From: Leptolyngbyaceae cyanobacterium
GTDB taxonomy: Bacteria > Cyanobacteriota > Cyanobacteriia > Phormidesmidales > Phormidesmidaceae
NCBI GenBank assembly: GCA_050331235.1
Contig: JBHJHA010000059.1
Coordinates: forward strand, 1 to 64,000
Direction: 5' to 3'
Length of the DNA stretch: 64,000 nucleotides
Below the pieces are notes generated by a model. That model worked only from the letters and a program-made list of their open reading frames with translations. It was not told where the DNA came from and made no database searches. Made by a program: the position numbers and the translations under genes. Of the stretch, positions 1-64,000 are shown piece after piece (the stretch's first letter is position 1; the number at the start of each line of letters is the position of its first letter).

Positions 1-125
1 AATTCGGTTAATCTCGGTCATGAGGTGGTAGAGGCTAGCGATGTGGTAAGTTCTAGCTCACCGCCTCGCCCCTCAATTTGTCAAATCCTTATCAGTGCTA
101 GCTTATAGCTTGCAGTACTCCAGTT

Positions 126-308
126 TTGTCCCTGTACTTTGATACCGACCTGACGGTCTCCCTTTACTATCTCTATCAACGGGCGACTCTAGTGGGCGAC
201 AAGTGGCTCTGCGTCGTCGTGAAATATCTGGAAGCCGATGCCTTTATTATCACCGCTTACATTACCGACAAAATCAAACCAGGAGCGCAAATATGGCCCA
301 ATCCGTAA
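126..308 (+). pseudogene. 5'-truncated small toxin-like gene (DUF4258/RelE-like partner of DUF2283)
   Basis: C-terminal motif VGDKWLCVVVKYLEADAFIITAYITDK; overlaps the start of the DUF2283 gene; no convincing N-terminus. Confidence 0.55.
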
Positions 309-511
309 AAATTTGGTTTGATGCCGAAGCAGATTTCTTGGAAGTTCTGTTTTCTGATGGCCCCGGATTTATGCGCGAGACCGATAACGACGCCGTCATG
401 GAACGGGTTGACGCGCAGGGCAACATCTTGGGATTTTCGGTGCTGAATGTCAGTCAGCTTGCTAAAGAGAAGCCGCTTTATGCTCGGTTAATTGCTGGGA
501 ATGTCGCTTAG
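293..511 (+). CDS. DUF2283 family putative antitoxin
   Basis: AGGAG at 281-285, ATG 293; VKIWFDAEADFLEVLF...RVDAQGNILGFSVLN fits DUF2283. Confidence 0.75.
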   Translation: MAQSVKIWFDAEADFLEVLFSDGPGFMRETDNDAVMERVDAQGNILGFSVLNVSQLAKEKPLYARLIAGNVA

Positions 512-562
512 AATTTCATGTGAAGTAGGCATCGTATGCCGCCTGCGCCAAGGTCTAGAGAC

Positions 563-779
563 ATAAGAATTCAATATTTTCCTGAAACCGACACGCTCTC
601 CATTCGCCTGAACGATACGCCGAGTATTGAGTCAGAGGAAATTGCGCCGGATGTTGTGGTCGATTTTGGATAAGGCGGGCGGTGTGGTTGGTGTAGAAAT
701 TGACTTTGCCTCCAACAAAGTTGATCTAACAAATTTAGATTTGAAAGGATTGCTGATACCGGAAGTAGCGGCACAATAA
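563..779 (+). pseudogene. DUF2283 family pseudogene
   Basis: ATA in place of ATG; IRIQYFPETDTLSIRL...EEIAPDVVVDF, then +1 frameshift near 668 into DKAGGVVGVEIDFASNKVDL...AAQ* (TAA 777-779). Confidence 0.7.
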
Positions 780-853
780 GGGAAGGTAAATATAACCACA
801 CCTTGATTCAGACATTTGGTGCTGAAGGCGATGCTCCGTAGAGTTGCGAAAGC

Positions 854-1837
854 ATGAGTTTTATTTTTATCAGCTACAGTCGGCAAGACCAAGCCTACGT
901 CAGCACTTTGGTATAGGCGCTACAGTCGCACCGTCTGCCGATCTGGATTGACGATCGCATTGACTACGGAACCGATTGGCCCGATGGCATCGAAGAACAT
1001 TTAGAACAGAGTGCCGTATTTCTGCTGGTGATGTCGCCTCGCTCAAAGAGTTCACATTGGGTCAACTGTGAGCTGACACGGGCGATCGAACTTGACAAGC
1101 CGATTTTTCCGCTATTACTCGAAGGTCAGCGCTGGCTACAGGTTGCGACCAAGCAATCGGTCGATGTCATTGGCGGCAAGCTGCCAGAAGCCCGCTTTTT
1201 TGATGCCCTGCGAAAGTATTTTCCGATGCCAGTGGATACGGCAGACTCTTTGGCCGTGAAAACGGTGGTGGAAGAAAAAATCCCGCCTGTGCCCAGACCC
1301 TCAGTTGAAATGCCGACCAAACCGACTGAAATTGAGCTGAAGTCGGACAAGGGCGTTGACTATCAGGAACTGCAACGGCTGCTACAAGAAAAAAAATGGC
1401 GCAAAGCTGATATAGAGACGATTCATCGAATGGCGGAAGCCCTAGGCCTAGACCAAAACGACCCAATTCGCTCCAAAGCGTTGCAGACCTTTCCATGTGC
1501 TGACCTAAAAACGATTGACGCCTTGTGGAAGCACTACAGCTGTGGCAAATTTAGCTACAGCGTGCAGAAAAATATTTGGCAAGAGTGCGGCAGCCCGACT
1601 GATGTCGGAAAAGATTGGGATCGGTTTTGTGCTAGGATTGGTTGGAAAAATACCAACGGAAACTACTCGGGCTACAGCAAACTAACAGCAGATCCCAATT
1701 TTTCCCCGCTCGGCGAATTTCCCTATTGTGGTCGTTTTGTTGGTTGGGGTCGGCTCGGTATTTGGATTGTTAATATCCGCACGGTCTCTTCTCTCTTAGC
1801 CAGACTTGTAAACTGCGATAGCGATTTTAGAATTTAG
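854..1837 (+). pseudogene. TIR domain + GUN4 domain protein with premature in-frame TAG at 914-916
   Basis: ATG 854 gives MSFIFISYSRQD...WIDDRIDYG...SKSSHWVNCEL (TIR), in frame with ORF 1028-1837 carrying GVDYQELQRLLQEKKWRKADIET...FPCADLKTIDALW...GKFSYSVQKNIW (GUN4). Confidence 0.85.
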
Positions 1838-1933
1838 ATTTTGGATTTTCGATTGTTGGTTTGGTAGTGCAAAGTCTCGATGGATGCGACGATCATGTTT
1901 AGATTTTGGATTTTAGAGTTTGGATTTTTGATT
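1824..1933. repeat. Two short tandem heptamer arrays (ATTTTGG-like) at 1824-1854 and 1897-1933
   Basis: attttag aatttag attttgg attttcg and gtttag attttgg attttag agtttgg atttttg read directly. Confidence 0.85.
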
Positions 1934-2289
1934 GCTTTGCCTAGAGCGTAGGGTTTTGATGGACGCAACAATCATGGCGACGATTTCGTTGATTTCTGTC
2001 ATCAAACTTGCGACTTTTGCTTCAGGAATCAGGTCTGATTCAACCAGCAACTCTAGCCAGTACAGGCACTCATCGGCTTCTTCTTCAACAATGCTCAGTT
2101 TAGCAATCATGTCTGCTTTAGATTTGGCGCGGCAGGCAGCGCGATAATTTGCACCTACCGATGTTGCACATCGGATGAGTTGTCTTCCCACGATTGCCGC
2201 CGAAGGCTCTTGGGGTAATGCTTCTGCTAACCGAATCACCCTCTCAACGCTAATACCTTCGTTCTCTGCTTAAACGCCGCCTCATTCAA
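1913..2289 (-). pseudogene. Four-helix-bundle protein (23S rRNA IVP / TIGR02436-like, Avd-related fold), frameshifted
   Basis: TTG 2289 MNEAAFKQRTKVLALR, 2-nt insertion near 2242, then VIRLAEALP...QLIRCATSVGANYRAACRAKSKADMIAKLSIVEEEADECLYWLELL. Confidence 0.85.
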
Positions 2290-2333
2290 CTGCTACCCCC
2301 CAAAATCTCTCCCAAAGCATTCCCTCAACCATT

Positions 2334-2352
2334 CCAAAATCCAAACTCTAAA
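2334..2352. repeat. Heptamer array inverted relative to 1912-1930
   Basis: ccaaaatccaaactctaaa; its reverse complement matches 1912-1930 at 18/19 nt. Confidence 0.8.
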
Positions 2353-2367
2353 CGTCAAATAAGATGA

Positions 2368-2652
2368 TCAAGATTCAGGGTCGCTATCGAGATTGTGAAC
2401 AACAAATTGATGGAGTAGGTTAGCAATCACTACCGATACAGAGGATTCTGCTTGACTTGCTAACTCTTGTAAAAACGCTAAATCTCTTGATGGAAGCTCA
2501 ACTTGAACTGCATGAAGCTCACCCAACTGAGCTTGGGCATAGCTCTGGTAACGGTTGATTTCCTGCTCTAGATTGAGGACTGAGTGCCACTCACCTTGCT
2601 CTACAGACTCCAGAATGTTTTGTTCTTCGGGAGTTAGTTGGTTATTCATCAT
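2368..2652 (-). CDS. Antitoxin (CopG/RHH-like) of BrnT-type TA pair, copy 1
   Basis: LTPEEQNILESVEQGEW N-terminus; overlaps the toxin stop; paralog of 6112-6423. Confidence 0.7.
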   Translation of the reverse strand: MMNNQLTPEEQNILESVEQGEWHSVLNLEQEINRYQSYAQAQLGELHAVQVELPSRDLAFLQELASQAESSVSVVIANLLHQFVVHNLDSDPES

Positions 2653-2926
2653 CGGCTTCTCCTAAATATTTTTTCTTCATCTTGCGACTTGGGATAATGG
2701 TTTTCAAAAAAATCGCGTGTTCGCTTTCAACAAAGGGAACAAGATAGACGTATTGGTTAATAGCTAGAACAAAAATCCGCTGTGATGGATACTTTTCCTG
2801 ATTGGGATGTTCAATAATGTCGAGAATGTTGCCCTGATTAATCGCTAATGCAACAGTGTCGAAGTCAATGCCCCTGGTCGCTTGCAGCGACTTACTCTTG
2901 TCAGGATTCCATTGCAGCCGCTTCAT
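2642..2926 (-). CDS. BrnT-family toxin, copy 1
   Basis: WNPDKSKSL..TRGIDF...HPNQEKYPSQRIFV...YVYLVPFVE....FLKTIIPSRK. Confidence 0.8.
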   Translation of the reverse strand: MKRLQWNPDKSKSLQATRGIDFDTVALAINQGNILDIIEHPNQEKYPSQRIFVLAINQYVYLVPFVESEHAIFLKTIIPSRKMKKKYLGEADDE

Positions 2927-2968
2927 GATATTTGCTTAAACTATAGCGAAAGGAGTCAGTGTCGATAA

Positions 2969-3574
2969 CTAACGAGGCATCACCTCATCTAGAATCAACG
3001 CCAGTTCAGGAAACGTCGGCGAATTGATGGCCTGACCCAGCCGAAAGGTGCTTTTCACGTAGTCCTCATCCCTAAGCTGACAGACCGTGAACGTGGGTTG
3101 CTTGGGCCGACAAATAAACGCCACACCGCCTAGTCCACGAAAATCGACAATCCAATATTCAGGAATGCCCATCAGTGCGTACTCTTCGACTTTACAGGCG
3201 TAGTCGGTTTCCCAGTTGGTGCTCACGACCTCGACTACGAGCTTGACTGAGGTGCCCTGGGTGATGACTGACTCCCGCTTCCACAACGGCTCGTCGCTCA
3301 ATGCCGACTCATCCAATACAGTGACATCAGGCCTTCTCGCAGTGGCTTGGTTGCTAAAGGGTCGCAAAATGCACGTTCGGGGAATTAACCAGGCAGTGCC
3401 CATCTGCTCAATGGCTAAATTCAGCTTACTAGCCACCTTTCCCGCAACCGCTTCGTGGGGGCCAGTCGGTTCCATCTTAATGAGTTCTCCGTCAGCCAAC
3501 TCAAAGGCGGGCTCATCGCGATATTGAGCCAAAAAGTCATCAAAGGTTAGCAGTTGCGAGGGGGCGTACGTCAT
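2969..3574 (-). CDS. Uma2 family (DUF820) PD-(D/E)xK endonuclease, copy 1
   Basis: FELADGELI.M.PTGPHE, RRPDV, LVVEVVST, EEYALMGIPEYWIVD. Confidence 0.9.
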   Translation of the reverse strand: MTYAPSQLLTFDDFLAQYRDEPAFELADGELIKMEPTGPHEAVAGKVASKLNLAIEQMGTAWLIPRTCILRPFSNQATARRPDVTVLDESALSDEPLWKRESVITQGTSVKLVVEVVSTNWETDYACKVEEYALMGIPEYWIVDFRGLGGVAFICRPKQPTFTVCQLRDEDYVKSTFRLGQAINSPTFPELALILDEVMPR

Positions 3575-3653
3575 GGCAACACGTCGCAGTTAATGGCTCA
3601 ACTATAGCGAAAAGGAGCGATCGCCCACCCCCTCATGAGACTTAGAATCAAAC

Positions 3654-3980
3654 CTAAAACTGTGGCTGAATCAATTGCTGCCAGGTGGCTTTGAGGGTGG
3701 CGGCGGTTGCTGGACTGACCGTACCAATCCTCGCCAGCAAGAGAGACTGCTCAAGGCAATCGAGCCGCGATAATCGCACCGTTGAGGGCACTCTCAAGCC
3801 GCTGGCTTGCCAGTCTGTCACGGCGATATCAGTCGGTGTCCGGGGTGGAGCAGAGGTGACAGCAGCGACCACGGTATCCCGACCGTCTAACCAAAGAATT
3901 AAAACCGGGCGCTTTTTGGCCGCACTGCCGTCGGTGAAGGGAATGTTGGCGATCCAGAAATCACCCGGCGATATCGTCAT
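3654..3980 (-). CDS. PemK/MazF-family toxin
   Basis: GDFWIANIPFTDGSAAKKRPVLIL...AAVTS...WQASGLRVPSTVR. Confidence 0.85.
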   Translation of the reverse strand: MTISPGDFWIANIPFTDGSAAKKRPVLILWLDGRDTVVAAVTSAPPRTPTDIAVTDWQASGLRVPSTVRLSRLDCLEQSLLLARIGTVSPATAATLKATWQQLIQPQF

Positions 3981-4203
3981 ACAGTCCCTCATCGGCAGCG
4001 CTGTAGCTATTGAGGAAGGCGCTGTGGTCTCTAATCGGCAGTGATAAAACGGTAGTTGCTTCAGGAGAGGAGGTCACCGCTTCTGCTTGGACCGTGGTGT
4101 TTTGTTTTGCTTGAATGTAAGTCGTGATGAAGAGATACACCTCGTTGAGCAACGCTTCATCGAGTCTGTCGAGTTCTGCTTGAATGAGGTCTTTGGTGGA
4201 CAT
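3961..4203 (-). CDS. Small acidic putative antitoxin of the PemK toxin
   Basis: 80 aa, lies upstream of and overlaps the toxin; acidic tail AFLNSYSAADEGLYDD. Confidence 0.6.
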   Translation of the reverse strand: MSTKDLIQAELDRLDEALLNEVYLFITTYIQAKQNTTVQAEAVTSSPEATTVLSLPIRDHSAFLNSYSAADEGLYDDIAG

Positions 4204-4284
4204 TGCTGATGGGTTAGTGGCTGCTTACTAGGATAGTGCGATCGCTGCTCCCGCCCACAATAGTCTAGCCAGCAGCACCCAGCC

Positions 4285-5403
4285 TCACAACGAAAGGCAA
4301 TCTTCTATATCCCAGATGATCAGGGTATTCCCTTCATTCGTCACCAGCTTCCTGCCATCGGGAGATACTTCAAAATGTCCATTCACGGAAGCCCCATGCA
4401 TCATTCTGGCAGTAGAGCATAATGGTTCTCCTGAATCGAGATTCCATACAGTGATCAAACCCATAACAGTGTCGATGCCATTATTCCAACTTGAAGTAAC
4501 TGCAACAAGGTTCTTCCCTGGTATCACCTCAATCGCTCTGTGATCGAAAGGTGTCCGAATACTCAAATCTTGAACAACATCACCTGTTTCGATGTTTCTA
4601 ATTTCCAAGAGTCCGTCATCCCCTGGAATCAATATTTGCCCGTTTGCTAAGAAGGCACTAATTCGATGAACTTTGGAACTATCAATCTCTATAGACCCTA
4701 TCAATTCACGGTTTTCAATATCAAATACATAAATCTTTCTTTTGTTATTAATTTCTGTCCCATGTTGAGCATAAGCAAGAGCAGTTAGATATCTTCCATC
4801 ATGGGAGAATTTTATGATATCCCAGGTGTAGCCACTATCTTTTATTGAAAAGAGTTCGATTTCTTCTTCAGTTTGGATATCAAGCAAAGTAAGCGGCCCC
4901 AAATAAGTACCTCTAGCTAAAATTTGCTGAGAGTGAGAAAAATCGCTGTTGAGCGAGTAGATTGTTTGTGGGCCTCTTTCCACTGAACCTTTTACTACAG
5001 TTCTTTCTTTGACACCACTGCCTATATTCAATAAAGCAATTTCTCCAGAAGTATCTACCACAAGGATTTCTTGTGAATCGTTTAAGACAAAGATGCTCTC
5101 TGAATTATTGCCAATTTCGGTTTCTAGAGTTTGTATAAGTCTCCGCTCATTAATGTCCCAAATTTCAACTGTACTGTTTTCCGGCCCTGCCGAAAACTCT
5201 TTTTCGCCAGTCACTAACAACAAATTCTTGTTGGGTGCAAAATCAATTGCGGTGATAATCTCAAAACTTGGCTCAATCCTATACGACTTTAAATTAGAGT
5301 CTTCTGTCTCTAATTCAGATGGAGGAATGAGAAAACAAGCAGAGGCAAAGCAAGATAACGATAATAATGTTGAAAAAGAGCCGATTTTACGTAAATTCAT
5401 CAT
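4285..5403 (-). CDS. WD40-repeat (beta-propeller) putative lipoprotein
   Basis: Signal peptide ending ..FASAC; repeats TVEIWDI, IKFSHDGRYL, ITVWNL, VSPDGRKLV..LIIWDI; visibly AT-rich. Confidence 0.75.
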   Translation of the reverse strand: MMNLRKIGSFSTLLSLSCFASACFLIPPSELETEDSNLKSYRIEPSFEIITAIDFAPNKNLLLVTGEKEFSAGPENSTVEIWDINERRLIQTLETEIGNNSESIFVLNDSQEILVVDTSGEIALLNIGSGVKERTVVKGSVERGPQTIYSLNSDFSHSQQILARGTYLGPLTLLDIQTEEEIELFSIKDSGYTWDIIKFSHDGRYLTALAYAQHGTEINNKRKIYVFDIENRELIGSIEIDSSKVHRISAFLANGQILIPGDDGLLEIRNIETGDVVQDLSIRTPFDHRAIEVIPGKNLVAVTSSWNNGIDTVMGLITVWNLDSGEPLCSTARMMHGASVNGHFEVSPDGRKLVTNEGNTLIIWDIEDCLSL

Positions 5404-5497
5404 GGCTAGCAGTCAATCGAAAGTCTCTTGCAGATCATTAAACGCCGTTACCTGCTGAAAACACCACCGGAAAAAACCTGAGATACACAACCCATCA

Positions 5498-6103
5498 TCA
5501 TCGGGGCATTACATTATCTAGCTTTAAAGCCAGCTCAGGAAATGCTGGCGAGATGATTTCCTGCCCGAGCCGAAACGTGTTTTTCGCATAGTCCTCATCC
5601 ACGAGCTGACACACTGTGAACGTGGGTTGTTTAGGCCGACCAATAAACGCCACACCGCCCAACCCGCGAAAATCCACAATCCAATATTCAGGAATGCCCA
5701 TCAGCGCGTACTCTTCGACCTTGCGGGCATAGTCGGTTTCCCAGTTCGGGCTGACGACCTCGACCACCAACTTGACTGAGGTGCCCTGAGTGATGACTGG
5801 CTCTCGCTCCCACAACGGCTCGTCGCTCAATACCAACTCATCCAACACAGTGACATCAGGCCGTCTCGCAGTGGCTTGATCGCTAAAGGGTCGCAAAATG
5901 CAGGTTCGGGGAATTAACCAAGCAATGCCCATCTGCGCAATGGCCAAATTCAGCTTGCTGGCTAACTTTCCCGCAACCGCTTCGTGTGGCCCAGTCGGTT
6001 CCATGTCGATGAGTTCTCCATCGGCCAGTTCAAAGGCTGGCTCGTCGCGATACTGAGCCAGAAACTCTTCAAAGGTCAGCAATTGAGAGGGGGCGTATGT
6101 CAT
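5498..6103 (-). CDS. Uma2 family endonuclease, copy 2
   Basis: Same length (606 nt) and near-identical protein to 2969-3574. Confidence 0.9.
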   Translation of the reverse strand: MTYAPSQLLTFEEFLAQYRDEPAFELADGELIDMEPTGPHEAVAGKLASKLNLAIAQMGIAWLIPRTCILRPFSDQATARRPDVTVLDELVLSDEPLWEREPVITQGTSVKLVVEVVSPNWETDYARKVEEYALMGIPEYWIVDFRGLGGVAFIGRPKQPTFTVCQLVDEDYAKNTFRLGQEIISPAFPELALKLDNVMPR

Positions 6104-6111
6104 GGCTGACC

Positions 6112-6423
6112 TCACATTTGAGAATTGACAGGGGCATCGTGAACATCACCCTCGGTGTCAAGGTTGCGTACAACGAACTGATGCAGCAAGTTAGTAATGA
6201 CTACGGTCAAAGAGGTTTCCGTTTCGTTAGCAAGCGCTTGTAAAAACTGAATATCTTGTGAGGGTAGCTCAATCTTAATTTCCTGAAGTTCTCCCAGTTG
6301 GGCTTGCGCATAGGATTGATAGCGTTGAATTTCTTGCTCAAGATTAGGTAGTGATCGCCATTCTCCACGCTCTTCAGAGTCTAAGATTTCTTGCTCCTCA
6401 GGCGTCAGTTGGTCATTCATCAT
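6112..6423 (-). CDS. Antitoxin of BrnT-type TA pair, copy 2
   Basis: Clear paralog of 2368-2652. Confidence 0.7.
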   Translation of the reverse strand: MMNDQLTPEEQEILDSEERGEWRSLPNLEQEIQRYQSYAQAQLGELQEIKIELPSQDIQFLQALANETETSLTVVITNLLHQFVVRNLDTEGDVHDAPVNSQM

Positions 6424-6697
6424 CTATCCCTCCCAAATACTTTTTCTTCTTCTTGCGACTGGGAATAATGGTTTTCAGAAAAACAGCCTGCTCGGATTCT
6501 ATAAAGTGAACGAGATAAACATATTGATTGATGGCAAGAACAAAAATCTGCTGCGACGGAAATTTGTACTGATTGGGATGATCGATAACGTCGAGAATTT
6601 GGCCTTGATTGATCGCCAACGTCACCATATTAAAGTCAATACCTCTGGTCGCTTTCAGCAGTCTGTTTTTGTCAGGGTTCCACAGCAGCGGCTTCAT
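6413..6697 (-). CDS. BrnT-family toxin, copy 2
   Basis: Clear paralog of 2642-2926. Confidence 0.8.
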   Translation of the reverse strand: MKPLLWNPDKNRLLKATRGIDFNMVTLAINQGQILDVIDHPNQYKFPSQQIFVLAINQYVYLVHFIESEQAVFLKTIIPSRKKKKKYLGGIDDE

Positions 6698-6905
6698 GAG
6701 GATCGCTTAAATCATAGCGAAAGGGGGTAGGCGATCGCCCAAAAACGAGGTCAGTCGCTACACTTCTTGCACTGTGATCAGCGTTTCCTGAATCTGCTCC
6801 GATAGGGGGATTTGCAGCAGGATGGCGCGGAGCGGGATAGCTGGCATTGAGGGGGGGTAGCGGCGGCAAATTTTGCTGCTGTTGTGCTTGCTACTGTTTA
6901 GCACG

Positions 6906-7541
6906 TCACTCAGCGTGGCTACCTGCCGCAAAGATTTGAGCAACGGTCAATTCGAAGGTCGGGAATGTGGGAGACAGAATGCGATCTTCACTACGAAACT
7001 GCTGTAGCTCGTATTCACCGTCAACTAATGTACAAACTGTTAACGTTGGCTGTTTAGGATTGCCAATATAGCGCCGTCCACCGATGCCTAGATAATCTAC
7101 AATCCAGTATTCCTGAACACCTAGAGCTTCATAATCGGCCATCTTGACCAGGTAATCGTCGCGCCAATTAGTAGAAACAACTTCTACGACAAGTTTGAGA
7201 GACCGACCATGCTCCAAAATGGATGAACCTTCCCAGCGAGTTTCTTCACTCAGTAGAGGGCGATCGATAACTGCAATATCCGGTTCGTACCCCGTATCGT
7301 CTAGCAATTTGACAATACACTCTCGCGGGATGAAGTAAGGCAATTCTTGTTGATCGATGACACCATTGAGCTTTTTGATTAAGAATCCGGCAATTTCAGA
7401 GTGTTTGCCCCGAGGTTTCGGCATCTCAATAACAACCCCACGCCTTAATTCATAGCGCTGCTCTGACGCTTCGGGATACCACTCCACAAATTCATCAAAC
7501 GATAGAAGTTGTTTGTTAGGCAGGGCAATCATGGCGGTCAA
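6906..7541 (-). CDS. Uma2 family endonuclease, divergent copy 3
   Basis: RYELRRGVVIEMPKPRGKHSEI, YEPDIAV, LVVEVVSTNWRDDY, EYWIVDY. Confidence 0.9.
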   Translation of the reverse strand: MTAMIALPNKQLLSFDEFVEWYPEASEQRYELRRGVVIEMPKPRGKHSEIAGFLIKKLNGVIDQQELPYFIPRECIVKLLDDTGYEPDIAVIDRPLLSEETRWEGSSILEHGRSLKLVVEVVSTNWRDDYLVKMADYEALGVQEYWIVDYLGIGGRRYIGNPKQPTLTVCTLVDGEYELQQFRSEDRILSPTFPTFELTVAQIFAAGSHAE

Positions 7542-7597
7542 GGCTCCCTTACGTTTTACGGTGCCCGTTCTAATAGTTTAAGAGATTCAAAAACTCT

Positions 7598-7630
7598 AAA
7601 ACCCCGGCTTCTCAGAGAAGCCGGGGTTTT
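7598..7630. terminator. 15-bp stem hairpin after chlH
   Basis: aaaaccccggcttct-cag-agaagccggggtttt, 15 nt past the chlH stop. Confidence 0.8.
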
Positions 7631-7645
7631 GAACACTTAACTAAC

Positions 7646-10600
7646 TTACTCGACGCCTTCGATGCGGTCTTCAACTTCCTGGTACAGCTCTTGCAAGCGC
7701 TCCAGGTTTTCGTCGCTGGTTTCCCAATAGCCACGCCCGTTCACTTCCAGCAGGGTTGACACCATGCGGCGGAAGGAGTTGGGGTTCAGATCCATGAGGC
7801 GCTTGCACATCTCCGGATCCTTGATGAAGGTGGTGTTGGTGTCTTCGTAGACCCAGTTATCCACCGCGTCAGCCGTGGCGGACCAGCCAATCGAGATCAC
7901 CAAGCGCTTCGAAAGTTCACGCACCCCTTCGTAGCCGTGGGACAGCATGCCCTCGTACCACTTGGGATTCAGCATTTTGGTGCGAGCATCCAGCCGAACC
8001 GTTTCCGATAGGGTGCGCACTTGAGCGTTCGCTGTCGTCGTGTCTGCTACGTAGGACGCGGGCTTGGTGCCGTCGCCCCGCAGACTGGCGACCACCTTAG
8101 TGGGGTCTGAGTCGAAGTAGTGGGAGACATCGGTCAGAGAAATCTCCGAGGAGTCCAGGTTTTGGAAGGTGACTTCCGCCTTCTTCAACGACGACTCAAA
8201 AATGCCGCGGGCCTCGTCCATAACGCCGGGGTTGTCTGAGTTGAAGGCAAAGGACTTGCGCTTCAGGTACATTTCCTGAAGCTCGCTTTCCTCTTCCCAA
8301 CTGCTGTTTTCCACCGCCAAGTTGACGTTGGAGGCGTAGGAGCCGGAGGCGTTGGAGAAGATGCGGGTAGCGGCACTGCGCACATCACAGCCCATTTCTG
8401 CCGCTTGCTCCAGGGCGTGCTTGCGGACGAAGTTCATTTCCAGGGGCTCGTCGGCTTCGGCGGCCATTTTTACGGCGCGGTCCAGTAAGGCCATCTGGTT
8501 GATGAACAGGTCACGGAAAACACCGGAGCAGTTCACCACAATGTCAACACGGGGTCGACCCAGCTCTTCCAGAGACAACAGCTCCAGCTTGTTCACTCGA
8601 CCCAACGCATCGGGCACCGGCTTGACGCCGACAAACCAGAGCATTTGCGCCAAGGATTCGCCGTAGGTCTTGATGTTGTCAGTCCCCCACAGCACGGTGG
8701 CGATGGTTTCAGGATAGCGACCGCCGTTTTCCTGCTTTTGGCGCTCCAGTAGGCGATCGACCACAATCTTGGCAGACTGCACCGCCGCTAGTGTCGGAAT
8801 CGCCTGAGGATCGAGCGCGTGGAGGTTTTTACCTGTTGGCAATACATCGGGGTTGCGGATGGGGTCACCGCCGGGACCCGGCAGCACGTATTCTCCTTCC
8901 AATCCCTTGAGCAGTGCACCTAGTTCATTGTCGGCACAAACCTGCTCCAGACAAAATTCGAGGAACTCCATCAGAGACTTGATGCTCTCGCTCTGGACAC
9001 CGGTGTAGCCTGCTTCGTGCAGGGCGGTAATCCAGGGTTCTTTGCGACCAATTTTGAGGAAGTTCAGACGCGACACCATCGAGACACGACCTTCAGCATC
9101 TACCTGCTCGTTGACCAAGGCTCCCACGGCATCGCGTACGACTTGGTTGATGTCGTATAGAAGCTGCACATCGTCGAGCACACCCCGATCGCTGTTGGCG
9201 TAGATTTCATCGATGTCGCGACCAATGCTCTCGGCAATCACCCGCTGCAGGCTCATAATGCCTTCTTCGTCGCGATCGAGCCCGGCGATGTTGACCAGGG
9301 TCGCGATCGCTTCCTCCGCGGTCGGTGGCTTACCAATGACATGCAAACCACAAGGCAGCAGCCGCGACTCGATCTCCATCAGCTTGATGTAGATTTTGCC
9401 GACCAGATTGCTGCGATCGTCTGCGGACATTTCGCTAGCGTCCACCTCGGGCAGTTCCACATCGCGATCCAGATTGCAGACCCGCGCCGTTTCGACGATC
9501 GCGTTGACAATCTGCACCGCCCGACCGCTGTCTTTTTGCGATTGATAGGAGCCGATCAGTTCGCTCAGTTCCTTCAGGCCTTTGTACAGACCCGCGTTTT
9601 CGGCAGGAGGGGTGAGATAGCTGATGGTTTCGGCATAGCACCGGCGCTTCGCGATCGTCGCCTCGGAAGGATTGTTCGCGGCGTAGTAGTAAAGGTTCGG
9701 GGTGGTACCGATGAGGCTATCGGGATAGCACATCCCCGACATGCCCATTTGCTTACCGGGCATGAACTCTAGCGAGCCGTGGGTGCCAAAGTGCAGCACC
9801 GCATCCGCCCCCCAGATTTGCTCCAAATAGGTGTAGTAAGCGGCAAACCCGTGATGTGGACTGGCTGAGCGGGAGAACAGCAACCGCATCGGGTCGCCTT
9901 CGTAGCCAAAGGTGGGCTGTACGCCGATGAAGACATTGCCAAACGCCTTGCCGTACACCAGCAGGTTTTGACCATCGGTGTTCAAGTGTCCGGGCGGCGG
10001 ACCCCAGTTCTCTTCCAAGCGAGTCGAGTAGGGCGTCAACTTTTCATACTCAGGCACCGACATGCGATAGGCCACATTCAGCTCGGGGCTGGCGTATTGG
10101 GCCTGAGCATCATGAATCACCTCTTGCATCAATGCGGCTGGTGACTCGGGCAGGTCAGGAATGTCATAGCCGTTGCCCTTCATAGCCTCTAGTACTTTGT
10201 AGATAGAGCCAAAGACATCCAAATAGGCCGCCGTGCCGACGTAGCCCTTATCCGGTGGAAAGCTAAAGACTGTGATTGCCAGCTTTTTATCAACTTTAGG
10301 CTTGCGGCGCAGATTGCCCCACTTCATGGCCCGTTGAGCAATGGAGCTGATGCGGTCCTGCTGGGAAATGGCCCGACCGGTCATGCCGTCGCGACCGGAG
10401 AGAACGATGGGCTCGATCGCTCCATCCAGTTCGGGAATCGCCATCTGTAGCGCCACCTGAATGGGGTGCAGGCCCAAGTCGCTCTCTTCCCACTCTTCTG
10501 TGGTTTGGAATACCAAGGGCAGGGCCACCATGTAGGGGCGGTTCAGCCGCTTCAAAGTCTCAATCGCCTTGGGATGGTCTTGGCGAGCGGGACCACCTAC

Positions 10601-11644
10601 CAGGGCAAACCCCGTCAGCGACACCACAGAGTCCACAATGGGGTGATCCACATCGATGGGGTCAAAGAAAAACTCGTTGACGGGTTTGGAAAAGTCCAAC
10701 CCCCCGGAGAAGACGGGAATTACCCGCGCCCCGAGATATTCCAGCTCTTGCACCATGGCAGCATAGTGGGCTTCGTCGCCTGTTACCAAATGCGTCCGCT
10801 GGAGCACCAAACCGACACAGGGGGCCAGGGGATCCCGCAGCATCTCGGGCAAATCTTTACGGGAGTCATACCAGTTCAGATACTCTTTGATGTCTTCAAA
10901 CATCTGAGTCGCCATTGGGTGCCAGATCCCCACATCGGGGAACGTCACCGGCTCGGCATAATCAAAGCTGTCTTCCTGGGGGGCCCCAGCGATCTCCTTA
11001 TCCGCAAACACGTAGCGATCGGCCAGCATCAAGAAGAAGTTTTCCAGATTTTCCGCTGAACCGCCCAGCCAGTATTGGAAGCTGAGCATAAAGTTCCGGG
11101 CATCCTGGGCCTTTTCCACCGGCAGGTATTTCAAGACATTGGGCAGGGTGCGCAGCAGCTTTAGCATGGCGTCTTCAAACCCGCTGCCTTTCTTGGCCCG
11201 ACGTTTCTTCATGAATTCGCCAATGACGCTCTTGGATTGACCCAACTGCGCCATCGAGAAGCTGCCCATTTTGTTCAAGCGCATTACCTGGGGCATTGAG
11301 GGAAAGACCACCGCGGCATCTAAGCGATCGCGGTGGGGCTGCACCGCCTCAACCACTTTGTCAGCTAAATCTTCGATGAAGATCAAGGACGCAATAAAAA
11401 TGTTGGCCTCAGAAATATCCTGCTTGAAGGCTTCGTAATTCTCTTGGCTACGGAGCTCTTCGATCAAATAGCCACTGACTTCAAAGGCAATTTCAGAATT
11501 CTGAGCATTGATCGCCCGAATTGCCGAGGAAAGGGAGCTCTGATATTGAGGCTCCAGAACCACATAGACCACCTTGACCAGCGATCGCCCGTTTAGCTCA
11601 TCGGGTACGATGTGTCGCACAGTGGGCTTGACGTGGGTGAACAT
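7646..11644 (-). CDS. chlH: Magnesium chelatase subunit H
   Basis: 1332 aa; [11 protein letters not shown] start, [43 protein letters not shown] end. Confidence 0.98.
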
Positions 11645-12149
11645 GCAGTGATGACTCCTTATGACGTGTCTAGACTCTAGATGTCGTGGTCAGCTAGCAA
11701 GGAAGAGCAAAGATTTTTCCGTTCAAAATCATTTGCCTCACTGCTTCCTAGCGGCTTTAAACAACAACTCTAATTTGCTGAGGATTGCCAGGGCAAAGTG
11801 GCATTTACAAAACCCCACAATCCATGTAAAGAAACCGCACCAACAGACCCGAAAAGGTTTACAAACCTAACCCTCTTCTATCAGAAGATCCTTGCCACAT
11901 AAGGGCTACAGCGAGATGCGTAACAAAACGCAACAGATTGGGCACCAAAACTCGCTTTTTCCTAAACTTTTGTTGACCCATTGAAAAAGCTTATTTTCTT
12001 CATAAGAAGAATTAAGGTCCGTTGCCCGTAAGTCTGGTAGCCCGCGGCGGCCCAATTTGGACTAGCGAAATCGTTTCTGATGCAAAGTCCGTGAGTTTAA
12101 GTGGTCACCTGGGGGATGTATTTGGATCCTTTTTTGAACTGCGTTTGCC

Positions 12150-13973
12150 CTATTCACTGATCTTTAGCTCTGGAACGTTCCAGAGTGCCGCCGGTCGCAC
12201 AATGCCGGAATAGTTGACGTTTTCAATAGTGTTACGGATCGCACCTAGATTGAGCGGGTTCACCAAGTAAATGAAAGGCAGATACTCCTGAGTCAACCGC
12301 TGGCTCTCAAAATACAGTTCCTTACGCTTTTGCGGATCAATCTCCTGGGCTGCGCGAACGTAAATATCCGCAATTTGCTGTTCCCAATCCGCCGCTTCCC
12401 AGCCCTCTAGCGGTTCTTGGCCGGCTAGGGCTTGTTGATTAAAGGCATGGAGTGAACCATCGGTATACCAGACTACGGCCCCACCGTGAGGCTCGAGACT
12501 GGCCGTAAAGCCGATGATATGTGCCTCCCAATCAAGACTGTCACCGAGCTTAGTCACTAAGGCATTAAAGCTAATGGGTTGAAAGTCCACTTGTATGCCA
12601 ATTTTGCCCAAATCCTGCTTGATTTGCGCCCCGATCGCTTCCCGGGTCTTATTACCAGAATTCGTAATTAGCGTAAACCGGACTCGATTACCGTCAGCGT
12701 CTAAGAGTTGACCGCTGGCGTCATACTGAAAGCCATCTTGCTCTAGCATTTCCCGCGCTTGGTTGGGATCTTAGACATAGGTGGGAATGCGTGCTTCGGG
12801 GCTGGCGTAAAAGGGGCTCTGCACCGGAATTGGCGAGGTCTGCGGTTCCCCCAAACCTTGAAAAATATTGTTGATCATCGTGGGGCGATCGATTGCGTAG
12901 GACACTGCCCGTCGGAACGCGACCGAGTTGAACCACTTTGACTTGATCGGGTCCACCAGCGGTTTCCCGTCTCGGCTGGCTTTGTTCAGATTAAAGGTGA
13001 TAAAAGAGGTGCCTAGCGCTGGGCCGCCTTCATGAATGGTGAAATTGCCACGCTCTTCTTCACTTTTCATCAAAGCAAACTCATCAGCCCCAACGCCGAT
13101 GACATCAAGCCCTCCAGAGCGAAACTGGAGCAGTTGGTTATCGCTTGACTCGATGACCTGCCAGACCAGTTCCTGAATGTAAGGCTGTTGGTTACCGGCA
13201 TCATCCCTTTCCCAGTAGAACGGATTGCGCTCAAAAATGACTCGCTGGCTGGGCAAAAATTGCTTGAGCCGATAAGGACCATTGCCTACAATTTCTGTCG
13301 GTGCGGTTCCGGTTGTCCAGGTTGATAAAAACTCAGGATTACCCTCTGAATCGAGTGTTTCAACCGACTCCCGCAGCGCATGGGCCGGCATCAGCCAGGC
13401 CTCAGTGTTAGCTAAAAATGGGGCAAAGGGCTCCGGTAGCAGAAATCTAAAGCGGCGATCGTCAATCTTTTCGATATCCGGTAGGGTCCCCGCTTGTCCG
13501 ATGCGAAAGATGTCACGGGAAGACGCCGGAATTGCCTCATTGAAGAGCACGTCCTGAAACGTAAAGAGGACGTCGTCGCTCGTCAACGGCTCACCGTCCG
13601 ACCACTTTAACCCTTCTCGTAGGGTAAAGGTATAAGTGAGGCCATCGTCAGAGATCTCCCAAGACTCGGCTGCCTTCGGCACGATTTCTCCGGTTTCGCC
13701 ATCGCGAGTGACTAACCCCTCGAAGGTGTATAGAAAAACGCTGGGATACTCTTGACTGAGGGCCGGGTTAAACGTTTTAGGATCGCCCAAGGAGCTAAAG
13801 ACAATGCGGGAAGTCGTAGCGTCTGCCGTTGTAAACTGAGATGGATTGCAGCCCGCAAAGGCGATTGCCCCTAACAGCATTAGCCCAAACAGTAAACCAG
13901 GTTTGCCCAATCGTCGGAGCCATTTCCGAATGGTTGGTCCGATGCCAGTTTTGCTGCTCTTGAGATTAGCCAT
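12150..13973 (-). pseudogene. ABC peptide/oligopeptide substrate-binding lipoprotein (family 5) split by in-frame TAA at 12771-12773
   Basis: Lipobox AFAGC, DPKTFNP, LREGLKWSDGEPLTSDDVLFT; ORFs 12771-14003 and 12150-12749 share a frame (IPTYV*DPNQAREMLEQ); may be a base-call error. Confidence 0.8.
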
Positions 13974-14310
13974 AGCCCCTTCGCAATTTTGCCTTCTGAG
14001 CATTATCGCAGCTAATTTTGGGAATGCCCATTGAGCGCTAAGCTGCTAAGCGTTGATGTAGCGTTCAAAAGGCAGAGAAATGCGACTCTTCATGTCAACA
14101 CTCAACTAGTAGGGGTTGGCCTAACCTGGTTGGCTGGCTTTACAGCCTGAAAGGACGCTGGGCTAACCAGATCGCTGCACTGGGCCACTGACCTTGAATA
14201 TCCGCGGCTTTAGCTATGCGGTCACTCCCCCTACCACTGATAAGAAAAATTAAAGTAGAAATTGGCTGCTCCTTAGTGACATTTTCCAAAATGTTCGATA
14301 TTGTTTGATT

Positions 14311-14372
14311 GTGTGAGGAGCGAACCAGTGAGAGCACCGAGACGAAACACGGCCAGTCGTCGGTGCTCTTTC
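14311..14372 (+). ncRNA. Yfr2-family cyanobacterial sRNA
   Basis: 5' GTGTGAGGAG, stem agagcaccga/tcggtgctct enclosing GAAACACGG, candidate -10 TATTGT at 14299-14304. Confidence 0.7.
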
Positions 14373-14515
14373 TGATTTTTAAAGAGGTTTGAGGCATCAA
14401 CCGCGATCGCTGCGCCCTTATCATTGGTGGTTGACCAATTTTCGTTAGCATTCTCTACTACAGCTACGGTGAAATTTCCCCAGGCTTACGGGGCGTCAAC
14501 ACGGTTGCACCTGCG

Positions 14516-15352
14516 TCATGAGTGCAGCACAAATTTTTCGATCGCTTGTACAACTCCATCCGCCTCAACGCTGGGAGCTACCCAGTCGGCGATCGCCTTG
14601 ACGCCCTCGGGGGCATCCCCCATCGCCACCCCAACGCCGGCATAGCCAATCATCTCGTAGTCGTTAAAGTTGTCGCCAACGGTCATCACCTGGTTTGGCT
14701 TCAGGCCAAGCAATTCTTCCGCCAGATATTTGACGGCGGCTCCTTTGTTTGACAACGGGTTGGTCGCTTCAAAAAAGGTGGTGACCGACTGAGTCAGGTA
14801 CAAGTCTTCGGCGGTATAGCGCTGCTTAAAGCGGGTCAGTAAGTCTGTAATGACCTGAGCATCTGGACTCAGAGCCAAGAGCTTGGTCGTTTCGATCTGA
14901 CTCTGACTCTGAATGTAGGCCGCCAAATCCCCCACGACAATGGGCTCAATGCCCGAGCGTTGGGCATAGTCTCGGGTGTCGGTCAAAATGCGGCGCACGT
15001 GTAGCTGATCATCAATATACAGATGTATCGAGAGCTTTTCTGCTGCCTCTAGCTCCGCCAGGGCCAGCAGTAGCTCCAGAGTATGCTGACGGGACAGAGG
15101 AGTATGGCGATACAGCTGACCAGAGAGGGGATCTTTGATCAGCGCTCCCTGGTAAGACATAATCGGCAGTGATGACTGCACCGCACGGTGAAATCGTACC
15201 GCCGACCGATACATGCGCCCTGTGGCGATCGCCACTTGCACACCTTGGCGCTGCGCTTGGGCGATCGCCGCCTTCACACCCTCTGTGACCTCGTTAGACT
15301 GTCCCGCAATGGTGCCGTCAATGTCGAGTACTAACAGTCGAATATCTGCCAT
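14516..15352 (-). CDS. Cof-type HAD-IIB hydrolase
   Basis: LLVLDIDGT, IATGR, NKG, VGDNFNDYEM. Confidence 0.93.
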   Translation of the reverse strand: MADIRLLVLDIDGTIAGQSNEVTEGVKAAIAQAQRQGVQVAIATGRMYRSAVRFHRAVQSSLPIMSYQGALIKDPLSGQLYRHTPLSRQHTLELLLALAELEAAEKLSIHLYIDDQLHVRRILTDTRDYAQRSGIEPIVVGDLAAYIQSQSQIETTKLLALSPDAQVITDLLTRFKQRYTAEDLYLTQSVTTFFEATNPLSNKGAAVKYLAEELLGLKPNQVMTVGDNFNDYEMIGYAGVGVAMGDAPEGVKAIADWVAPSVEADGVVQAIEKFVLHS

Positions 15353-15496
15353 GCTGCCACAATATGAATCACCAGACGTTAGCGTGACTCAAAATGCCCC
15401 AGGAATACAAGGGCAAATAGGCACACCAGTACATTGGGGCTGTGCCAAAGCAGCCGATTGAGTAGGTGAGGTCTTGTCAGGCAGACAATCCAATCG

Positions 15497-16093
15497 CTAG
15501 CTCTGGATCATGGCAGCGATCGTGACCATCATCATCGCCCCTGAGAAGACTCCCATCGAGGCAGCAAACCCCGCGCGTCGGGAAGGGAAGCTTTGGCCCA
15601 CGGCTGCGGCAATCAGCGCCACAATTGCGGATAAAAACAATTTGCTAAACAGTGGTTGACCAGGCATGAGCAAGCACAGACAGAGCAGCAACAGATGGGT
15701 CGCGGCAGTACCAATAATGAGCTCTAAACGCTGCCAGTAAATCCTTTGAATATCTCGCTGTGAAAAGTTGAACGGCAATTGGTTGCGAGCATATCGGCAA
15801 CGCAAGCCGTCAATCATCAAATACCCAGCAGCGGTCGTAGTAATGGCCCAAAAGGGCATCTGCTCTATAACTTGTCGCTGTAGCTGATCAACAGTTGACG
15901 GCCAAACCACGATCACCAGTACATGGAGGATAAGTCCTACACCGCTAGCCATCAGCAAAAAGGCGAGATCGCATGCTCCAGTCAACAAGATTGACCAGGG
16001 ACGCTGCCAGTTTGTCGGTGGCGATGGGGGAGATTGTGCAGTTGACAGGGACTTTAAGGGGTTGGCGGGGGGACTATAGAGAATAGCACGCAT
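15497..16093 (-). CDS. Hypothetical membrane protein
   Basis: 198-aa ORF with several hydrophobic helices. Confidence 0.6.
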   Translation of the reverse strand: MRAILYSPPANPLKSLSTAQSPPSPPTNWQRPWSILLTGACDLAFLLMASGVGLILHVLVIVVWPSTVDQLQRQVIEQMPFWAITTTAAGYLMIDGLRCRYARNQLPFNFSQRDIQRIYWQRLELIIGTAATHLLLLCLCLLMPGQPLFSKLFLSAIVALIAAAVGQSFPSRRAGFAASMGVFSGAMMMVTIAAMIQS

Positions 16094-16457
16094 GGCATGT
16101 TGCCTCCCGTCGGAGGCGTCTCAATACGATAGAAGCGAAGACCTGCGGCAGATGTGAGTTCCTCGGCCAGGACACCTGCAACCAGGCAGCCTGGATCTGA
16201 GATAAATCACTGCATTAAAGCTATTCAACTTTTTCGTAAATCGATCACGGTTGAAAGTGGGTTTCACCAAATCTTGATATCGGTAATACTGCCGAGTGCC
16301 CGTAGCGAATCCCGCTCGATCAGCCGCCTCTAGGCATCCCTCAACGCTGCAATGCCCATCAAACCGCCGAGTCTACCTTCGGTATTTACGCAAGCTTCAC
16401 ACTGGCTTGATGAAGGCTGCGTGTTTGGCCGCTTCATCTGCCCCATGGTTGACAGCG

Positions 16458-17198
16458 TCAGGTCTGATGCAGCACTAATACTCCAGGCTCCGATTGAATG
16501 GGCACCATATCTAGAACATCGATCTGAGCGCAGTATTTCAAATCGTCGTCTTGGGTCAACCGCAGCAGTCTCTGGCCGTGGCTCGCGTGGTGCATTAATC
16601 CCAGTAGGTCATCTTGCCACTGTTCAAAGAGACTGATGGCGGCAATCGTGGAATCATTACCCGCGATCGCCGGTAGTTCTGAGTGCAAATGCTGGATCAG
16701 TTGGTGGGCGATCGCCCCTGCACAAACGGTATCTTCCAGGGAGTAAGCACCCTGCCATCCAGAGCCCACTAACCAAACTTCTTGGGGAGCAGTCTCGAGC
16801 AAAAACTTCACCACTGCCTGACGCGTTGTCAAAGCTGCGGTAATGACTGTTGGAGCCTGCTGAATCCGGTGCAGGCAACGGGTCCCATTTGTAGTGCTCA
16901 TAAACAGGTGGCGTCCTGCCGAGCGCTCAGCCGTATGATCTAGCGGCGAATTTCCCAGGTCGAATCCCTCAACCTTGGCCCCCCCCCGTTCACCCGCTAA
17001 AAGACGATCAGATGCGGGGTAAGCTGCGCTCTCGCTGCGTAAACGATCTAAATCGCTAAACACATGGATTGACTCAGCGCCCACGTGAAAGGCGGCAGCC
17101 ATGGTTGAAGTCGCACGCAGCACGTCAATGGCCACGGCACAATCCGGCAAGCTACCCTCCGGGACTTCTTCGGGGGTGTGATAGACAAATACCTTCAC
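16458..17198 (-). CDS. comB: 2-phosphosulfolactate phosphatase family protein
   Basis: [42 protein letters not shown]. Confidence 0.92.
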
Positions 17199-17269
17199 AA
17201 ATTAGGGATGCTCCAAGTTATTATCTGCGCCAGCTTTCCATTCTATTCGGGAAGCATCCCAAACCATCA

Positions 17270-17776
17270 TTAAACTTCTCTGCGATCGCTATGGAGCAAC
17301 GGCATGATGTAAGCGCCTAAGCCAATTCCGGCGACTGCTCCCAACAGCGTCATCCGCAGGTTGTCTATGGACCACCAGTCAAAACCCTGCAGAGCGAGTT
17401 CAATCGGGTACGCCATACACAACGCGAAAGTCACGGCAAAGCCAAATAGTCCGTACTGACTTAGCCAATAGGCTGATTGTCCGAGATCGCGAGCAAACAG
17501 CAAACGCATTCCAATCAAGCCAAAGATGGTGCCATAGCAGCGCATACATACCGCTGCCAGATGCTCACCCGCCAGCGATAAGCCCATTTCAGGCTGCGGG
17601 CAAACCTGCTGGCCCATGAAGTAGATGATGTCGCTAATCTGGGTCAGAATCGGCCACCCTGAAGCTGCCAAAAACGGAGCCGCCACTGGTCCGCTTACCA
17701 TCGCAATCAGCACAACATCCGCAAACCAACTTAGCCAAGGTCGGTGAGTTGCACCTGCAGAAACAGAACTTTGCAT
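17270..17776 (-). CDS. DUF2085-like membrane protein
   Basis: IYFMGQQVCPQP...AVCMRCYG in a hydrophobic ORF. Confidence 0.7.
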   Translation of the reverse strand: MQSSVSAGATHRPWLSWFADVVLIAMVSGPVAAPFLAASGWPILTQISDIIYFMGQQVCPQPEMGLSLAGEHLAAVCMRCYGTIFGLIGMRLLFARDLGQSAYWLSQYGLFGFAVTFALCMAYPIELALQGFDWWSIDNLRMTLLGAVAGIGLGAYIMPLLHSDRREV

Positions 17777-17916
17777 TGTCTATTGACACCGTGAAACTGC
17801 TTTGATTGTAAACATTTATGAGGTGCTAGTGGCCGCTCCCCCCGCGCTCAACCCTGTGTCTTGCCGAATAAGCAATGGCCGTCACCAGTGCACTAGCCAA
17901 TCTCCTTTTTCCCCGA

Positions 17917-19320
17917 TCAAGAGTCAGTCGGCGCTGCTGTCTCGGCGGGTGGGGTAGCCTCAGCCTCGGCAGGGTCTGCATCAGCCGCCCCGGGCTCTGA
18001 AGCGCCAGCATTGGGCTCTGCTGGAACCGACCGACGCTGCTCAGCAGGTGCATCGGGCACGGACTTGAGGGGAGCCTTTTCACTAGCTTCGGAACCGTCG
18101 GGACTGGGGGAGGTAGCCCCCGGCGCAGCGGGTATGGTGCGCCCCACCTCAACACAGCCCTCAGGGTCATAGTTCACCACGACCGTAAACCGATAGCCAG
18201 TAAAAGACTCTACCGTTGAGAAATCTAAGCTTTTTACCCGGCGAATCGCTTGTTGGTTGAGGCCCTCATAGCCGGTACTCCGTAGTACTTCAGGCTCTCC
18301 CAGCAGTTCTCCTGCAGGGCTTACCCAGGCCCCCAGCAGTCCCTGCTGGGGAGGCTCGGAAAGACAAATCCCGGCTTGGTAATCGATGGGCAGCTCAACG
18401 GTTGCTGGCAAAAGCCCTCCGGCCTCGGCTTCTTCTGAGGCTTCTGTATCTGCTTCAGATTCAGCTTTAGCGGTAGCGGCTGCTTGTTCAAAAGCTTGGG
18501 TCACCGTTTCCGCTGGAGCGATTTCGAGGTCTAGGGCTAACTCTCGCCCCTGGCTGAGCCATTCGTCCAGACGGGGCTCAAACTCTGCTGATTGAGTATT
18601 CGTACTGTCAAAGGTGTAAGCCTCTAAACGGTCTGCTAGTGAGAGGGTATCGGTCGGATTACTATTTGCGGCGATCGCGGCTTCCTCCGACGAGCGATCG
18701 TTGCCATCCGTGCGCAAGGCGTCAGCACCGGGGGAGTTGGACTCTGCAGCCGAGTTACCTGAGTTAGAGTCCTCTTGACCATCCGTGCCGTTGGCATTCC
18801 CACTACCGCTGTCGGAGGGCGTCGGTGAACCAGGCGTCGGAAAAGCGGGAAGGGAAATAGTGCCTCGACCGGATTCTAAGCTGCCAATGCCAAAGGGCAA
18901 TCCTGAAACCGGCGGTGGGACCGGACGCCCTCCGGGGGACAACAGCGGTTTTGAGTTAAGCACGCGGTTGCCCGTCTCCGGCTGGGAGCCGCTGCCGCCT
19001 TCAAAGAGTGGTGACAGGGGCTCCAAGTCACCAAACGCATCAAAGTTATAAAAAGACCCCGAGAAATCTGGCAGGCGCTCTTGCTCTGCCGCCGACAGTT
19101 CGACCAAAGGCACATTGCGTCGTTCCGCCTCTAGCTCAACCTCAGTCAGCTGATCAATGCCCAAGCTAGGAAAGGTTGGCCCAGCCGCAAACAAAATGCT
19201 GTGAAACCCAATCGAAATGGCCCCCGCTAACCAAGCAGGGTTCAAAGCCTTGAGAAACTTTAACCGGTTTGTTGCTGAGGATGGCTGCACAGCCATAGGC
19301 GCGATCGCTCCCAAAACCAA
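17917..19320 (-). CDS. TonB C-terminal-like membrane-anchored protein
   Basis: ISIGFHSIL anchor, Pro/Ser-rich linker, VSPAGEL...EVLRSTGYEGLNQQAI. Confidence 0.6.
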   Translation of the reverse strand: MVLGAIAPMAVQPSSATNRLKFLKALNPAWLAGAISIGFHSILFAAGPTFPSLGIDQLTEVELEAERRNVPLVELSAAEQERLPDFSGSFYNFDAFGDLEPLSPLFEGGSGSQPETGNRVLNSKPLLSPGGRPVPPPVSGLPFGIGSLESGRGTISLPAFPTPGSPTPSDSGSGNANGTDGQEDSNSGNSAAESNSPGADALRTDGNDRSSEEAAIAANSNPTDTLSLADRLEAYTFDSTNTQSAEFEPRLDEWLSQGRELALDLEIAPAETVTQAFEQAAATAKAESEADTEASEEAEAGGLLPATVELPIDYQAGICLSEPPQQGLLGAWVSPAGELLGEPEVLRSTGYEGLNQQAIRRVKSLDFSTVESFTGYRFTVVVNYDPEGCVEVGRTIPAAPGATSPSPDGSEASEKAPLKSVPDAPAEQRRSVPAEPNAGASEPGAADADPAEAEATPPAETAAPTDS

Positions 19321-19367
19321 GTTGCGATACTTATCCTAGACGCAAATCCCGATCCTATGTTGCTTCG

Positions 19368-20099
19368 TCAGTTAAGGGAATGCCCCCCACAATTGATAAT
19401 CATCAATGAAAAGTAAGGCAGCTGTAGATCGGGAAGGCCACTCAAATCATCGTAAATTTCCTCATCCGCCTGGGTAGCCCGTACCACGACACAACTGCGA
19501 TGTAGTAGTTGCTTGCGCTTTAAGATGGGCCAAACCTGACCATAGACCGACGCTACTTTCATCAATACGACGACATCGGCTTGATCCAGGGCGGTCTCTA
19601 AATCAGCGATCGCATATAGCGCTGGTAGCACGGTCAGTCGCTGTTGCAAAATCGTGAGCGGTTCGCCGATCTGGGCCGCCGCTGCCATGGGAGAACAGAT
19701 GCCAGGCACGGTCTTGATAACAGCCGCTGGGCACAATGCCTGTAGAGTTTGAGCAAGATAGGTAAACGTACTGTAAAAGCCAGCATCGCCTTCTGTGGCA
19801 AAGACAACGTCTTGTCCCTGCTGCAAATGCTGCCAAACCGCTTGGGCTGCAACTTGCCAGGCCGATTCCAACACCGCCGCCTCTTGGACGAACGGAAAAA
19901 TCAAGGGGAGTTGCTGCTGCTGGGGCTGGAGCAGTTTGGCCACGATACGTTGCGCAATGCCCTGAGCCCCGCCGCGGCCAGCGGGAAAAGCTACCACCGG
20001 ACAGGTTTTTAGCAGCCGTGCCGTTTTGAGCGTGATCAACTCTGGATCACCGGGACCGACTCCGACCCCCCACAGGGTTCCGACTTGCTCTTGATTCAT
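19368..20099 (-). CDS. cobI: Precorrin-2 C20-methyltransferase
   Basis: LWGVGVGPGDPELITLK, TEGDAGFYSTF, VPGICS, LPYFSLM. Confidence 0.92.
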   Translation of the reverse strand: MNQEQVGTLWGVGVGPGDPELITLKTARLLKTCPVVAFPAGRGGAQGIAQRIVAKLLQPQQQQLPLIFPFVQEAAVLESAWQVAAQAVWQHLQQGQDVVFATEGDAGFYSTFTYLAQTLQALCPAAVIKTVPGICSPMAAAAQIGEPLTILQQRLTVLPALYAIADLETALDQADVVVLMKVASVYGQVWPILKRKQLLHRSCVVVRATQADEEIYDDLSGLPDLQLPYFSLMIINCGGHSLN

Positions 20100-20223
20100 T
20101 CGTATCTCGCCATCTTGATGCCCATGGGTGAGCTCTTTAGCTTTGGTTGGTCTGCTGTGGCTGCTTAGCGCAATATCAAGCGGTAGCGGCGGCGATTGTT
20201 ACCAACCTTCATTGAGTCGCCAA

Positions 20224-22464
20224 TTACGCCTTCTTGAGAACGTCAGAAAAGGCCAACTCCTCGGAGGCCATGACCAACAGCGTATTGGCGAGGGGGCTGA
20301 TGCGCTGTTGGAGTTTGGCGTAGTAGTCGTTAAAGTCCTCCACGCTATCGGGGGTAGCCAATCCCAACAGTACTAAATCAGCTGTCTGTGAGGAAATCAG
20401 CAAAATTTCGTCAAAGGAGCGATCGCGGGCCACAATCACCTGGGAAGTTGCGCCGATGCGTAACCGTTCTGTCAATTGCTGCAGGTTGGCCTCAGCCGAC
20501 TCGGCCGCAGTGTCGTTGGGCACCACCAGCTTTAAGCAGATCTCGGCGCCGCGCCATTCCCAGCTACTGCGCAACAGGTACGCCAAAATCAACATCAGTC
20601 CGCCGTTGGACTGTAAACCGCCCCACCACACATCGATTCGCCGAAAACGGGTCGGGCGGCGACACACCAGCGTGAACTGCTCGGGGCTGCTGCGCAAAAT
20701 AATGACGTTACGTTTAGCCTGGTGACACTGGGCTACTAGCTCGCTAAAGCGATCGCGTCCTTCAGGATTTTCTGTATCCCCCAATAAAACCGTATTGGGC
20801 ACGAGGGGGCCCATCCCATAGGCCTCGATGAGCTGCTTCATGCCCTGAAATGGATCAGATGCCGTTACCAGCCTGACAAATGCCTGAATTCCTCGTTTCT
20901 CCAAATATTCTTGCAGGGTGGCTTCCAGCTTTTCCTGACGGCTCACATCGCGACTGCCTTCTGGCAGCACGCTAGCAACGGTGAATAGTCCCCGGCGGTG
21001 GGTGAGCGCATTGGACATATCTAACAAATGCCAGCGTTTTGTCGGTGCTCCCGAAAAAACCAGCAAATGAGGGCGCCAATTTTTTGAGTCTAGGGGGCCT
21101 TTGATGCGAAACAAACCCGTACGGATCAAAGACAGCCAGACTCCCTGCCGAACATCGCCCCACGTGCCTTCAATTTCCCGCCGCTCCAGCCAGAGATAAA
21201 TGCCTAACACGATCGCGGCAGCCACCACCGTTGCCACTGCGTTAATCAAAAACATGATGCTGAGGCAGGCGACCGCGCCCACTAGAGAGAAGGCCCAATG
21301 CACCTTGAATGTGGGCCGAAAAGACGGACTTTGTAAAAAGCCCTCAATGCCAGCCGCTACATTGAGCACCATGTATGTCGTCAAAAAGAACATCGTCAGA
21401 ACTGGTGCTATTAAATTCAGATCACCAATGCTGACGGCAGCTAGCGCAATCCCCAAGCTAAAGAGTGTGCCCAGCCGAGGCTCGTCGTTGGGGCCATCCC
21501 CCTTACCCAACCAGCGTAGTGACTTAGGCAGAACCCCATCCCGTGCGAGGGCTTGTAACACTCGGGGTGCGCCCAAAATACTGCCAATTGCACTGGATAA
21601 GGTTGCACCCCACACGCCCAGCAAAATCGAGTCTCCCCAAAGCGCAATCTTGCGCATGATTAGCGGGTCAGCAATCAACGATGCTGGATCAGCGCGAAAG
21701 AAAAGCGTTAGGGGAATCAGCATGTAAATGGCGTAACCCACCCCAATGGCTGCTAACGTCCCAATGGGGATGGCTTGGGAAGGATTCTTTAGATCTCCCG
21801 ACATATTGACTCCGGACATGATGCCTGTCACAGCCGGAAAAAATACCGCTAACACTGTCCAAAAGCCTACGGAGCCGACCTCAACGGATGCCGCCGCTGC
21901 TACCGGCTCAGCCTGATGACCAAAAATCAAGCAGATCAATGAGAGGCCGATCGCCGCCATGATGAAGTACTGAGCTTTGATGGCAATTTCGGCTGACTGC
22001 AGCGCGAGCACCGTCACCAGCACCGTCACCAGCACCGCCACCAGGGTGAGATTGAGGGATGGAAAAATCCGTACAACGCTTTCGGCAAAACCAAGGGTGT
22101 AAAGCGCCACTGATAGCGCTTGGGCAAAAAAGAGGGGAATGCCGACGGCGCCTCCAGTCTCGATGCCCAAAGAGCGGCTAATCATGTAGTAAGCTCCCCC
22201 GGCCCGCACCACCTGATCAGTGGCGATCGCGGCGATCGACAGCCCTGTCAAAAACGTAATGCTTGTGGAAATCGTAACGATGATAAACGTATTGACCAGA
22301 CCCACATGCCCAAGTACCCAGCCAAAGCGCAGGTACATGATGACGCCCAGAATAGTCAAAATTGAAGGAGTGAAGACGCCGCCAAAAGTGCTCAACCCCG
22401 TCATGCCCTCTGAGAACGATGACTTGGCCGCAAACAGTCCTGTGTTAGGGCTTCGTTGAGACAT
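20224..22464 (-). CDS. Cation-chloride cotransporter (Na-K-Cl, SLC12-like) / amino acid permease family
   Basis: TFGGVFTPSILTILGVIMYLRFGW, GGAYYMISRSLG, FFPAVTGIMSG.NMSGDL, KNWRP, IDVWW. Confidence 0.88.
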   Translation of the reverse strand: MSQRSPNTGLFAAKSSFSEGMTGLSTFGGVFTPSILTILGVIMYLRFGWVLGHVGLVNTFIIVTISTSITFLTGLSIAAIATDQVVRAGGAYYMISRSLGIETGGAVGIPLFFAQALSVALYTLGFAESVVRIFPSLNLTLVAVLVTVLVTVLALQSAEIAIKAQYFIMAAIGLSLICLIFGHQAEPVAAAASVEVGSVGFWTVLAVFFPAVTGIMSGVNMSGDLKNPSQAIPIGTLAAIGVGYAIYMLIPLTLFFRADPASLIADPLIMRKIALWGDSILLGVWGATLSSAIGSILGAPRVLQALARDGVLPKSLRWLGKGDGPNDEPRLGTLFSLGIALAAVSIGDLNLIAPVLTMFFLTTYMVLNVAAGIEGFLQSPSFRPTFKVHWAFSLVGAVACLSIMFLINAVATVVAAAIVLGIYLWLERREIEGTWGDVRQGVWLSLIRTGLFRIKGPLDSKNWRPHLLVFSGAPTKRWHLLDMSNALTHRRGLFTVASVLPEGSRDVSRQEKLEATLQEYLEKRGIQAFVRLVTASDPFQGMKQLIEAYGMGPLVPNTVLLGDTENPEGRDRFSELVAQCHQAKRNVIILRSSPEQFTLVCRRPTRFRRIDVWWGGLQSNGGLMLILAYLLRSSWEWRGAEICLKLVVPNDTAAESAEANLQQLTERLRIGATSQVIVARDRSFDEILLISSQTADLVLLGLATPDSVEDFNDYYAKLQQRISPLANTLLVMASEELAFSDVLKKA

Positions 22465-22760
22465 AAACAGTGCGCCGAAAACCTAGATAACTTCAAACCT
22501 TAACGCAACGGCGTAACCCTTGATCACATCAGCTAGCCGCTGGATTGGCTACACCCACATCGGAGCCTCTCGCCTTGGCCGACGGAAAAAACAGTCCGCA
22601 CTGCGATCGCCCCGACGGAACAGCCGCTTTAGTAACTGCGAATCTCCGGAGCAAGTCCTTCCAACCGTGACTTATCGTAAACGGAATTCCAGTTTTGTTG
22701 AGCTGTCTACGAGACCAAGTCGGCCTTTTTATCGAGTCTTTAATCTTTTCCGCCCAGTCT

Positions 22761-24221
22761 TTATGTTGCCTCTGGAGCTGTCGGCCAGCGCAGCATTTTC
22801 GGGATCTGTGATTCCAACCAGCCGTCTCGGTAGCGACCGCATCCCAATTCAAATTGCTGATAGCGGACGTGGACGTAGCCCGGTTCTACATCGGCCTTGA
22901 GGGCCTGCGATCGCCCCTGTAAAAACTGCGCCACCTGATGCTGATCCGCGAGGCTGATGACATTTTGAGTGATGGCCGGGCCAAACCGCTGGAGAAATGC
23001 CGTCGATGGTTTGAGCCCCAAATTGGTGTATGTGGCCAGGGAGAGCCCCGCAGTTTGCCAGGATAACTCGGCAGGGGGATGGCTGGTTTGCTCCAGCAGC
23101 CATAAACGGCGTTTGCCCGTTGCCCAAACGCCGTAGGGCGCCATCACTGCGGGGGCGATCGCCAGTCGCTTACACTGCTCTGCTAAAGGCGATGCAGGCC
23201 CATCGATGGGCTCTGCTGTAGGAGCTATTATCCCCGCGGGTTCGTTCGATGCGATAGCCGTTGTTCGTGGTGGCGTGAAGGTTCGCCGGAGCTTTGCTAC
23301 AAAAAATCCCCCTGTGTCGTTTAAATGGGGAAAATAGCGATGGGCATTCGTCAAATCTTGACGATAGGCGTTTCCTTGCCATTGCGTCAGCCCTGGCTGC
23401 GCCCGCAATCCCTCAATCTGAAACGGCACCACGACGGCGCGATCTCCCATCACCGCATCTAGCACCGCTTCATTTTCTTCGGGGGCAAAGGTGCACGTGC
23501 TGTAAACCACCGTACCGCCTGGCCTGACCAAATCGAGAGCACAGCTTAGCAGCTTTTTTTGCACCTTAGCAATCCGTAATCCGTAGGTTGCCTGCCAGGG
23601 TCGCCGGCGCCGGCGCCGGCGGAGGTTACCCTCACCCGAGCACGGCGCATCCCCCAGCACTCGGTCAAAGGTTTGAGGTGGCAGGGCTAGCGATCGCCCG
23701 TCGGCCTGGGTAATCACGGTTTGGGTAAACCCCAGGCGGTTGAGATTGGCCATGAGGCTAGGCGATCGCCCAGCATTCATTTCATTGGCCACCACTGTGC
23801 CAGCGTTGACCCGCACGGCGATTTGAGCGGTCTTTCCCCCCGGAGCGGCACACAAATCGAGAATTCGCTCTCCTGGCCTAGGGGCAAGGGCGGCTACCGC
23901 CACCATGGCAATCTCTTCTTGGATATAAAACCATCCAGCCGTGAATGGTAGGGTGTGTCCCACCGCAGCGCCTCCGCTCACGCGATAGGCTCCTGCTTGC
24001 CATCGAACCGGCACTAACACCAAGTCGTTCATCGAGCCGTAATGCTGCAAGTCATTGACCGTGCATTTCAGCGGGTTGTGCCATAGGCAAACGGGGAGCG
24101 GTTTCCGTGCCACTTCCAACAGTTGCTGAAAGTCGTCGACGATCGCGCCATATCGTGCCAAGATAGCCGCAACTTCATCCGGTGCAGGCTGCAAACGTAT
24201 CATTGAGTCTGACTGAGACAC
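22761..24221 (-). CDS. RsmB/RsmF (NOL1/NOP2/Sun) RNA m5C methyltransferase
   Basis: FYIQE, ILDLCAAPGGKT, DAPCSGEG, VYSTCTFAPEENE. Confidence 0.9.
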   Translation of the reverse strand: MSQSDSMIRLQPAPDEVAAILARYGAIVDDFQQLLEVARKPLPVCLWHNPLKCTVNDLQHYGSMNDLVLVPVRWQAGAYRVSGGAAVGHTLPFTAGWFYIQEEIAMVAVAALAPRPGERILDLCAAPGGKTAQIAVRVNAGTVVANEMNAGRSPSLMANLNRLGFTQTVITQADGRSLALPPQTFDRVLGDAPCSGEGNLRRRRRRRPWQATYGLRIAKVQKKLLSCALDLVRPGGTVVYSTCTFAPEENEAVLDAVMGDRAVVVPFQIEGLRAQPGLTQWQGNAYRQDLTNAHRYFPHLNDTGGFFVAKLRRTFTPPRTTAIASNEPAGIIAPTAEPIDGPASPLAEQCKRLAIAPAVMAPYGVWATGKRRLWLLEQTSHPPAELSWQTAGLSLATYTNLGLKPSTAFLQRFGPAITQNVISLADQHQVAQFLQGRSQALKADVEPGYVHVRYQQFELGCGRYRDGWLESQIPKMLRWPTAPEAT

Positions 24222-24266
24222 TATCGCGCTCCCTGTTCGTTCCTCAACCTATTTTTCATCCTTGGC

Positions 24267-26771
24267 ATGTCAGACCTGCCTCCATCGTCATTGCCGCCCT
24301 CGTCGGTTCCAGCAGCTTCTCCTGAGCTTATCTTGAAGCAAGGGTTGGCTGCCCTACAACGCACTGACCACGCAGCCGCTATTCAATACTTTGCTGGGCT
24401 GTCTCAAGATCAGTCCGTACCCGGCGGTCTCCGACTCAAGGCCCGCATCGGCTGGATCAAAGCCCTCAAGAGAGATGGCCAGATCGCACCGGCGATCACG
24501 GTATGCCAGCCCCTCACCCGCCATCCTCAAGCTAAAGTGCAGCAGTGGGCCACCGATATCCTGGCGCAGCTCACCGCCGCTCAGTCGGCGGCAGCTAGCG
24601 CTAGTCGCTCCCGGGCCCCTGAAGACTTGAGTGGTTTTCAGCCGCTGGACTCCGACCAAGTCCCCCCGGTTCTCGACGTACAGCCATCTGCCACTAAATC
24701 CCCTGCAACGCAGAGTGGCTTTCAACCGCTCACCGACGATGCGCCGGCGATCGCGGCGTCACCGACTTCCCCACTTCAACCAGCCCCTCCCGCTGATTCA
24801 GGAACTCTGCCTGGCGATGATGCTCCCCCGGCAGTTCCCCCCAGCCCGTCCCCGGTTGCCGCAGATTTACCCAACCGCTCCGGGGCAACGCCGCCAACCG
24901 CGTCACTATTTCACTACGAACAACTCAACCAGACCACGACCCCGGTTGAATCCGTAGCGCCACCGTCACCTGGCGCCGCTGAGACTTCTGAACCGCACGA
25001 TGTCCTCCTGACTTTTCAGTCAGAGGAGCGGCTGGACCGCTCACGATCGCTCCCTGCCCGTCCCCAGCTCCTGTGGCGGATGTGGCTGGGACAAGCCATC
25101 GCGGCGATCGCGGTCTTTTGGCTTTGCCGCTTCGGAGTCCAATGGGGCTTGTCGCGGATAGCCGCTATTTTGATGCCCCTGCGTCGTGTCGCGCCGATTC
25201 CTCTGGGTTGGCGCGACAGTGACTTTACCGTTGTCGTCATCTGCGGGCTCGTCGCCTTACTGCTAGCATCGCCTTGGCTTTTAGACTGGCTGCTGCAGCG
25301 GACAGCTGGACTAAAGCCTCTACCTATTCAAACCCTACAAAAAAAGCACCCCGAGGGCTGTCGTCTGCTCAGACGTATCAACCAGCAGCAGGGTTGGCTA
25401 CTGCCGATTTTGCAAGATTTACCCACGAGCGTTCCTCTGATCTTTAGCTACGGCTGGCTGCCGCGCTACAGCCGCATTGTGATTAGCCGAGGGCTCCGCG
25501 ACCAATTGACTGATGAAGAGTTGGCCACCCTTATTGGGTATGAGCTCAGCCATATCACTCAACGTACGCTTCCTGGTATGTCCTTAATGATGCTGCTGCT
25601 GCTCTTTTTTCACCAAGGTTATTGGCAGTTGGCCCGCTGGGGCGATCGCCAAACCGGTCGGGCGACAACGGTGGGCGCTGCGCTATGCTCATCTATCTGC
25701 TACGGACTGTACTGGTTATTCCGTAAGGTGACAATTCCGGCGGCGCGGTCCCGGGTGCTGCTGAGTGATCGCCAAACCACCGCCTGGACTGGTAACCCCA
25801 ATGCCCTAATCCAGGCTCTCGCCAAAGTCGAGGCTGGCATCGCCCAATCAATTATGCAGACAGGGTTTACTCCACCACTGCTCGAGGCCACCGACCTTTT
25901 TACTCCAGTGGGTTATGAGGCCGCTATAGGGTTAGGCAGTTTCTTTCCCCAACCGGAGTTTCTGGCGGCGATCGCCTGGGATCTCTACAATCCCTATCGC
26001 CGTTGGCTTTCACTTAATAGTAGCCATCCGAGCTTTGGAGAACGTCTGAAACAGATGACGACGATCGCCCTCAAGTGGCAACTAGCACCAGCAATCCCGC
26101 TGCCAGAATGTTCCAACAATCGATCCAAATCAACCCAGGGAGCTTTTCTCAGCCAGATCAGTCCGTATATAGGGCCGTTCATTGGTGTCGTTGCTGCTAT
26201 GGTGCTGTGGTTTTTAAGCGGTCTTCTCAAACCCCTTGGCCTGTGGCAAGTGGGATGGATATACGGCGATCGCAGCGTGGTTTGGGGAATTCTGCTGCTC
26301 AGCATTGGTATGGGCTTCATGTTCAGTATTAATCGCTACTTTCCTGACATTACCGCTGGCAACCGCCTTAAAGACCCCAGCCTGGCTGCGTTATACCAAA
26401 ATCCGTGCGCTCTGCCCACGGTGAGTCAACCGGTTCGTCTCACGGGCAAACTGCTCGGTCGCCCTGGTATGGCAAATTGGCTATGTCAAGATTTTATCGC
26501 GCAAACCCCCAACGGCTTGCTTAAGCTACACTTCTTTTCTCTGTTGGGCCCGCCGGGCAACTTGCTCATTCACCCGGGGCATCCCAGCCACTGGGTCGGC
26601 AGATACCTTGACATTCAGGGGTGGTATCGCCGGGGCGCGATCGCCTGGATGGATATTGACACACTCGGCAACAATGGGCGATCAGTAGCCAAAGCGAACC
26701 ATCCAATGTGGTCAGTGTTGGTCTGTCTGGGATGCTGCCTGTGGGGACTTATCACCTTGCTCCGTGGATAA
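24267..26771 (+). CDS. M48/HtpX-like membrane protein with N-terminal TPR-like and Pro-rich regions
   Basis: IVISRGLRDQLTDEELATLIGYELSH, TGNPNALIQALAK, SSHPSFGERL. Confidence 0.75.
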   Translation: MSDLPPSSLPPSSVPAASPELILKQGLAALQRTDHAAAIQYFAGLSQDQSVPGGLRLKARIGWIKALKRDGQIAPAITVCQPLTRHPQAKVQQWATDILAQLTAAQSAAASASRSRAPEDLSGFQPLDSDQVPPVLDVQPSATKSPATQSGFQPLTDDAPAIAASPTSPLQPAPPADSGTLPGDDAPPAVPPSPSPVAADLPNRSGATPPTASLFHYEQLNQTTTPVESVAPPSPGAAETSEPHDVLLTFQSEERLDRSRSLPARPQLLWRMWLGQAIAAIAVFWLCRFGVQWGLSRIAAILMPLRRVAPIPLGWRDSDFTVVVICGLVALLLASPWLLDWLLQRTAGLKPLPIQTLQKKHPEGCRLLRRINQQQGWLLPILQDLPTSVPLIFSYGWLPRYSRIVISRGLRDQLTDEELATLIGYELSHITQRTLPGMSLMMLLLLFFHQGYWQLARWGDRQTGRATTVGAALCSSICYGLYWLFRKVTIPAARSRVLLSDRQTTAWTGNPNALIQALAKVEAGIAQSIMQTGFTPPLLEATDLFTPVGYEAAIGLGSFFPQPEFLAAIAWDLYNPYRRWLSLNSSHPSFGERLKQMTTIALKWQLAPAIPLPECSNNRSKSTQGAFLSQISPYIGPFIGVVAAMVLWFLSGLLKPLGLWQVGWIYGDRSVVWGILLLSIGMGFMFSINRYFPDITAGNRLKDPSLAALYQNPCALPTVSQPVRLTGKLLGRPGMANWLCQDFIAQTPNGLLKLHFFSLLGPPGNLLIHPGHPSHWVGRYLDIQGWYRRGAIAWMDIDTLGNNGRSVAKANHPMWSVLVCLGCCLWGLITLLRG

Positions 26772-27339
26772 ACTCCACCAAGGAATAAACATTGCATCCC
26801 TTTGGCGGAAGTGTTACATTTCTTAATAGAGTTCCAGTGCACCTATCCGTGGCTGACATTATGTACAGCTCAGTCACTTCACCCGTTTGGGGGCTAGGTA
26901 TTGGGTTCTCCTACTCTCAACACAGCAAGATATACCAGCTGCTTTTTAGGTGGCTGGTTTTTATTACTAAAGTTGATGAGCAATTTCTGGAATTCCTTCT
27001 GCGGTCATCTGTTGTCCATGTTAAGTTAACTAATGGCTCTCATGTAATCGAGGAGTGATAGCCAGTCTCAAGTGTCAGACGTTTAGATGGCGTTCCACTA
27101 TTTGGCAAAGTGCGGCAGTTATAAAGGCAGTGACAAGCTTTCGAGGTTGATAAACGAGCCAACCAGTTAGAACTTTATAAGCTTGTTTTGCTACGGAAGT
27201 TGATCCATAAATTGCTCAGTTTATAGAGATTAAGCGATAACAAAGTTGCTGTTCTAAAAATAAATAAAACTCCGTTTGGGATTTTATGGAAGCTGTTTAA
27301 TAGTTGAAAAAGTGTGTTGAATTAGAGGTATCTAGGTTA

Positions 27340-27765
27340 ATGTCTGTAAGAGTTTATGTCGGGAACTTGCCGAAAGATGTTGAGCGTGAACAGCTTGAAG
27401 CCGTTTTCGCTGAGCATTCTGAGGAAATTGTATCTGTCAAGCTGGTTACCGATCGCAAGACGGGTAAATGTCGCGGCTTTGGTTTTGTGACCGTCAAAAC
27501 CGATGAACAAGCTGACGCCATTGTTGAGAAATTTAGTGATTTCACTTTTCAAGAGAATACTCTGAAGGTTGAAAAGGCTCTGCCCAGAGCTAAGGCTAAG
27601 CAAGAGGATAGCAGCAGCGATTCTAGTCGCCGCAAACCTGCTTCCAAATCAAATCGCGCTAAGTCTTCTAGCACTAGTACTGAAGCAGCCAAGCCTGATC
27701 CACGCTGGGCCGACGAATTAGAAAAGCTTAAGCAGCTCTTGGCGGCTCAAACGACAAGCTCATGA
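27340..27765 (+). CDS. RRM RNA-binding protein (Rbp3-like)
   Basis: VRVYVGNL (RNP2), CRGFGFV (RNP1), C-terminal PDPRWADELEKLK. Confidence 0.9.
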   Translation: MSVRVYVGNLPKDVEREQLEAVFAEHSEEIVSVKLVTDRKTGKCRGFGFVTVKTDEQADAIVEKFSDFTFQENTLKVEKALPRAKAKQEDSSSDSSRRKPASKSNRAKSSSTSTEAAKPDPRWADELEKLKQLLAAQTTSS

Positions 27766-27825
27766 CCTCTTTGGGATACCGCAGCATCCGGTCTCAAGGC
27801 ATCGCTTAGCTGTTGACTCTTCATG

Positions 27826-27851
27826 GGGCGTTCTTTTGAGCGCCTTTTTTG
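27826..27851 (+). terminator. Intrinsic terminator after the RRM gene
   Basis: ggcgttc-tttt-gagcgcc followed by a T-run. Confidence 0.6.
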
Positions 27852-27909
27852 TTTGTCTATTCAAATCGTCAAGCCAAGGATGGTTGGCTATTAGGACCTC
27901 TGCTTTTGT

Positions 27910-28461
27910 TCAGGCCTCGCATTCTACTCCAGACCGCAGATTGCCTAGGGTCAGGTGGTCATTACATAGCCTTTCGAGAATGACAGCAATGTCTTGGATG
28001 ACTGGTTCCTGGTTGTAGCTTGCTAAGGGAGGTACATGGATAAACAAGCATTGAATTGTCAAGCGATGTTCGTTGATATGAGCAAGCAACCGATGGTAAA
28101 GCGTGTTGCACACAAAGCTGCCCGCATCGTGACTGATCGCAGTCCACTCTAAACCTGCACAGAGCGATGGAAGGTGAATAGAGGTTTCTAAGCGATCGCT
28201 GCGTCCTGTTGCGTAACGTTCGATATTCAAGAGCGATCGCGTTTCGGCCATACCACAGCACACGACGGTTTGAGGCCGATATTGATACAGCGCTGCAATC
28301 ACGGCTCCTGGTGCCAGTTGAAAATGCACTGGCAACTGCCTAATCAGCTTAGTTTCTTTGGGTAACAGTTCACGCTGTTGCAACATGCCAAGTAGCGTGT
28401 CAGAGGCATTCGCAACTTGGTGGGCTTTCCAAGGAGAAAAAGAGGTAAGTAACAAAGACAT
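27910..28461 (-). CDS. Pyroglutamyl-peptidase I (C15) family
   Basis: LLLTSFSPW, VVCCG, ISHDAGSFVCN, FIHVP. Confidence 0.85.
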   Translation of the reverse strand: MSLLLTSFSPWKAHQVANASDTLLGMLQQRELLPKETKLIRQLPVHFQLAPGAVIAALYQYRPQTVVCCGMAETRSLLNIERYATGRSDRLETSIHLPSLCAGLEWTAISHDAGSFVCNTLYHRLLAHINEHRLTIQCLFIHVPPLASYNQEPVIQDIAVILERLCNDHLTLGNLRSGVECEA

Positions 28462-28673
28462 CGAATTACCAAGTGCAAAATTCAATGGCGTAATGCCGCA
28501 CGTGGTAGTTGCCAGTGCCTGATTCCATATTGCTCGTCTAACTAACACAACCTGCTAATAGTTCTTCAGGCTGAGTTGAAAGCACCAGCCAAAATCTAAA
28601 TTGATTTCAGCAGAATGATTCTACCGTGTGTAGGATAAGTATGGTTTTCCGCAATTGATCAAGGGGGGAAGCG

Positions 28674-29318
28674 ATGATCCGCATTGCTGTCATTGACTAC
28701 GACATGGGCAACCTCCATTCCGCGTGCAAAGGGCTCGAAAAAGCTGGGGCCGAGACTATTGTCAGCGATCGCGTAGAAGACTGGAAAACCGCCGACGGGA
28801 TCGTTTTGCCTGGTGTTGGAGCCTTTGACCCTGCCATGCAGCACCTCAAAACGAAGAACTTGGTCAGCCCCATTCATGAAATTGTCGCAACGGGCAAACC
28901 CTTCTTAGGCATTTGTGTTGGGTTGCAAGTACTCTTTGACGGCAGCGAAGAAGGTCAAGAGTCTGGATTAGGTGTGATTCCAGGGATGGTTCGCCGCTTC
29001 AAACCGGAGCCAGGTATTACCATTCCCCACATGGGATGGAACCAACTGACGCTGACTCAGCCTGACATGCCCCTCTGGCAACATATCCATACGGGGGATT
29101 GGGTTTACTTCGTGCATTCTTACTACCCCGATCCTTTAGACTCCACTATGACTACTGCGACTGTCACCCACGGCCAGCAAACGGTGTCTGCAGCAGTCGC
29201 CCATAAAAATGTGATGGCAGTGCAATTCCACCCAGAAAAGTCGTCTACCATTGGCATGCAAATGCTGTCTAACTTCGTGGCTGTGATTCAACAAGAAGCA
29301 ACTGTTTTGAGTCGGTAA
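28674..29318 (+). CDS. hisH: Imidazole glycerol phosphate synthase glutaminase subunit
   Basis: IDYDMGNLHS, LPGVGAF, LGICVGLQ, IPHMGWN, QFHPEKS. Confidence 0.97.
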   Translation: MIRIAVIDYDMGNLHSACKGLEKAGAETIVSDRVEDWKTADGIVLPGVGAFDPAMQHLKTKNLVSPIHEIVATGKPFLGICVGLQVLFDGSEEGQESGLGVIPGMVRRFKPEPGITIPHMGWNQLTLTQPDMPLWQHIHTGDWVYFVHSYYPDPLDSTMTTATVTHGQQTVSAAVAHKNVMAVQFHPEKSSTIGMQMLSNFVAVIQQEATVLSR

Positions 29319-29872
29319 TGGCCCTCAGGATTTACGGTAATCGTCAACTCAAAACAGTTCCCGGACAAGCGACCCGACCCACAACCGGGCGAGTGAGAGA
29401 GGCTCTTTTTAATATTTGGCAAGCGTCGATCAATGGTTCCACTTGGTTAGATTTGTGCGCCGGCAACGGTGTCATGGGAGCCGAAGCTCTCTGTCGGGGA
29501 GCTTCAATGGTTATAGGGATTGAACAGTCAGGAATTGCATGTCGGACGATTGAGCAAAATTGGAAAAAAGTAGCGAAGGTCCATCAAGCCTTTTCAGTCA
29601 TTCGCGGTGACGTTCGCCAGCAGCTTTCTAAGCTATCGACTCAACCCTTTCAGCATATTTATTTTGATCCGCCTTACCATGCTGGACTTTATGAGGCTGT
29701 ACTGACAGCCATTGCCCAACATCATCTGTTGTCCTCCGAGGGCGAACTTGCCGTCGAGCACGATGTCCAGTGGACTGCCTCGAACTTTCCTGGGCTTGCC
29801 CTTCACCGGCAAAAACAATATGGCCGAACTGTTCTCTCTTTTTATATGCTGGCTAGTACCTCGTGTGAATAG
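29318..29872 (+). CDS. rsmD: 16S rRNA m2G966 methyltransferase
   Basis: TRPTTGRVREALFN, LDLCAG, YFDPPY. Confidence 0.93.
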   Translation: MALRIYGNRQLKTVPGQATRPTTGRVREALFNIWQASINGSTWLDLCAGNGVMGAEALCRGASMVIGIEQSGIACRTIEQNWKKVAKVHQAFSVIRGDVRQQLSKLSTQPFQHIYFDPPYHAGLYEAVLTAIAQHHLLSSEGELAVEHDVQWTASNFPGLALHRQKQYGRTVLSFYMLASTSCE

Positions 29873-29880
29873 GTCCCGTT

Positions 29881-30750
29881 ATGGCTTCATCAACGATATC
29901 GATGCCCACACCACTCGTCGACAGTGAGTGGTTACAAGCTTATTTGCATCATCCCGAGGTTGTCGTCGTTGACTGCCGCTTTACACTGAGCGACCCGCAG
30001 CAAGGCTATCAGGAATATCTCGAGAGTCATATTCCTACGGCTCATTATCTGTCCCTCGATGCCGATTTATCAAATAGCGTCGGGTTGCATGGAGGCCGCC
30101 ATCCACTGCCCGACATCAACATTTTGGTGCCGACCTTAGAAAGGCTTGGCATTTCTTCTCAACCGCCGACTCAGGTTGTTGCTTACGATGACACCAAAGG
30201 AGCTTTTGCTGCCAGACTATGGTGGCTCTTACGCTATCTCGGCCATCCTAAGGTTGCTGTGTTAGATGGCGGCTTCTCCGGTTGGCAAGCTAACCATCTG
30301 CCGGTGTCGACAGCCTTGCCGATCGCGCCTCAACCAGGTCAATTGTCTCCTCAGATGAATGCCCACTGGATTGCGAGCCGAGCCACTGTGATGGAGCAGT
30401 TGCATCACAGTGGCAGTGTTTTGGTGGACGCGCGATCGCCAGATCGCTATCAAGGTCTACAGGAACCCATTGACCCCGTTGCCGGCTCCATTCCCGGTGC
30501 AGTCAATTTCTTTTGGCAAAATAACTTAAATGCCGAAGGTTTCTTCAAATCGGCATCAGAGCTCAGACAGCAGTGGCGGGCTATCCCCGAAGGCGATCGC
30601 CGAATCTTTTATTGTGGTTCCGGTGTCACTGCCTGTGTCAATCTCTTGGCCCAAGCAGTTATGGGAAATCAGCTGCCACAGATCTACGTAGGCGGGTGGA
30701 GCGACTGGTGTTCTGAGCCACCGATTGAGAAAAGGCAGAGCCGGATATAG
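29881..30750 (+). CDS. Rhodanese-type sulfurtransferase (SseA-like)
   Basis: HIP, GGRHPLP, ARLWW, LDGG, FYCGSGVTAC, YVGGWSDW. Confidence 0.92.
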   Translation: MASSTISMPTPLVDSEWLQAYLHHPEVVVVDCRFTLSDPQQGYQEYLESHIPTAHYLSLDADLSNSVGLHGGRHPLPDINILVPTLERLGISSQPPTQVVAYDDTKGAFAARLWWLLRYLGHPKVAVLDGGFSGWQANHLPVSTALPIAPQPGQLSPQMNAHWIASRATVMEQLHHSGSVLVDARSPDRYQGLQEPIDPVAGSIPGAVNFFWQNNLNAEGFFKSASELRQQWRAIPEGDRRIFYCGSGVTACVNLLAQAVMGNQLPQIYVGGWSDWCSEPPIEKRQSRI

Positions 30751-30805
30751 TCATCCTCCGAGAGCGTTCCCATCTCAGCGTCTTACCATCTTGAACCCCG
30801 AATAA

Positions 30806-31510
30806 CTAATCGCCAGGCAGCTCTAGACAATATCCAGCCCCGTAAACTGTTTTGATGTACTTCGGATGACGAGGATCTGGTTCAATCTTGGTTCGCAAGT
30901 GGCGGACGTGAACTCGAATCGTCTCAATATCGTCATTGGGATCGTAGCCCCAGACTTCCTTCAAAATCTCGCTGGGAGAAACCGTCTGACCATGGCGCTG
31001 CAACAAACAGTGCAAGAGCTCAAATTCCAAATGTGTCAGCTTGACAGTCTGATCAAACCATAAAGCCTCAAATCGTTCAGGAATCAGCGTTAGCGGTCCA
31101 TAATTGAGGATCTCGCTATGCTTAGCTGCCTGCGGAATTCGGTCAGTACGGCGAAGCAAAGCGCGTACCCGAGCCAGCATTTCTTCTAGCTCAAAAGGTT
31201 TGGTGAGGTAATCATCAGCACCCGCATTAAAGCCGTCAACCTTGTCTTGTGTTTGACCTAAGGCAGTGAGCATTAAGACAGGAATCTCGGCTGTACGACT
31301 ATCTCGCCGTAATCGTTGGCAAACTGTCAGACCATCCACTTTAGGCAACATCAAATCGAGCATAATCAAGTCAGGCAGAAGCTGCACCGCTAATGCTTGC
31401 CCCTTAATGCCATCGCCTGCTTGGCTGACATCGTAGCCAGCCATCTCTAGGTTGACTGACACTAGCTCTGAAATGGATGGGTCGTCGTCAATTACAAGTA
31501 TGCGAGGCAT
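30806..31510 (-). CDS. rpaA: OmpR-family response regulator RpaA
   Basis: [57 protein letters not shown]. Confidence 0.95.
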
Positions 31511-31953
31511 TATTCAAACCACATTCTTTAGTCCAACAGTATTGCATTACGGCTTGAAAAGCATTAATACAAAATATTTTTAATCGAGAATATTACTTTA
31601 CAAGATTATAGAGCATCAACTATCCAACTACGGTAGTTAACCTGAGGTGTTCTGGAATGGATGGGGATGGATGAGCCACTAGATGAAGTCTTTTTGGCTG
31701 GTGCTTAATCAGGCGCCCGAGATGAGTTCTTTCAGATGTAGCGGTGCACGGCATGGGAAACGATACGTGTAGGAACAAGAACTCCGTCCCTATGCAAAAA
31801 TCGCTAGACTCATCAATAGTGCAAATAGAAGCTTCAAGCAAGATTTTCTGGCACTTCCGCTGAGAATGAGAAGCTGGCGTCGTTTCAACCTCTTAGCAGA
31901 TAAATACCAACCTTGTTTTTGGTGCTGAGTACCCCTAGAAAAGCCGCCGTCTG

Positions 31954-33207
31954 TTAAGTGAAAAGCTCGTCTAGATACTGATATAGTGCTTCGTCAGTTT
32001 GCCCCATTAACTGTTGGGTTTTTAGCTCAATCAGAGCATGGGAAAGCTGATCGGCCCGCTTTTTATAGTCACGATGTCCTGTCAGCAAATCCATAAAGGC
32101 GTTGTGCTCTATTGCCTCACGGCCAGCCTCGTCAGTTAAGGGAGAATCAAATTCACGCTCTTCAACATCGTATTTGAGCAAGAAAATTAAGGCCTGGCTA
32201 AGATGTTGCAGGTCTTTTTGTAGTTGCTTGATATCAAGAGCCAAGCGCTCAAAGCCAATTGGTCCAGAAATCTGCAGTTCAACAATTGGATGCTGGTCTG
32301 GATTCAAGGTTTGATTTGCGATCGCCGCTTCCACAACCTGGGTCGCCATCGATATGACGTCAGCTTCGCTTTCTTCTCCCATCGTCTTGACCTGCAAACG
32401 CACAATCGGTCTTTGCTGATAATTCGTTTGTAATGTTGCTTGAATGTCTGTAGCCGTAATTTCGACGAGATACGCTCCCCGTTGGAAGCTAGCCTCTTCA
32501 ACATTATTGGCTTCCAAAGACCCTGGATTGAAAATCCAGCCGCCCTCGCTGTAGTTCTTATGGATATGGCCCAGGGCCAAGTAATCGACTCCGGCCTCTT
32601 TCAAGGGCAAGAGTTCTGAATATCTCAGGGCACCGCTGTAGCGAGCAATTTGACCGTCTAAACCGTGGTGAAATAAGAGAATGGTGGCAGGTGGCCCCGG
32701 AGGTAATAACTGGATTGCGTCAGCAATCTGACCAATAGCTTGAACTGCCGCCGCTCCATACCAAGCTGAGCCAATGACTCGAACCCCGCAGGGCAAATCC
32801 ACATAGCCACCCCGTTTACGTTTCTTATCCCAAGGGGAATAGAAAGGTTCTCCGGCGGATAAATTTCCTGGCTCAAGCAGCTTCAGCATTCCCCACTGAG
32901 AGAGGTATTTTAGCCAGCTAGTTGACGTTCCGTAAGGCGTATTGTCATGGTTTCCCTCAATCGCAATTACTGGAATATTGGCTGCTTGAAGTTGCTGGAA
33001 ACAAAGCTGAGCTTGATTTAATACTGCCGGCTGAATGACTCGGTGCTCAAATAAATCGCCGGCGATGATGACAAAATCTACAGCCTCAGCGATCGCATAT
33101 TTTTGAAGTACGTCAGACAGCGCAAAGAAAAAATCCTTCGTTCTTTCGGGGCTGTTATACCGATCAATGCCTAAGTGAATATCGGCAAGATGAAGAATCC
33201 GGTCCAT
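31954..33207 (-). CDS. sbcD: SbcD/Mre11-family DNA repair exonuclease
   Basis: HLADIHLG, IAGDLFE, EGNHD, ALGHIH, NPGS. Confidence 0.85.
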   Translation of the reverse strand: MDRILHLADIHLGIDRYNSPERTKDFFFALSDVLQKYAIAEAVDFVIIAGDLFEHRVIQPAVLNQAQLCFQQLQAANIPVIAIEGNHDNTPYGTSTSWLKYLSQWGMLKLLEPGNLSAGEPFYSPWDKKRKRGGYVDLPCGVRVIGSAWYGAAAVQAIGQIADAIQLLPPGPPATILLFHHGLDGQIARYSGALRYSELLPLKEAGVDYLALGHIHKNYSEGGWIFNPGSLEANNVEEASFQRGAYLVEITATDIQATLQTNYQQRPIVRLQVKTMGEESEADVISMATQVVEAAIANQTLNPDQHPIVELQISGPIGFERLALDIKQLQKDLQHLSQALIFLLKYDVEEREFDSPLTDEAGREAIEHNAFMDLLTGHRDYKKRADQLSHALIELKTQQLMGQTDEALYQYLDELFT

Positions 33208-33287
33208 TCAATTCTCAAGAACACGCTCTCTTTAGTTTAGTTCGAGGTCAGCGACCCTCCCAGGCAAAAGATGACATATGCCTTTGC

Positions 33288-34388
33288 CTAAGCGGCAGAC
33301 TCTGACGTCGCTAACGCTTCCAATTGTTGCTGTTGATCCTGAGTAATACAGGACTGAATCATATCCTCAATGTCCCCTTCAAGGGCCGGGTTCAAAGAAA
33401 AATTCTGATTCAAACGATGGTCGGTAATGCGGTTGTCTTTGTAGTTGTAGGTACGAATCTTTTCTGAACGAGAGCCTGTGCCCACTTGTGATCGCCGCAT
33501 GGAGGTGACTTCTTCCTGCTGCTCTTGCAGCTTCATCTCGTATAACTTGGCACGCAAAATTTGCATTGCCCGCTCTCGGTTTTGCAGCTGCGATCGCTCT
33601 TCCGTACAAAAGATCCGAATTCCCGTCGGTTTATGAAATAAATCTACGGCCGTTTCAACTTTGTTCACGTTCTGTCCGCCGGCACCACCAGACCTTGCCG
33701 TTGAAATTTCTACCTCCGTAGGGTCGATCTCGATTTCAACATCATCGACCTCTGGCATAATCGCAACCGTCGCAGTCGACGTGTGAACTCGCCCACCCGC
33801 TTCGGTTACAGGCACCCGTTGCACTCGATGAACGCCCGACTCGTATTTCAACTTGCTGTAGACGTTATCACCCTGCACCTCAAGGATAGCCTCTTTAAAG
33901 CCGCCCATATCCGCAGCAGACTCGCTCAGTAGCTTAATGCGCCATTTCTGAGACTCAGCGTAGCGAGAGTACATCCTAACGAGATCGCCGGCCCAAATAC
34001 TGGCTTCATCGCCACCAGCGCCGGCCCGAACTTCAAGCATGATGTTCTTTTCATCGTTGGGGTCTTTAGGCAGCAGCAAGATCTTGAGGCGATTTTCCAA
34101 CTGCTCAAGTTGCTCCTCCAACGCCGCAACTTCCAACGCCGCCATTTCCTTCAGGTCAGGATCGCTACTCGATTCACGATAAATTTCTTGAGCTCCAGCC
34201 AGTTCCTCTTTGATCGATTTCCAATTGTCGTAGGTATTCACCGTCTCTTCTAAAGAAGAACGGGCCTTAGCAATACGCTGAAACTCATCAGGATCTCTCG
34301 CCACGTCCGGATCAGCTAAACGCCGAGTAAGTTCGTGAAACGTTTGATGCACCGAATTGAGCTTATCGATGAGGTAGGCTTCAGCCAT
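33288..34388 (-). CDS. prfA: Peptide chain release factor 1
   Basis: [32 protein letters not shown]. Confidence 0.98.
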
Positions 34389-34450
34389 GATTCCTTTCGT
34401 GAATCCAATCGCAACAAATAAGGATGCCAGAACGCGATTTCCGAAATCCG

Positions 34451-34699
34451 TTAGGAATCTTTTTCAGGGCTCGAATCGCTGCTTTCGCTGGTACTCGACA
34501 TCCCGTATTTCCGCATAAAGCGCTCGACTCGGCCTTCAGTGTCAATGATTTTCTGAGTGCCTGTGTAAAAGGGGTGATTACCAGACCAAACATCAACGTG
34601 TAGTTCTGGTTTCGTAGAGCCCACTGTCATAACCAGCTTGCCGTCGCAGTAAACTTTGGCTTCGGGATACCATTCGGGGTGAATTTCAGATTTAGGCAT
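34451..34699 (-). CDS. rpmE: 50S ribosomal protein L31
   Basis: [28 protein letters not shown]. Confidence 0.97.
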
Positions 34700-34783
34700 T
34701 TTTGATCCTTGGCGTATGTGAAAGCAAGAGCTAAAAACCGTTGCTCAAATTGATGTACAAGTGGGCCATTGCCCAGCAGAAAC

Positions 34784-35197
34784 CTATCGTTTGGAGAACT
34801 GAGGAGCTTTGCGGGCCTTCTTTAAACCGTACTTTTTACGTTCCTTGCAGCGAGGATCCCGTGTCAAATAGCCCTCAACCTTAAGAGGCTTACGGTTTTC
34901 CGGATCAAGCTCACACAGAGCTCGAGCGACTCCCATTTTGATTGCATCAGCATGGCCGGTCAAACCACCACCACGAACATTCACCAGAATGTCATATTCA
35001 TTCTCTAGACCAAGTGTTTCTAGCGGTGCTTTTACCACTGACAAATAGGCAGGATTTCCTTGCAGATGCTCGGTGCCAGGCCGACCATTGATTTTGATAT
35101 CACCGCTGCCAGGCACCAAACGCACTCGAGCCACGGCCGACTTACGACGACCGGTACCCCAGTAAACGACGCGTTCATTAATATCAGTAGCTTGCAT
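34784..35197 (-). CDS. rpsI: 30S ribosomal protein S9
   Basis: [31 protein letters not shown]. Confidence 0.98.
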
Positions 35198-35652
35198 TAT
35201 GCTTTGTCTCCGGGAATAGTGTTGATAATCAATGATTCAGGTTGCTGGGCGCTATGTGGATGTTCAGGGCCGGCATAGACCTTGAGTTTCGTGAATAGCT
35301 TGCGACCCAAGGCGTTTTTCGGCAGCATCCCTTTGACGGCTTTCTCAACGATACGCTCAGGGATTCGATTTTGAAGCTGAGCAAACGTTTCTGTTTTCAT
35401 GCCACCCGGACGGCCTGAATGTCGACGATAGAGTTTCTGGCTGGCTTTGTTGCCAGTCACTACCACTTTCTCAGCATTGACCACCACCACAAAATCACCA
35501 ACATCCATGTTCGGCGTGAAAGTCGGTTTGTTTTTGCCTCTGAGGATACCAGCCACCTCAGTGGCCAATCGTCCTAAGCGCTGATCAGCCGCGTCGATAA
35601 CGTACCATTTACGCTCATCAACATCGGAAGGAGGAATGTAAGTCTTAGTCAT
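35197..35652 (-). CDS. rplM: 50S ribosomal protein L13
   Basis: WYVIDA, LGRLA, RGKNKP, KGMLPKN. Confidence 0.98.
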
Positions 35653-35699
35653 AGGTTTATCAGAGGGTGGTCAGTGAATAAAGTTGCGATGAGAGCGCG

Positions 35700-36584
35700 C
35701 TAAACCGCGATCACCGGGGAGAGGAGGGGCAAGCAGAAGTGAGGTTGAGTATCGTACCAAATGTCAGGGGAGAAAGGAAAGTGATCATAACCGACTCGCA
35801 AAAGACAAAGTCCGCTGGCAGGAGCTGCATATTTAACCCGTTCTCGCTGTTTCATTTGCCAGAGCTGGGTAAAGTCTTCAACGCTGAGTAGCCCCCTCCC
35901 GACCTGGACCAAAATGCCCATCAGCAAGCGAACCATGCCGTACAAGAAACCGTTGGCCTGTAGCTCGACTGTTACAAACGGTGCTCGGGCTGAGCACTGA
36001 GTTTCTTGAAGGTCAACAAAAGCGTGGGAACGGGTAGATCCTGCTCGCTGAAATGCGGTCAGATCGTGATAACCCACCATACGTTCAAGGGCGCGCTGCA
36101 TGTCTGAAATGTTGAATGGCTCAAAGTAATAGTGCCAAGTAAACGGACGGATAAACAAGTTGGGCACAGGATGGGTATAGAGGGTATAGCGATAACGTCG
36201 CCATTTAGCAGAGAATTGAGCGTGCCAATCATCGGGCACCTGTTCTGAGCCCCGAATAACAATGTCCTGTGGCAAGCGGCTGTTTAAAATGCTGGCCCAG
36301 CGATTGGCTGGGATTAAAGTTGGAGCTCGAAAGTGAGCCACCTGAGCAGATGCATGGACACCTGTATCCGTACGACCAGCCCCACACAGGGTAATGTCTG
36401 TACCTAAGACGCTGGCGATAGCAGTCTCAATTTCGCCCTGAACAGTACGTTCCCTGGGTTGCCGTTGCCAGCCATGGAAATGAGTACCCACATATTGCAC
36501 GACCAATGCTACCCGATGGAACAATGGTTCACGGGTAGCCGCATCCAGATTGGATGGAGTTGATTGAGTGCTTGGAAGGGACAT
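35700..36584 (-). CDS. truA: tRNA pseudouridine(38-40) synthase
   Basis: FHGWQRQ, GAGRTDTGVHA, FLYGMVR. Confidence 0.96.
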   Translation of the reverse strand: MSLPSTQSTPSNLDAATREPLFHRVALVVQYVGTHFHGWQRQPRERTVQGEIETAIASVLGTDITLCGAGRTDTGVHASAQVAHFRAPTLIPANRWASILNSRLPQDIVIRGSEQVPDDWHAQFSAKWRRYRYTLYTHPVPNLFIRPFTWHYYFEPFNISDMQRALERMVGYHDLTAFQRAGSTRSHAFVDLQETQCSARAPFVTVELQANGFLYGMVRLLMGILVQVGRGLLSVEDFTQLWQMKQRERVKYAAPASGLCLLRVGYDHFPFSPDIWYDTQPHFCLPLLSPVIAV

Positions 36585-36602
36585 CTCTGGAAACTCGATC
36601 TC

Positions 36603-36953
36603 TTAAGTCAGCTCGATAATAGCCATCTCAGCATTATCGCCGCGACGGCTAACTGTGCGGAGGATGCGGGTATAACCGCCTTGGCGTGCTCCATAGCGTT
36701 CGGGAGCTTGCTCAAACAAGGCCTTAACTAGATTCTTATCATACATATAGCTCAACGCCTGGCGACGGGCTGATAAGGAGCCATCCTTAGCCAGGGTAAT
36801 CATGCGATCAGCCTCAGACCGGACTGCTTTGGCACGTGCCTTAGTAGTTTTGATTTGACCATTTCGGATCAGTTCAGTCGTCAGCGATCGCAACAACGCA
36901 CGACGCTGATCAGCTGGTTTTCCCAGTCTTGGGATGCGACGGCCATGGCGCAT
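36603..36953 (-). CDS. rplQ: 50S ribosomal protein L17
   Basis: [33 protein letters not shown]. Confidence 0.98.
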
Positions 36954-37052
36954 GATTTTCTCCCCCTTTTCATAAAACACAACTTGACAACAAAAATCCG
37001 AAGCCAGAAGCTTCGGAAGAGTAAAGCCCAAAATTGGGCTCAAGAGTCTTCC

Positions 37053-38000
37053 CTAAGGAGTCTTAGCAGACTTTTCAGCCGGCAGGGTAATGCCCAATCG
37101 CTGCTGTAAAGCCTCGATCACCTCGTCAGCTGATTTCTGACCGAAGTTCTTTATCTCGAGCAGATCCTCTTGAGTAAAGTCTAATAAATCAGCAACAGAG
37201 TTGACCTGAGCCCGTTTCAAGCAGTTGTATGCTCTGACAGAAAGCTGAAGTTCTTCAATCGGAATATGGTTTGCCGGATCCTCTTCTTTGGGCTCTTCCT
37301 CGGACTTAGGCTCTAGAGTGACATCTTTCAATGGATTGAACAGAGATACTAAAATAGCGGCTGCTTCGCTCATGGCTTGCTGAGGCGTCAGACTACCGTT
37401 GGTAGTGACTTCCATGACAAGGCGATCTTTCTTGAGAGAGCCGCCCTCCATGACATCTTCAACGGTGTAATTTACCTTCCGCACCGGCATAAAGATGGCG
37501 TCAATCTGCATGAAGTCTAGGGCGGCAGCCTCATCATGACTCCGCTCGATAGCGCGGTAGCCCTTGCCTAACTCAATCCGAAACTCCATTTCGAGGGTAT
37601 GTCCCTCGGCCACCGTTGCAATGTACTGCTCGGGATCAATCACTTCAACCTCAGAAGGCAAATCAAAGTGACCAGCCGTGACCTTTGCTGGTCCCTGCAC
37701 CAGAAGGCGACCAATTTGAGGCTGAGCCGAGTAGCTCTTAAGTACGACCTCTTTCATGTTTAAGAGAACGTCGAGAACATCCTCGCGCACTCCTGGAACA
37801 GTCGAAAATTCGTGAGTTGCCCCGGCAATACGTACAGCTGTGATAGCAGTACCTTCAAGGTTTGACAACAAAACCCTACGCAGCGCGTTGCCAACGGTAA
37901 TTCCTTGACTACGCTCTAACGGCTCAATTACAAATCGACTGAAATGACTTTGGTCATCGCCAATCGATGATTCTACGCACTCAACCTGAAACTGTGCCAC
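37053..38000 (-). CDS. rpoA: RNA polymerase alpha subunit
   Basis: GITVGNALRRVLLS, HEFSTVPGVREDV, LSVRAYNCLKR, NFGQKS. Confidence 0.98.
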   Translation of the reverse strand: MAQFQVECVESSIGDDQSHFSRFVIEPLERSQGITVGNALRRVLLSNLEGTAITAVRIAGATHEFSTVPGVREDVLDVLLNMKEVVLKSYSAQPQIGRLLVQGPAKVTAGHFDLPSEVEVIDPEQYIATVAEGHTLEMEFRIELGKGYRAIERSHDEAAALDFMQIDAIFMPVRKVNYTVEDVMEGGSLKKDRLVMEVTTNGSLTPQQAMSEAAAILVSLFNPLKDVTLEPKSEEEPKEEDPANHIPIEELQLSVRAYNCLKRAQVNSVADLLDFTQEDLLEIKNFGQKSADEVIEALQQRLGITLPAEKSAKTP

Positions 38001-38048
38001 TGTGGTGTCCTCCCTTTGCCTGAATCAGCACTCCGAAATGATCTGACG

Positions 38049-38441
38049 TTAAACTCGACGTCGCTTAGGCGGACGACAACCGTTGTGAGGAATGGGAGTC
38101 ACATCTCGAATCAGTGTGATCTCCAAACCAGCCGCTTGTAAGGCACGGATAGCTGTTTCTCGACCTGCACCGGGACCGCTAACCATCACCTCAATCTGAC
38201 GCATACCCTGATCCATAGCCCGCCGCGCGGCACTATCAGCAGCCGTCTGGGCTGCAAACGGAGTCCCTTTCTTGGCTCCTTTGAAGCCGCTTGCACCGGC
38301 TGAAGACCAAGAAACTGCACCACCATTGGTGTCAGTGATGGTAACAATCGTATTGTTGAAAGTGGATTGAATGTGCGCTACACCGTTAGGCACATTCTTT
38401 TTCGTTTTCCGTCCACCGGTTTTTTTAGTCGGTTTAGCCAT
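38049..38441 (-). CDS. rpsK: 30S ribosomal protein S11
   Basis: [33 protein letters not shown]. Confidence 0.98.
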
Positions 38442-38539
38442 TTACCTATCTACCCATTTGTCTCAGTCACCAAAAACAAGCGCATCCCGATAATCGTCTA
38501 AATGGTAGACGTTGAATCGAGATACGCCATAAATTAGAG

Positions 38540-38920
38540 TTACTTCTTCGGCGCTTTCTTTTTACCGGCAACCGTTCGCTTGCCACTCCGACGGGTGCGC
38601 GAATTTGTGCGCGTCCGCTGCCCTCGGACAGGGAGACCGGCCCGGTGACGACGACCACGGTAGCAGCCAATATCCATAAGTCGCTTGATGTTCAAGCCTT
38701 CCAAGCGGCGCAGGTCGCCTTCAACTTGGTAGTCGTTTTCGACTGAATCTCTCAGGCTAGAAACATCGGAGTCAGTCAAGTCACGAACTCGAGTATCAGG
38801 ATTTACACCCGTTTTCTCAAGGATCGCCTTTGATCGACTTAAGCCGATGCCATATATGTATGTCAGACCAATTTCAACCCGCTTGTCTCTTGGCAGGTCT
38901 ACGCCAGCAATCCGTGCCAC
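38540..38920 (-). CDS. rpsM: 30S ribosomal protein S13
   Basis: [30 protein letters not shown]. Confidence 0.98.
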
Positions 38921-39040
38921 TGACTATCCTCTCCCCAGCTAATTTCACTTGTCAATACAGCTTAGATTCAATTCATAAGCTGATGGGCAAAGCTCTGCCC
39001 CGTAAAGTACAAATCCCAATAGCGATCGCCTCAGAAAAAA

Positions 39041-39154
39041 TTATCCTTGGCGCTGCTTATGCTTAGGATTTGTACAAATCACCATTACCCGGCCATTACG
39101 GCGGATAACGCGACATTTATCACACATTCTTCGGACGGATGCGCGGACTTTCAT
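39041..39154 (-). CDS. rpmJ: 50S ribosomal protein L36 (absent from ORF track)
   Basis: Manual translation [37 protein letters not shown]. Confidence 0.97.
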
Positions 39155-39268
39155 GTCCCTGTTCTCAGCACTCCACTACAGAATAGCAATCCTAACAAAG
39201 TAAACCTGGCTGCGTCAAATTTTTCTTGATAATGTTTCGACCTTATATCCGCCTTTTATTTGGGCAAC

Positions 39269-39301
39269 AAAAAAGCGTCTCTCGACTTGCGGGAGACGCT
39301 T
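39269..39301 (-). terminator. Intrinsic terminator after psb27
   Basis: aagcgtctctcg/cgggagacgctt stem with an A-run on + (T-run on -). Confidence 0.75.
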
Positions 39302-39340
39302 CCATGATGAACGAATTAAATGCAGCCTTAGACAGTGATC

Positions 39341-39745
39341 TTATGCACCTCGCTTGAGGGCCGCCTCAACCTGCTTGAACTCTTGTTCTAAGCGGTTTTT
39401 AAGTTTGTCTGGGACAGGGCGATTGGGATATGAACTGTAGTGACCTGCCAGCCCGTTTAGCGCCGTTCGAATGGTGGCAAATGATGAACGCCCTTCGACT
39501 CCGCTATCGCGTCGGTAGTAGGAGAAGAAGTCATTGATCATATTGCGGGCGTTTACTTCTGCTGCATTCTTGTCTGGGTCATCTTCAGACATGTTGATTG
39601 CCGTTCTCAAGGTGTCGATGATAGTTTGCGTATCTTCTTGATAGTTGCCGGTCATTTGCCCGCTAACGCCCGCACTACTGCAGCCGGCCAAACCAATTAC
39701 TGCAACCAAAACGAGGGCAAGCAAGCGTGAAAGTAACTGTCTCAT
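39341..39745 (-). CDS. psb27: Photosystem II assembly lipoprotein Psb27
   Basis: LAGC lipobox, TGNYQEDT, SF..IRTALNGLAGHYSSYPNRPVP. Confidence 0.95.
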   Translation of the reverse strand: MRQLLSRLLALVLVAVIGLAGCSSAGVSGQMTGNYQEDTQTIIDTLRTAINMSEDDPDKNAAEVNARNMINDFFSYYRRDSGVEGRSSFATIRTALNGLAGHYSSYPNRPVPDKLKNRLEQEFKQVEAALKRGA

Positions 39746-40073
39746 GATTTTCTATGCAGTAAGCTACAGCAGCGCTATCCATATAGAATGCGCTCCTGCT
39801 ATTTTACCCCGTTGCGTCATGGCAACGACCTTTTAATTCGGTTTATGTCTCGAGATAGAGCGAGGTAATACCTGGTTGAATGCTCTGTTTCCTTCACAGT
39901 GACAATGACGGAGCTGGTAGCGCAACATCTATAACGATCGCAACTGGGTCAAGCCCTGGAAATATACGCCTGCGAGCGGTGGTAAGAATGGTAGGCTGTC
40001 TAGCGCACCGGCATGGTGATCGGAGTCTGGTCACTACAATGATTTCGACGGTTGTTGTGTCTAATGATTTTGT

Positions 40074-40589
40074 ATGAATTACTTAGTGGCGGTCTTGGGC
40101 GATCGCATTAAAGCTGAAGCTGCCTATTCGGCCTTAGAGGAGGCCAAGTTCTCTATGGATACGGTTTCGATCCTTGGTAAGGGATACCAGAGCGCCGATG
40201 AATTTGGCTTGGTCGACCCGGCCAATCAGGCCTGGAAACAGGTGCGGTTAATGATGGTGTGGCTAGTCCCATTTGGCTTTGCAGCAGGCTTCGCCTTCAA
40301 CGCGATTACTGGGCTTGATACCTTTCCCTGGGCGGGGGCAACTGGTAATCAAATCCTGGGCGGCATCTTAGGTGCGGGCTCGGGGGCACTGGGGGCATTT
40401 TTTGTGGGTGGGGGAGCCGGAGCGGCCCTCGGCAGCGGCGATGCATTGTCCTATCGTAATCGCCTCAACGCCGGCAAATATTTAGTTGTTATGCGGGGAT
40501 CAGATGCACAAATTCGAGCGGCAACGCCGATTGTTCGCCAGTTTCGACCGGAAAATATTCAAGGCTACACTGCGCCTAAAGAAGCATAG
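40074..40589 (+). CDS. Conserved hypothetical membrane protein
   Basis: 171-aa ORF with Gly-rich hydrophobic hairpin and YRNRLNAGKYLVV. Confidence 0.7.
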   Translation: MNYLVAVLGDRIKAEAAYSALEEAKFSMDTVSILGKGYQSADEFGLVDPANQAWKQVRLMMVWLVPFGFAAGFAFNAITGLDTFPWAGATGNQILGGILGAGSGALGAFFVGGGAGAALGSGDALSYRNRLNAGKYLVVMRGSDAQIRAATPIVRQFRPENIQGYTAPKEA

Positions 40590-40722
40590 GAGCTGAGTTT
40601 GATGAGCTTAACATGCTGTCTATCAGTGCCTTTTAGGGAGAAAAATTTCAAACTTTCTACGTTTCTGGGTGGAGTGGCAGTTGAATTAGTGATTTTCAGT
40701 AATTGTTATTTGGGGAAGATCT

Positions 40723-41085
40723 GTGACACAGAAGCGACTTGTCATCGAAATGGGGATGGGGGTTGATCAGCACGGTCAAGATCCTACGGTAGCGGCTGCT
40801 CGGGCTGTTCGCAATGCGATCGCTCATAATGCTTTACCCGGCGTTTGGGAAGTTGCTGGGCTAGCTCACCCTAATGAAATGCTGGTTGATGTCCAGGTGG
40901 CCGTTCCCAATCCAGAACAGGTACGACAGGATGAAGTTCTAGGCGTTCTGCCCTTTGGTCACAAGACTCTCCGGTTAGAAGCGGGCGGTATGGTGGTAGT
41001 GGGAAAAGCGATCGCTGAATTAGATGACAAAAACGACGACATGTATATTGCGATTGCCGCGGTTACCGTCTCCATCCCTAACTAA
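40723..41085 (+). CDS. Lin0512 family protein
   Basis: IEMGMGVDQHGQDPTVAAARAVRNAI..N.LP. Confidence 0.85.
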   Translation: MTQKRLVIEMGMGVDQHGQDPTVAAARAVRNAIAHNALPGVWEVAGLAHPNEMLVDVQVAVPNPEQVRQDEVLGVLPFGHKTLRLEAGGMVVVGKAIAELDDKNDDMYIAIAAVTVSIPN

Positions 41086-41108
41086 ACTCCTAGACCGCTA
41101 ATTGCCGG

Positions 41109-42695
41109 CTAGATGGAAGTTACCTGTAGCTGGGCTAAGTTTGAGGTGTTACCGGATAGCTTTAAATGGCGCTTATTCGCATCTAGGTGACGCAGGATTT
41201 TATACAGCGTTTCAATGTCTTCTGAAGCTCCAATGTTGGCCGCTAGCTCTGCGATCGTCTGGGGGCGGGAGGCCCGCTGTACTCCTTCTATGGCATCGGA
41301 CTGTAGCTTCAGAATACCGGCCGCTGCTTTTTTGCCTGCTTCTACTCCAGGTTGGTGGTAAGCATTGATATTTACCAACGAGGCATAGAGCCCAACGGCT
41401 CGTTCATAAAGGGCGATCAGTGCACCGACGATTTGGGGGGTAACATTTGGTACTGTGATGGTGATGGAGTCCCGTTGATTGTCAAAAAGTGCCTGGCGAG
41501 TGCCTAATAGAAAACCACTGAGGAAATCACCAGCGGTTGCGTCTTGGTCGATGACAATTGAGTCCCCTTGGCGATCTTGCAATACCTCAATAAAGGTGAC
41601 GAAAAAATTATTAACGCCTTCCCGAAGCTGTTGCACATAGGCGTGTTGGTCAGTTGAGCCCTTATTCCCGTAAACAGCAATGCCCTGATTGACAACGTTG
41701 CCATCTAAGTCACGCTCCTTGCCCAAAGACTCCATCACCAACTGCTGTAGATAGCGGCTAAATAACGCCAAGCTGTCTTTGTAGGGCAACAGCACCATGT
41801 CTTTTAGACCCCGTCCCTCGCCTACGTAGTACCAACTCATCGCCAACAACGCAGCCGGATTGCGGCGCAGATCAGGCACGCGAGTGGCGCTGTCCATGGT
41901 TTTTGCTCCATCCAAGATGGAGAGCATGTCGATGCCCTCTAAAGCTGCGGGAAGTAGTCCGACCGCTGATAGTTCCGACGTTCGGCCGCCGACCCAACCG
42001 TGCATTGGAAAGGTTCCCAGCCATCCTTGTTGGGTAGCAATTTTCTCCAGGTTGCTGCCGATGCCGGTGACGGCGACTGCCTGCCTAGCAAAGCTGCGAC
42101 CAATTTGTTCAAATCGGTGCTGGACCTCTACCATTGCGTTACGGGTTTCCGGAGTCCCGCCTGACTTAGATGTCACGATCACCAGGGTGGTGGCTAAGCG
42201 ATCGCCCAGACGATTCAGCGTGCGATCAATTCCCGCCGGATCAGTATTGTCAATAAAATGTGCCTCAAGGGGAGGATAATCTGCCGTCAGCGCCTGGGAT
42301 ACAAATTGTGGTCCCAGGGCGGAGCCACCGATCCCGATGCAGAGTAAATCCGTGAATTTTTCTTGTCCTGGAGGATAGAGAGCTCCGGTATGGACCTGTT
42401 GGGTAAACGTTTTGATGTCTTGTAGCGTTCTTAGAATGTCTTGCTTCAGTTCTTCCGAAGGAGCTCGATCTGGATCACGCAGCCAATAATGACCCACCAT
42501 CCGGTCTTCGTCGGGATTTGCGATCGCGCCTTGCTCTAGGGCAGCCATATCGGCAAATGCGGATTGAAATTTTGGCTGCATTTGCTCGACAAAAGTTGCA
42601 TCAAAGCGGATACGACTGATATCGAGGTACAGCCCCAACTCCTCATGCTGATAGAGCCAGCTTTGATAACGCTGCCAAAGTGCAAGTTTATCCAT
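41109..42695 (-). CDS. pgi: Glucose-6-phosphate isomerase
   Basis: [45 protein letters not shown]. Confidence 0.97.
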
Positions 42696-42779
42696 AGCAA
42701 TTTCCCGTCTTTGTCTTTATGTAAGTATGGCGATGTCGGTCGAGGCTTCAACTCAGTTTAGAGAAACGTGGCCCAATGA

Positions 42780-42793
42780 GTAGAGATTGCTAC
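42780..42793 (-). promoter_or_regulatory. Possible NtcA site upstream of pgi
   Basis: GTA-N8-TAC (gtagagattgctac), TAAACT 19 nt downstream on - (shorter than canonical spacing). Confidence 0.3.
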
Positions 42794-42948
42794 ATCACTT
42801 TTGGTTTCTCAACAGGTTTTATGAGTGGCAACTTCTTTTGAGAGTAAGCGCATCGATACGCTCTGATTCAGATACAGCATAGGTGGGAAATTGCTGCACC
42901 ACACCGTACTCAAGTTGTAACCCAGGCCCATCAGCGGATTAGTATCGA

Positions 42949-43803
42949 TCATTGCTCAGATAACTCTGGTGAATGGTTGTCGGTAACCGTAGCTGGCTGA
43001 ATTTGCACGGTACCGGCCAATATAATTTGCCCAGCCGCCACTTCACAGGTCGTTAAGGACACCGTTGCCCCCAGGTCAATGGCAAACCCTTCTAGCTTGG
43101 GCAAGGGGGCCGAACTGGGTATCGCTCCACCCTCAGTTAGCGGCATTAACCAATGGGGATTATCCAGGCAGAGCTGATGGCCATTGCCAATCGATAGCTG
43201 GGTCTTAAGCGCAACTGCTGCCACAATTTGATGCGGTCGAGGGTGTAGCCGCAAGATGACGTGGTTTGCCTCGATGCTGGCGGACGGAGCGTAATGCGTT
43301 AACACTGTCCGCTGGGGTAGCTGATTTAGCGAGTCGCTGAGGCCATTGGCGTGGGGCTGGGACTGTGCTAAGAGCTGCAAAAAGTCGTAGAGGCCCTCAC
43401 CGAGCAGGGGAGATTGCAGCGATGTGTTGAGATCTGCCTCACTCAGAATGACCCGTCCACTAACGGGAAATGAGGTAAGCAATCGCAGCGGTTGGCGGCG
43501 AATCACCTGCCCCAGGTTGATGCGAATGCCGCTAGCTGTTACGGCGGCACAGCTGAGGTGTATGCCTTCGTAAACGGCCTTTTGCGCAGACAGTGCGATT
43601 TCTGGGATATGTCCAGAGAGGACCTGGCGATCGCGAGCTCGAATCTGAAAGTCCAGCTCTTCAACCTGATCAAGCTGTGTCGATAGCCAAAAGCGAATTG
43701 CCGGTGGCAATACTCGGCTAATGATGCGAGTTCCTTTGGGTCCATGGGTCGCATCCGAATCTGACACTGCCAATCTCCTTTTACTCAAAGCGCCTATCGA
43801 CAT
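42949..43803 (-). CDS. DUF2993 (LmeA-like) protein
   Basis: IISRVLPPAIRFWL, LSGHIP, INLGQV...PLRLL, LSEADLNTSLQSPLL. Confidence 0.75.
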   Translation of the reverse strand: MSIGALSKRRLAVSDSDATHGPKGTRIISRVLPPAIRFWLSTQLDQVEELDFQIRARDRQVLSGHIPEIALSAQKAVYEGIHLSCAAVTASGIRINLGQVIRRQPLRLLTSFPVSGRVILSEADLNTSLQSPLLGEGLYDFLQLLAQSQPHANGLSDSLNQLPQRTVLTHYAPSASIEANHVILRLHPRPHQIVAAVALKTQLSIGNGHQLCLDNPHWLMPLTEGGAIPSSAPLPKLEGFAIDLGATVSLTTCEVAAGQIILAGTVQIQPATVTDNHSPELSEQ

Positions 43804-43876
43804 TCAACCATGATAGATGTGGCAAACAGCCACGCAGTGGTCGCTTTACAGCCATAGCAGCCGATGGAGATCAAAA

Positions 43877-43937
43877 AGTCATGAATTCATGACTGCACTA
43901 ATATCGGCAAATTTAATTGTCATGAACTTATGACAAT
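43877..43937. promoter_or_regulatory. Pair of related palindromes GTCAT-N6-ATGAC in a divergent promoter
   Basis: agtcatgaattcatgact (43877-43894) and attgtcatgaacttatgacaat (43916-43937). Confidence 0.6.
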
Positions 43938-44113
43938 GCGATCCCAGAAATGGCTTTGGTTTCGTGAAAATGCCTTGAGAGAAGCGATTTCGGGGGTTGC
44001 TCTCAATGAGGAAGATCTGTAATAGTGTGGCCAAATCGTGATCCCGAAGATCGTGGTTTTGATCCCCGCTTCATGTTTGCGGCTGTCCACATCGTTATGT
44101 AGGAGTGAATCAA

Positions 44114-45388
44114 ATGTCTCAGTCGATTCCGTCTCTCGAAGAAATGACCCTGCGACAGCTTCGTAGGATTGCTAGCGAATACGAGGTCTCTCGTTACAGC
44201 AGGATGCGAAAGTCTGAGCTCATCGATGCGATTAAGATGGCCCAATCTCAGCGCACGTCTTCGGTGCCGGCACCCGCCGCTGCGGTTGAGGGGCAAACAG
44301 AGGTGGAAGCATCCAAGTTTGTGCCATCTACTGAGCCGATTCCCGCAGAAGCGTTGGCCTCTGTTGATGAGGGTTTACCGGATTTGCCTAGTGGTTATGG
44401 CGAAAGTCGCATTGTTCTCATGCCCCGCGATCCGCAATGGGCTTACACCTATTGGGACATTCCCAACGAGCATAAAGAGGATTTACGTCGTCAGGGAGGC
44501 GCTCGCCTGGCGCTACGGTTCTACGATGTCACTGACATTGATATGACTCATCAAGCCCCCCACAGCCTACAGCAGTATGAGTGTGATGAAATGGCTCGGG
44601 AGTGGTACTTGCCGATCCCAGTCAGCGATCGCGACTACGCGATCGAAATTGGTTATCTCTGTAACGATGGTCGTTGGTTGATCTTGGCTCGTTCCGCGCC
44701 GGTCCACATTCCCCCGGTCTACCCCTCCGACTGGATCGAAGATCACTTTGCCACCGTTGGTTGGGATCAGGATCTGCGCGGCGGCCAGATTGCCACTTTG
44801 ACCCATCCTAGTAAGCGGGTCGAAACCACTGCTGGCAACAAGATTTACGAAGAGATCTTTGGTATGGCAGAGTCTGCCGAGGCTCAGCGGGTTGCCGGTT
44901 CTCTGTTTGGCTCGATGCAGCACATTCCGGGTTCCGTCGTCAGCTCTTTTGCTGTGCCTGTTAGTTCCTATGTGTTCCCCTCGGGGATGGGCATGTGGGG
45001 CGGTGAGGTGCCGGCTATGGCCATTCCTACGATGTCGGGTGTGGGTCTTAACATGTCTGGGCTAACGATGTCGGGTATTGGATTCTCGGCTTCTGCCCCG
45101 CCCATTCGTCCCCGTCAGTTTTGGTTAGTGGCCGATGCCGAGCTAATTGTCTACGGCGCAACTGAGCCTGATGCTACGGTTACGATTGGTGGTAAGCCCA
45201 TCAAACTTAACCCAGACGGGACCTTCCGCTTCCAGATGTCATTCCAGGATGGCCTCATTGACTATCCGATTTTTGCAGTGGCAGCAGACGGCGAGCAAAA
45301 TCGAGCCATCCACATGAAATTCAACCGGGAAACCCCCTACCGCCGCACTAACACTAAGGATGAAGCGGTACAGGAGTGGCTGAGCTAA
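44114..45388 (+). CDS. DUF4912 protein with N-terminal Rho-N-like domain
   Basis: LEEMTLRQLRRIA..YSRMRKSELI, YGESRIVLMPRDPQWAY, FWLVADAELIVYGATEPDA. Confidence 0.88.
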   Translation: MSQSIPSLEEMTLRQLRRIASEYEVSRYSRMRKSELIDAIKMAQSQRTSSVPAPAAAVEGQTEVEASKFVPSTEPIPAEALASVDEGLPDLPSGYGESRIVLMPRDPQWAYTYWDIPNEHKEDLRRQGGARLALRFYDVTDIDMTHQAPHSLQQYECDEMAREWYLPIPVSDRDYAIEIGYLCNDGRWLILARSAPVHIPPVYPSDWIEDHFATVGWDQDLRGGQIATLTHPSKRVETTAGNKIYEEIFGMAESAEAQRVAGSLFGSMQHIPGSVVSSFAVPVSSYVFPSGMGMWGGEVPAMAIPTMSGVGLNMSGLTMSGIGFSASAPPIRPRQFWLVADAELIVYGATEPDATVTIGGKPIKLNPDGTFRFQMSFQDGLIDYPIFAVAADGEQNRAIHMKFNRETPYRRTNTKDEAVQEWLS

Positions 45389-45440
45389 CGAGGCAAATGC
45401 TTCCCTCCTGAAAGCTTGGAAGTTTCCGGAAAATCTTCAG

Positions 45441-45468
45441 AGCGCTGCTACGGCAGCGCTTTTTTTTG
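45441..45468 (+). terminator. Intrinsic terminator
   Basis: agcgctgc-tacg-gcagcgct followed by a T-run. Confidence 0.8.
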
Positions 45469-45509
45469 GCAAAAGGTCCCGAGCTAGGTCAGCCTGTTAA
45501 GGTGACAAT

Positions 45510-46073
45510 ATGGAAACTCACGACATCACAACTTACCTAACCCAGCGATTTGATCAAGCTGTTCAGGTTGATCCTCCAGATGCTTGGCAGGTCGAGACCG
45601 CTGAATTTCGGCTGTTGGTGCTGCTATCCGAAGACCAAAGCTGGCTGCGGCTCTTGATTCCCATCGTTCCAGCGGCGATCGCCCAGCCCTACATTAGTCA
45701 AATTCTTGAGGCTAATTTTGACCTCACCCAAGAAGTCAGATATGCCCTCCACCAGGAAGTTCTGTGGGGCGTTTTTCAATATGAGCGTGCGAGTCTGACC
45801 GCAGATCGGTTTGAGGCAGCTACCAACCGACTGTTAGCGATGAAACAAGGGGGCATCGATCCCTTCTTTAATACCCTCGTTGACCAGCAAATTCGGCAAA
45901 TTGTCTTAGCGGCTAAACAGCAAGGGCAATCGCTTGAAGAAACTATGCAAACCCTTGATCGCCTCTACAGTGAAGGGGTGATGGGTGACTTGAATGACGG
46001 CAGTGAATACCAGGGCCAAGTCTTAGCGGCGTGGCAGCGACAGCTGGAAAGATTATGGGCGGAGGATGGCTGA
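45510..46073 (+). CDS. YbjN / T3SS-chaperone-like protein
   Basis: LLVLLSEDQSWLRLLIPI, ILEANFD.TQEVRYAL. Confidence 0.65.
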   Translation: METHDITTYLTQRFDQAVQVDPPDAWQVETAEFRLLVLLSEDQSWLRLLIPIVPAAIAQPYISQILEANFDLTQEVRYALHQEVLWGVFQYERASLTADRFEAATNRLLAMKQGGIDPFFNTLVDQQIRQIVLAAKQQGQSLEETMQTLDRLYSEGVMGDLNDGSEYQGQVLAAWQRQLERLWAEDG

Positions 46074-46477
46074 TGGAGTTGCCAGCAATTTGCGATCGCA
46101 TTCGCCAAGATTACGTCAGTTTTCCGAATGACCAAAGTTACGAACTTTATGCTGATGATGTCTACTTTCGTGATCCGCTCAACGAGTTCACGGGTGTCGA
46201 GCAATATCAGAATATGATCGGGTTTATCGCTCGCTGGTTTCAAGACCCACAGTTAGATCTGCACCGATTGGAGATCACTGGGGATAAGGCCTTGGAAACT
46301 CATTGGACACTGAGCTGGATTACGCCGCTACCCTGGAAACCACCCATATCAATTCCTGGGTGGACTGAATATCGCATCAACGAGTCCGGCAAAATTAGCT
46401 CTCATATTGATCACTGGCATTGCTCAAGGCTCGCTGTTCTAGGCCAAGTCTTTGGTATCCGCCAGTCGCATCCATGA
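46073..46477 (+). CDS. DUF2358 (SnoaL/NTF2-like) protein
   Basis: FPNDQSYELYADDVYFRDP, WTLSW.TPLPWKP, I.SHIDHW. Confidence 0.85.
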   Translation: MELPAICDRIRQDYVSFPNDQSYELYADDVYFRDPLNEFTGVEQYQNMIGFIARWFQDPQLDLHRLEITGDKALETHWTLSWITPLPWKPPISIPGWTEYRINESGKISSHIDHWHCSRLAVLGQVFGIRQSHP

Positions 46478-46535
46478 CTGAGCCGATATTGATCCGTCAG
46501 GCTGACCGACAATCGTGACCATAACGGCTGGCAAC

Positions 46536-48026
46536 CTATACGTCGGTTTCGACTTTGGGAAGCGGTGGAAAACTGGGCAGCTCTACGGCGGATAAAGATT
46601 GGCGCTTCCGTTGAGCGGGCCGCAAAGGGTTGACCAAGGGCGATGGTGATTTGGGCGCAGCTGCCATTGCTTCCATCGCGGCAATTCTGTTCTGGCTCTC
46701 TATTCGAGGCAGATCGCTAGCGATGTAAGCAGCAGTTGTCGCCGCCGGGTCGGTGGTATCAGCTTCGGCTGGGATTGCAGCATCCTCGGTCAGAGGTGCT
46801 GCTTCTGGCTGAGGCGATGAAGGTGTGGGGAGTTCGTCGGCATCAGACGGCGTCACCTCAACATGGCCCTTGGGCTTTACCGGGGTCCCCCAGGGAATGG
46901 GCTCCGTAAACTCTGAGACGGAAGCCGTTGCCTCCGGCTCGGGGACCGCCTCGGTAGCTGGAGAAACTGAGGTTGAGATGGTTTCTGGCTCCTCGGGAAC
47001 CGTAGTGATTTCAACTACCCGTTCTACGTCTTGCCATAGTTGCTGCTCTGCCGTACGACTGTCCTGGCGATCGCCAGGACAGTCGTCATCTAATGAATCC
47101 AAAGGCTCAGAGATGGCGGCTTCAGGCTGACCTAAAGGGGAATTTGGACTTGACTCGGTGGCTTCTGGCTGGGTTTGGGGTGCCGTATCAGGAGCAAACC
47201 GCATCAGGGTTTGTAACTGTGGGTCTGTGGAAAGATGTTGGTTACCAGACCAGGGTTTGATACTGGCGGAGCGAGGCATCCCAACTGAGTTGGTCGGGCT
47301 AGGTACCGCCGAGATCGCACCAGCAGCGTCTTCAGCATTATGCTCAATCGTTTGTGAGGTTTGCTGAAAAGTTGAAGTGTCTAAGCACTTTTCTAGGGCT
47401 GCCTTAAACTGTAGCGTGTATTGCTGCTGCCGCTGTAGACGTGATCGTAGGTCAACGCAGGTTTCCTCCGCCGTTTGGAGTTGCTTTGCCCGCTCAGCCT
47501 TCCGCTTGCGCAAAATGGCACATTCTTTTTCCAACTGTTGGGCGCGATCTTCCGTGGTTTTGAGTTGAGCTGCCAGGGTATCAGCCAACAGTGTTTGACG
47601 CTCTAGCGCGGTATTCGACTGATCTAACTCACTCAGTAGTTGAGCCATGGAGCGGCTTTGAGCAGCCACGATTTTGTCTTCAGCGGTTAACCGCTGGGAA
47701 CGCTCGACCTCTTGTTGTAAAGTCTGCTGCGATCGCTCTAGAGCCTCCTCAAGCTGATGAACCCGTGCTAATAACACTTCATTGCACTGATTGAGGTCGG
47801 CAATCCGCGTCTGCAATTCTGTCACCGGAGAAGGCTGTGAAGTAACTGGAGTAGGCAATGGTGCTGAATCAGGCGGACTTAGTGGTGGTAACCCCATGAA
47901 CGGCAGCGTCTCCCAATCGTCATCAGTACTAGATGCACGCACTGCCGAATTTAGAGGAAGCTGACCTTGAGGCCTCCTCAGGGCATCGGCATCATTGGAA
48001 TGGGAAGACACTTTTCCTTCGCTCAT
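46536..48026 (-). CDS. Conserved cyanobacterial coiled-coil protein
   Basis: DLRSRLQRQQQYTLQFKAALEKCL; C-terminal SPSPLV...RQSLSAVELPSFP. Confidence 0.7.
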   Translation of the reverse strand: MSEGKVSSHSNDADALRRPQGQLPLNSAVRASSTDDDWETLPFMGLPPLSPPDSAPLPTPVTSQPSPVTELQTRIADLNQCNEVLLARVHQLEEALERSQQTLQQEVERSQRLTAEDKIVAAQSRSMAQLLSELDQSNTALERQTLLADTLAAQLKTTEDRAQQLEKECAILRKRKAERAKQLQTAEETCVDLRSRLQRQQQYTLQFKAALEKCLDTSTFQQTSQTIEHNAEDAAGAISAVPSPTNSVGMPRSASIKPWSGNQHLSTDPQLQTLMRFAPDTAPQTQPEATESSPNSPLGQPEAAISEPLDSLDDDCPGDRQDSRTAEQQLWQDVERVVEITTVPEEPETISTSVSPATEAVPEPEATASVSEFTEPIPWGTPVKPKGHVEVTPSDADELPTPSSPQPEAAPLTEDAAIPAEADTTDPAATTAAYIASDLPRIESQNRIAAMEAMAAAPKSPSPLVNPLRPAQRKRQSLSAVELPSFPPLPKVETDV

Positions 48027-48259
48027 GACATGTAGAGTGGATTTTCAAGAGTTCTTAGAATTCACCAACCGCATATGTAGCGTATTCTCTCAAACAATTC
48101 CTAATGGTGTAGCACAGAAAGCAAAATTCAGAACTAAATGTCAAGAAATTGTTTTCTGATGAGGGGGCTGAACCCTCTTCCGGCAGCCTGACCCATGAAG
48201 CTAGGTTAGCGTTATATAAATCACTTTCATCAGTGATTATCCCTACCGTCAGTGTGTAA

Positions 48260-48345
48260 GAAAACCTGAGGTCTTGTTCGGTGTTATCCCCAGTAAACTG
48301 TCACTTGCTGCGGTTAGGGGATTGACTGAACGCCCTCAGGTTTTC
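48260..48345 (+). ncRNA. Orphan long imperfect hairpin, candidate sRNA
   Basis: 12-bp perfect outer stem gaaaacctgagg/cctcaggttttc plus three nested stems. Confidence 0.4.
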
Positions 48346-48594
48346 ATTATTTTGTTCAAATCAACGAGCTCTGTTGCTGACTAGCTGCTGTCAATGCCTG
48401 GCCCCAACAAAGGAAAGCCAGCTTGAGCGGCCCACATCGAGGAGCGAACCTAATCATTTAGCTTAGTTCTGTCACGATGCTATGACTCGGGCTAGGCCTG
48501 ACGCTCCTACATGGCTTCGGTCGACAGCAGCTGTATTGATGCCGCTCCCATTTTTAGGGGACAGTCGCCACCAGAGCCATAGCATAACTTTGAG

Positions 48595-49680
48595 TTAAGC
48601 TTTGCGGAGAAAGCGGTACAACATTTCCTGGTGAATCAAAGCGCGATCAATCCGTGACTGAATCTGGTCTGGGGATGCTGGCAAGCCATCGGCATATTGC
48701 CGCAGTAGCGCCTGGGTCATTTCTTTAGACGTCTCGGGCCAAGGGGACAGGGCGAAATCTGGTTTAGTGGTTGCTGCTTTAGGGGGGGCCATCTCCCAGC
48801 CAGGCATGTCCAAGTCTTCGGCGAGGTAGGTGACTTTGGGATCGTAACTTAGGGCAAAGCAGCGACAGCCTTCGGCTGCTGCCATGATGAGTGCATGAAG
48901 GCGCATAGCGATCGCCATTTCTACCCCGCGAAACACCCCTTTGAGCTCTCGCGGATCAGCCAGTGACAAAATTTGGCAAGGTCCGGGCAGATGCGGCGCG
49001 ATCGCCTCGGCGACGGCATTATCTTTACTGGGTTGAAACGGGACTAGAAGAATGCTGACTCCTGTGGCCGTTTGAAAGTTAGCAAGGGCTTTGCGGAATT
49101 GGGCTAGACGACCATCGGTGAGCCAGGGATGGGCCCGTAACGCCACTGCCACTCGAGGCGCGGGAAAATTGGCTAATCCCGATACCGGCGTGGATTCTAA
49201 GGCCCAAACGGGGTCCGGGGATAGCCAAGCGCGAATCTGCCAATTAGCTGCCTGCTCCGCCGAGGCGCGATCGCGCACCGTGACGCCGGTACATTGGTAA
49301 AACGCCTTGTAGGCCAATCTCTTGGTCCAGCCTCGGCGGAGTGGTCCAATTCCCTGGGCCCATGCCACGGTTTTTAGTCCGCGTAGCTGTGCCCACAACA
49401 TCAGCCCGCCATAATAGATGGGATTCATTGCGCTGGTAGTGTCCTGCATGAGGCTGCCACCTCCCCAGATAAATCCCTCGGCTCCCCGAAAGGCCGACCA
49501 TAGCCCAGTGATCGACTTCCGTGGGTAAGACTCCACCCCAAATCGCTGGGCAGTTTCCTGGGGATGGCCAGACAGTATGACCGGTACCACCTCCGGCGGC
49601 AGCATCTGCAGCAGCGATGCGAGCAGGGCTTCATCCCCGCCATTACCCATGCCGTAGTAGCCGCACAATACAACCCTCAT
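48595..49680 (-). CDS. csaB: Polysaccharide pyruvyl transferase CsaB
   Basis: LCGYYGMGNGGDEALL, GGGSLMQD, WAQGIGP, AMRLHALI, SYDPKV. Confidence 0.92.
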   Translation of the reverse strand: MRVVLCGYYGMGNGGDEALLASLLQMLPPEVVPVILSGHPQETAQRFGVESYPRKSITGLWSAFRGAEGFIWGGGSLMQDTTSAMNPIYYGGLMLWAQLRGLKTVAWAQGIGPLRRGWTKRLAYKAFYQCTGVTVRDRASAEQAANWQIRAWLSPDPVWALESTPVSGLANFPAPRVAVALRAHPWLTDGRLAQFRKALANFQTATGVSILLVPFQPSKDNAVAEAIAPHLPGPCQILSLADPRELKGVFRGVEMAIAMRLHALIMAAAEGCRCFALSYDPKVTYLAEDLDMPGWEMAPPKAATTKPDFALSPWPETSKEMTQALLRQYADGLPASPDQIQSRIDRALIHQEMLYRFLRKA

Positions 49681-49866
49681 GCCCACTCCGTAAAAAAATG
49701 CCCCTATCACAATACTGAACTGCTGACCCGAAGCCTAACTTTGCGCTGGAGCATCGGTAGAATGACTTCGGTAGGGATAAGCTGCGCCGATTTGGCCGTG
49801 ATTGGTCAAGGCCGCTCTAAATCGATATGACTCTGCTTCCTTCCACCGTTATTCCAATATTTTCCT

Positions 49867-50178
49867 ATGCACGCTCTTTCGATTCCCACTTGGATAGTTC
49901 ACGTAACTAGCGTGATTGAATGGATTGCCGCCATCTGGTTTATTTGGCTGTTTGCTAAGGTCACCGAACTAACGGCATGGCGTACGCTCTCGTTTGCGAT
50001 GTTACCGGCTCTAGTGAGTGCCATGTGCGCCTGTACTTGGCACTTTTTTGACAACGCCGAGTCTCTAGCTTGGCTGGTTACAGTGCAAGCGGCCATGACC
50101 GTGGTCGGTAACTGCACTGTCTGCATCGCGGCCTGGTGGATCTGGCGACAGTCCCGGCGCTCAACCCCGGCCAGTTAA
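49867..50178 (+). CDS. DUF2499 / Ycf49-like membrane protein
   Basis: MHALSIPTWIVHVTSVIEW, SAMCACTWHFFDN. Confidence 0.88.
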   Translation: MHALSIPTWIVHVTSVIEWIAAIWFIWLFAKVTELTAWRTLSFAMLPALVSAMCACTWHFFDNAESLAWLVTVQAAMTVVGNCTVCIAAWWIWRQSRRSTPAS

Positions 50179-50233
50179 GGGGGCTTGCCCCCTCAAATAC
50201 CCAGTCTATCCACTTCACCGACTAAAGAAACCC

Positions 50234-50536
50234 ATGCTGGATAAGCAAAACCTGTTCGCCATATCGCTATTTCCCTACCTAGGATTTCTATATTTTTTGA
50301 CTCGCTCGGGCCAGACGCCGCGGCTGGCTCTGGCCGGATTCTATGTACTGCTGATTTTTGTTGTGGTCACAATTCCTGCTGGCATTTATGCCCAGCAAGC
50401 CTTTGGCACTGAGTTAGCTAATGTCGATTGGCTGCATGGTTCGGCTGAAGTGTTTTTGACGATTTCTAATATTTTGGTGGTACTTGGCTTTCGGCAGGCT
50501 GTCTTGAGACATCAAAAGGCTCAAAAAGAGAGTTGA
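50234..50536 (+). CDS. DUF3593 membrane protein
   Basis: LFAISLFPYLGFL, LANVDWLHGSAE. Confidence 0.85.
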   Translation: MLDKQNLFAISLFPYLGFLYFLTRSGQTPRLALAGFYVLLIFVVVTIPAGIYAQQAFGTELANVDWLHGSAEVFLTISNILVVLGFRQAVLRHQKAQKES

Positions 50537-50913
50537 GCGGCGGGTCGCTGATGCAAAATTAAACGGTTGCCGTCAGGGTCGTAAGCATAGATTTCTCGTC
50601 CATGGGAGGCTGCGATAATGTCTCCAGATGGGGGGTAGCCGATCGCCTGAAAATGGGCGATCGCCATATCCAGATCATTGACCTCTAAACACAGACTTAG
50701 GGGAGATTTGGTCGGCTGCGCAAATTCCGTTTGATGGGTACCTCGAGGCTGAAACAGACTCAGCTTGAGGCCCGCCAGCTTAAATTCGGCATATTTTTCA
50801 GGAATCAACGGTTCGGGGGTTTGCAACAGCAGGGCTGCATAAAATTTCACCAGTCGGGTTAAGTCGCTGGTAGCCAAGGCGACGTAGGCTTCGGAGCAAA
50901 AGTTTGAGGACAT
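50521..50913 (-). CDS. VOC/glyoxalase family protein
   Basis: LVKFYAALL, LCLEV.DL, HGREIYAYDPDGNRL. Confidence 0.85.
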   Translation of the reverse strand: MSSNFCSEAYVALATSDLTRLVKFYAALLLQTPEPLIPEKYAEFKLAGLKLSLFQPRGTHQTEFAQPTKSPLSLCLEVNDLDMAIAHFQAIGYPPSGDIIAASHGREIYAYDPDGNRLILHQRPAAQLSF

Positions 50914-51111
50914 ATTGAGGATGTGCGGTAATAACACAGCAGCAACGGGCGGATCCGATTAGCCAAGATCTGCTGACCGAGGGAAGACACGCCCATTCTT
51001 TGACTTGCTACGCTGATAGCGATCGTGATCAAGATCAATACTCGCCATATTCGATGGTGATGACAGACTGATGCAACACGATAACGTCAATGTTTGACAG
51101 GAGACAGTTCC

Positions 51112-52188
51112 ATGGTTGCGACCGCAGCTCAAAGTATCGCCGATCATCTGGGTGATGAGGCCGACTATTTGCTTGATTACACCGCTAAGGTTGACAAGTC
51201 ACTGCTACATTTACCTGGGCCAGATTGGGTTTCACGAATTTTTGCCCAGAGCGATCGCTCATCCCAAGTGATGCGGAGCCTCCAGCAGCTCTATGGCACC
51301 GGTCGGCTGGCCAATACGGGATATTTGTCGATTCTCCCCGTTGACCAAGGAATTGAGCACTCCGCCGCCGCTTCTTTTGCCCCCAATCCGATTTACTTTG
51401 ATCCGCAAAACATTGTCGAGCTGGCGATCGCCGGCGGATGCAACGCGGTTGCTACGACGGTGGGAGTGCTTGGCAGCGTCTCTCGGCAGTATGCCCACAA
51501 GATTCCGTTTATCGCTAAGCTCAATCACAGTGAGCTGCTTACCTTTCCCAACGAAAATGACCAGGTTATGTACGCCTCGGTTGAGCAAGCGTGGGATTTG
51601 GGGGCGGTTGCAGTAGGCGCAACAGTTTATTTTGGTTCTCAAGAATCCACCCGACAGCTCCAAGAGGTGCGTGCTGCCTTTGCTAGGGCCCATGAACTCG
51701 GTATGGCGACCATTCTCTGGTGCTACTTGCGTAACAGTGCCTTTAAGCAGAATCAGGACTATCATCTTGCGGCTGACCTCACGGGCCAAGCCAATCATTT
51801 GGGCACAACTATCCAGGCCGACATCATTAAGCAAAAACTGCCAGAGAATAACGGCGGCTATAAAGCAGTTGCAGAGGCTACGGGCCAGAAGTTTGGCCGC
51901 ACTGACGAGCGAGTGTATACCGAGCTCACCAGTGACCATCCCATCGACTTAACGCGCTATCAAGTATTGAATTGCTATGCGGGACGGGCGGGATTGATCA
52001 ACTCGGGTGGCGCTTCGGGTAAAAATGACTTTGCCGAAGCCGTGAGGACTGCCGTTATCAACAAACGAGCGGGCGGTTGTGGACTAATTTCAGGGCGTAA
52101 AACCTTTCAGCGTGACTTCAAAGAAGGGGTCAAGCTTTTTCATCTGATTCAGGATGTCTACCTGTCCGACGATATTGCCATCGCTTAG
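51112..52188 (+). CDS. fbaB: Class I fructose-bisphosphate aldolase
   Basis: [37 protein letters not shown]. Confidence 0.95.
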
Positions 52189-52220
52189 GGCGATCACGCG
52201 ACTGTTCGATCCCTGTAAAT

Positions 52221-52262
52221 TCCAAAGCGGGATGCTGACGATCGTCAGCATCCCGCTTTGGA
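52221..52262. repeat. Perfect 42-bp palindrome, probable bidirectional terminator
   Basis: tccaaagcgggatgctgacga|tcgtcagcatcccgctttgga between convergent fbaB and trxA. Confidence 0.85.
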
Positions 52263-52401
52263 GATTTCTGATCTTTCGAGCACGACTGTTATGAATGCAG
52301 TTACCACCTTGAGGATAAAAACTCAAAGTGGCACCGCCTTCGAAAACGCAGTGCCACTCAACATAAGCTCAGCCGTGATGCAGTTGGTTGGTCGGCTCCA
52401 G

Positions 52402-52722
52402 TTAGAGATACTTTTCTAGAGTATTTGCCAACGTTGTCTTGGGTACAGCCCCTACAACCATGTCAACGCGCTGACCATCCTTGAAAATCATCAATGTGGG
52501 AATGCTGCGGATGCCATACTGGCTAGCAACGCTGGGGTTCTCATCGGTATTGAGTTTGACCACTTTTACCTGTCCGTCGTACTGCTCAGAAATCTCATCA
52601 ACGACGGGAGCAACCATCCGGCAAGGTCCACACCAGGGTGCCCAAAAATCAACGAGAACGGGGAGTTCACTCTCAAGCACGTCCTGCTTGAATGAAGAGT
52701 CGGTTACTTGTACGGCTGCCAT
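52402..52722 (-). CDS. trxA: Thioredoxin (m-type)
   Basis: [22 protein letters not shown]. Confidence 0.96.
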
Positions 52723-52910
52723 GCCTTAGATATCCTTACCTTTCCTAGTCATCAGAATTTTACCATAGCCAATGATGCATCCTATCTGTGCTTGGCTTTG
52801 CATTCGGACACACTCTGATGCGACCTGCGGTAGAGCGCTGACTGGTTGCACCGGCTATACATCTGGGGCAGGTTAGATTGACCGCCGACAGCGGTGATTG
52901 CCCAGTCCAT

Positions 52911-53228
52911 TTACAGATGTGGCTGCAGGTCTTGAATGAGCTGCTCTGCTGTGCGCACCCCTTCAAAGCGCTGGATCGATTGTCCCTGTTTAAACAACAC
53001 CAACGTGGGTAAGGCATGAATTTGATACTGCGTGGCCAACTGTGGATAACGATCCGTATCAATCTTGACGACTTTGATCTGCTCTTTCAGCTGAGTGTTG
53101 ACCTGCTCTAGGATGGGCGACATCATTTGGCAGGGACCACACCAAGTCGCATAAAAATCTACCAGGACAGGGCGATCGCTCTGGGCGAGCAAATCACTAA
53201 AACTGCTGAACTGTTGTTTAGTCGCCAC
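52911..53228 (-). CDS. Thioredoxin (y-type-like)
   Basis: VDFYATWCGPCQMM, KIDTDRYP, ALPTL. Confidence 0.92.
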   Translation of the reverse strand: MATKQQFSSFSDLLAQSDRPVLVDFYATWCGPCQMMSPILEQVNTQLKEQIKVVKIDTDRYPQLATQYQIHALPTLVLFKQGQSIQRFEGVRTAEQLIQDLQPHL

Positions 53229-53352
53229 GGCATATAGACCTCTTCATCAATAGTAATTTTAATGCTAATGCGACCTCAACAATCTGAAGTAGGTAAAGCC
53301 GAATTGTTTTTGGGAGAATTACTCGATGGCGTAGGATAATCCTTTGGATTGA

Positions 53353-54123
<771 letters not shown>

Positions 54124-54140
54124 CCGAGTCAATCTGCACT

Positions 54141-54452
54141 CTAGTGCCGAAACATCCGACACAGGCGATCGCCCACACCCGCCGGCGTAAATGGTTGAGT
54201 TCGCCCTTTTTGGGGTCCTGCCATGGGCGTCTGGGTGCGATCGCGACAGTTATAACGGGTCTGAGGTTGACGTTCTCCGTCGATCGTGGCCTGAACCCGA
54301 TAGCGCCAGTGATATTTAGCGCTGCGTTGCACTTGAGTTAGACAAATCTCGTGCCCTGCACTGCGGTAGCAGTTACTGGCGGCAGCGGGAGCTGCCACCC
54401 CCACCATGGTCAAGGCGATCGCGAGCAACATTCCGAGGGCCGATTTCATCAT
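54141..54452 (-). CDS. Small secreted hypothetical protein
   Basis: Signal peptide, Cys pattern C..IC..QRSAKYHWRYRV...YNC. Confidence 0.6.
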   Translation of the reverse strand: MMKSALGMLLAIALTMVGVAAPAAASNCYRSAGHEICLTQVQRSAKYHWRYRVQATIDGERQPQTRYNCRDRTQTPMAGPQKGRTQPFTPAGVGDRLCRMFRH

Positions 54453-54611
54453 GGGGTGAGGGCGATCACGCTGATATGGGGGACTTCGACAGTGTGCCAA
54501 AGAAGCTGCCCCTTGTCATGCCACTACCAAATCGTTGACTGCGGCCTCGCCAGCATTGTCCCAAGTTGGGTTGGGTATGGCAGAGTGAAAGACGACATCA
54601 TCGACCACTAA

Positions 54612-55268
54612 ATGGAAACTCTCGTTCTTCGCCATCACTCGCTACAGCTCCTGCCAGAAAAGGCAGCTTTCTTCCCTAAGCATGCCGCCCTGCTGGTCTC
54701 TGACATGCACTTGGGCAAGTCAGAAACGTTTCAGCACTTTGGCATTCCGGTGCCCAGCCAGGTCAATCAGGCCACCCTAACTCGGCTGAAACAAGCTCAG
54801 CGTCGTACCCAGGCGGAGCAGCTATTTGTGTTAGGTGATCTGTTTCATTCTCGGGTCGGAGTGGTCGATGAAGTGATTGACGGCTGGCTGAAATTGCTCG
54901 CCGAGACCCAGCTAGAGGCTCACTTGATACTCGGTAACCACGATCGCGCGCTGATGGATGATTTGACGCAGTTTTCCCTTGCCTGCCACGCTACCCCCAT
55001 TGACCTTGGTCCCGTTATTCTCAGCCACGAACCCCTGCCAGTAACGGATGCTGTAAATATTTGCGGCCACGTGCACCCCTGCGTACAACTGGGAACGAAC
55101 GCCGATCGCCTGCGGCTTCCCTGCTTTTATTGGGAGGCATCGCTCAATCGGCTGACACTTCCGTCGTTCGGCGATTTCACGGGGGGGTACACGGTTCCAA
55201 TGTTGCCAAACACAACGGCCTACGCGATCGCCGATGATGCTGTGATTCCCTTTAGTCGCTGCGCCTAA
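54612..55268 (+). CDS. pdeM: PdeM-like metallophosphoesterase/endonuclease
   Basis: VSDMHLGKSETF, LGDLFHS, LGNHD, HEP, CGHVHP, LPSFGDFTGG. Confidence 0.85.
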   Translation: METLVLRHHSLQLLPEKAAFFPKHAALLVSDMHLGKSETFQHFGIPVPSQVNQATLTRLKQAQRRTQAEQLFVLGDLFHSRVGVVDEVIDGWLKLLAETQLEAHLILGNHDRALMDDLTQFSLACHATPIDLGPVILSHEPLPVTDAVNICGHVHPCVQLGTNADRLRLPCFYWEASLNRLTLPSFGDFTGGYTVPMLPNTTAYAIADDAVIPFSRCA

Positions 55269-55311
55269 GCCCAGCCTAAGTCAACTCCGACAGCCTAATT
55301 GGTTTATTCGG

Positions 55312-56292
55312 CTAACCGGTAATGACGCGATTGCGGCCCGCCCGCTTAGCCTGGAGGAGATTATTATCCGCCCGCCGGATGAGTGCTTCTCCTTTATCAT
55401 CATCGTCCGCTGCCAGCGTCGCCACGCCAATACTGACTGTTAGGGGCAGGTCTAAACTTTTGCTGATGACAAACGGATTGCCGTTGATCAACCGACGTAG
55501 ACGCTCTGCCAGCTTAATGGATTCCTCTGCGGAGGTGTTTTGCAGCAGCACTACAAACTCTTCCCCACCATAGCGAAAAGGCGTTTCATAAAATCGCATA
55601 TGGTGCCGCAGGCGATCAGCAAACATCCGGAGTACTTGATCGCCCACCAAATGACCGTGGTCATCATTCACCCGTTTGAAGTGATCAACGTCCATAATCA
55701 GCAGACTGAGGGGATGATTTTGCTCACGGGTGACTTGAATCTGACGGGGCAGCTCCCAGTCAAAGGCCCGACGGTTACCTAATTGGGTCAACGGATCGAC
55801 CAAGGCGATCGCGGACAATAAGTCATTCGCTTGAGATAGTTCTCGATAGGCTTGGTTGCGGCGGCTAGCGGTTCTGATGTAAGCCTGTAAGAGACGATTC
55901 AGATGCTCAAGTGATGCCGCAGACGTGGTGTCCGAATTTCTCGGAATCCACTGATAGGCGTCCGCTCCGGTCTCCAGCGCCGTGGTGATTAGGCCCGTTT
56001 GGTGTAGCAGTGCTTCAGAAGGCGTATGTGCTTCTGGACAAGGGCGATCGTCTAGCAAAATGCAATAACACCACATGAGATGTCGCTGCTGTTTGAGAGC
56101 TTGGCAGAGCTCCCAATTACTCGGCTGAGTTGCCTGCAGCAGAATGATGTCTGGAATTTCGGACTCCAGAAGTTTGGTGGCAGCCTGAGCGTCTGACACC
56201 TGCCAAGATGTCATTACTGCCAGCCCTCGCACTTGTTCACAGAGACTTTCAGAAAACTCTGAATCTCCAACGATTAAAACCGATGCATTCAT
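55312..56292 (-). CDS. Diguanylate cyclase with degenerate receiver domain
   Basis: DPLTQLGNRRAF, DVDHFKRVND..GH..GD, RYGGEEF. Confidence 0.92.
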   Translation of the reverse strand: MNASVLIVGDSEFSESLCEQVRGLAVMTSWQVSDAQAATKLLESEIPDIILLQATQPSNWELCQALKQQRHLMWCYCILLDDRPCPEAHTPSEALLHQTGLITTALETGADAYQWIPRNSDTTSAASLEHLNRLLQAYIRTASRRNQAYRELSQANDLLSAIALVDPLTQLGNRRAFDWELPRQIQVTREQNHPLSLLIMDVDHFKRVNDDHGHLVGDQVLRMFADRLRHHMRFYETPFRYGGEEFVVLLQNTSAEESIKLAERLRRLINGNPFVISKSLDLPLTVSIGVATLAADDDDKGEALIRRADNNLLQAKRAGRNRVITG

Positions 56293-56974
56293 TACAGGGA
56301 AAAGACTATGCCTGTGCGGATGAACAAAATCGTGACACGTTAATCAAAGCATCGTGATGCTAAACGCTAAGACCAGACAAGTACAGGGGAGGCATAACCC
56401 GTTGCTTGTTGACGGCTGAGTGTTGACATACACAAACTTGGTTGATGTAAACGTAAATGTGGACGCACGAGGGCAGGGAGATCACGGAGAAACCATCGGG
56501 AGCTTGGTTTCTAGCACTCTCTTAATTACCATAACTAAGCAAAATCTCTTCTGAATGTAGAGATGGGAATGAAAGGGGACATTGAGTGTTTATCCCAAGC
56601 TTAATTAATGTATCTAGATATTCACCGCGGGATGTTGAATTCCCGGATAGTCTCTGTGATTTTCGAAAAAACCCTGCCCGTTGGCTGATGCATTTGTAGA
56701 GAAAGTACCTCCTAACAAGTTTCCCTGATTGAGCTTTATCACGACAGTCTTATGAATGCGATGCTAGGCGAGCCGAACTTGTGGGTGCAACGCCTCAGTA
56801 TATTCACATAAAACGGTCTCGACATCGCAAGCGCCTCCACTCCTGGTGCTTCAACGCACCATTGACCCAAAATGATTCGTCAGTTTGTTGAGGTTTTGAC
56901 CGCGAGATCGGCTAACATCCCTCACAATAGATAAACAGTGCCAAATTTGTTGCGATCGCATTGCCCATCGTCCT

Positions 56975-59614
56975 ATGCCTACTTCCCCGTCTCCGTCCGT
57001 TGTGACCCGTGGCGCCGATATTCGCAGAACCTTTCTGGAGTTTTATGCCCAGCGGGGGCACACGATTTTGCCCAGTGCCTCCCTCGTGCCGGAAGATCCC
57101 ACGGTGCTGTTGACGATCGCGGGCATGCTGCAATTCAAGCCAATCTTTTTAGGCCAGCGGGAAGCCACGGTTGATCGCGCCACTACCTCACAAAAATGTA
57201 TTCGCACGAACGACATCGAGAATGTTGGTCGCACGGCTCGGCACCATACCTTCTTTGAGATGCTGGGCAACTTTAGCTTTGGCGACTATTTCAAAGAACA
57301 GGCGATCGCTTGGGCCTGGGAACTTTCCACAGAGATCTTTCAGCTCCCGGCGGAGCGCTTGGTCGTTAGCGTTTTTCGGGAAGATGACGAGGCCTTTGCG
57401 ATTTGGCGCGATCAGATTGGCGTGCCCCCCCATCGCATTTTGCGCATGGATGAGGAAGATAACTTTTGGACATCTGGCCCCACGGGACCCTGTGGTCCTT
57501 GTTCGGAGATTTACTACGACTTCCACCCCGAACGCGGTGACGACGACATCGATCTGGAAGATGACTCGCGCTTTATCGAGTTTTACAACTTGGTGTTCAT
57601 GCAGTACAACCGCGATGCGGCGGGTACCCTCACCCCCTTGCAAAAGCAAAATATTGATACCGGGCTGGGGTTAGAGCGCATGGCGCAAATCTTGCAGCAA
57701 AAGCCGAACAATTATGAAACGGATCTGATCTTTCCCATCATTGAAACTGCGGCGACCATTGCCAGTTTGGACTACGCCCACTGTGACGAGTCGGCGCAGG
57801 TTTCGCTCAAGGTGATTGGCGACCACGTGCGGGCAGTGGTGCACATGATTGCCGATGGCATCACCGCCTCTAACGTGGGACGGGGTTACATTTTGCGGCG
57901 CTTGATTCGGCGGGTGGTGCGTCACGGGCGCTTGATTGGCATCGAAGGGGCCTTTATTAATCAGGTAGCGGCTACCGCGATCGCCCTATCAGAGTCGGTG
58001 TATGCCAACGTACGTGACCGCGAACCGGTCATTACAGCAGAGCTCGCCCGCGAAGAAGCCCGCTTTTTAGAAACCATCGAACGCGGCGAAAAGCTCCTGG
58101 TGGATATTCTGGCGCGGGAAGACCAGCAAATCTCCGGCACAGATGCCTTCATCCTGTATGACACCCATGGGTTTCCCCTAGAGCTGACGCAGGAAATTGC
58201 CGCGGAGCACAACTTGACGGTGGATGCCGCCGGCTTTGAAGCGGAGATGGAAAAACAGCGGCAGCGTTCCAAAGACGCCCACGAAACCATTGACCTCACC
58301 GCCAAAGGCAGCCTGGATAGCCTAGCAGAGCAGCTCAGCACCACTAGCTTTTTGGGCTATACCGACCCGGTGAGTACGAGTCGCGTCGAGGCCATCTTGG
58401 TCGCTGGGGAGACCCAAGTTGAAGCGGAAGCCGGGGCCGAGGTGCAAATCGTGATGGACCAAACCCCGTTTTATGCCGAATCCGGCGGACAAATTGGCGA
58501 TCACGGCTATCTCTCTGGTGATAGCTTCGTTATTCGCATCGAAGATGTCAAAAAAGAGCGCGACTTTTTCCTCCACCTTGGTCGCGTGGAGCGGGGCACC
58601 GTGCGGGTGGGCGATCCGGTCACGGCACAAATTGACCGAGCGCAGCGCCGTCGGGCCATGGCCAACCACACTGCGACCCACCTTTTGCAGGCCGCCCTTA
58701 AAAAGCTGATCGACGACAGCATCTCCCAAGCGGGCTCCCTCGTGGCCTTTGACCGGCTCCGGTTTGACTTTAACTGTCCTCGCGCTCTGACTGCCGACGA
58801 AGGGCAGCAGGTTGAAGCCCAAGTCAATACCTGGATTGCCGATGGCCACGCCGCCACCATTGAGGTAATGCCCATCGATGAGGCGAAAAAACGTGGGGCG
58901 ATCGCCATGTTCGGTGAAAAGTATGGGGCGGAGGTCCGCGTCATTGATTTTCCTGGGGTTTCCATGGAGCTCTGTGGCGGCACCCACGTCAGCAACACCG
59001 CCGAAATCGGACTGTTCAAAATCATCGCTGAAGCCGGTGTCGCCTCCGGTATTCGCCGCATTGAGGCCGTGGCCGGTCCCGCTGTGCTGGACTACCTGAA
59101 TGTACGGGATGCCGTCGTCCGGGACCTATCAGAGCGGTTTAAGGTCAAGCCAGAAGAGGTGCCTGATCGCATCACCAGTCTGCAAACGGAGCTCAAAACC
59201 ACCCAAAAAGAGCTGGAATCCCTCAAGTCGGAGCTGGCGGTTCTACAGTCCGACCAGTTGGTCAATGAGGCGATCGCCGTTGGCGACGTCCAGGTTCTAG
59301 TGGCCGAATTGTCTGGGGTCGCGCCCGACGCCCTCAAAACCGCTGGGGAACGGCTCTTGCAAAAGCTCGGGGAAGGTGCAGTCGTGCTCGGCTCGGTCCC
59401 CGAACCTGACAAAGTTAGCTTAGTTGCGGCGTTTAGCCCCAAGGTGATTGAGCAAAAACTCCAGGCGGGTAAATTCATCGGGGCGATCGCGAAAATTTGC
59501 GGCGGCGGCGGCGGCGGTCGTCCTAACCTCGCTCAGGCCGGTGGACGAGACGCGTCAAAACTGCCGGAAGCACTAGATGCGGCCAAGCAGCAGCTCATGG
59601 ACACGCTGGGCTGA
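56975..59614 (+). CDS. alaS: Alanine--tRNA ligase
   Basis: [49 protein letters not shown]. Confidence 0.98.
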
Positions 59615-59624
59615 TGCTGCCAGT

Positions 59625-59662
59625 AGGCTTTTCGGCCTTTGCCGGCAAAGGCCGAAAAGCCT
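59625..59662. repeat. Perfect 38-bp palindrome, probable terminator
   Basis: aggcttttcggcctttgcc|ggcaaaggccgaaaagcct, 10 nt after the alaS stop. Confidence 0.85.
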
Positions 59663-59828
59663 TAAAGAGAGCCAGCTTTGCCTAGACTCGCTTTATTACC
59701 CACTAAGACCAATGCTCTTAGATAGGGAAAAAGCCCTATTAAACTGACATAATCCCCTATCAAGTGAACGGCAACAGCAGGAGTTCCCTTACTTGCAGTA
59801 GCGCTATTATGCAAATCGATATAGCCCT

Positions 59829-60512
59829 TCAATAGCCCGTCGGCTGCTGGGAACTGGTTAAATTTGACTGAAGCTGTCGATCCAGGGTTTCGCCTAGTTT
59901 GTCGGCAATGCCCTCGATCCAGGTTTCATCTTGTTGGGTATAGCTGCGCGGGGCATTGGCTGCCAAGATCAGCGCCCCCCCATTGCCCATGGGCTGACAG
60001 ATCACGCCTTGGGTGTTTTCCGGCAAGTAGGTAAATTCGACTCTTCCTGGATACAGCCTGAGGTCAACCAGGTACACCGCCTTGCCCTTCTCCAAGACTC
60101 GCTGGAGAATCGCGCCGGGAATGACCTCTGCATTTGGGCTCAGGGTGCCCCGGCGCATCAGCACTTGACCACCGTAGTAGGCCACCAGCGATCGCGTCAC
60201 CGTATTCGTCAGCAGCAAATGAGACGCCCAGGCCAGCTCCGTTTGCACTGTGTCGGGGAGTGTCCCATCTAACTCAAAGCCAGCTTTCCCAATGAGCTCC
60301 ACTGCTTCCGGGGGGCGAGGCTGCACCCGCTGCCACAGCAACCCCGCCAACACTAATACGGCACAAAGAATGATGCCAATCACGTCGGAGCGGGCCTGGG
60401 CCTCGGTCAGCGTCGGCGTCAAAAAACGATTAACGATCAATAGCGAACTGCCCAGGATGCCAGTAGCGATGGGCAATTTACGTAGTAGCTCACTTTGACC
60501 AGGGGCAGCCAT
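59829..60512 (-). CDS. Cofactor assembly of complex C subunit B (CCB2/CCB4 family)
   Basis: ELAWASHLLLTNT, YPGRVEF.YLPENTQGVICQP, PRSYT.QDE.WI. Confidence 0.82.
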   Translation of the reverse strand: MAAPGQSELLRKLPIATGILGSSLLIVNRFLTPTLTEAQARSDVIGIILCAVLVLAGLLWQRVQPRPPEAVELIGKAGFELDGTLPDTVQTELAWASHLLLTNTVTRSLVAYYGGQVLMRRGTLSPNAEVIPGAILQRVLEKGKAVYLVDLRLYPGRVEFTYLPENTQGVICQPMGNGGALILAANAPRSYTQQDETWIEGIADKLGETLDRQLQSNLTSSQQPTGY

Positions 60513-60659
60513 GAATTATGGAACCTTTATAACAAGTCTGACGATGGAGAATCGACACTAAGCTGGGTGCCGTCATCGCCGCTCCTAGCCAGCCTAATGC
60601 TCTGCTGTATTTTATCAATCCCCTGGAATTAATCTCGGGAGTGTCGTTGTCGTGTCAGG

Positions 60660-61730
60660 CTATCCTCCCGGCAAAGCCTGAATGCGATTGGGCGGCCAGT
60701 AGATTTTGTAGGCTCGGCCTAAAATTTTGTCGGCGGGCAGATATCCCCAAATGTGGGAATCGCTGCTTTGGTTGCGGTTATCGCCCAGCACAAAATAGCT
60801 GCGGGGGGGCACTTGTGCCGGTCCCCATCGATAGGGGGGACGAGACTGCACGTAAGGTTCTACTAGCGGTTGACCGTTGACTTTGACCTGCTGATCCACC
60901 ACCTCCACGGTTTGGCCTGGAAGGGCGATGATCCGCTTTACAAATAGCGTGTCGGCATCCAGGGAGGGGCGTTGGGCGCTGAGTGCCGCCGGCGGCTGAA
61001 AGACGACAATATCTCTCGCAGCTGGCTCAAACTGGGTATGACGCCGGACGAATAGGCGATCGCCCACCTGCAGTGTCGGCAACATTGACTCCGTGGGCAC
61101 CACGCACTGAATAAAGCTGTGGTTGACCCACTGTGGGGCATTGCCAACCACTAGGCGCGTGATAAAAAGCCCTAGCACCAATAGGGCGATCGCGGTAGAC
61201 TGCCGCTGCTGTCGCTGGGGAAAGGTTTGGTATAGGTGATAGCAGCTAAAGGCCCAGATCGTCGGCGGTAAGGGAATCAGCGGCGGGTATAAGTTGGCTA
61301 ACCAGGCAGTCCCGATACCCAGCACTAGCAAAATCCCCCCCGTTACTGCCTGCTGGCTATACAAATGGCCTAACCCTGGTAAGAGCTGCGACAGAAAGAC
61401 GGCATACCACACGTCCCGTCGGCCCTTGGGCACGGTAATCCGACTGCCGTAGTCAGCCTGGGTGCCGCGATAGGCGTCTAAAATACTGAGGCTGTAGAGT
61501 ATCGCCAAAAAGCCTAAAGCCCAAAATCCATAGATGGTGTTGCCCGCTGCGCCAAAAATTGACCATAGGGCAAACAGCAGCAGCCCTCCTGTCAGTCCCA
61601 CCATCATCCATCCTTTGCCACGATGCTGACTGTAGAGCTGCCCCAGCCCTGGACACAGCAGCGCATAGTTGACCGCCAGCCAAGGATCGGGCGATCGCGA
61701 TGGTTGATGAGATGAGGCGGCAGGCGACAT
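60660..61730 (-). CDS. lepB: Signal peptidase I with extended N-terminal membrane domain
   Basis: TESMLPTLQVGDRL, FVKRIIALPG, LGDNRNQSSDSHIWG; duplicated PGLG.LY TM motif. Confidence 0.9.
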   Translation of the reverse strand: MSPAASSHQPSRSPDPWLAVNYALLCPGLGQLYSQHRGKGWMMVGLTGGLLLFALWSIFGAAGNTIYGFWALGFLAILYSLSILDAYRGTQADYGSRITVPKGRRDVWYAVFLSQLLPGLGHLYSQQAVTGGILLVLGIGTAWLANLYPPLIPLPPTIWAFSCYHLYQTFPQRQQRQSTAIALLVLGLFITRLVVGNAPQWVNHSFIQCVVPTESMLPTLQVGDRLFVRRHTQFEPAARDIVVFQPPAALSAQRPSLDADTLFVKRIIALPGQTVEVVDQQVKVNGQPLVEPYVQSRPPYRWGPAQVPPRSYFVLGDNRNQSSDSHIWGYLPADKILGRAYKIYWPPNRIQALPGG

Positions 61731-61916
61731 GTGATCGGCAAAAAGCAAACTAGCTGGGCTGATTAGGTAGCGGCCAGTAATGTGACTAGCCACACCGCTC
61801 AACCATAGCTAAGGTCATGCTTTTTCGCGCTGGCCGAGGCCATAAAAAGTTTTGCTCAAGGGCAACAGTCGGCAGATTTTCATGTTAAGTTAACAAAGCA
61901 ACATTCGGTTGCCTCT

Positions 61917-61990
61917 CGGGGCGTAGCGCAGCTTGGTAGCGCACTACTTTGGGGTAGTAGGGGTCGTGGGTTCAAATCCCGCCGCTCCGA
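61917..61990 (+). tRNA. tRNA-Pro (anticodon GGG)
   Basis: CGGGGCG acceptor, anticodon arm ctact-ttGGGgt-agtag, T-arm GGTTCAAATCC; no encoded CCA. Confidence 0.96.
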
Positions 61991-61994
61991 TTGA

Positions 61995-62022
61995 CTGGAA
62001 CCTTTGCCTGTCAAGGGTTCCA
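61995..62022 (+). terminator. Hairpin directly after the tRNA
   Basis: ctggaacctttg-cctgt-caagggttccag. Confidence 0.6.
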
Positions 62023-62045
62023 GAATTATTTAGAAAACAAAATAG

Positions 62046-62891
62046 TTGCTGGTGACGGCTAGTTTTCGCGGACAAAGTGCGACACAATTATGTCCTTCTG
62101 GGACACAGTGTGGTGAAAGTGTGGTGACGGCCAACTCTGGTAAAGGGTCGGTTTCAGTTAGTGCAAACCGGGGCTGGTTACGATTGTGGTGGCGATATCA
62201 GGGACAAAACTACACCATGGCTGTGGGTTTGCCCGATAGTCCGATCAACCGCGAGTTGGCACAACGGCAAGCGATGATTATCCAATCGGACCTGCAGGCT
62301 GATCGCTTTACGCCTGGCAGCTTTGACCCGACTCTGACAAAATATCGCGACCAACATGGTGAATCAGCCATTTCAGTAGTGAAACTGTTTGAGCGATTCA
62401 CAGAGCACAAGCGCAAAACCCTTCCTGACCCAGACTCGATTATCAAGTACCGAGGGCTCTCAGCTCGTTTGAAGAAGTATTTCAAAACTCGATCAGCTCA
62501 GGCCATCTCTGAAAACCAATCCTTTGAGTTTCGAGATTGGCTGCTAAAGGAGCTGGAGCCTATCACTGCGCGTGAGCGTATTGGCATGATGCGCTCTTGC
62601 TGGCATTGGGGCATTAAGCGCAAATTGCTGAGTGAAAACCCCTGGACGGATGTGAAGGGAAAGGTGCCGCCCAAGCCCAAACCCTTTACAACCGAAGAGA
62701 TTAAGAGCATTTTGGGCGATTGCTAAAGCCAGGCCAAATATCAGCATTGGCACGACTTTATTGAATTTTGCCTATCGGTGGGGTGCCGGCCAGGTGAGGC
62801 GGCGGGACTAAAGTGGCAGCACCTATCCGATGAGTGTGGCTCTATGTGGGTGGGTGAGAGCTGGGGATGGGGACGTCAGAAAGGGACCAAA
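62046..62891 (+). pseudogene. Tyrosine integrase with N-terminal arm-binding domain, broken
   Basis: GWLRLWWRYQG...GLPDSPINRELA, FDPTLTKY; TAA 62724 then in-frame FCLSVGCRPGEAAGLKW...KGTK; C-terminal catalytic half absent; true start probably near 62121. Confidence 0.88.
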
Positions 62892-63529
62892 GTTATCGGG
62901 GATACTTGCCGGAGGTGAAGCCGCAAATTGCCGATCTGGCGATGAATGATAGCGGGATTCGGGATACTGCACGGGTGCTGCAGATCGGCCCCACTACGGT
63001 AATTGAGGAACGCAAAAAAACATCGCCAGCTTGAGGCGGTGAATCGCCCTCTCCTGGAGTCTATGAAAACTCTGCCCACTGTGACGATGGTCGTTCGCGT
63101 TGAGGCGGTTGAAATGGATGAAATGTGGAGCTTTGTGTCAGTCCAAGCGACCACAACGATGGCTGTGGCACGCGATCGATCATCGTACTGGAAAGGTATT
63201 GGCCTATGTCCTGGCACCTCATGAAGACTAGGCCCTGGAGACGCTTATGGACCGGCTGGCGCCCTTCGGCATTCAGCAGTTTTTCACCGATGCCTGTAAT
63301 GCTTACTGATGGCTCCTGGAAGCGGAACAACACACCGTCGGTAAAGCCAATACCCAGCGGATTGAGCGCAAGCCTTTGCCCTTACGAACATGGATCAAAC
63401 GATTGGCTCGTAAAACCATTTGCTTTTCCAAATCCGTTCTGATGCATGATACGGTGATTGGCCTGTTTATCAACCGCCATGAATTTGGGCGAGCCGTGTG
63501 ACCGCTTTCCACAGGTCTAGAACATCACC
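62892..63529 (+). mobile_element. IS1-family element remnant (left end deleted, transposase degraded)
   Basis: InsA tail YRGYLPEVK..MNDSGIRDTARVL, A7C slippery site 63014-63021, InsB EMDEMWSFV..RWLWHAID..TQRIER..KRLARKTICFSK with stops; right end reads GGTGATGTTC on -. Confidence 0.9.
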
Positions 63530-63869
63530 GGTTGTTGGCAGCTCTGGGAGAATAACGGGCCGTGCCTCTCCCAAGTGACGTTGTCAGAGTTGGTGCTGAA
63601 AGATGTGTTGGTTGCCCTGCCCGACCAACGACAAGCAGAATGATGCGGTACAGAATCCCGATGAAGCGATCGCCCTGATTCGGGAAGTGTTCAGCAAGTC
63701 AGAAGCGTCCCTAACCGCTGGGGCCATTAAGCAGCAAAAGCGACTGTTTAAGAACCACATGAGCCTGCCCGATCTGGAAGCGCTGTTGGCTCAACTGGTG
63801 ACGCGAGGCGTGGTCGTCATGACTGCCGAGACACTGCCGCGATATGCTCTGTCTACACAACGTCTTTAG
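63530..63869 (+). pseudogene. 3' fragment of a gene cut by IS1; winged-helix-like tail
   Basis: EAIALIREVFSK...LTAGAIKQ...LEALLAQLVTRGVV; no credible start. Confidence 0.35.
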
Positions 63870-63962
63870 GGTGTCTATACCTTGCCTTTCGGCGTCTTTA
63901 GCCGTCTTTGAGTAACGTCTCGGAGACACCGGAATGACGCCCCAAAGACATCCAGAAAGACA
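63850..63962. repeat. Phased direct and inverted GTCT/AGAC short repeats
   Basis: GTCT at 63851, 63862, 63873, 63894, 63904, 63917; AGAC at 63924, 63946, 63958. Confidence 0.6.
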
Positions 63963-64000
63963 GCCGCGATCACGGTGAGGGGAGTCAACTTGCGGGCAGA

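Follow-up and report, generated by a model that had tools for sequence, protein, structure and literature searches.

What produced the 3' end of the GUN4 domain in the TIR_2-GUN4 fusion gene of this cyanobacterium? The gene lies in a stretch of 64,000 nucleotides (the window, parts of which are listed in Table 1), and a preliminary description had read its end as the variable region of a diversity-generating retroelement (DGR), written in trans and abutting a gene with the Avd fold. The codon pattern that suggested this is real. From 1724 to 1780, seven NNT codons run without a break (1724-1744), 16 of 19 codons have C or T in the third position and none has A, and the adenine-free run at 1726-1759 does span 34 nt. 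Taken alone, that run is weak evidence against chance: adenine-free runs of at least 34 nt occur 365 times on the two strands of the source genome, and also in 22 of 113 homologous variable stretches (hereafter tips). The third-position pyrimidine excess of the window tip is the most extreme among these 113 (binomial 7e-4 at the family rate of 0.459, about 0.08 when the 113 tips are allowed for). Richness in NNY codons is confined to the window tip, and the NNY run is an outlier of the GUN4-tip family, not its rule.

Table 1. Features of the TIR_2-GUN4 locus, in window coordinates.
Feature	Positions	Strand	Remarks
TIR_2-GUN4 fusion gene	854..1837	+	in-frame TAG at 914-916; TIR_2 E 8.7e-23, GUN4 E 2.1e-33 (stop read as X)
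TIR_2 domain, residues 4-109	863..1180	+	broken at codon 21
GUN4 core domain	1343..1822	+	Pfam match ends at 1738; modelled last helix reaches ~1822
5' anchor G-E-F-P (true GUN4: GHLP)	1712..1723	+	left border of the variable stretch, ragged; raggedness seen in the G109 paralogs
Variable stretch (tip), 61 nt, A7 C8 G21 T25	1724..1784	+	no donor in the source genome
Conserved DNA tag	1785..1815	+	differs from the 21-nt family pattern at 3 positions; encodes the bulk of the last helix
Site of missing spacer and end motif (expected at ~1898)	1816..1912	.	heptamer-like repeats instead, which also provide the stop codon
TIGR02436 four-helix-bundle gene	1913..2239	-	inverted heptamer-like arms at 1905-1937 and 2327-2359; passenger, not Avd

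The window copy is a decayed orphan with a premature stop. The in-frame TAG, overlooked in the preliminary description, falls within the TIR domain; it recurs with no differences in a contig of run X1, a possible source sample of the window genome, and relatives have C at position 914. Anchor, tip and tag are kept, the family pattern is lost after 1815, and the spacer, end motif and transposase that follow the tag in other copies are all gone. The longest match of the window tip elsewhere in the source genome is 16 nt (13-17 nt for shuffles), and genomic donors exceeding shuffles were found neither for this tip nor for that of the second copy, on contig C39. A single X1 contig bridges the window tip and shows no variation. 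Contigs examined from runs X2-X5 gave no alternative alleles of either tip; the organism makes up only small shares of runs X2-X7. The window tip is likely frozen. In a related contig from run X3, both flanks and the four-helix-bundle gene are preserved, but 387 unlike letters stand at window positions 1403-1786; the C39 paralog can be aligned with a portion of this contig, which may represent a domain swap between paralogs. Elsewhere in the window, a Uma2 nuclease and two small toxin-antitoxin-like genes form a trio that occurs twice with differing order (2368-3574 and 5498-6697), in a region that also carries DUF2283, PemK-like and another Uma2-like gene.

In 113 genes with a fused GUN4 domain, the segment behind G[EH][FL]P varies in length and shows no relationship from one gene to the next. 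It is followed by the DNA tag, the same bases of which are read in three frames, as SSLASRLVxC, LFSRI[EQ]TC or LLS[HR]xDL (frame use 49/25/39, n=113). An exact scan for the tag returned at least 121 genome stretches, the 80 titles among the matches listed being all cyanobacterial; long flanks covered 80 of the tag stretches listed. Where the flank suffices, 144 of 152 tags have GUN4 encoded upstream; for loci picked by the tag alone, the figure is 109 of 115. The tip analysis covers 113 of 157 tag sites, with 44 unparsed (altered anchor, frameshift, short flank or no GUN4), and its counts are not independent, the family genomes being related. The tag was absent from viral contigs, its long, lineage-specific pattern occurred in one stretch of the metagenome contigs, too small a yield to compare populations, and Rfam, run on 10 loci with an E limit of 1, gave no matches. 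In the source genome, a NACHT-GUN4 gene (contig C11, 116537-117016) ends in IFSRAETC, a degenerate tag frame, and has no downstream element.

The composition of the tips bears on how they arise. G makes up 0.38-0.42 and T 0.31-0.35 of the bases at every codon position (n=113), and four-fold sites have G 0.41 and T 0.35 in tips versus 0.15 and 0.25 upstream in the same genes. Since the skew extends to all codon positions and to four-fold sites, it reflects the way in which this DNA is made. By contrast with the 59.7 +/- 4.5 expected from shuffles, stop codons occur in only seven of the 113 tips, a depletion which indicates that selection keeps the frame open. Copies of the upstream anchor of at least 8 nt are present in 12 of 113 tips (1.7% in shuffles), and some tips carry several in succession. 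The border on the tag side is sharp, with conservation beginning at a single base.

Close pairs of genes serve here as natural experiments. The complete genome G109 has six tagged paralogs that are 79-98% identical over the 330 nt upstream, and four of the six are 99-100% identical over the 115 nt downstream, whereas their tips, of 14-85 nt, are unrelated. Two of them constitute a tandem 1.35-kb duplication, with four mismatches in 902 nt downstream and with different N-termini; the duplicated unit of ~1.35 kb runs from the GUN4 domain to the transposase start. For the one G109 tip that was searched, a donor was absent from that genome. Upstream identity reaches at least 82% in 56 pairs of the family, and in 55 of these the tips are no more alike than those of random pairs. 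The sole conserved tip (95%) belongs to a pair without the end motif, and in five other pairs in which neither member has the motif the tips are still unrelated. Homologs of the same architecture in sister species have unrelated tips as well, and none of the close homologs in the family showed an empty site.

The end motif is found 113 or 114 nt from the tag start in 92 of the 96 loci that have it, and a convergent Y1_Tnp gene, facing the GUN4 gene, ends at this motif. Behind the 110 tags with enough flank, the transposase is near-full in 30 cases, partial in 22 and absent within 1.5 kb in 58. Its nearest kin are REP-associated tyrosine transposases, with NF047646 scores of 67.7 and 70.6 that fall below the cut-off of 80. 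NHVH is present in 44 of 62 proteins and YIHxNP in 61 of 62, followed by a long C-terminal tail, and by motif comparison the enzyme appears to resemble RAYT subclass 2.1. According to the part of PMC6006769 available to us, the two have in common NHVH, YIHxNP, the long C-terminal tail, low copy number and the absence of REP hairpins; unlike that subclass, the GUN4-cassette transposase has no terminal inverted repeats or conserved left end, and is linked to variable gene ends, flanking them on a single side. A PGQ motif in 51 of 62 transposases looks like the clamp-binding consensus quoted in the same source. The median dN/dS of 0.09 over 70 pairs points to purifying selection on the transposase. 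An IS200/IS605 insertion sequence was considered and rejected, given that two conserved ends with subterminal hairpins are missing and the NF033573 score is far below cut-off. Upstream of the transposase start codon no conservation is visible in 58 loci, and an inverted copy of the end motif was not found there as a rule; four loci, examined on both strands, have no notable spacer hairpin (z -1.8 to +1.0). At two loci (L026 and L147) the end motif of ~13 nt is inverted in place, about 112 nt behind the tag, and L026 retains a near-full transposase despite this.

The transposase is not restricted to GUN4. At E 1e-60 its clade was detected in 25 of 301 genomes of the phylum. The loci, 30 of 45 matches, face GUN4 in 20 cases and other genes with variable ends in seven, with three uninformative; the search started from a transposase that faces GUN4, and the count is biased towards GUN4 neighbours accordingly. 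The seven other cargos are four cyanobactin-like precursors, one prochlorosin-like precursor, names that we presume from peptide motifs, and, in two cases, a long gene with a variable tail; their G/T shift is only mild. In an unrooted tree that includes near-copies, enzymes of the picocyanobacterial type and those that face peptide genes come out as supported groups. Loci L190, L191, L192 and L196 have the same transposase clade facing cyanobactin-like precursor genes, so named from their leader and follower motifs, two precursors with differing cores being present at both L190 and L192. Loci L200, L201 and L215-L218 come from genomes (G320, G025 and G228) with up to eight divergent transposase copies each, and their cargo is a long gene family in which a conserved RDVRVHD motif precedes a variable, often Cys-containing tail. 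Pfam recognized no family in the picocyanobacterial-type cargo of L200.

We consider it reasonably probable that the tip is a rewritten GUN4 end in a two-gene cassette, that it likely arose through a nick made by the facing Y1-HUH transposase in single-stranded DNA next to the tag, after which a host polymerase likely closed the gap with G/T-rich, poorly templated DNA, and that the window copy is an orphan of such a cassette. The transposase would bind the end motif and nick single-stranded DNA at the tag edge, both this site and the strand being presumed, and it may reach the replication fork through its clamp-binding-like motif. The host polymerase would then fill toward the anchor by poorly templated synthesis and slip-copying. 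The new bases may come from untemplated synthesis together with slip-copying of the anchor, or from deamination of the exposed strand, which would give the same G/T skew. Frameshifts would survive via the three-frame tail, stop codons would be purged by selection, and loss of the transposase would freeze the tip. The product would act as a variable sensor of ligands, coupled to modules of the TIR, kinase or NACHT type. A bolder version, which we hold only tentatively and would not bet on at present, is a diversity generator free of reverse transcriptase (RT) and template, in which a domesticated HUH transposase repeatedly cuts the fixed tag and random DNA enters one binding-pocket loop, the three-frame tail absorbs the frameshifts, and the same enzyme clade writes cyanobactin and prochlorosin cores.

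Several observations count against the transposase-driven rewriting of the tip. No rewriting event was caught, the material examined being contigs only. The 58 of 110 tags without a transposase within 1.5 kb and the five motif-less pairs with unrelated tips do not sit easily with it. The G/T content of tips is not significantly higher beside an intact transposase (median 0.82 versus 0.71, n=24 versus 21, p 0.07), and we do not count it as support. The unremarkable spacer, the NF047646 score and the mild shift in the other cargos weigh in the same direction.

The transposase could instead be a hitchhiker, with tips swapped between strains by homologous recombination or DNA uptake, and with host repair and selection for a Gly/Trp/Val-rich loop shaping the result. 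More than half of the tags do lack a transposase, the stretch replaced in the X3 contig is what a swap would leave, and a chi-site recombination model exists for prochlorosins. Nevertheless, protein selection leaves the skew at four-fold sites unexplained, swapping creates no new sequence, and the fixed spacing, the end motif common to three kinds of cargo and the purifying selection on the transposase argue for a function; we find this account rather unlikely. Another account, which we also think unlikely, is that the tip is rewritten a single time, when the cassette is copied or grafted to a new N-terminal domain, and represents junction DNA of a one-ended mobile unit. The G109 duplication, with its unit running from the GUN4 domain to the transposase start and its different N-termini, is what one would expect here, as are the lack of conservation upstream of the transposase start and the failure of the contigs and the metagenome stretch to reveal population-level variation. 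However, the tip lies inside the duplicated unit and not at its ends, no empty site was seen in close homologs, sister-species homologs of the same architecture also have unrelated tips, and several successive anchor copies occur in some tips.

The DGR origin put forward in the preliminary description fared worse. The source genome (4.8 Mb, 95.5% complete, 118 contigs) has no PF00078 (RVT_1) matches, hence no DGR reverse transcriptase, and no NF033474 matches for Avd. A short-word BLAST of this genome for a template copy returned only GUN4 paralogs and chance matches, and in an ungapped scan for a template differing at adenines only, the best non-self hit had 29 non-adenine mismatches in 107 nt (28-29 in shuffles). 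As in DGR targets, the variable region does lie 3'-terminally in a binding domain, whose fold is GUN4 and not CLec. When the 3' ends of the GUN4 genes of relatives were tabulated, length and frame proved to change, and the tips were G/T-rich at all codon positions with no codon periodicity; substitutions that keep length, frame and third positions, as a DGR makes, were not found in the GUN4 family. Adenine substitution of a fixed template cannot give such changes in length and frame or G/T at all positions, and a DGR is therefore not supported. One may still imagine a DGR elsewhere, unassembled or ancestral, that diversified the window tip in trans from an AAY-rich template. The NNY bias of this tip is the strongest of 113, the assembly is incomplete and fragmented as given above, many relatives carry unclassified RTs of DGR-like size, and the source genome has three FGE-sulfatase genes. 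Yet one tagged genome (G001) has no RVT_1 matches, tag searches of the complete genomes G016 and G109 gave no template-like copy, and the source genome lacks all three components; together with the contradiction in mechanism this largely refutes the idea, which we regard as highly improbable. Diversification of the window copy in trans is in any case unlikely because the downstream signal is missing.

As for the abutting gene, a four-helix-bundle neighbour (PF05635) is present as described, and it is not Avd: it matches TIGR02436 with 85 bits against a cut-off of 24. It is convergent to the GUN4 gene, its stop lying about 75 nt beyond the GUN4 stop. Four-helix-bundle genes follow only seven of 157 tags, in both orientations, and the gene is therefore best seen as a passenger. 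Heptamer-like repeats at window positions 1823-1934 and 2327-2359 flank it in inverted orientation, and at another locus (L024) a 72% identical four-helix-bundle gene with similar repeats stands directly behind the end motif, which suggests that gene and repeats may form a small mobile unit. Finally, a neutrally drifting low-complexity loop, to which the common adenine-free runs and the broken window gene might point, is contradicted by the unrelated tips between 97-100% identical flanks in the G109 paralogs, by the stop depletion and by the single-base border, and scarcely merits credence.

What the tip might do follows from its place in the fold. A structural model of the window GUN4 domain (pLDDT 88.5) resembles cyanobacterial GUN4 structures with Foldseek TM scores of 0.69-0.77; a low-confidence loop at residues 134-140 is predicted within the tip, and the last predicted helix is coded largely by the tag. 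When the domain is aligned with Synechocystis GUN4, the anchor pairs with GHLP, and the match extends to Leu209. In the available part of PMC1084334, porphyrin is placed over Leu210 and between Arg214 and Arg217, with Arg214 essential. Compared with that porphyrin-binding protein (PDB 1Y6I, 4XKB), the window domain has the same fold and an anchor matching GHLP, but the Leu210/Arg214/Arg217 segment, mapped by position beyond residue 209, is replaced by the variable stretch, and the conserved loop with Arg214 and Arg217 is missing. The tip thus likely replaces the ligand-contact loop, judging from the alignment, and retention of porphyrin binding by window-type GUN4 would consequently be unlikely. 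The proposal that GUN4 is a hypervariable ligand-binding module of a TIR protein holds for the hypervariable segment at the ligand pocket, though not for its DGR source. The true GUN4 of the source genome is a separate, untagged gene on contig C43. Fused GUN4 has been proposed as a tetrapyrrole sensor (PMC7159879, seen in excerpt), and GUN4 is among the effector domains listed in the accessible portion of PMC8195603.

An intact module exists in the same genome. Contig C39 (~6930-8770; L002) encodes a second TIR_2-GUN4 protein with a 49-nt tip made partly of tandem anchor copies, followed by the exact tag, the end motif and a full Y1 transposase. This transposase is intact, faces the TIR-GUN4 gene and is the sole one of its kind in the source genome. 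X1 contigs end at both borders of this tip, and none of those listed bridges it; as a sign of variation this is a weak hint only, because paralogs and other organisms share the tag.

The closest precedent comes from marine picocyanobacteria, where TnpA_REP faces prochlorosin (procA) genes and diversifying recombination has been proposed (bioRxiv 10.1101/2020.03.09.984088). The authors reported that strong evidence on causality was lacking in either direction, called the TnpA_REP association unique to marine picocyanobacteria, and stated the origin of the indel-rich diversity of prochlorosin cores as unresolved, the link to the transposase resting on co-location; GUN4 is absent from their main text. 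Both systems have a Y1-HUH enzyme with subclass 2.1-type motifs facing the gene 3' end, conserved distance and intergenic DNA, an indel-rich variable 3' region and many truncated transposase remnants, and the end motif of the GUN4 cassette also occurs in picocyanobacterial-type loci (L198, L200, L201). A facing Y1-HUH transposase whose HUH and Tyr motifs are intact occurs in the family and at the C39 paralog, whereas the window copy has none. The family is further characterized by indel-rich variability confined to the gene end and by a conserved distance and conserved intergenic DNA, of which the window copy keeps the tag only. Unlike TnpA_REP-procA, the GUN4 cassette carries a folded signalling domain where the other has a peptide core, its variable part is internal and precedes a coding tag used in three frames, the G/T skew is strong and an intergenic hairpin is lacking. 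Cyanobacterial DGRs, as far as the available part of PMC7517822 describes them, likewise place a variable 3' ligand-binding module on kinase, TIR and other signalling domains, have dispersed paralogs and have often lost their machinery. The GUN4 cassette differs from them in having no RT, template, Avd or CLec fold, in its changes of length and frame and in the absence of an adenine or codon-position pattern; in that part of the source, GUN4-like domains appear among the N-terminal partners of CLec targets, not as the variable domain. The portions of PMC10783134 and PMC13500794 at hand add nothing further on mechanism. A literature search for a cassette of GUN4 and TnpA in cyanobacteria found none, with thin coverage of subscription papers.

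Our best reading is that the GUN4 module is the GUN4 version of a proposed, as yet unproven, transposase-linked diversifier with the same layout as that of the prochlorosins. For a test it offers a border defined to the base, a base-composition signature, an end motif whose distance is fixed, six paralogs of recent origin that differ wholly in their tips, and a unit of only two genes, and the C39 copy is a better experimental target than the decayed window copy. If the template-free generator were true, bacteria would have their own analogue of junctional N-region diversity. If the transposase is causal, the module would represent a new bacterial means of targeted protein diversification, and fused GUN4 domains would be variable sensors, not tetrapyrrole gauges.
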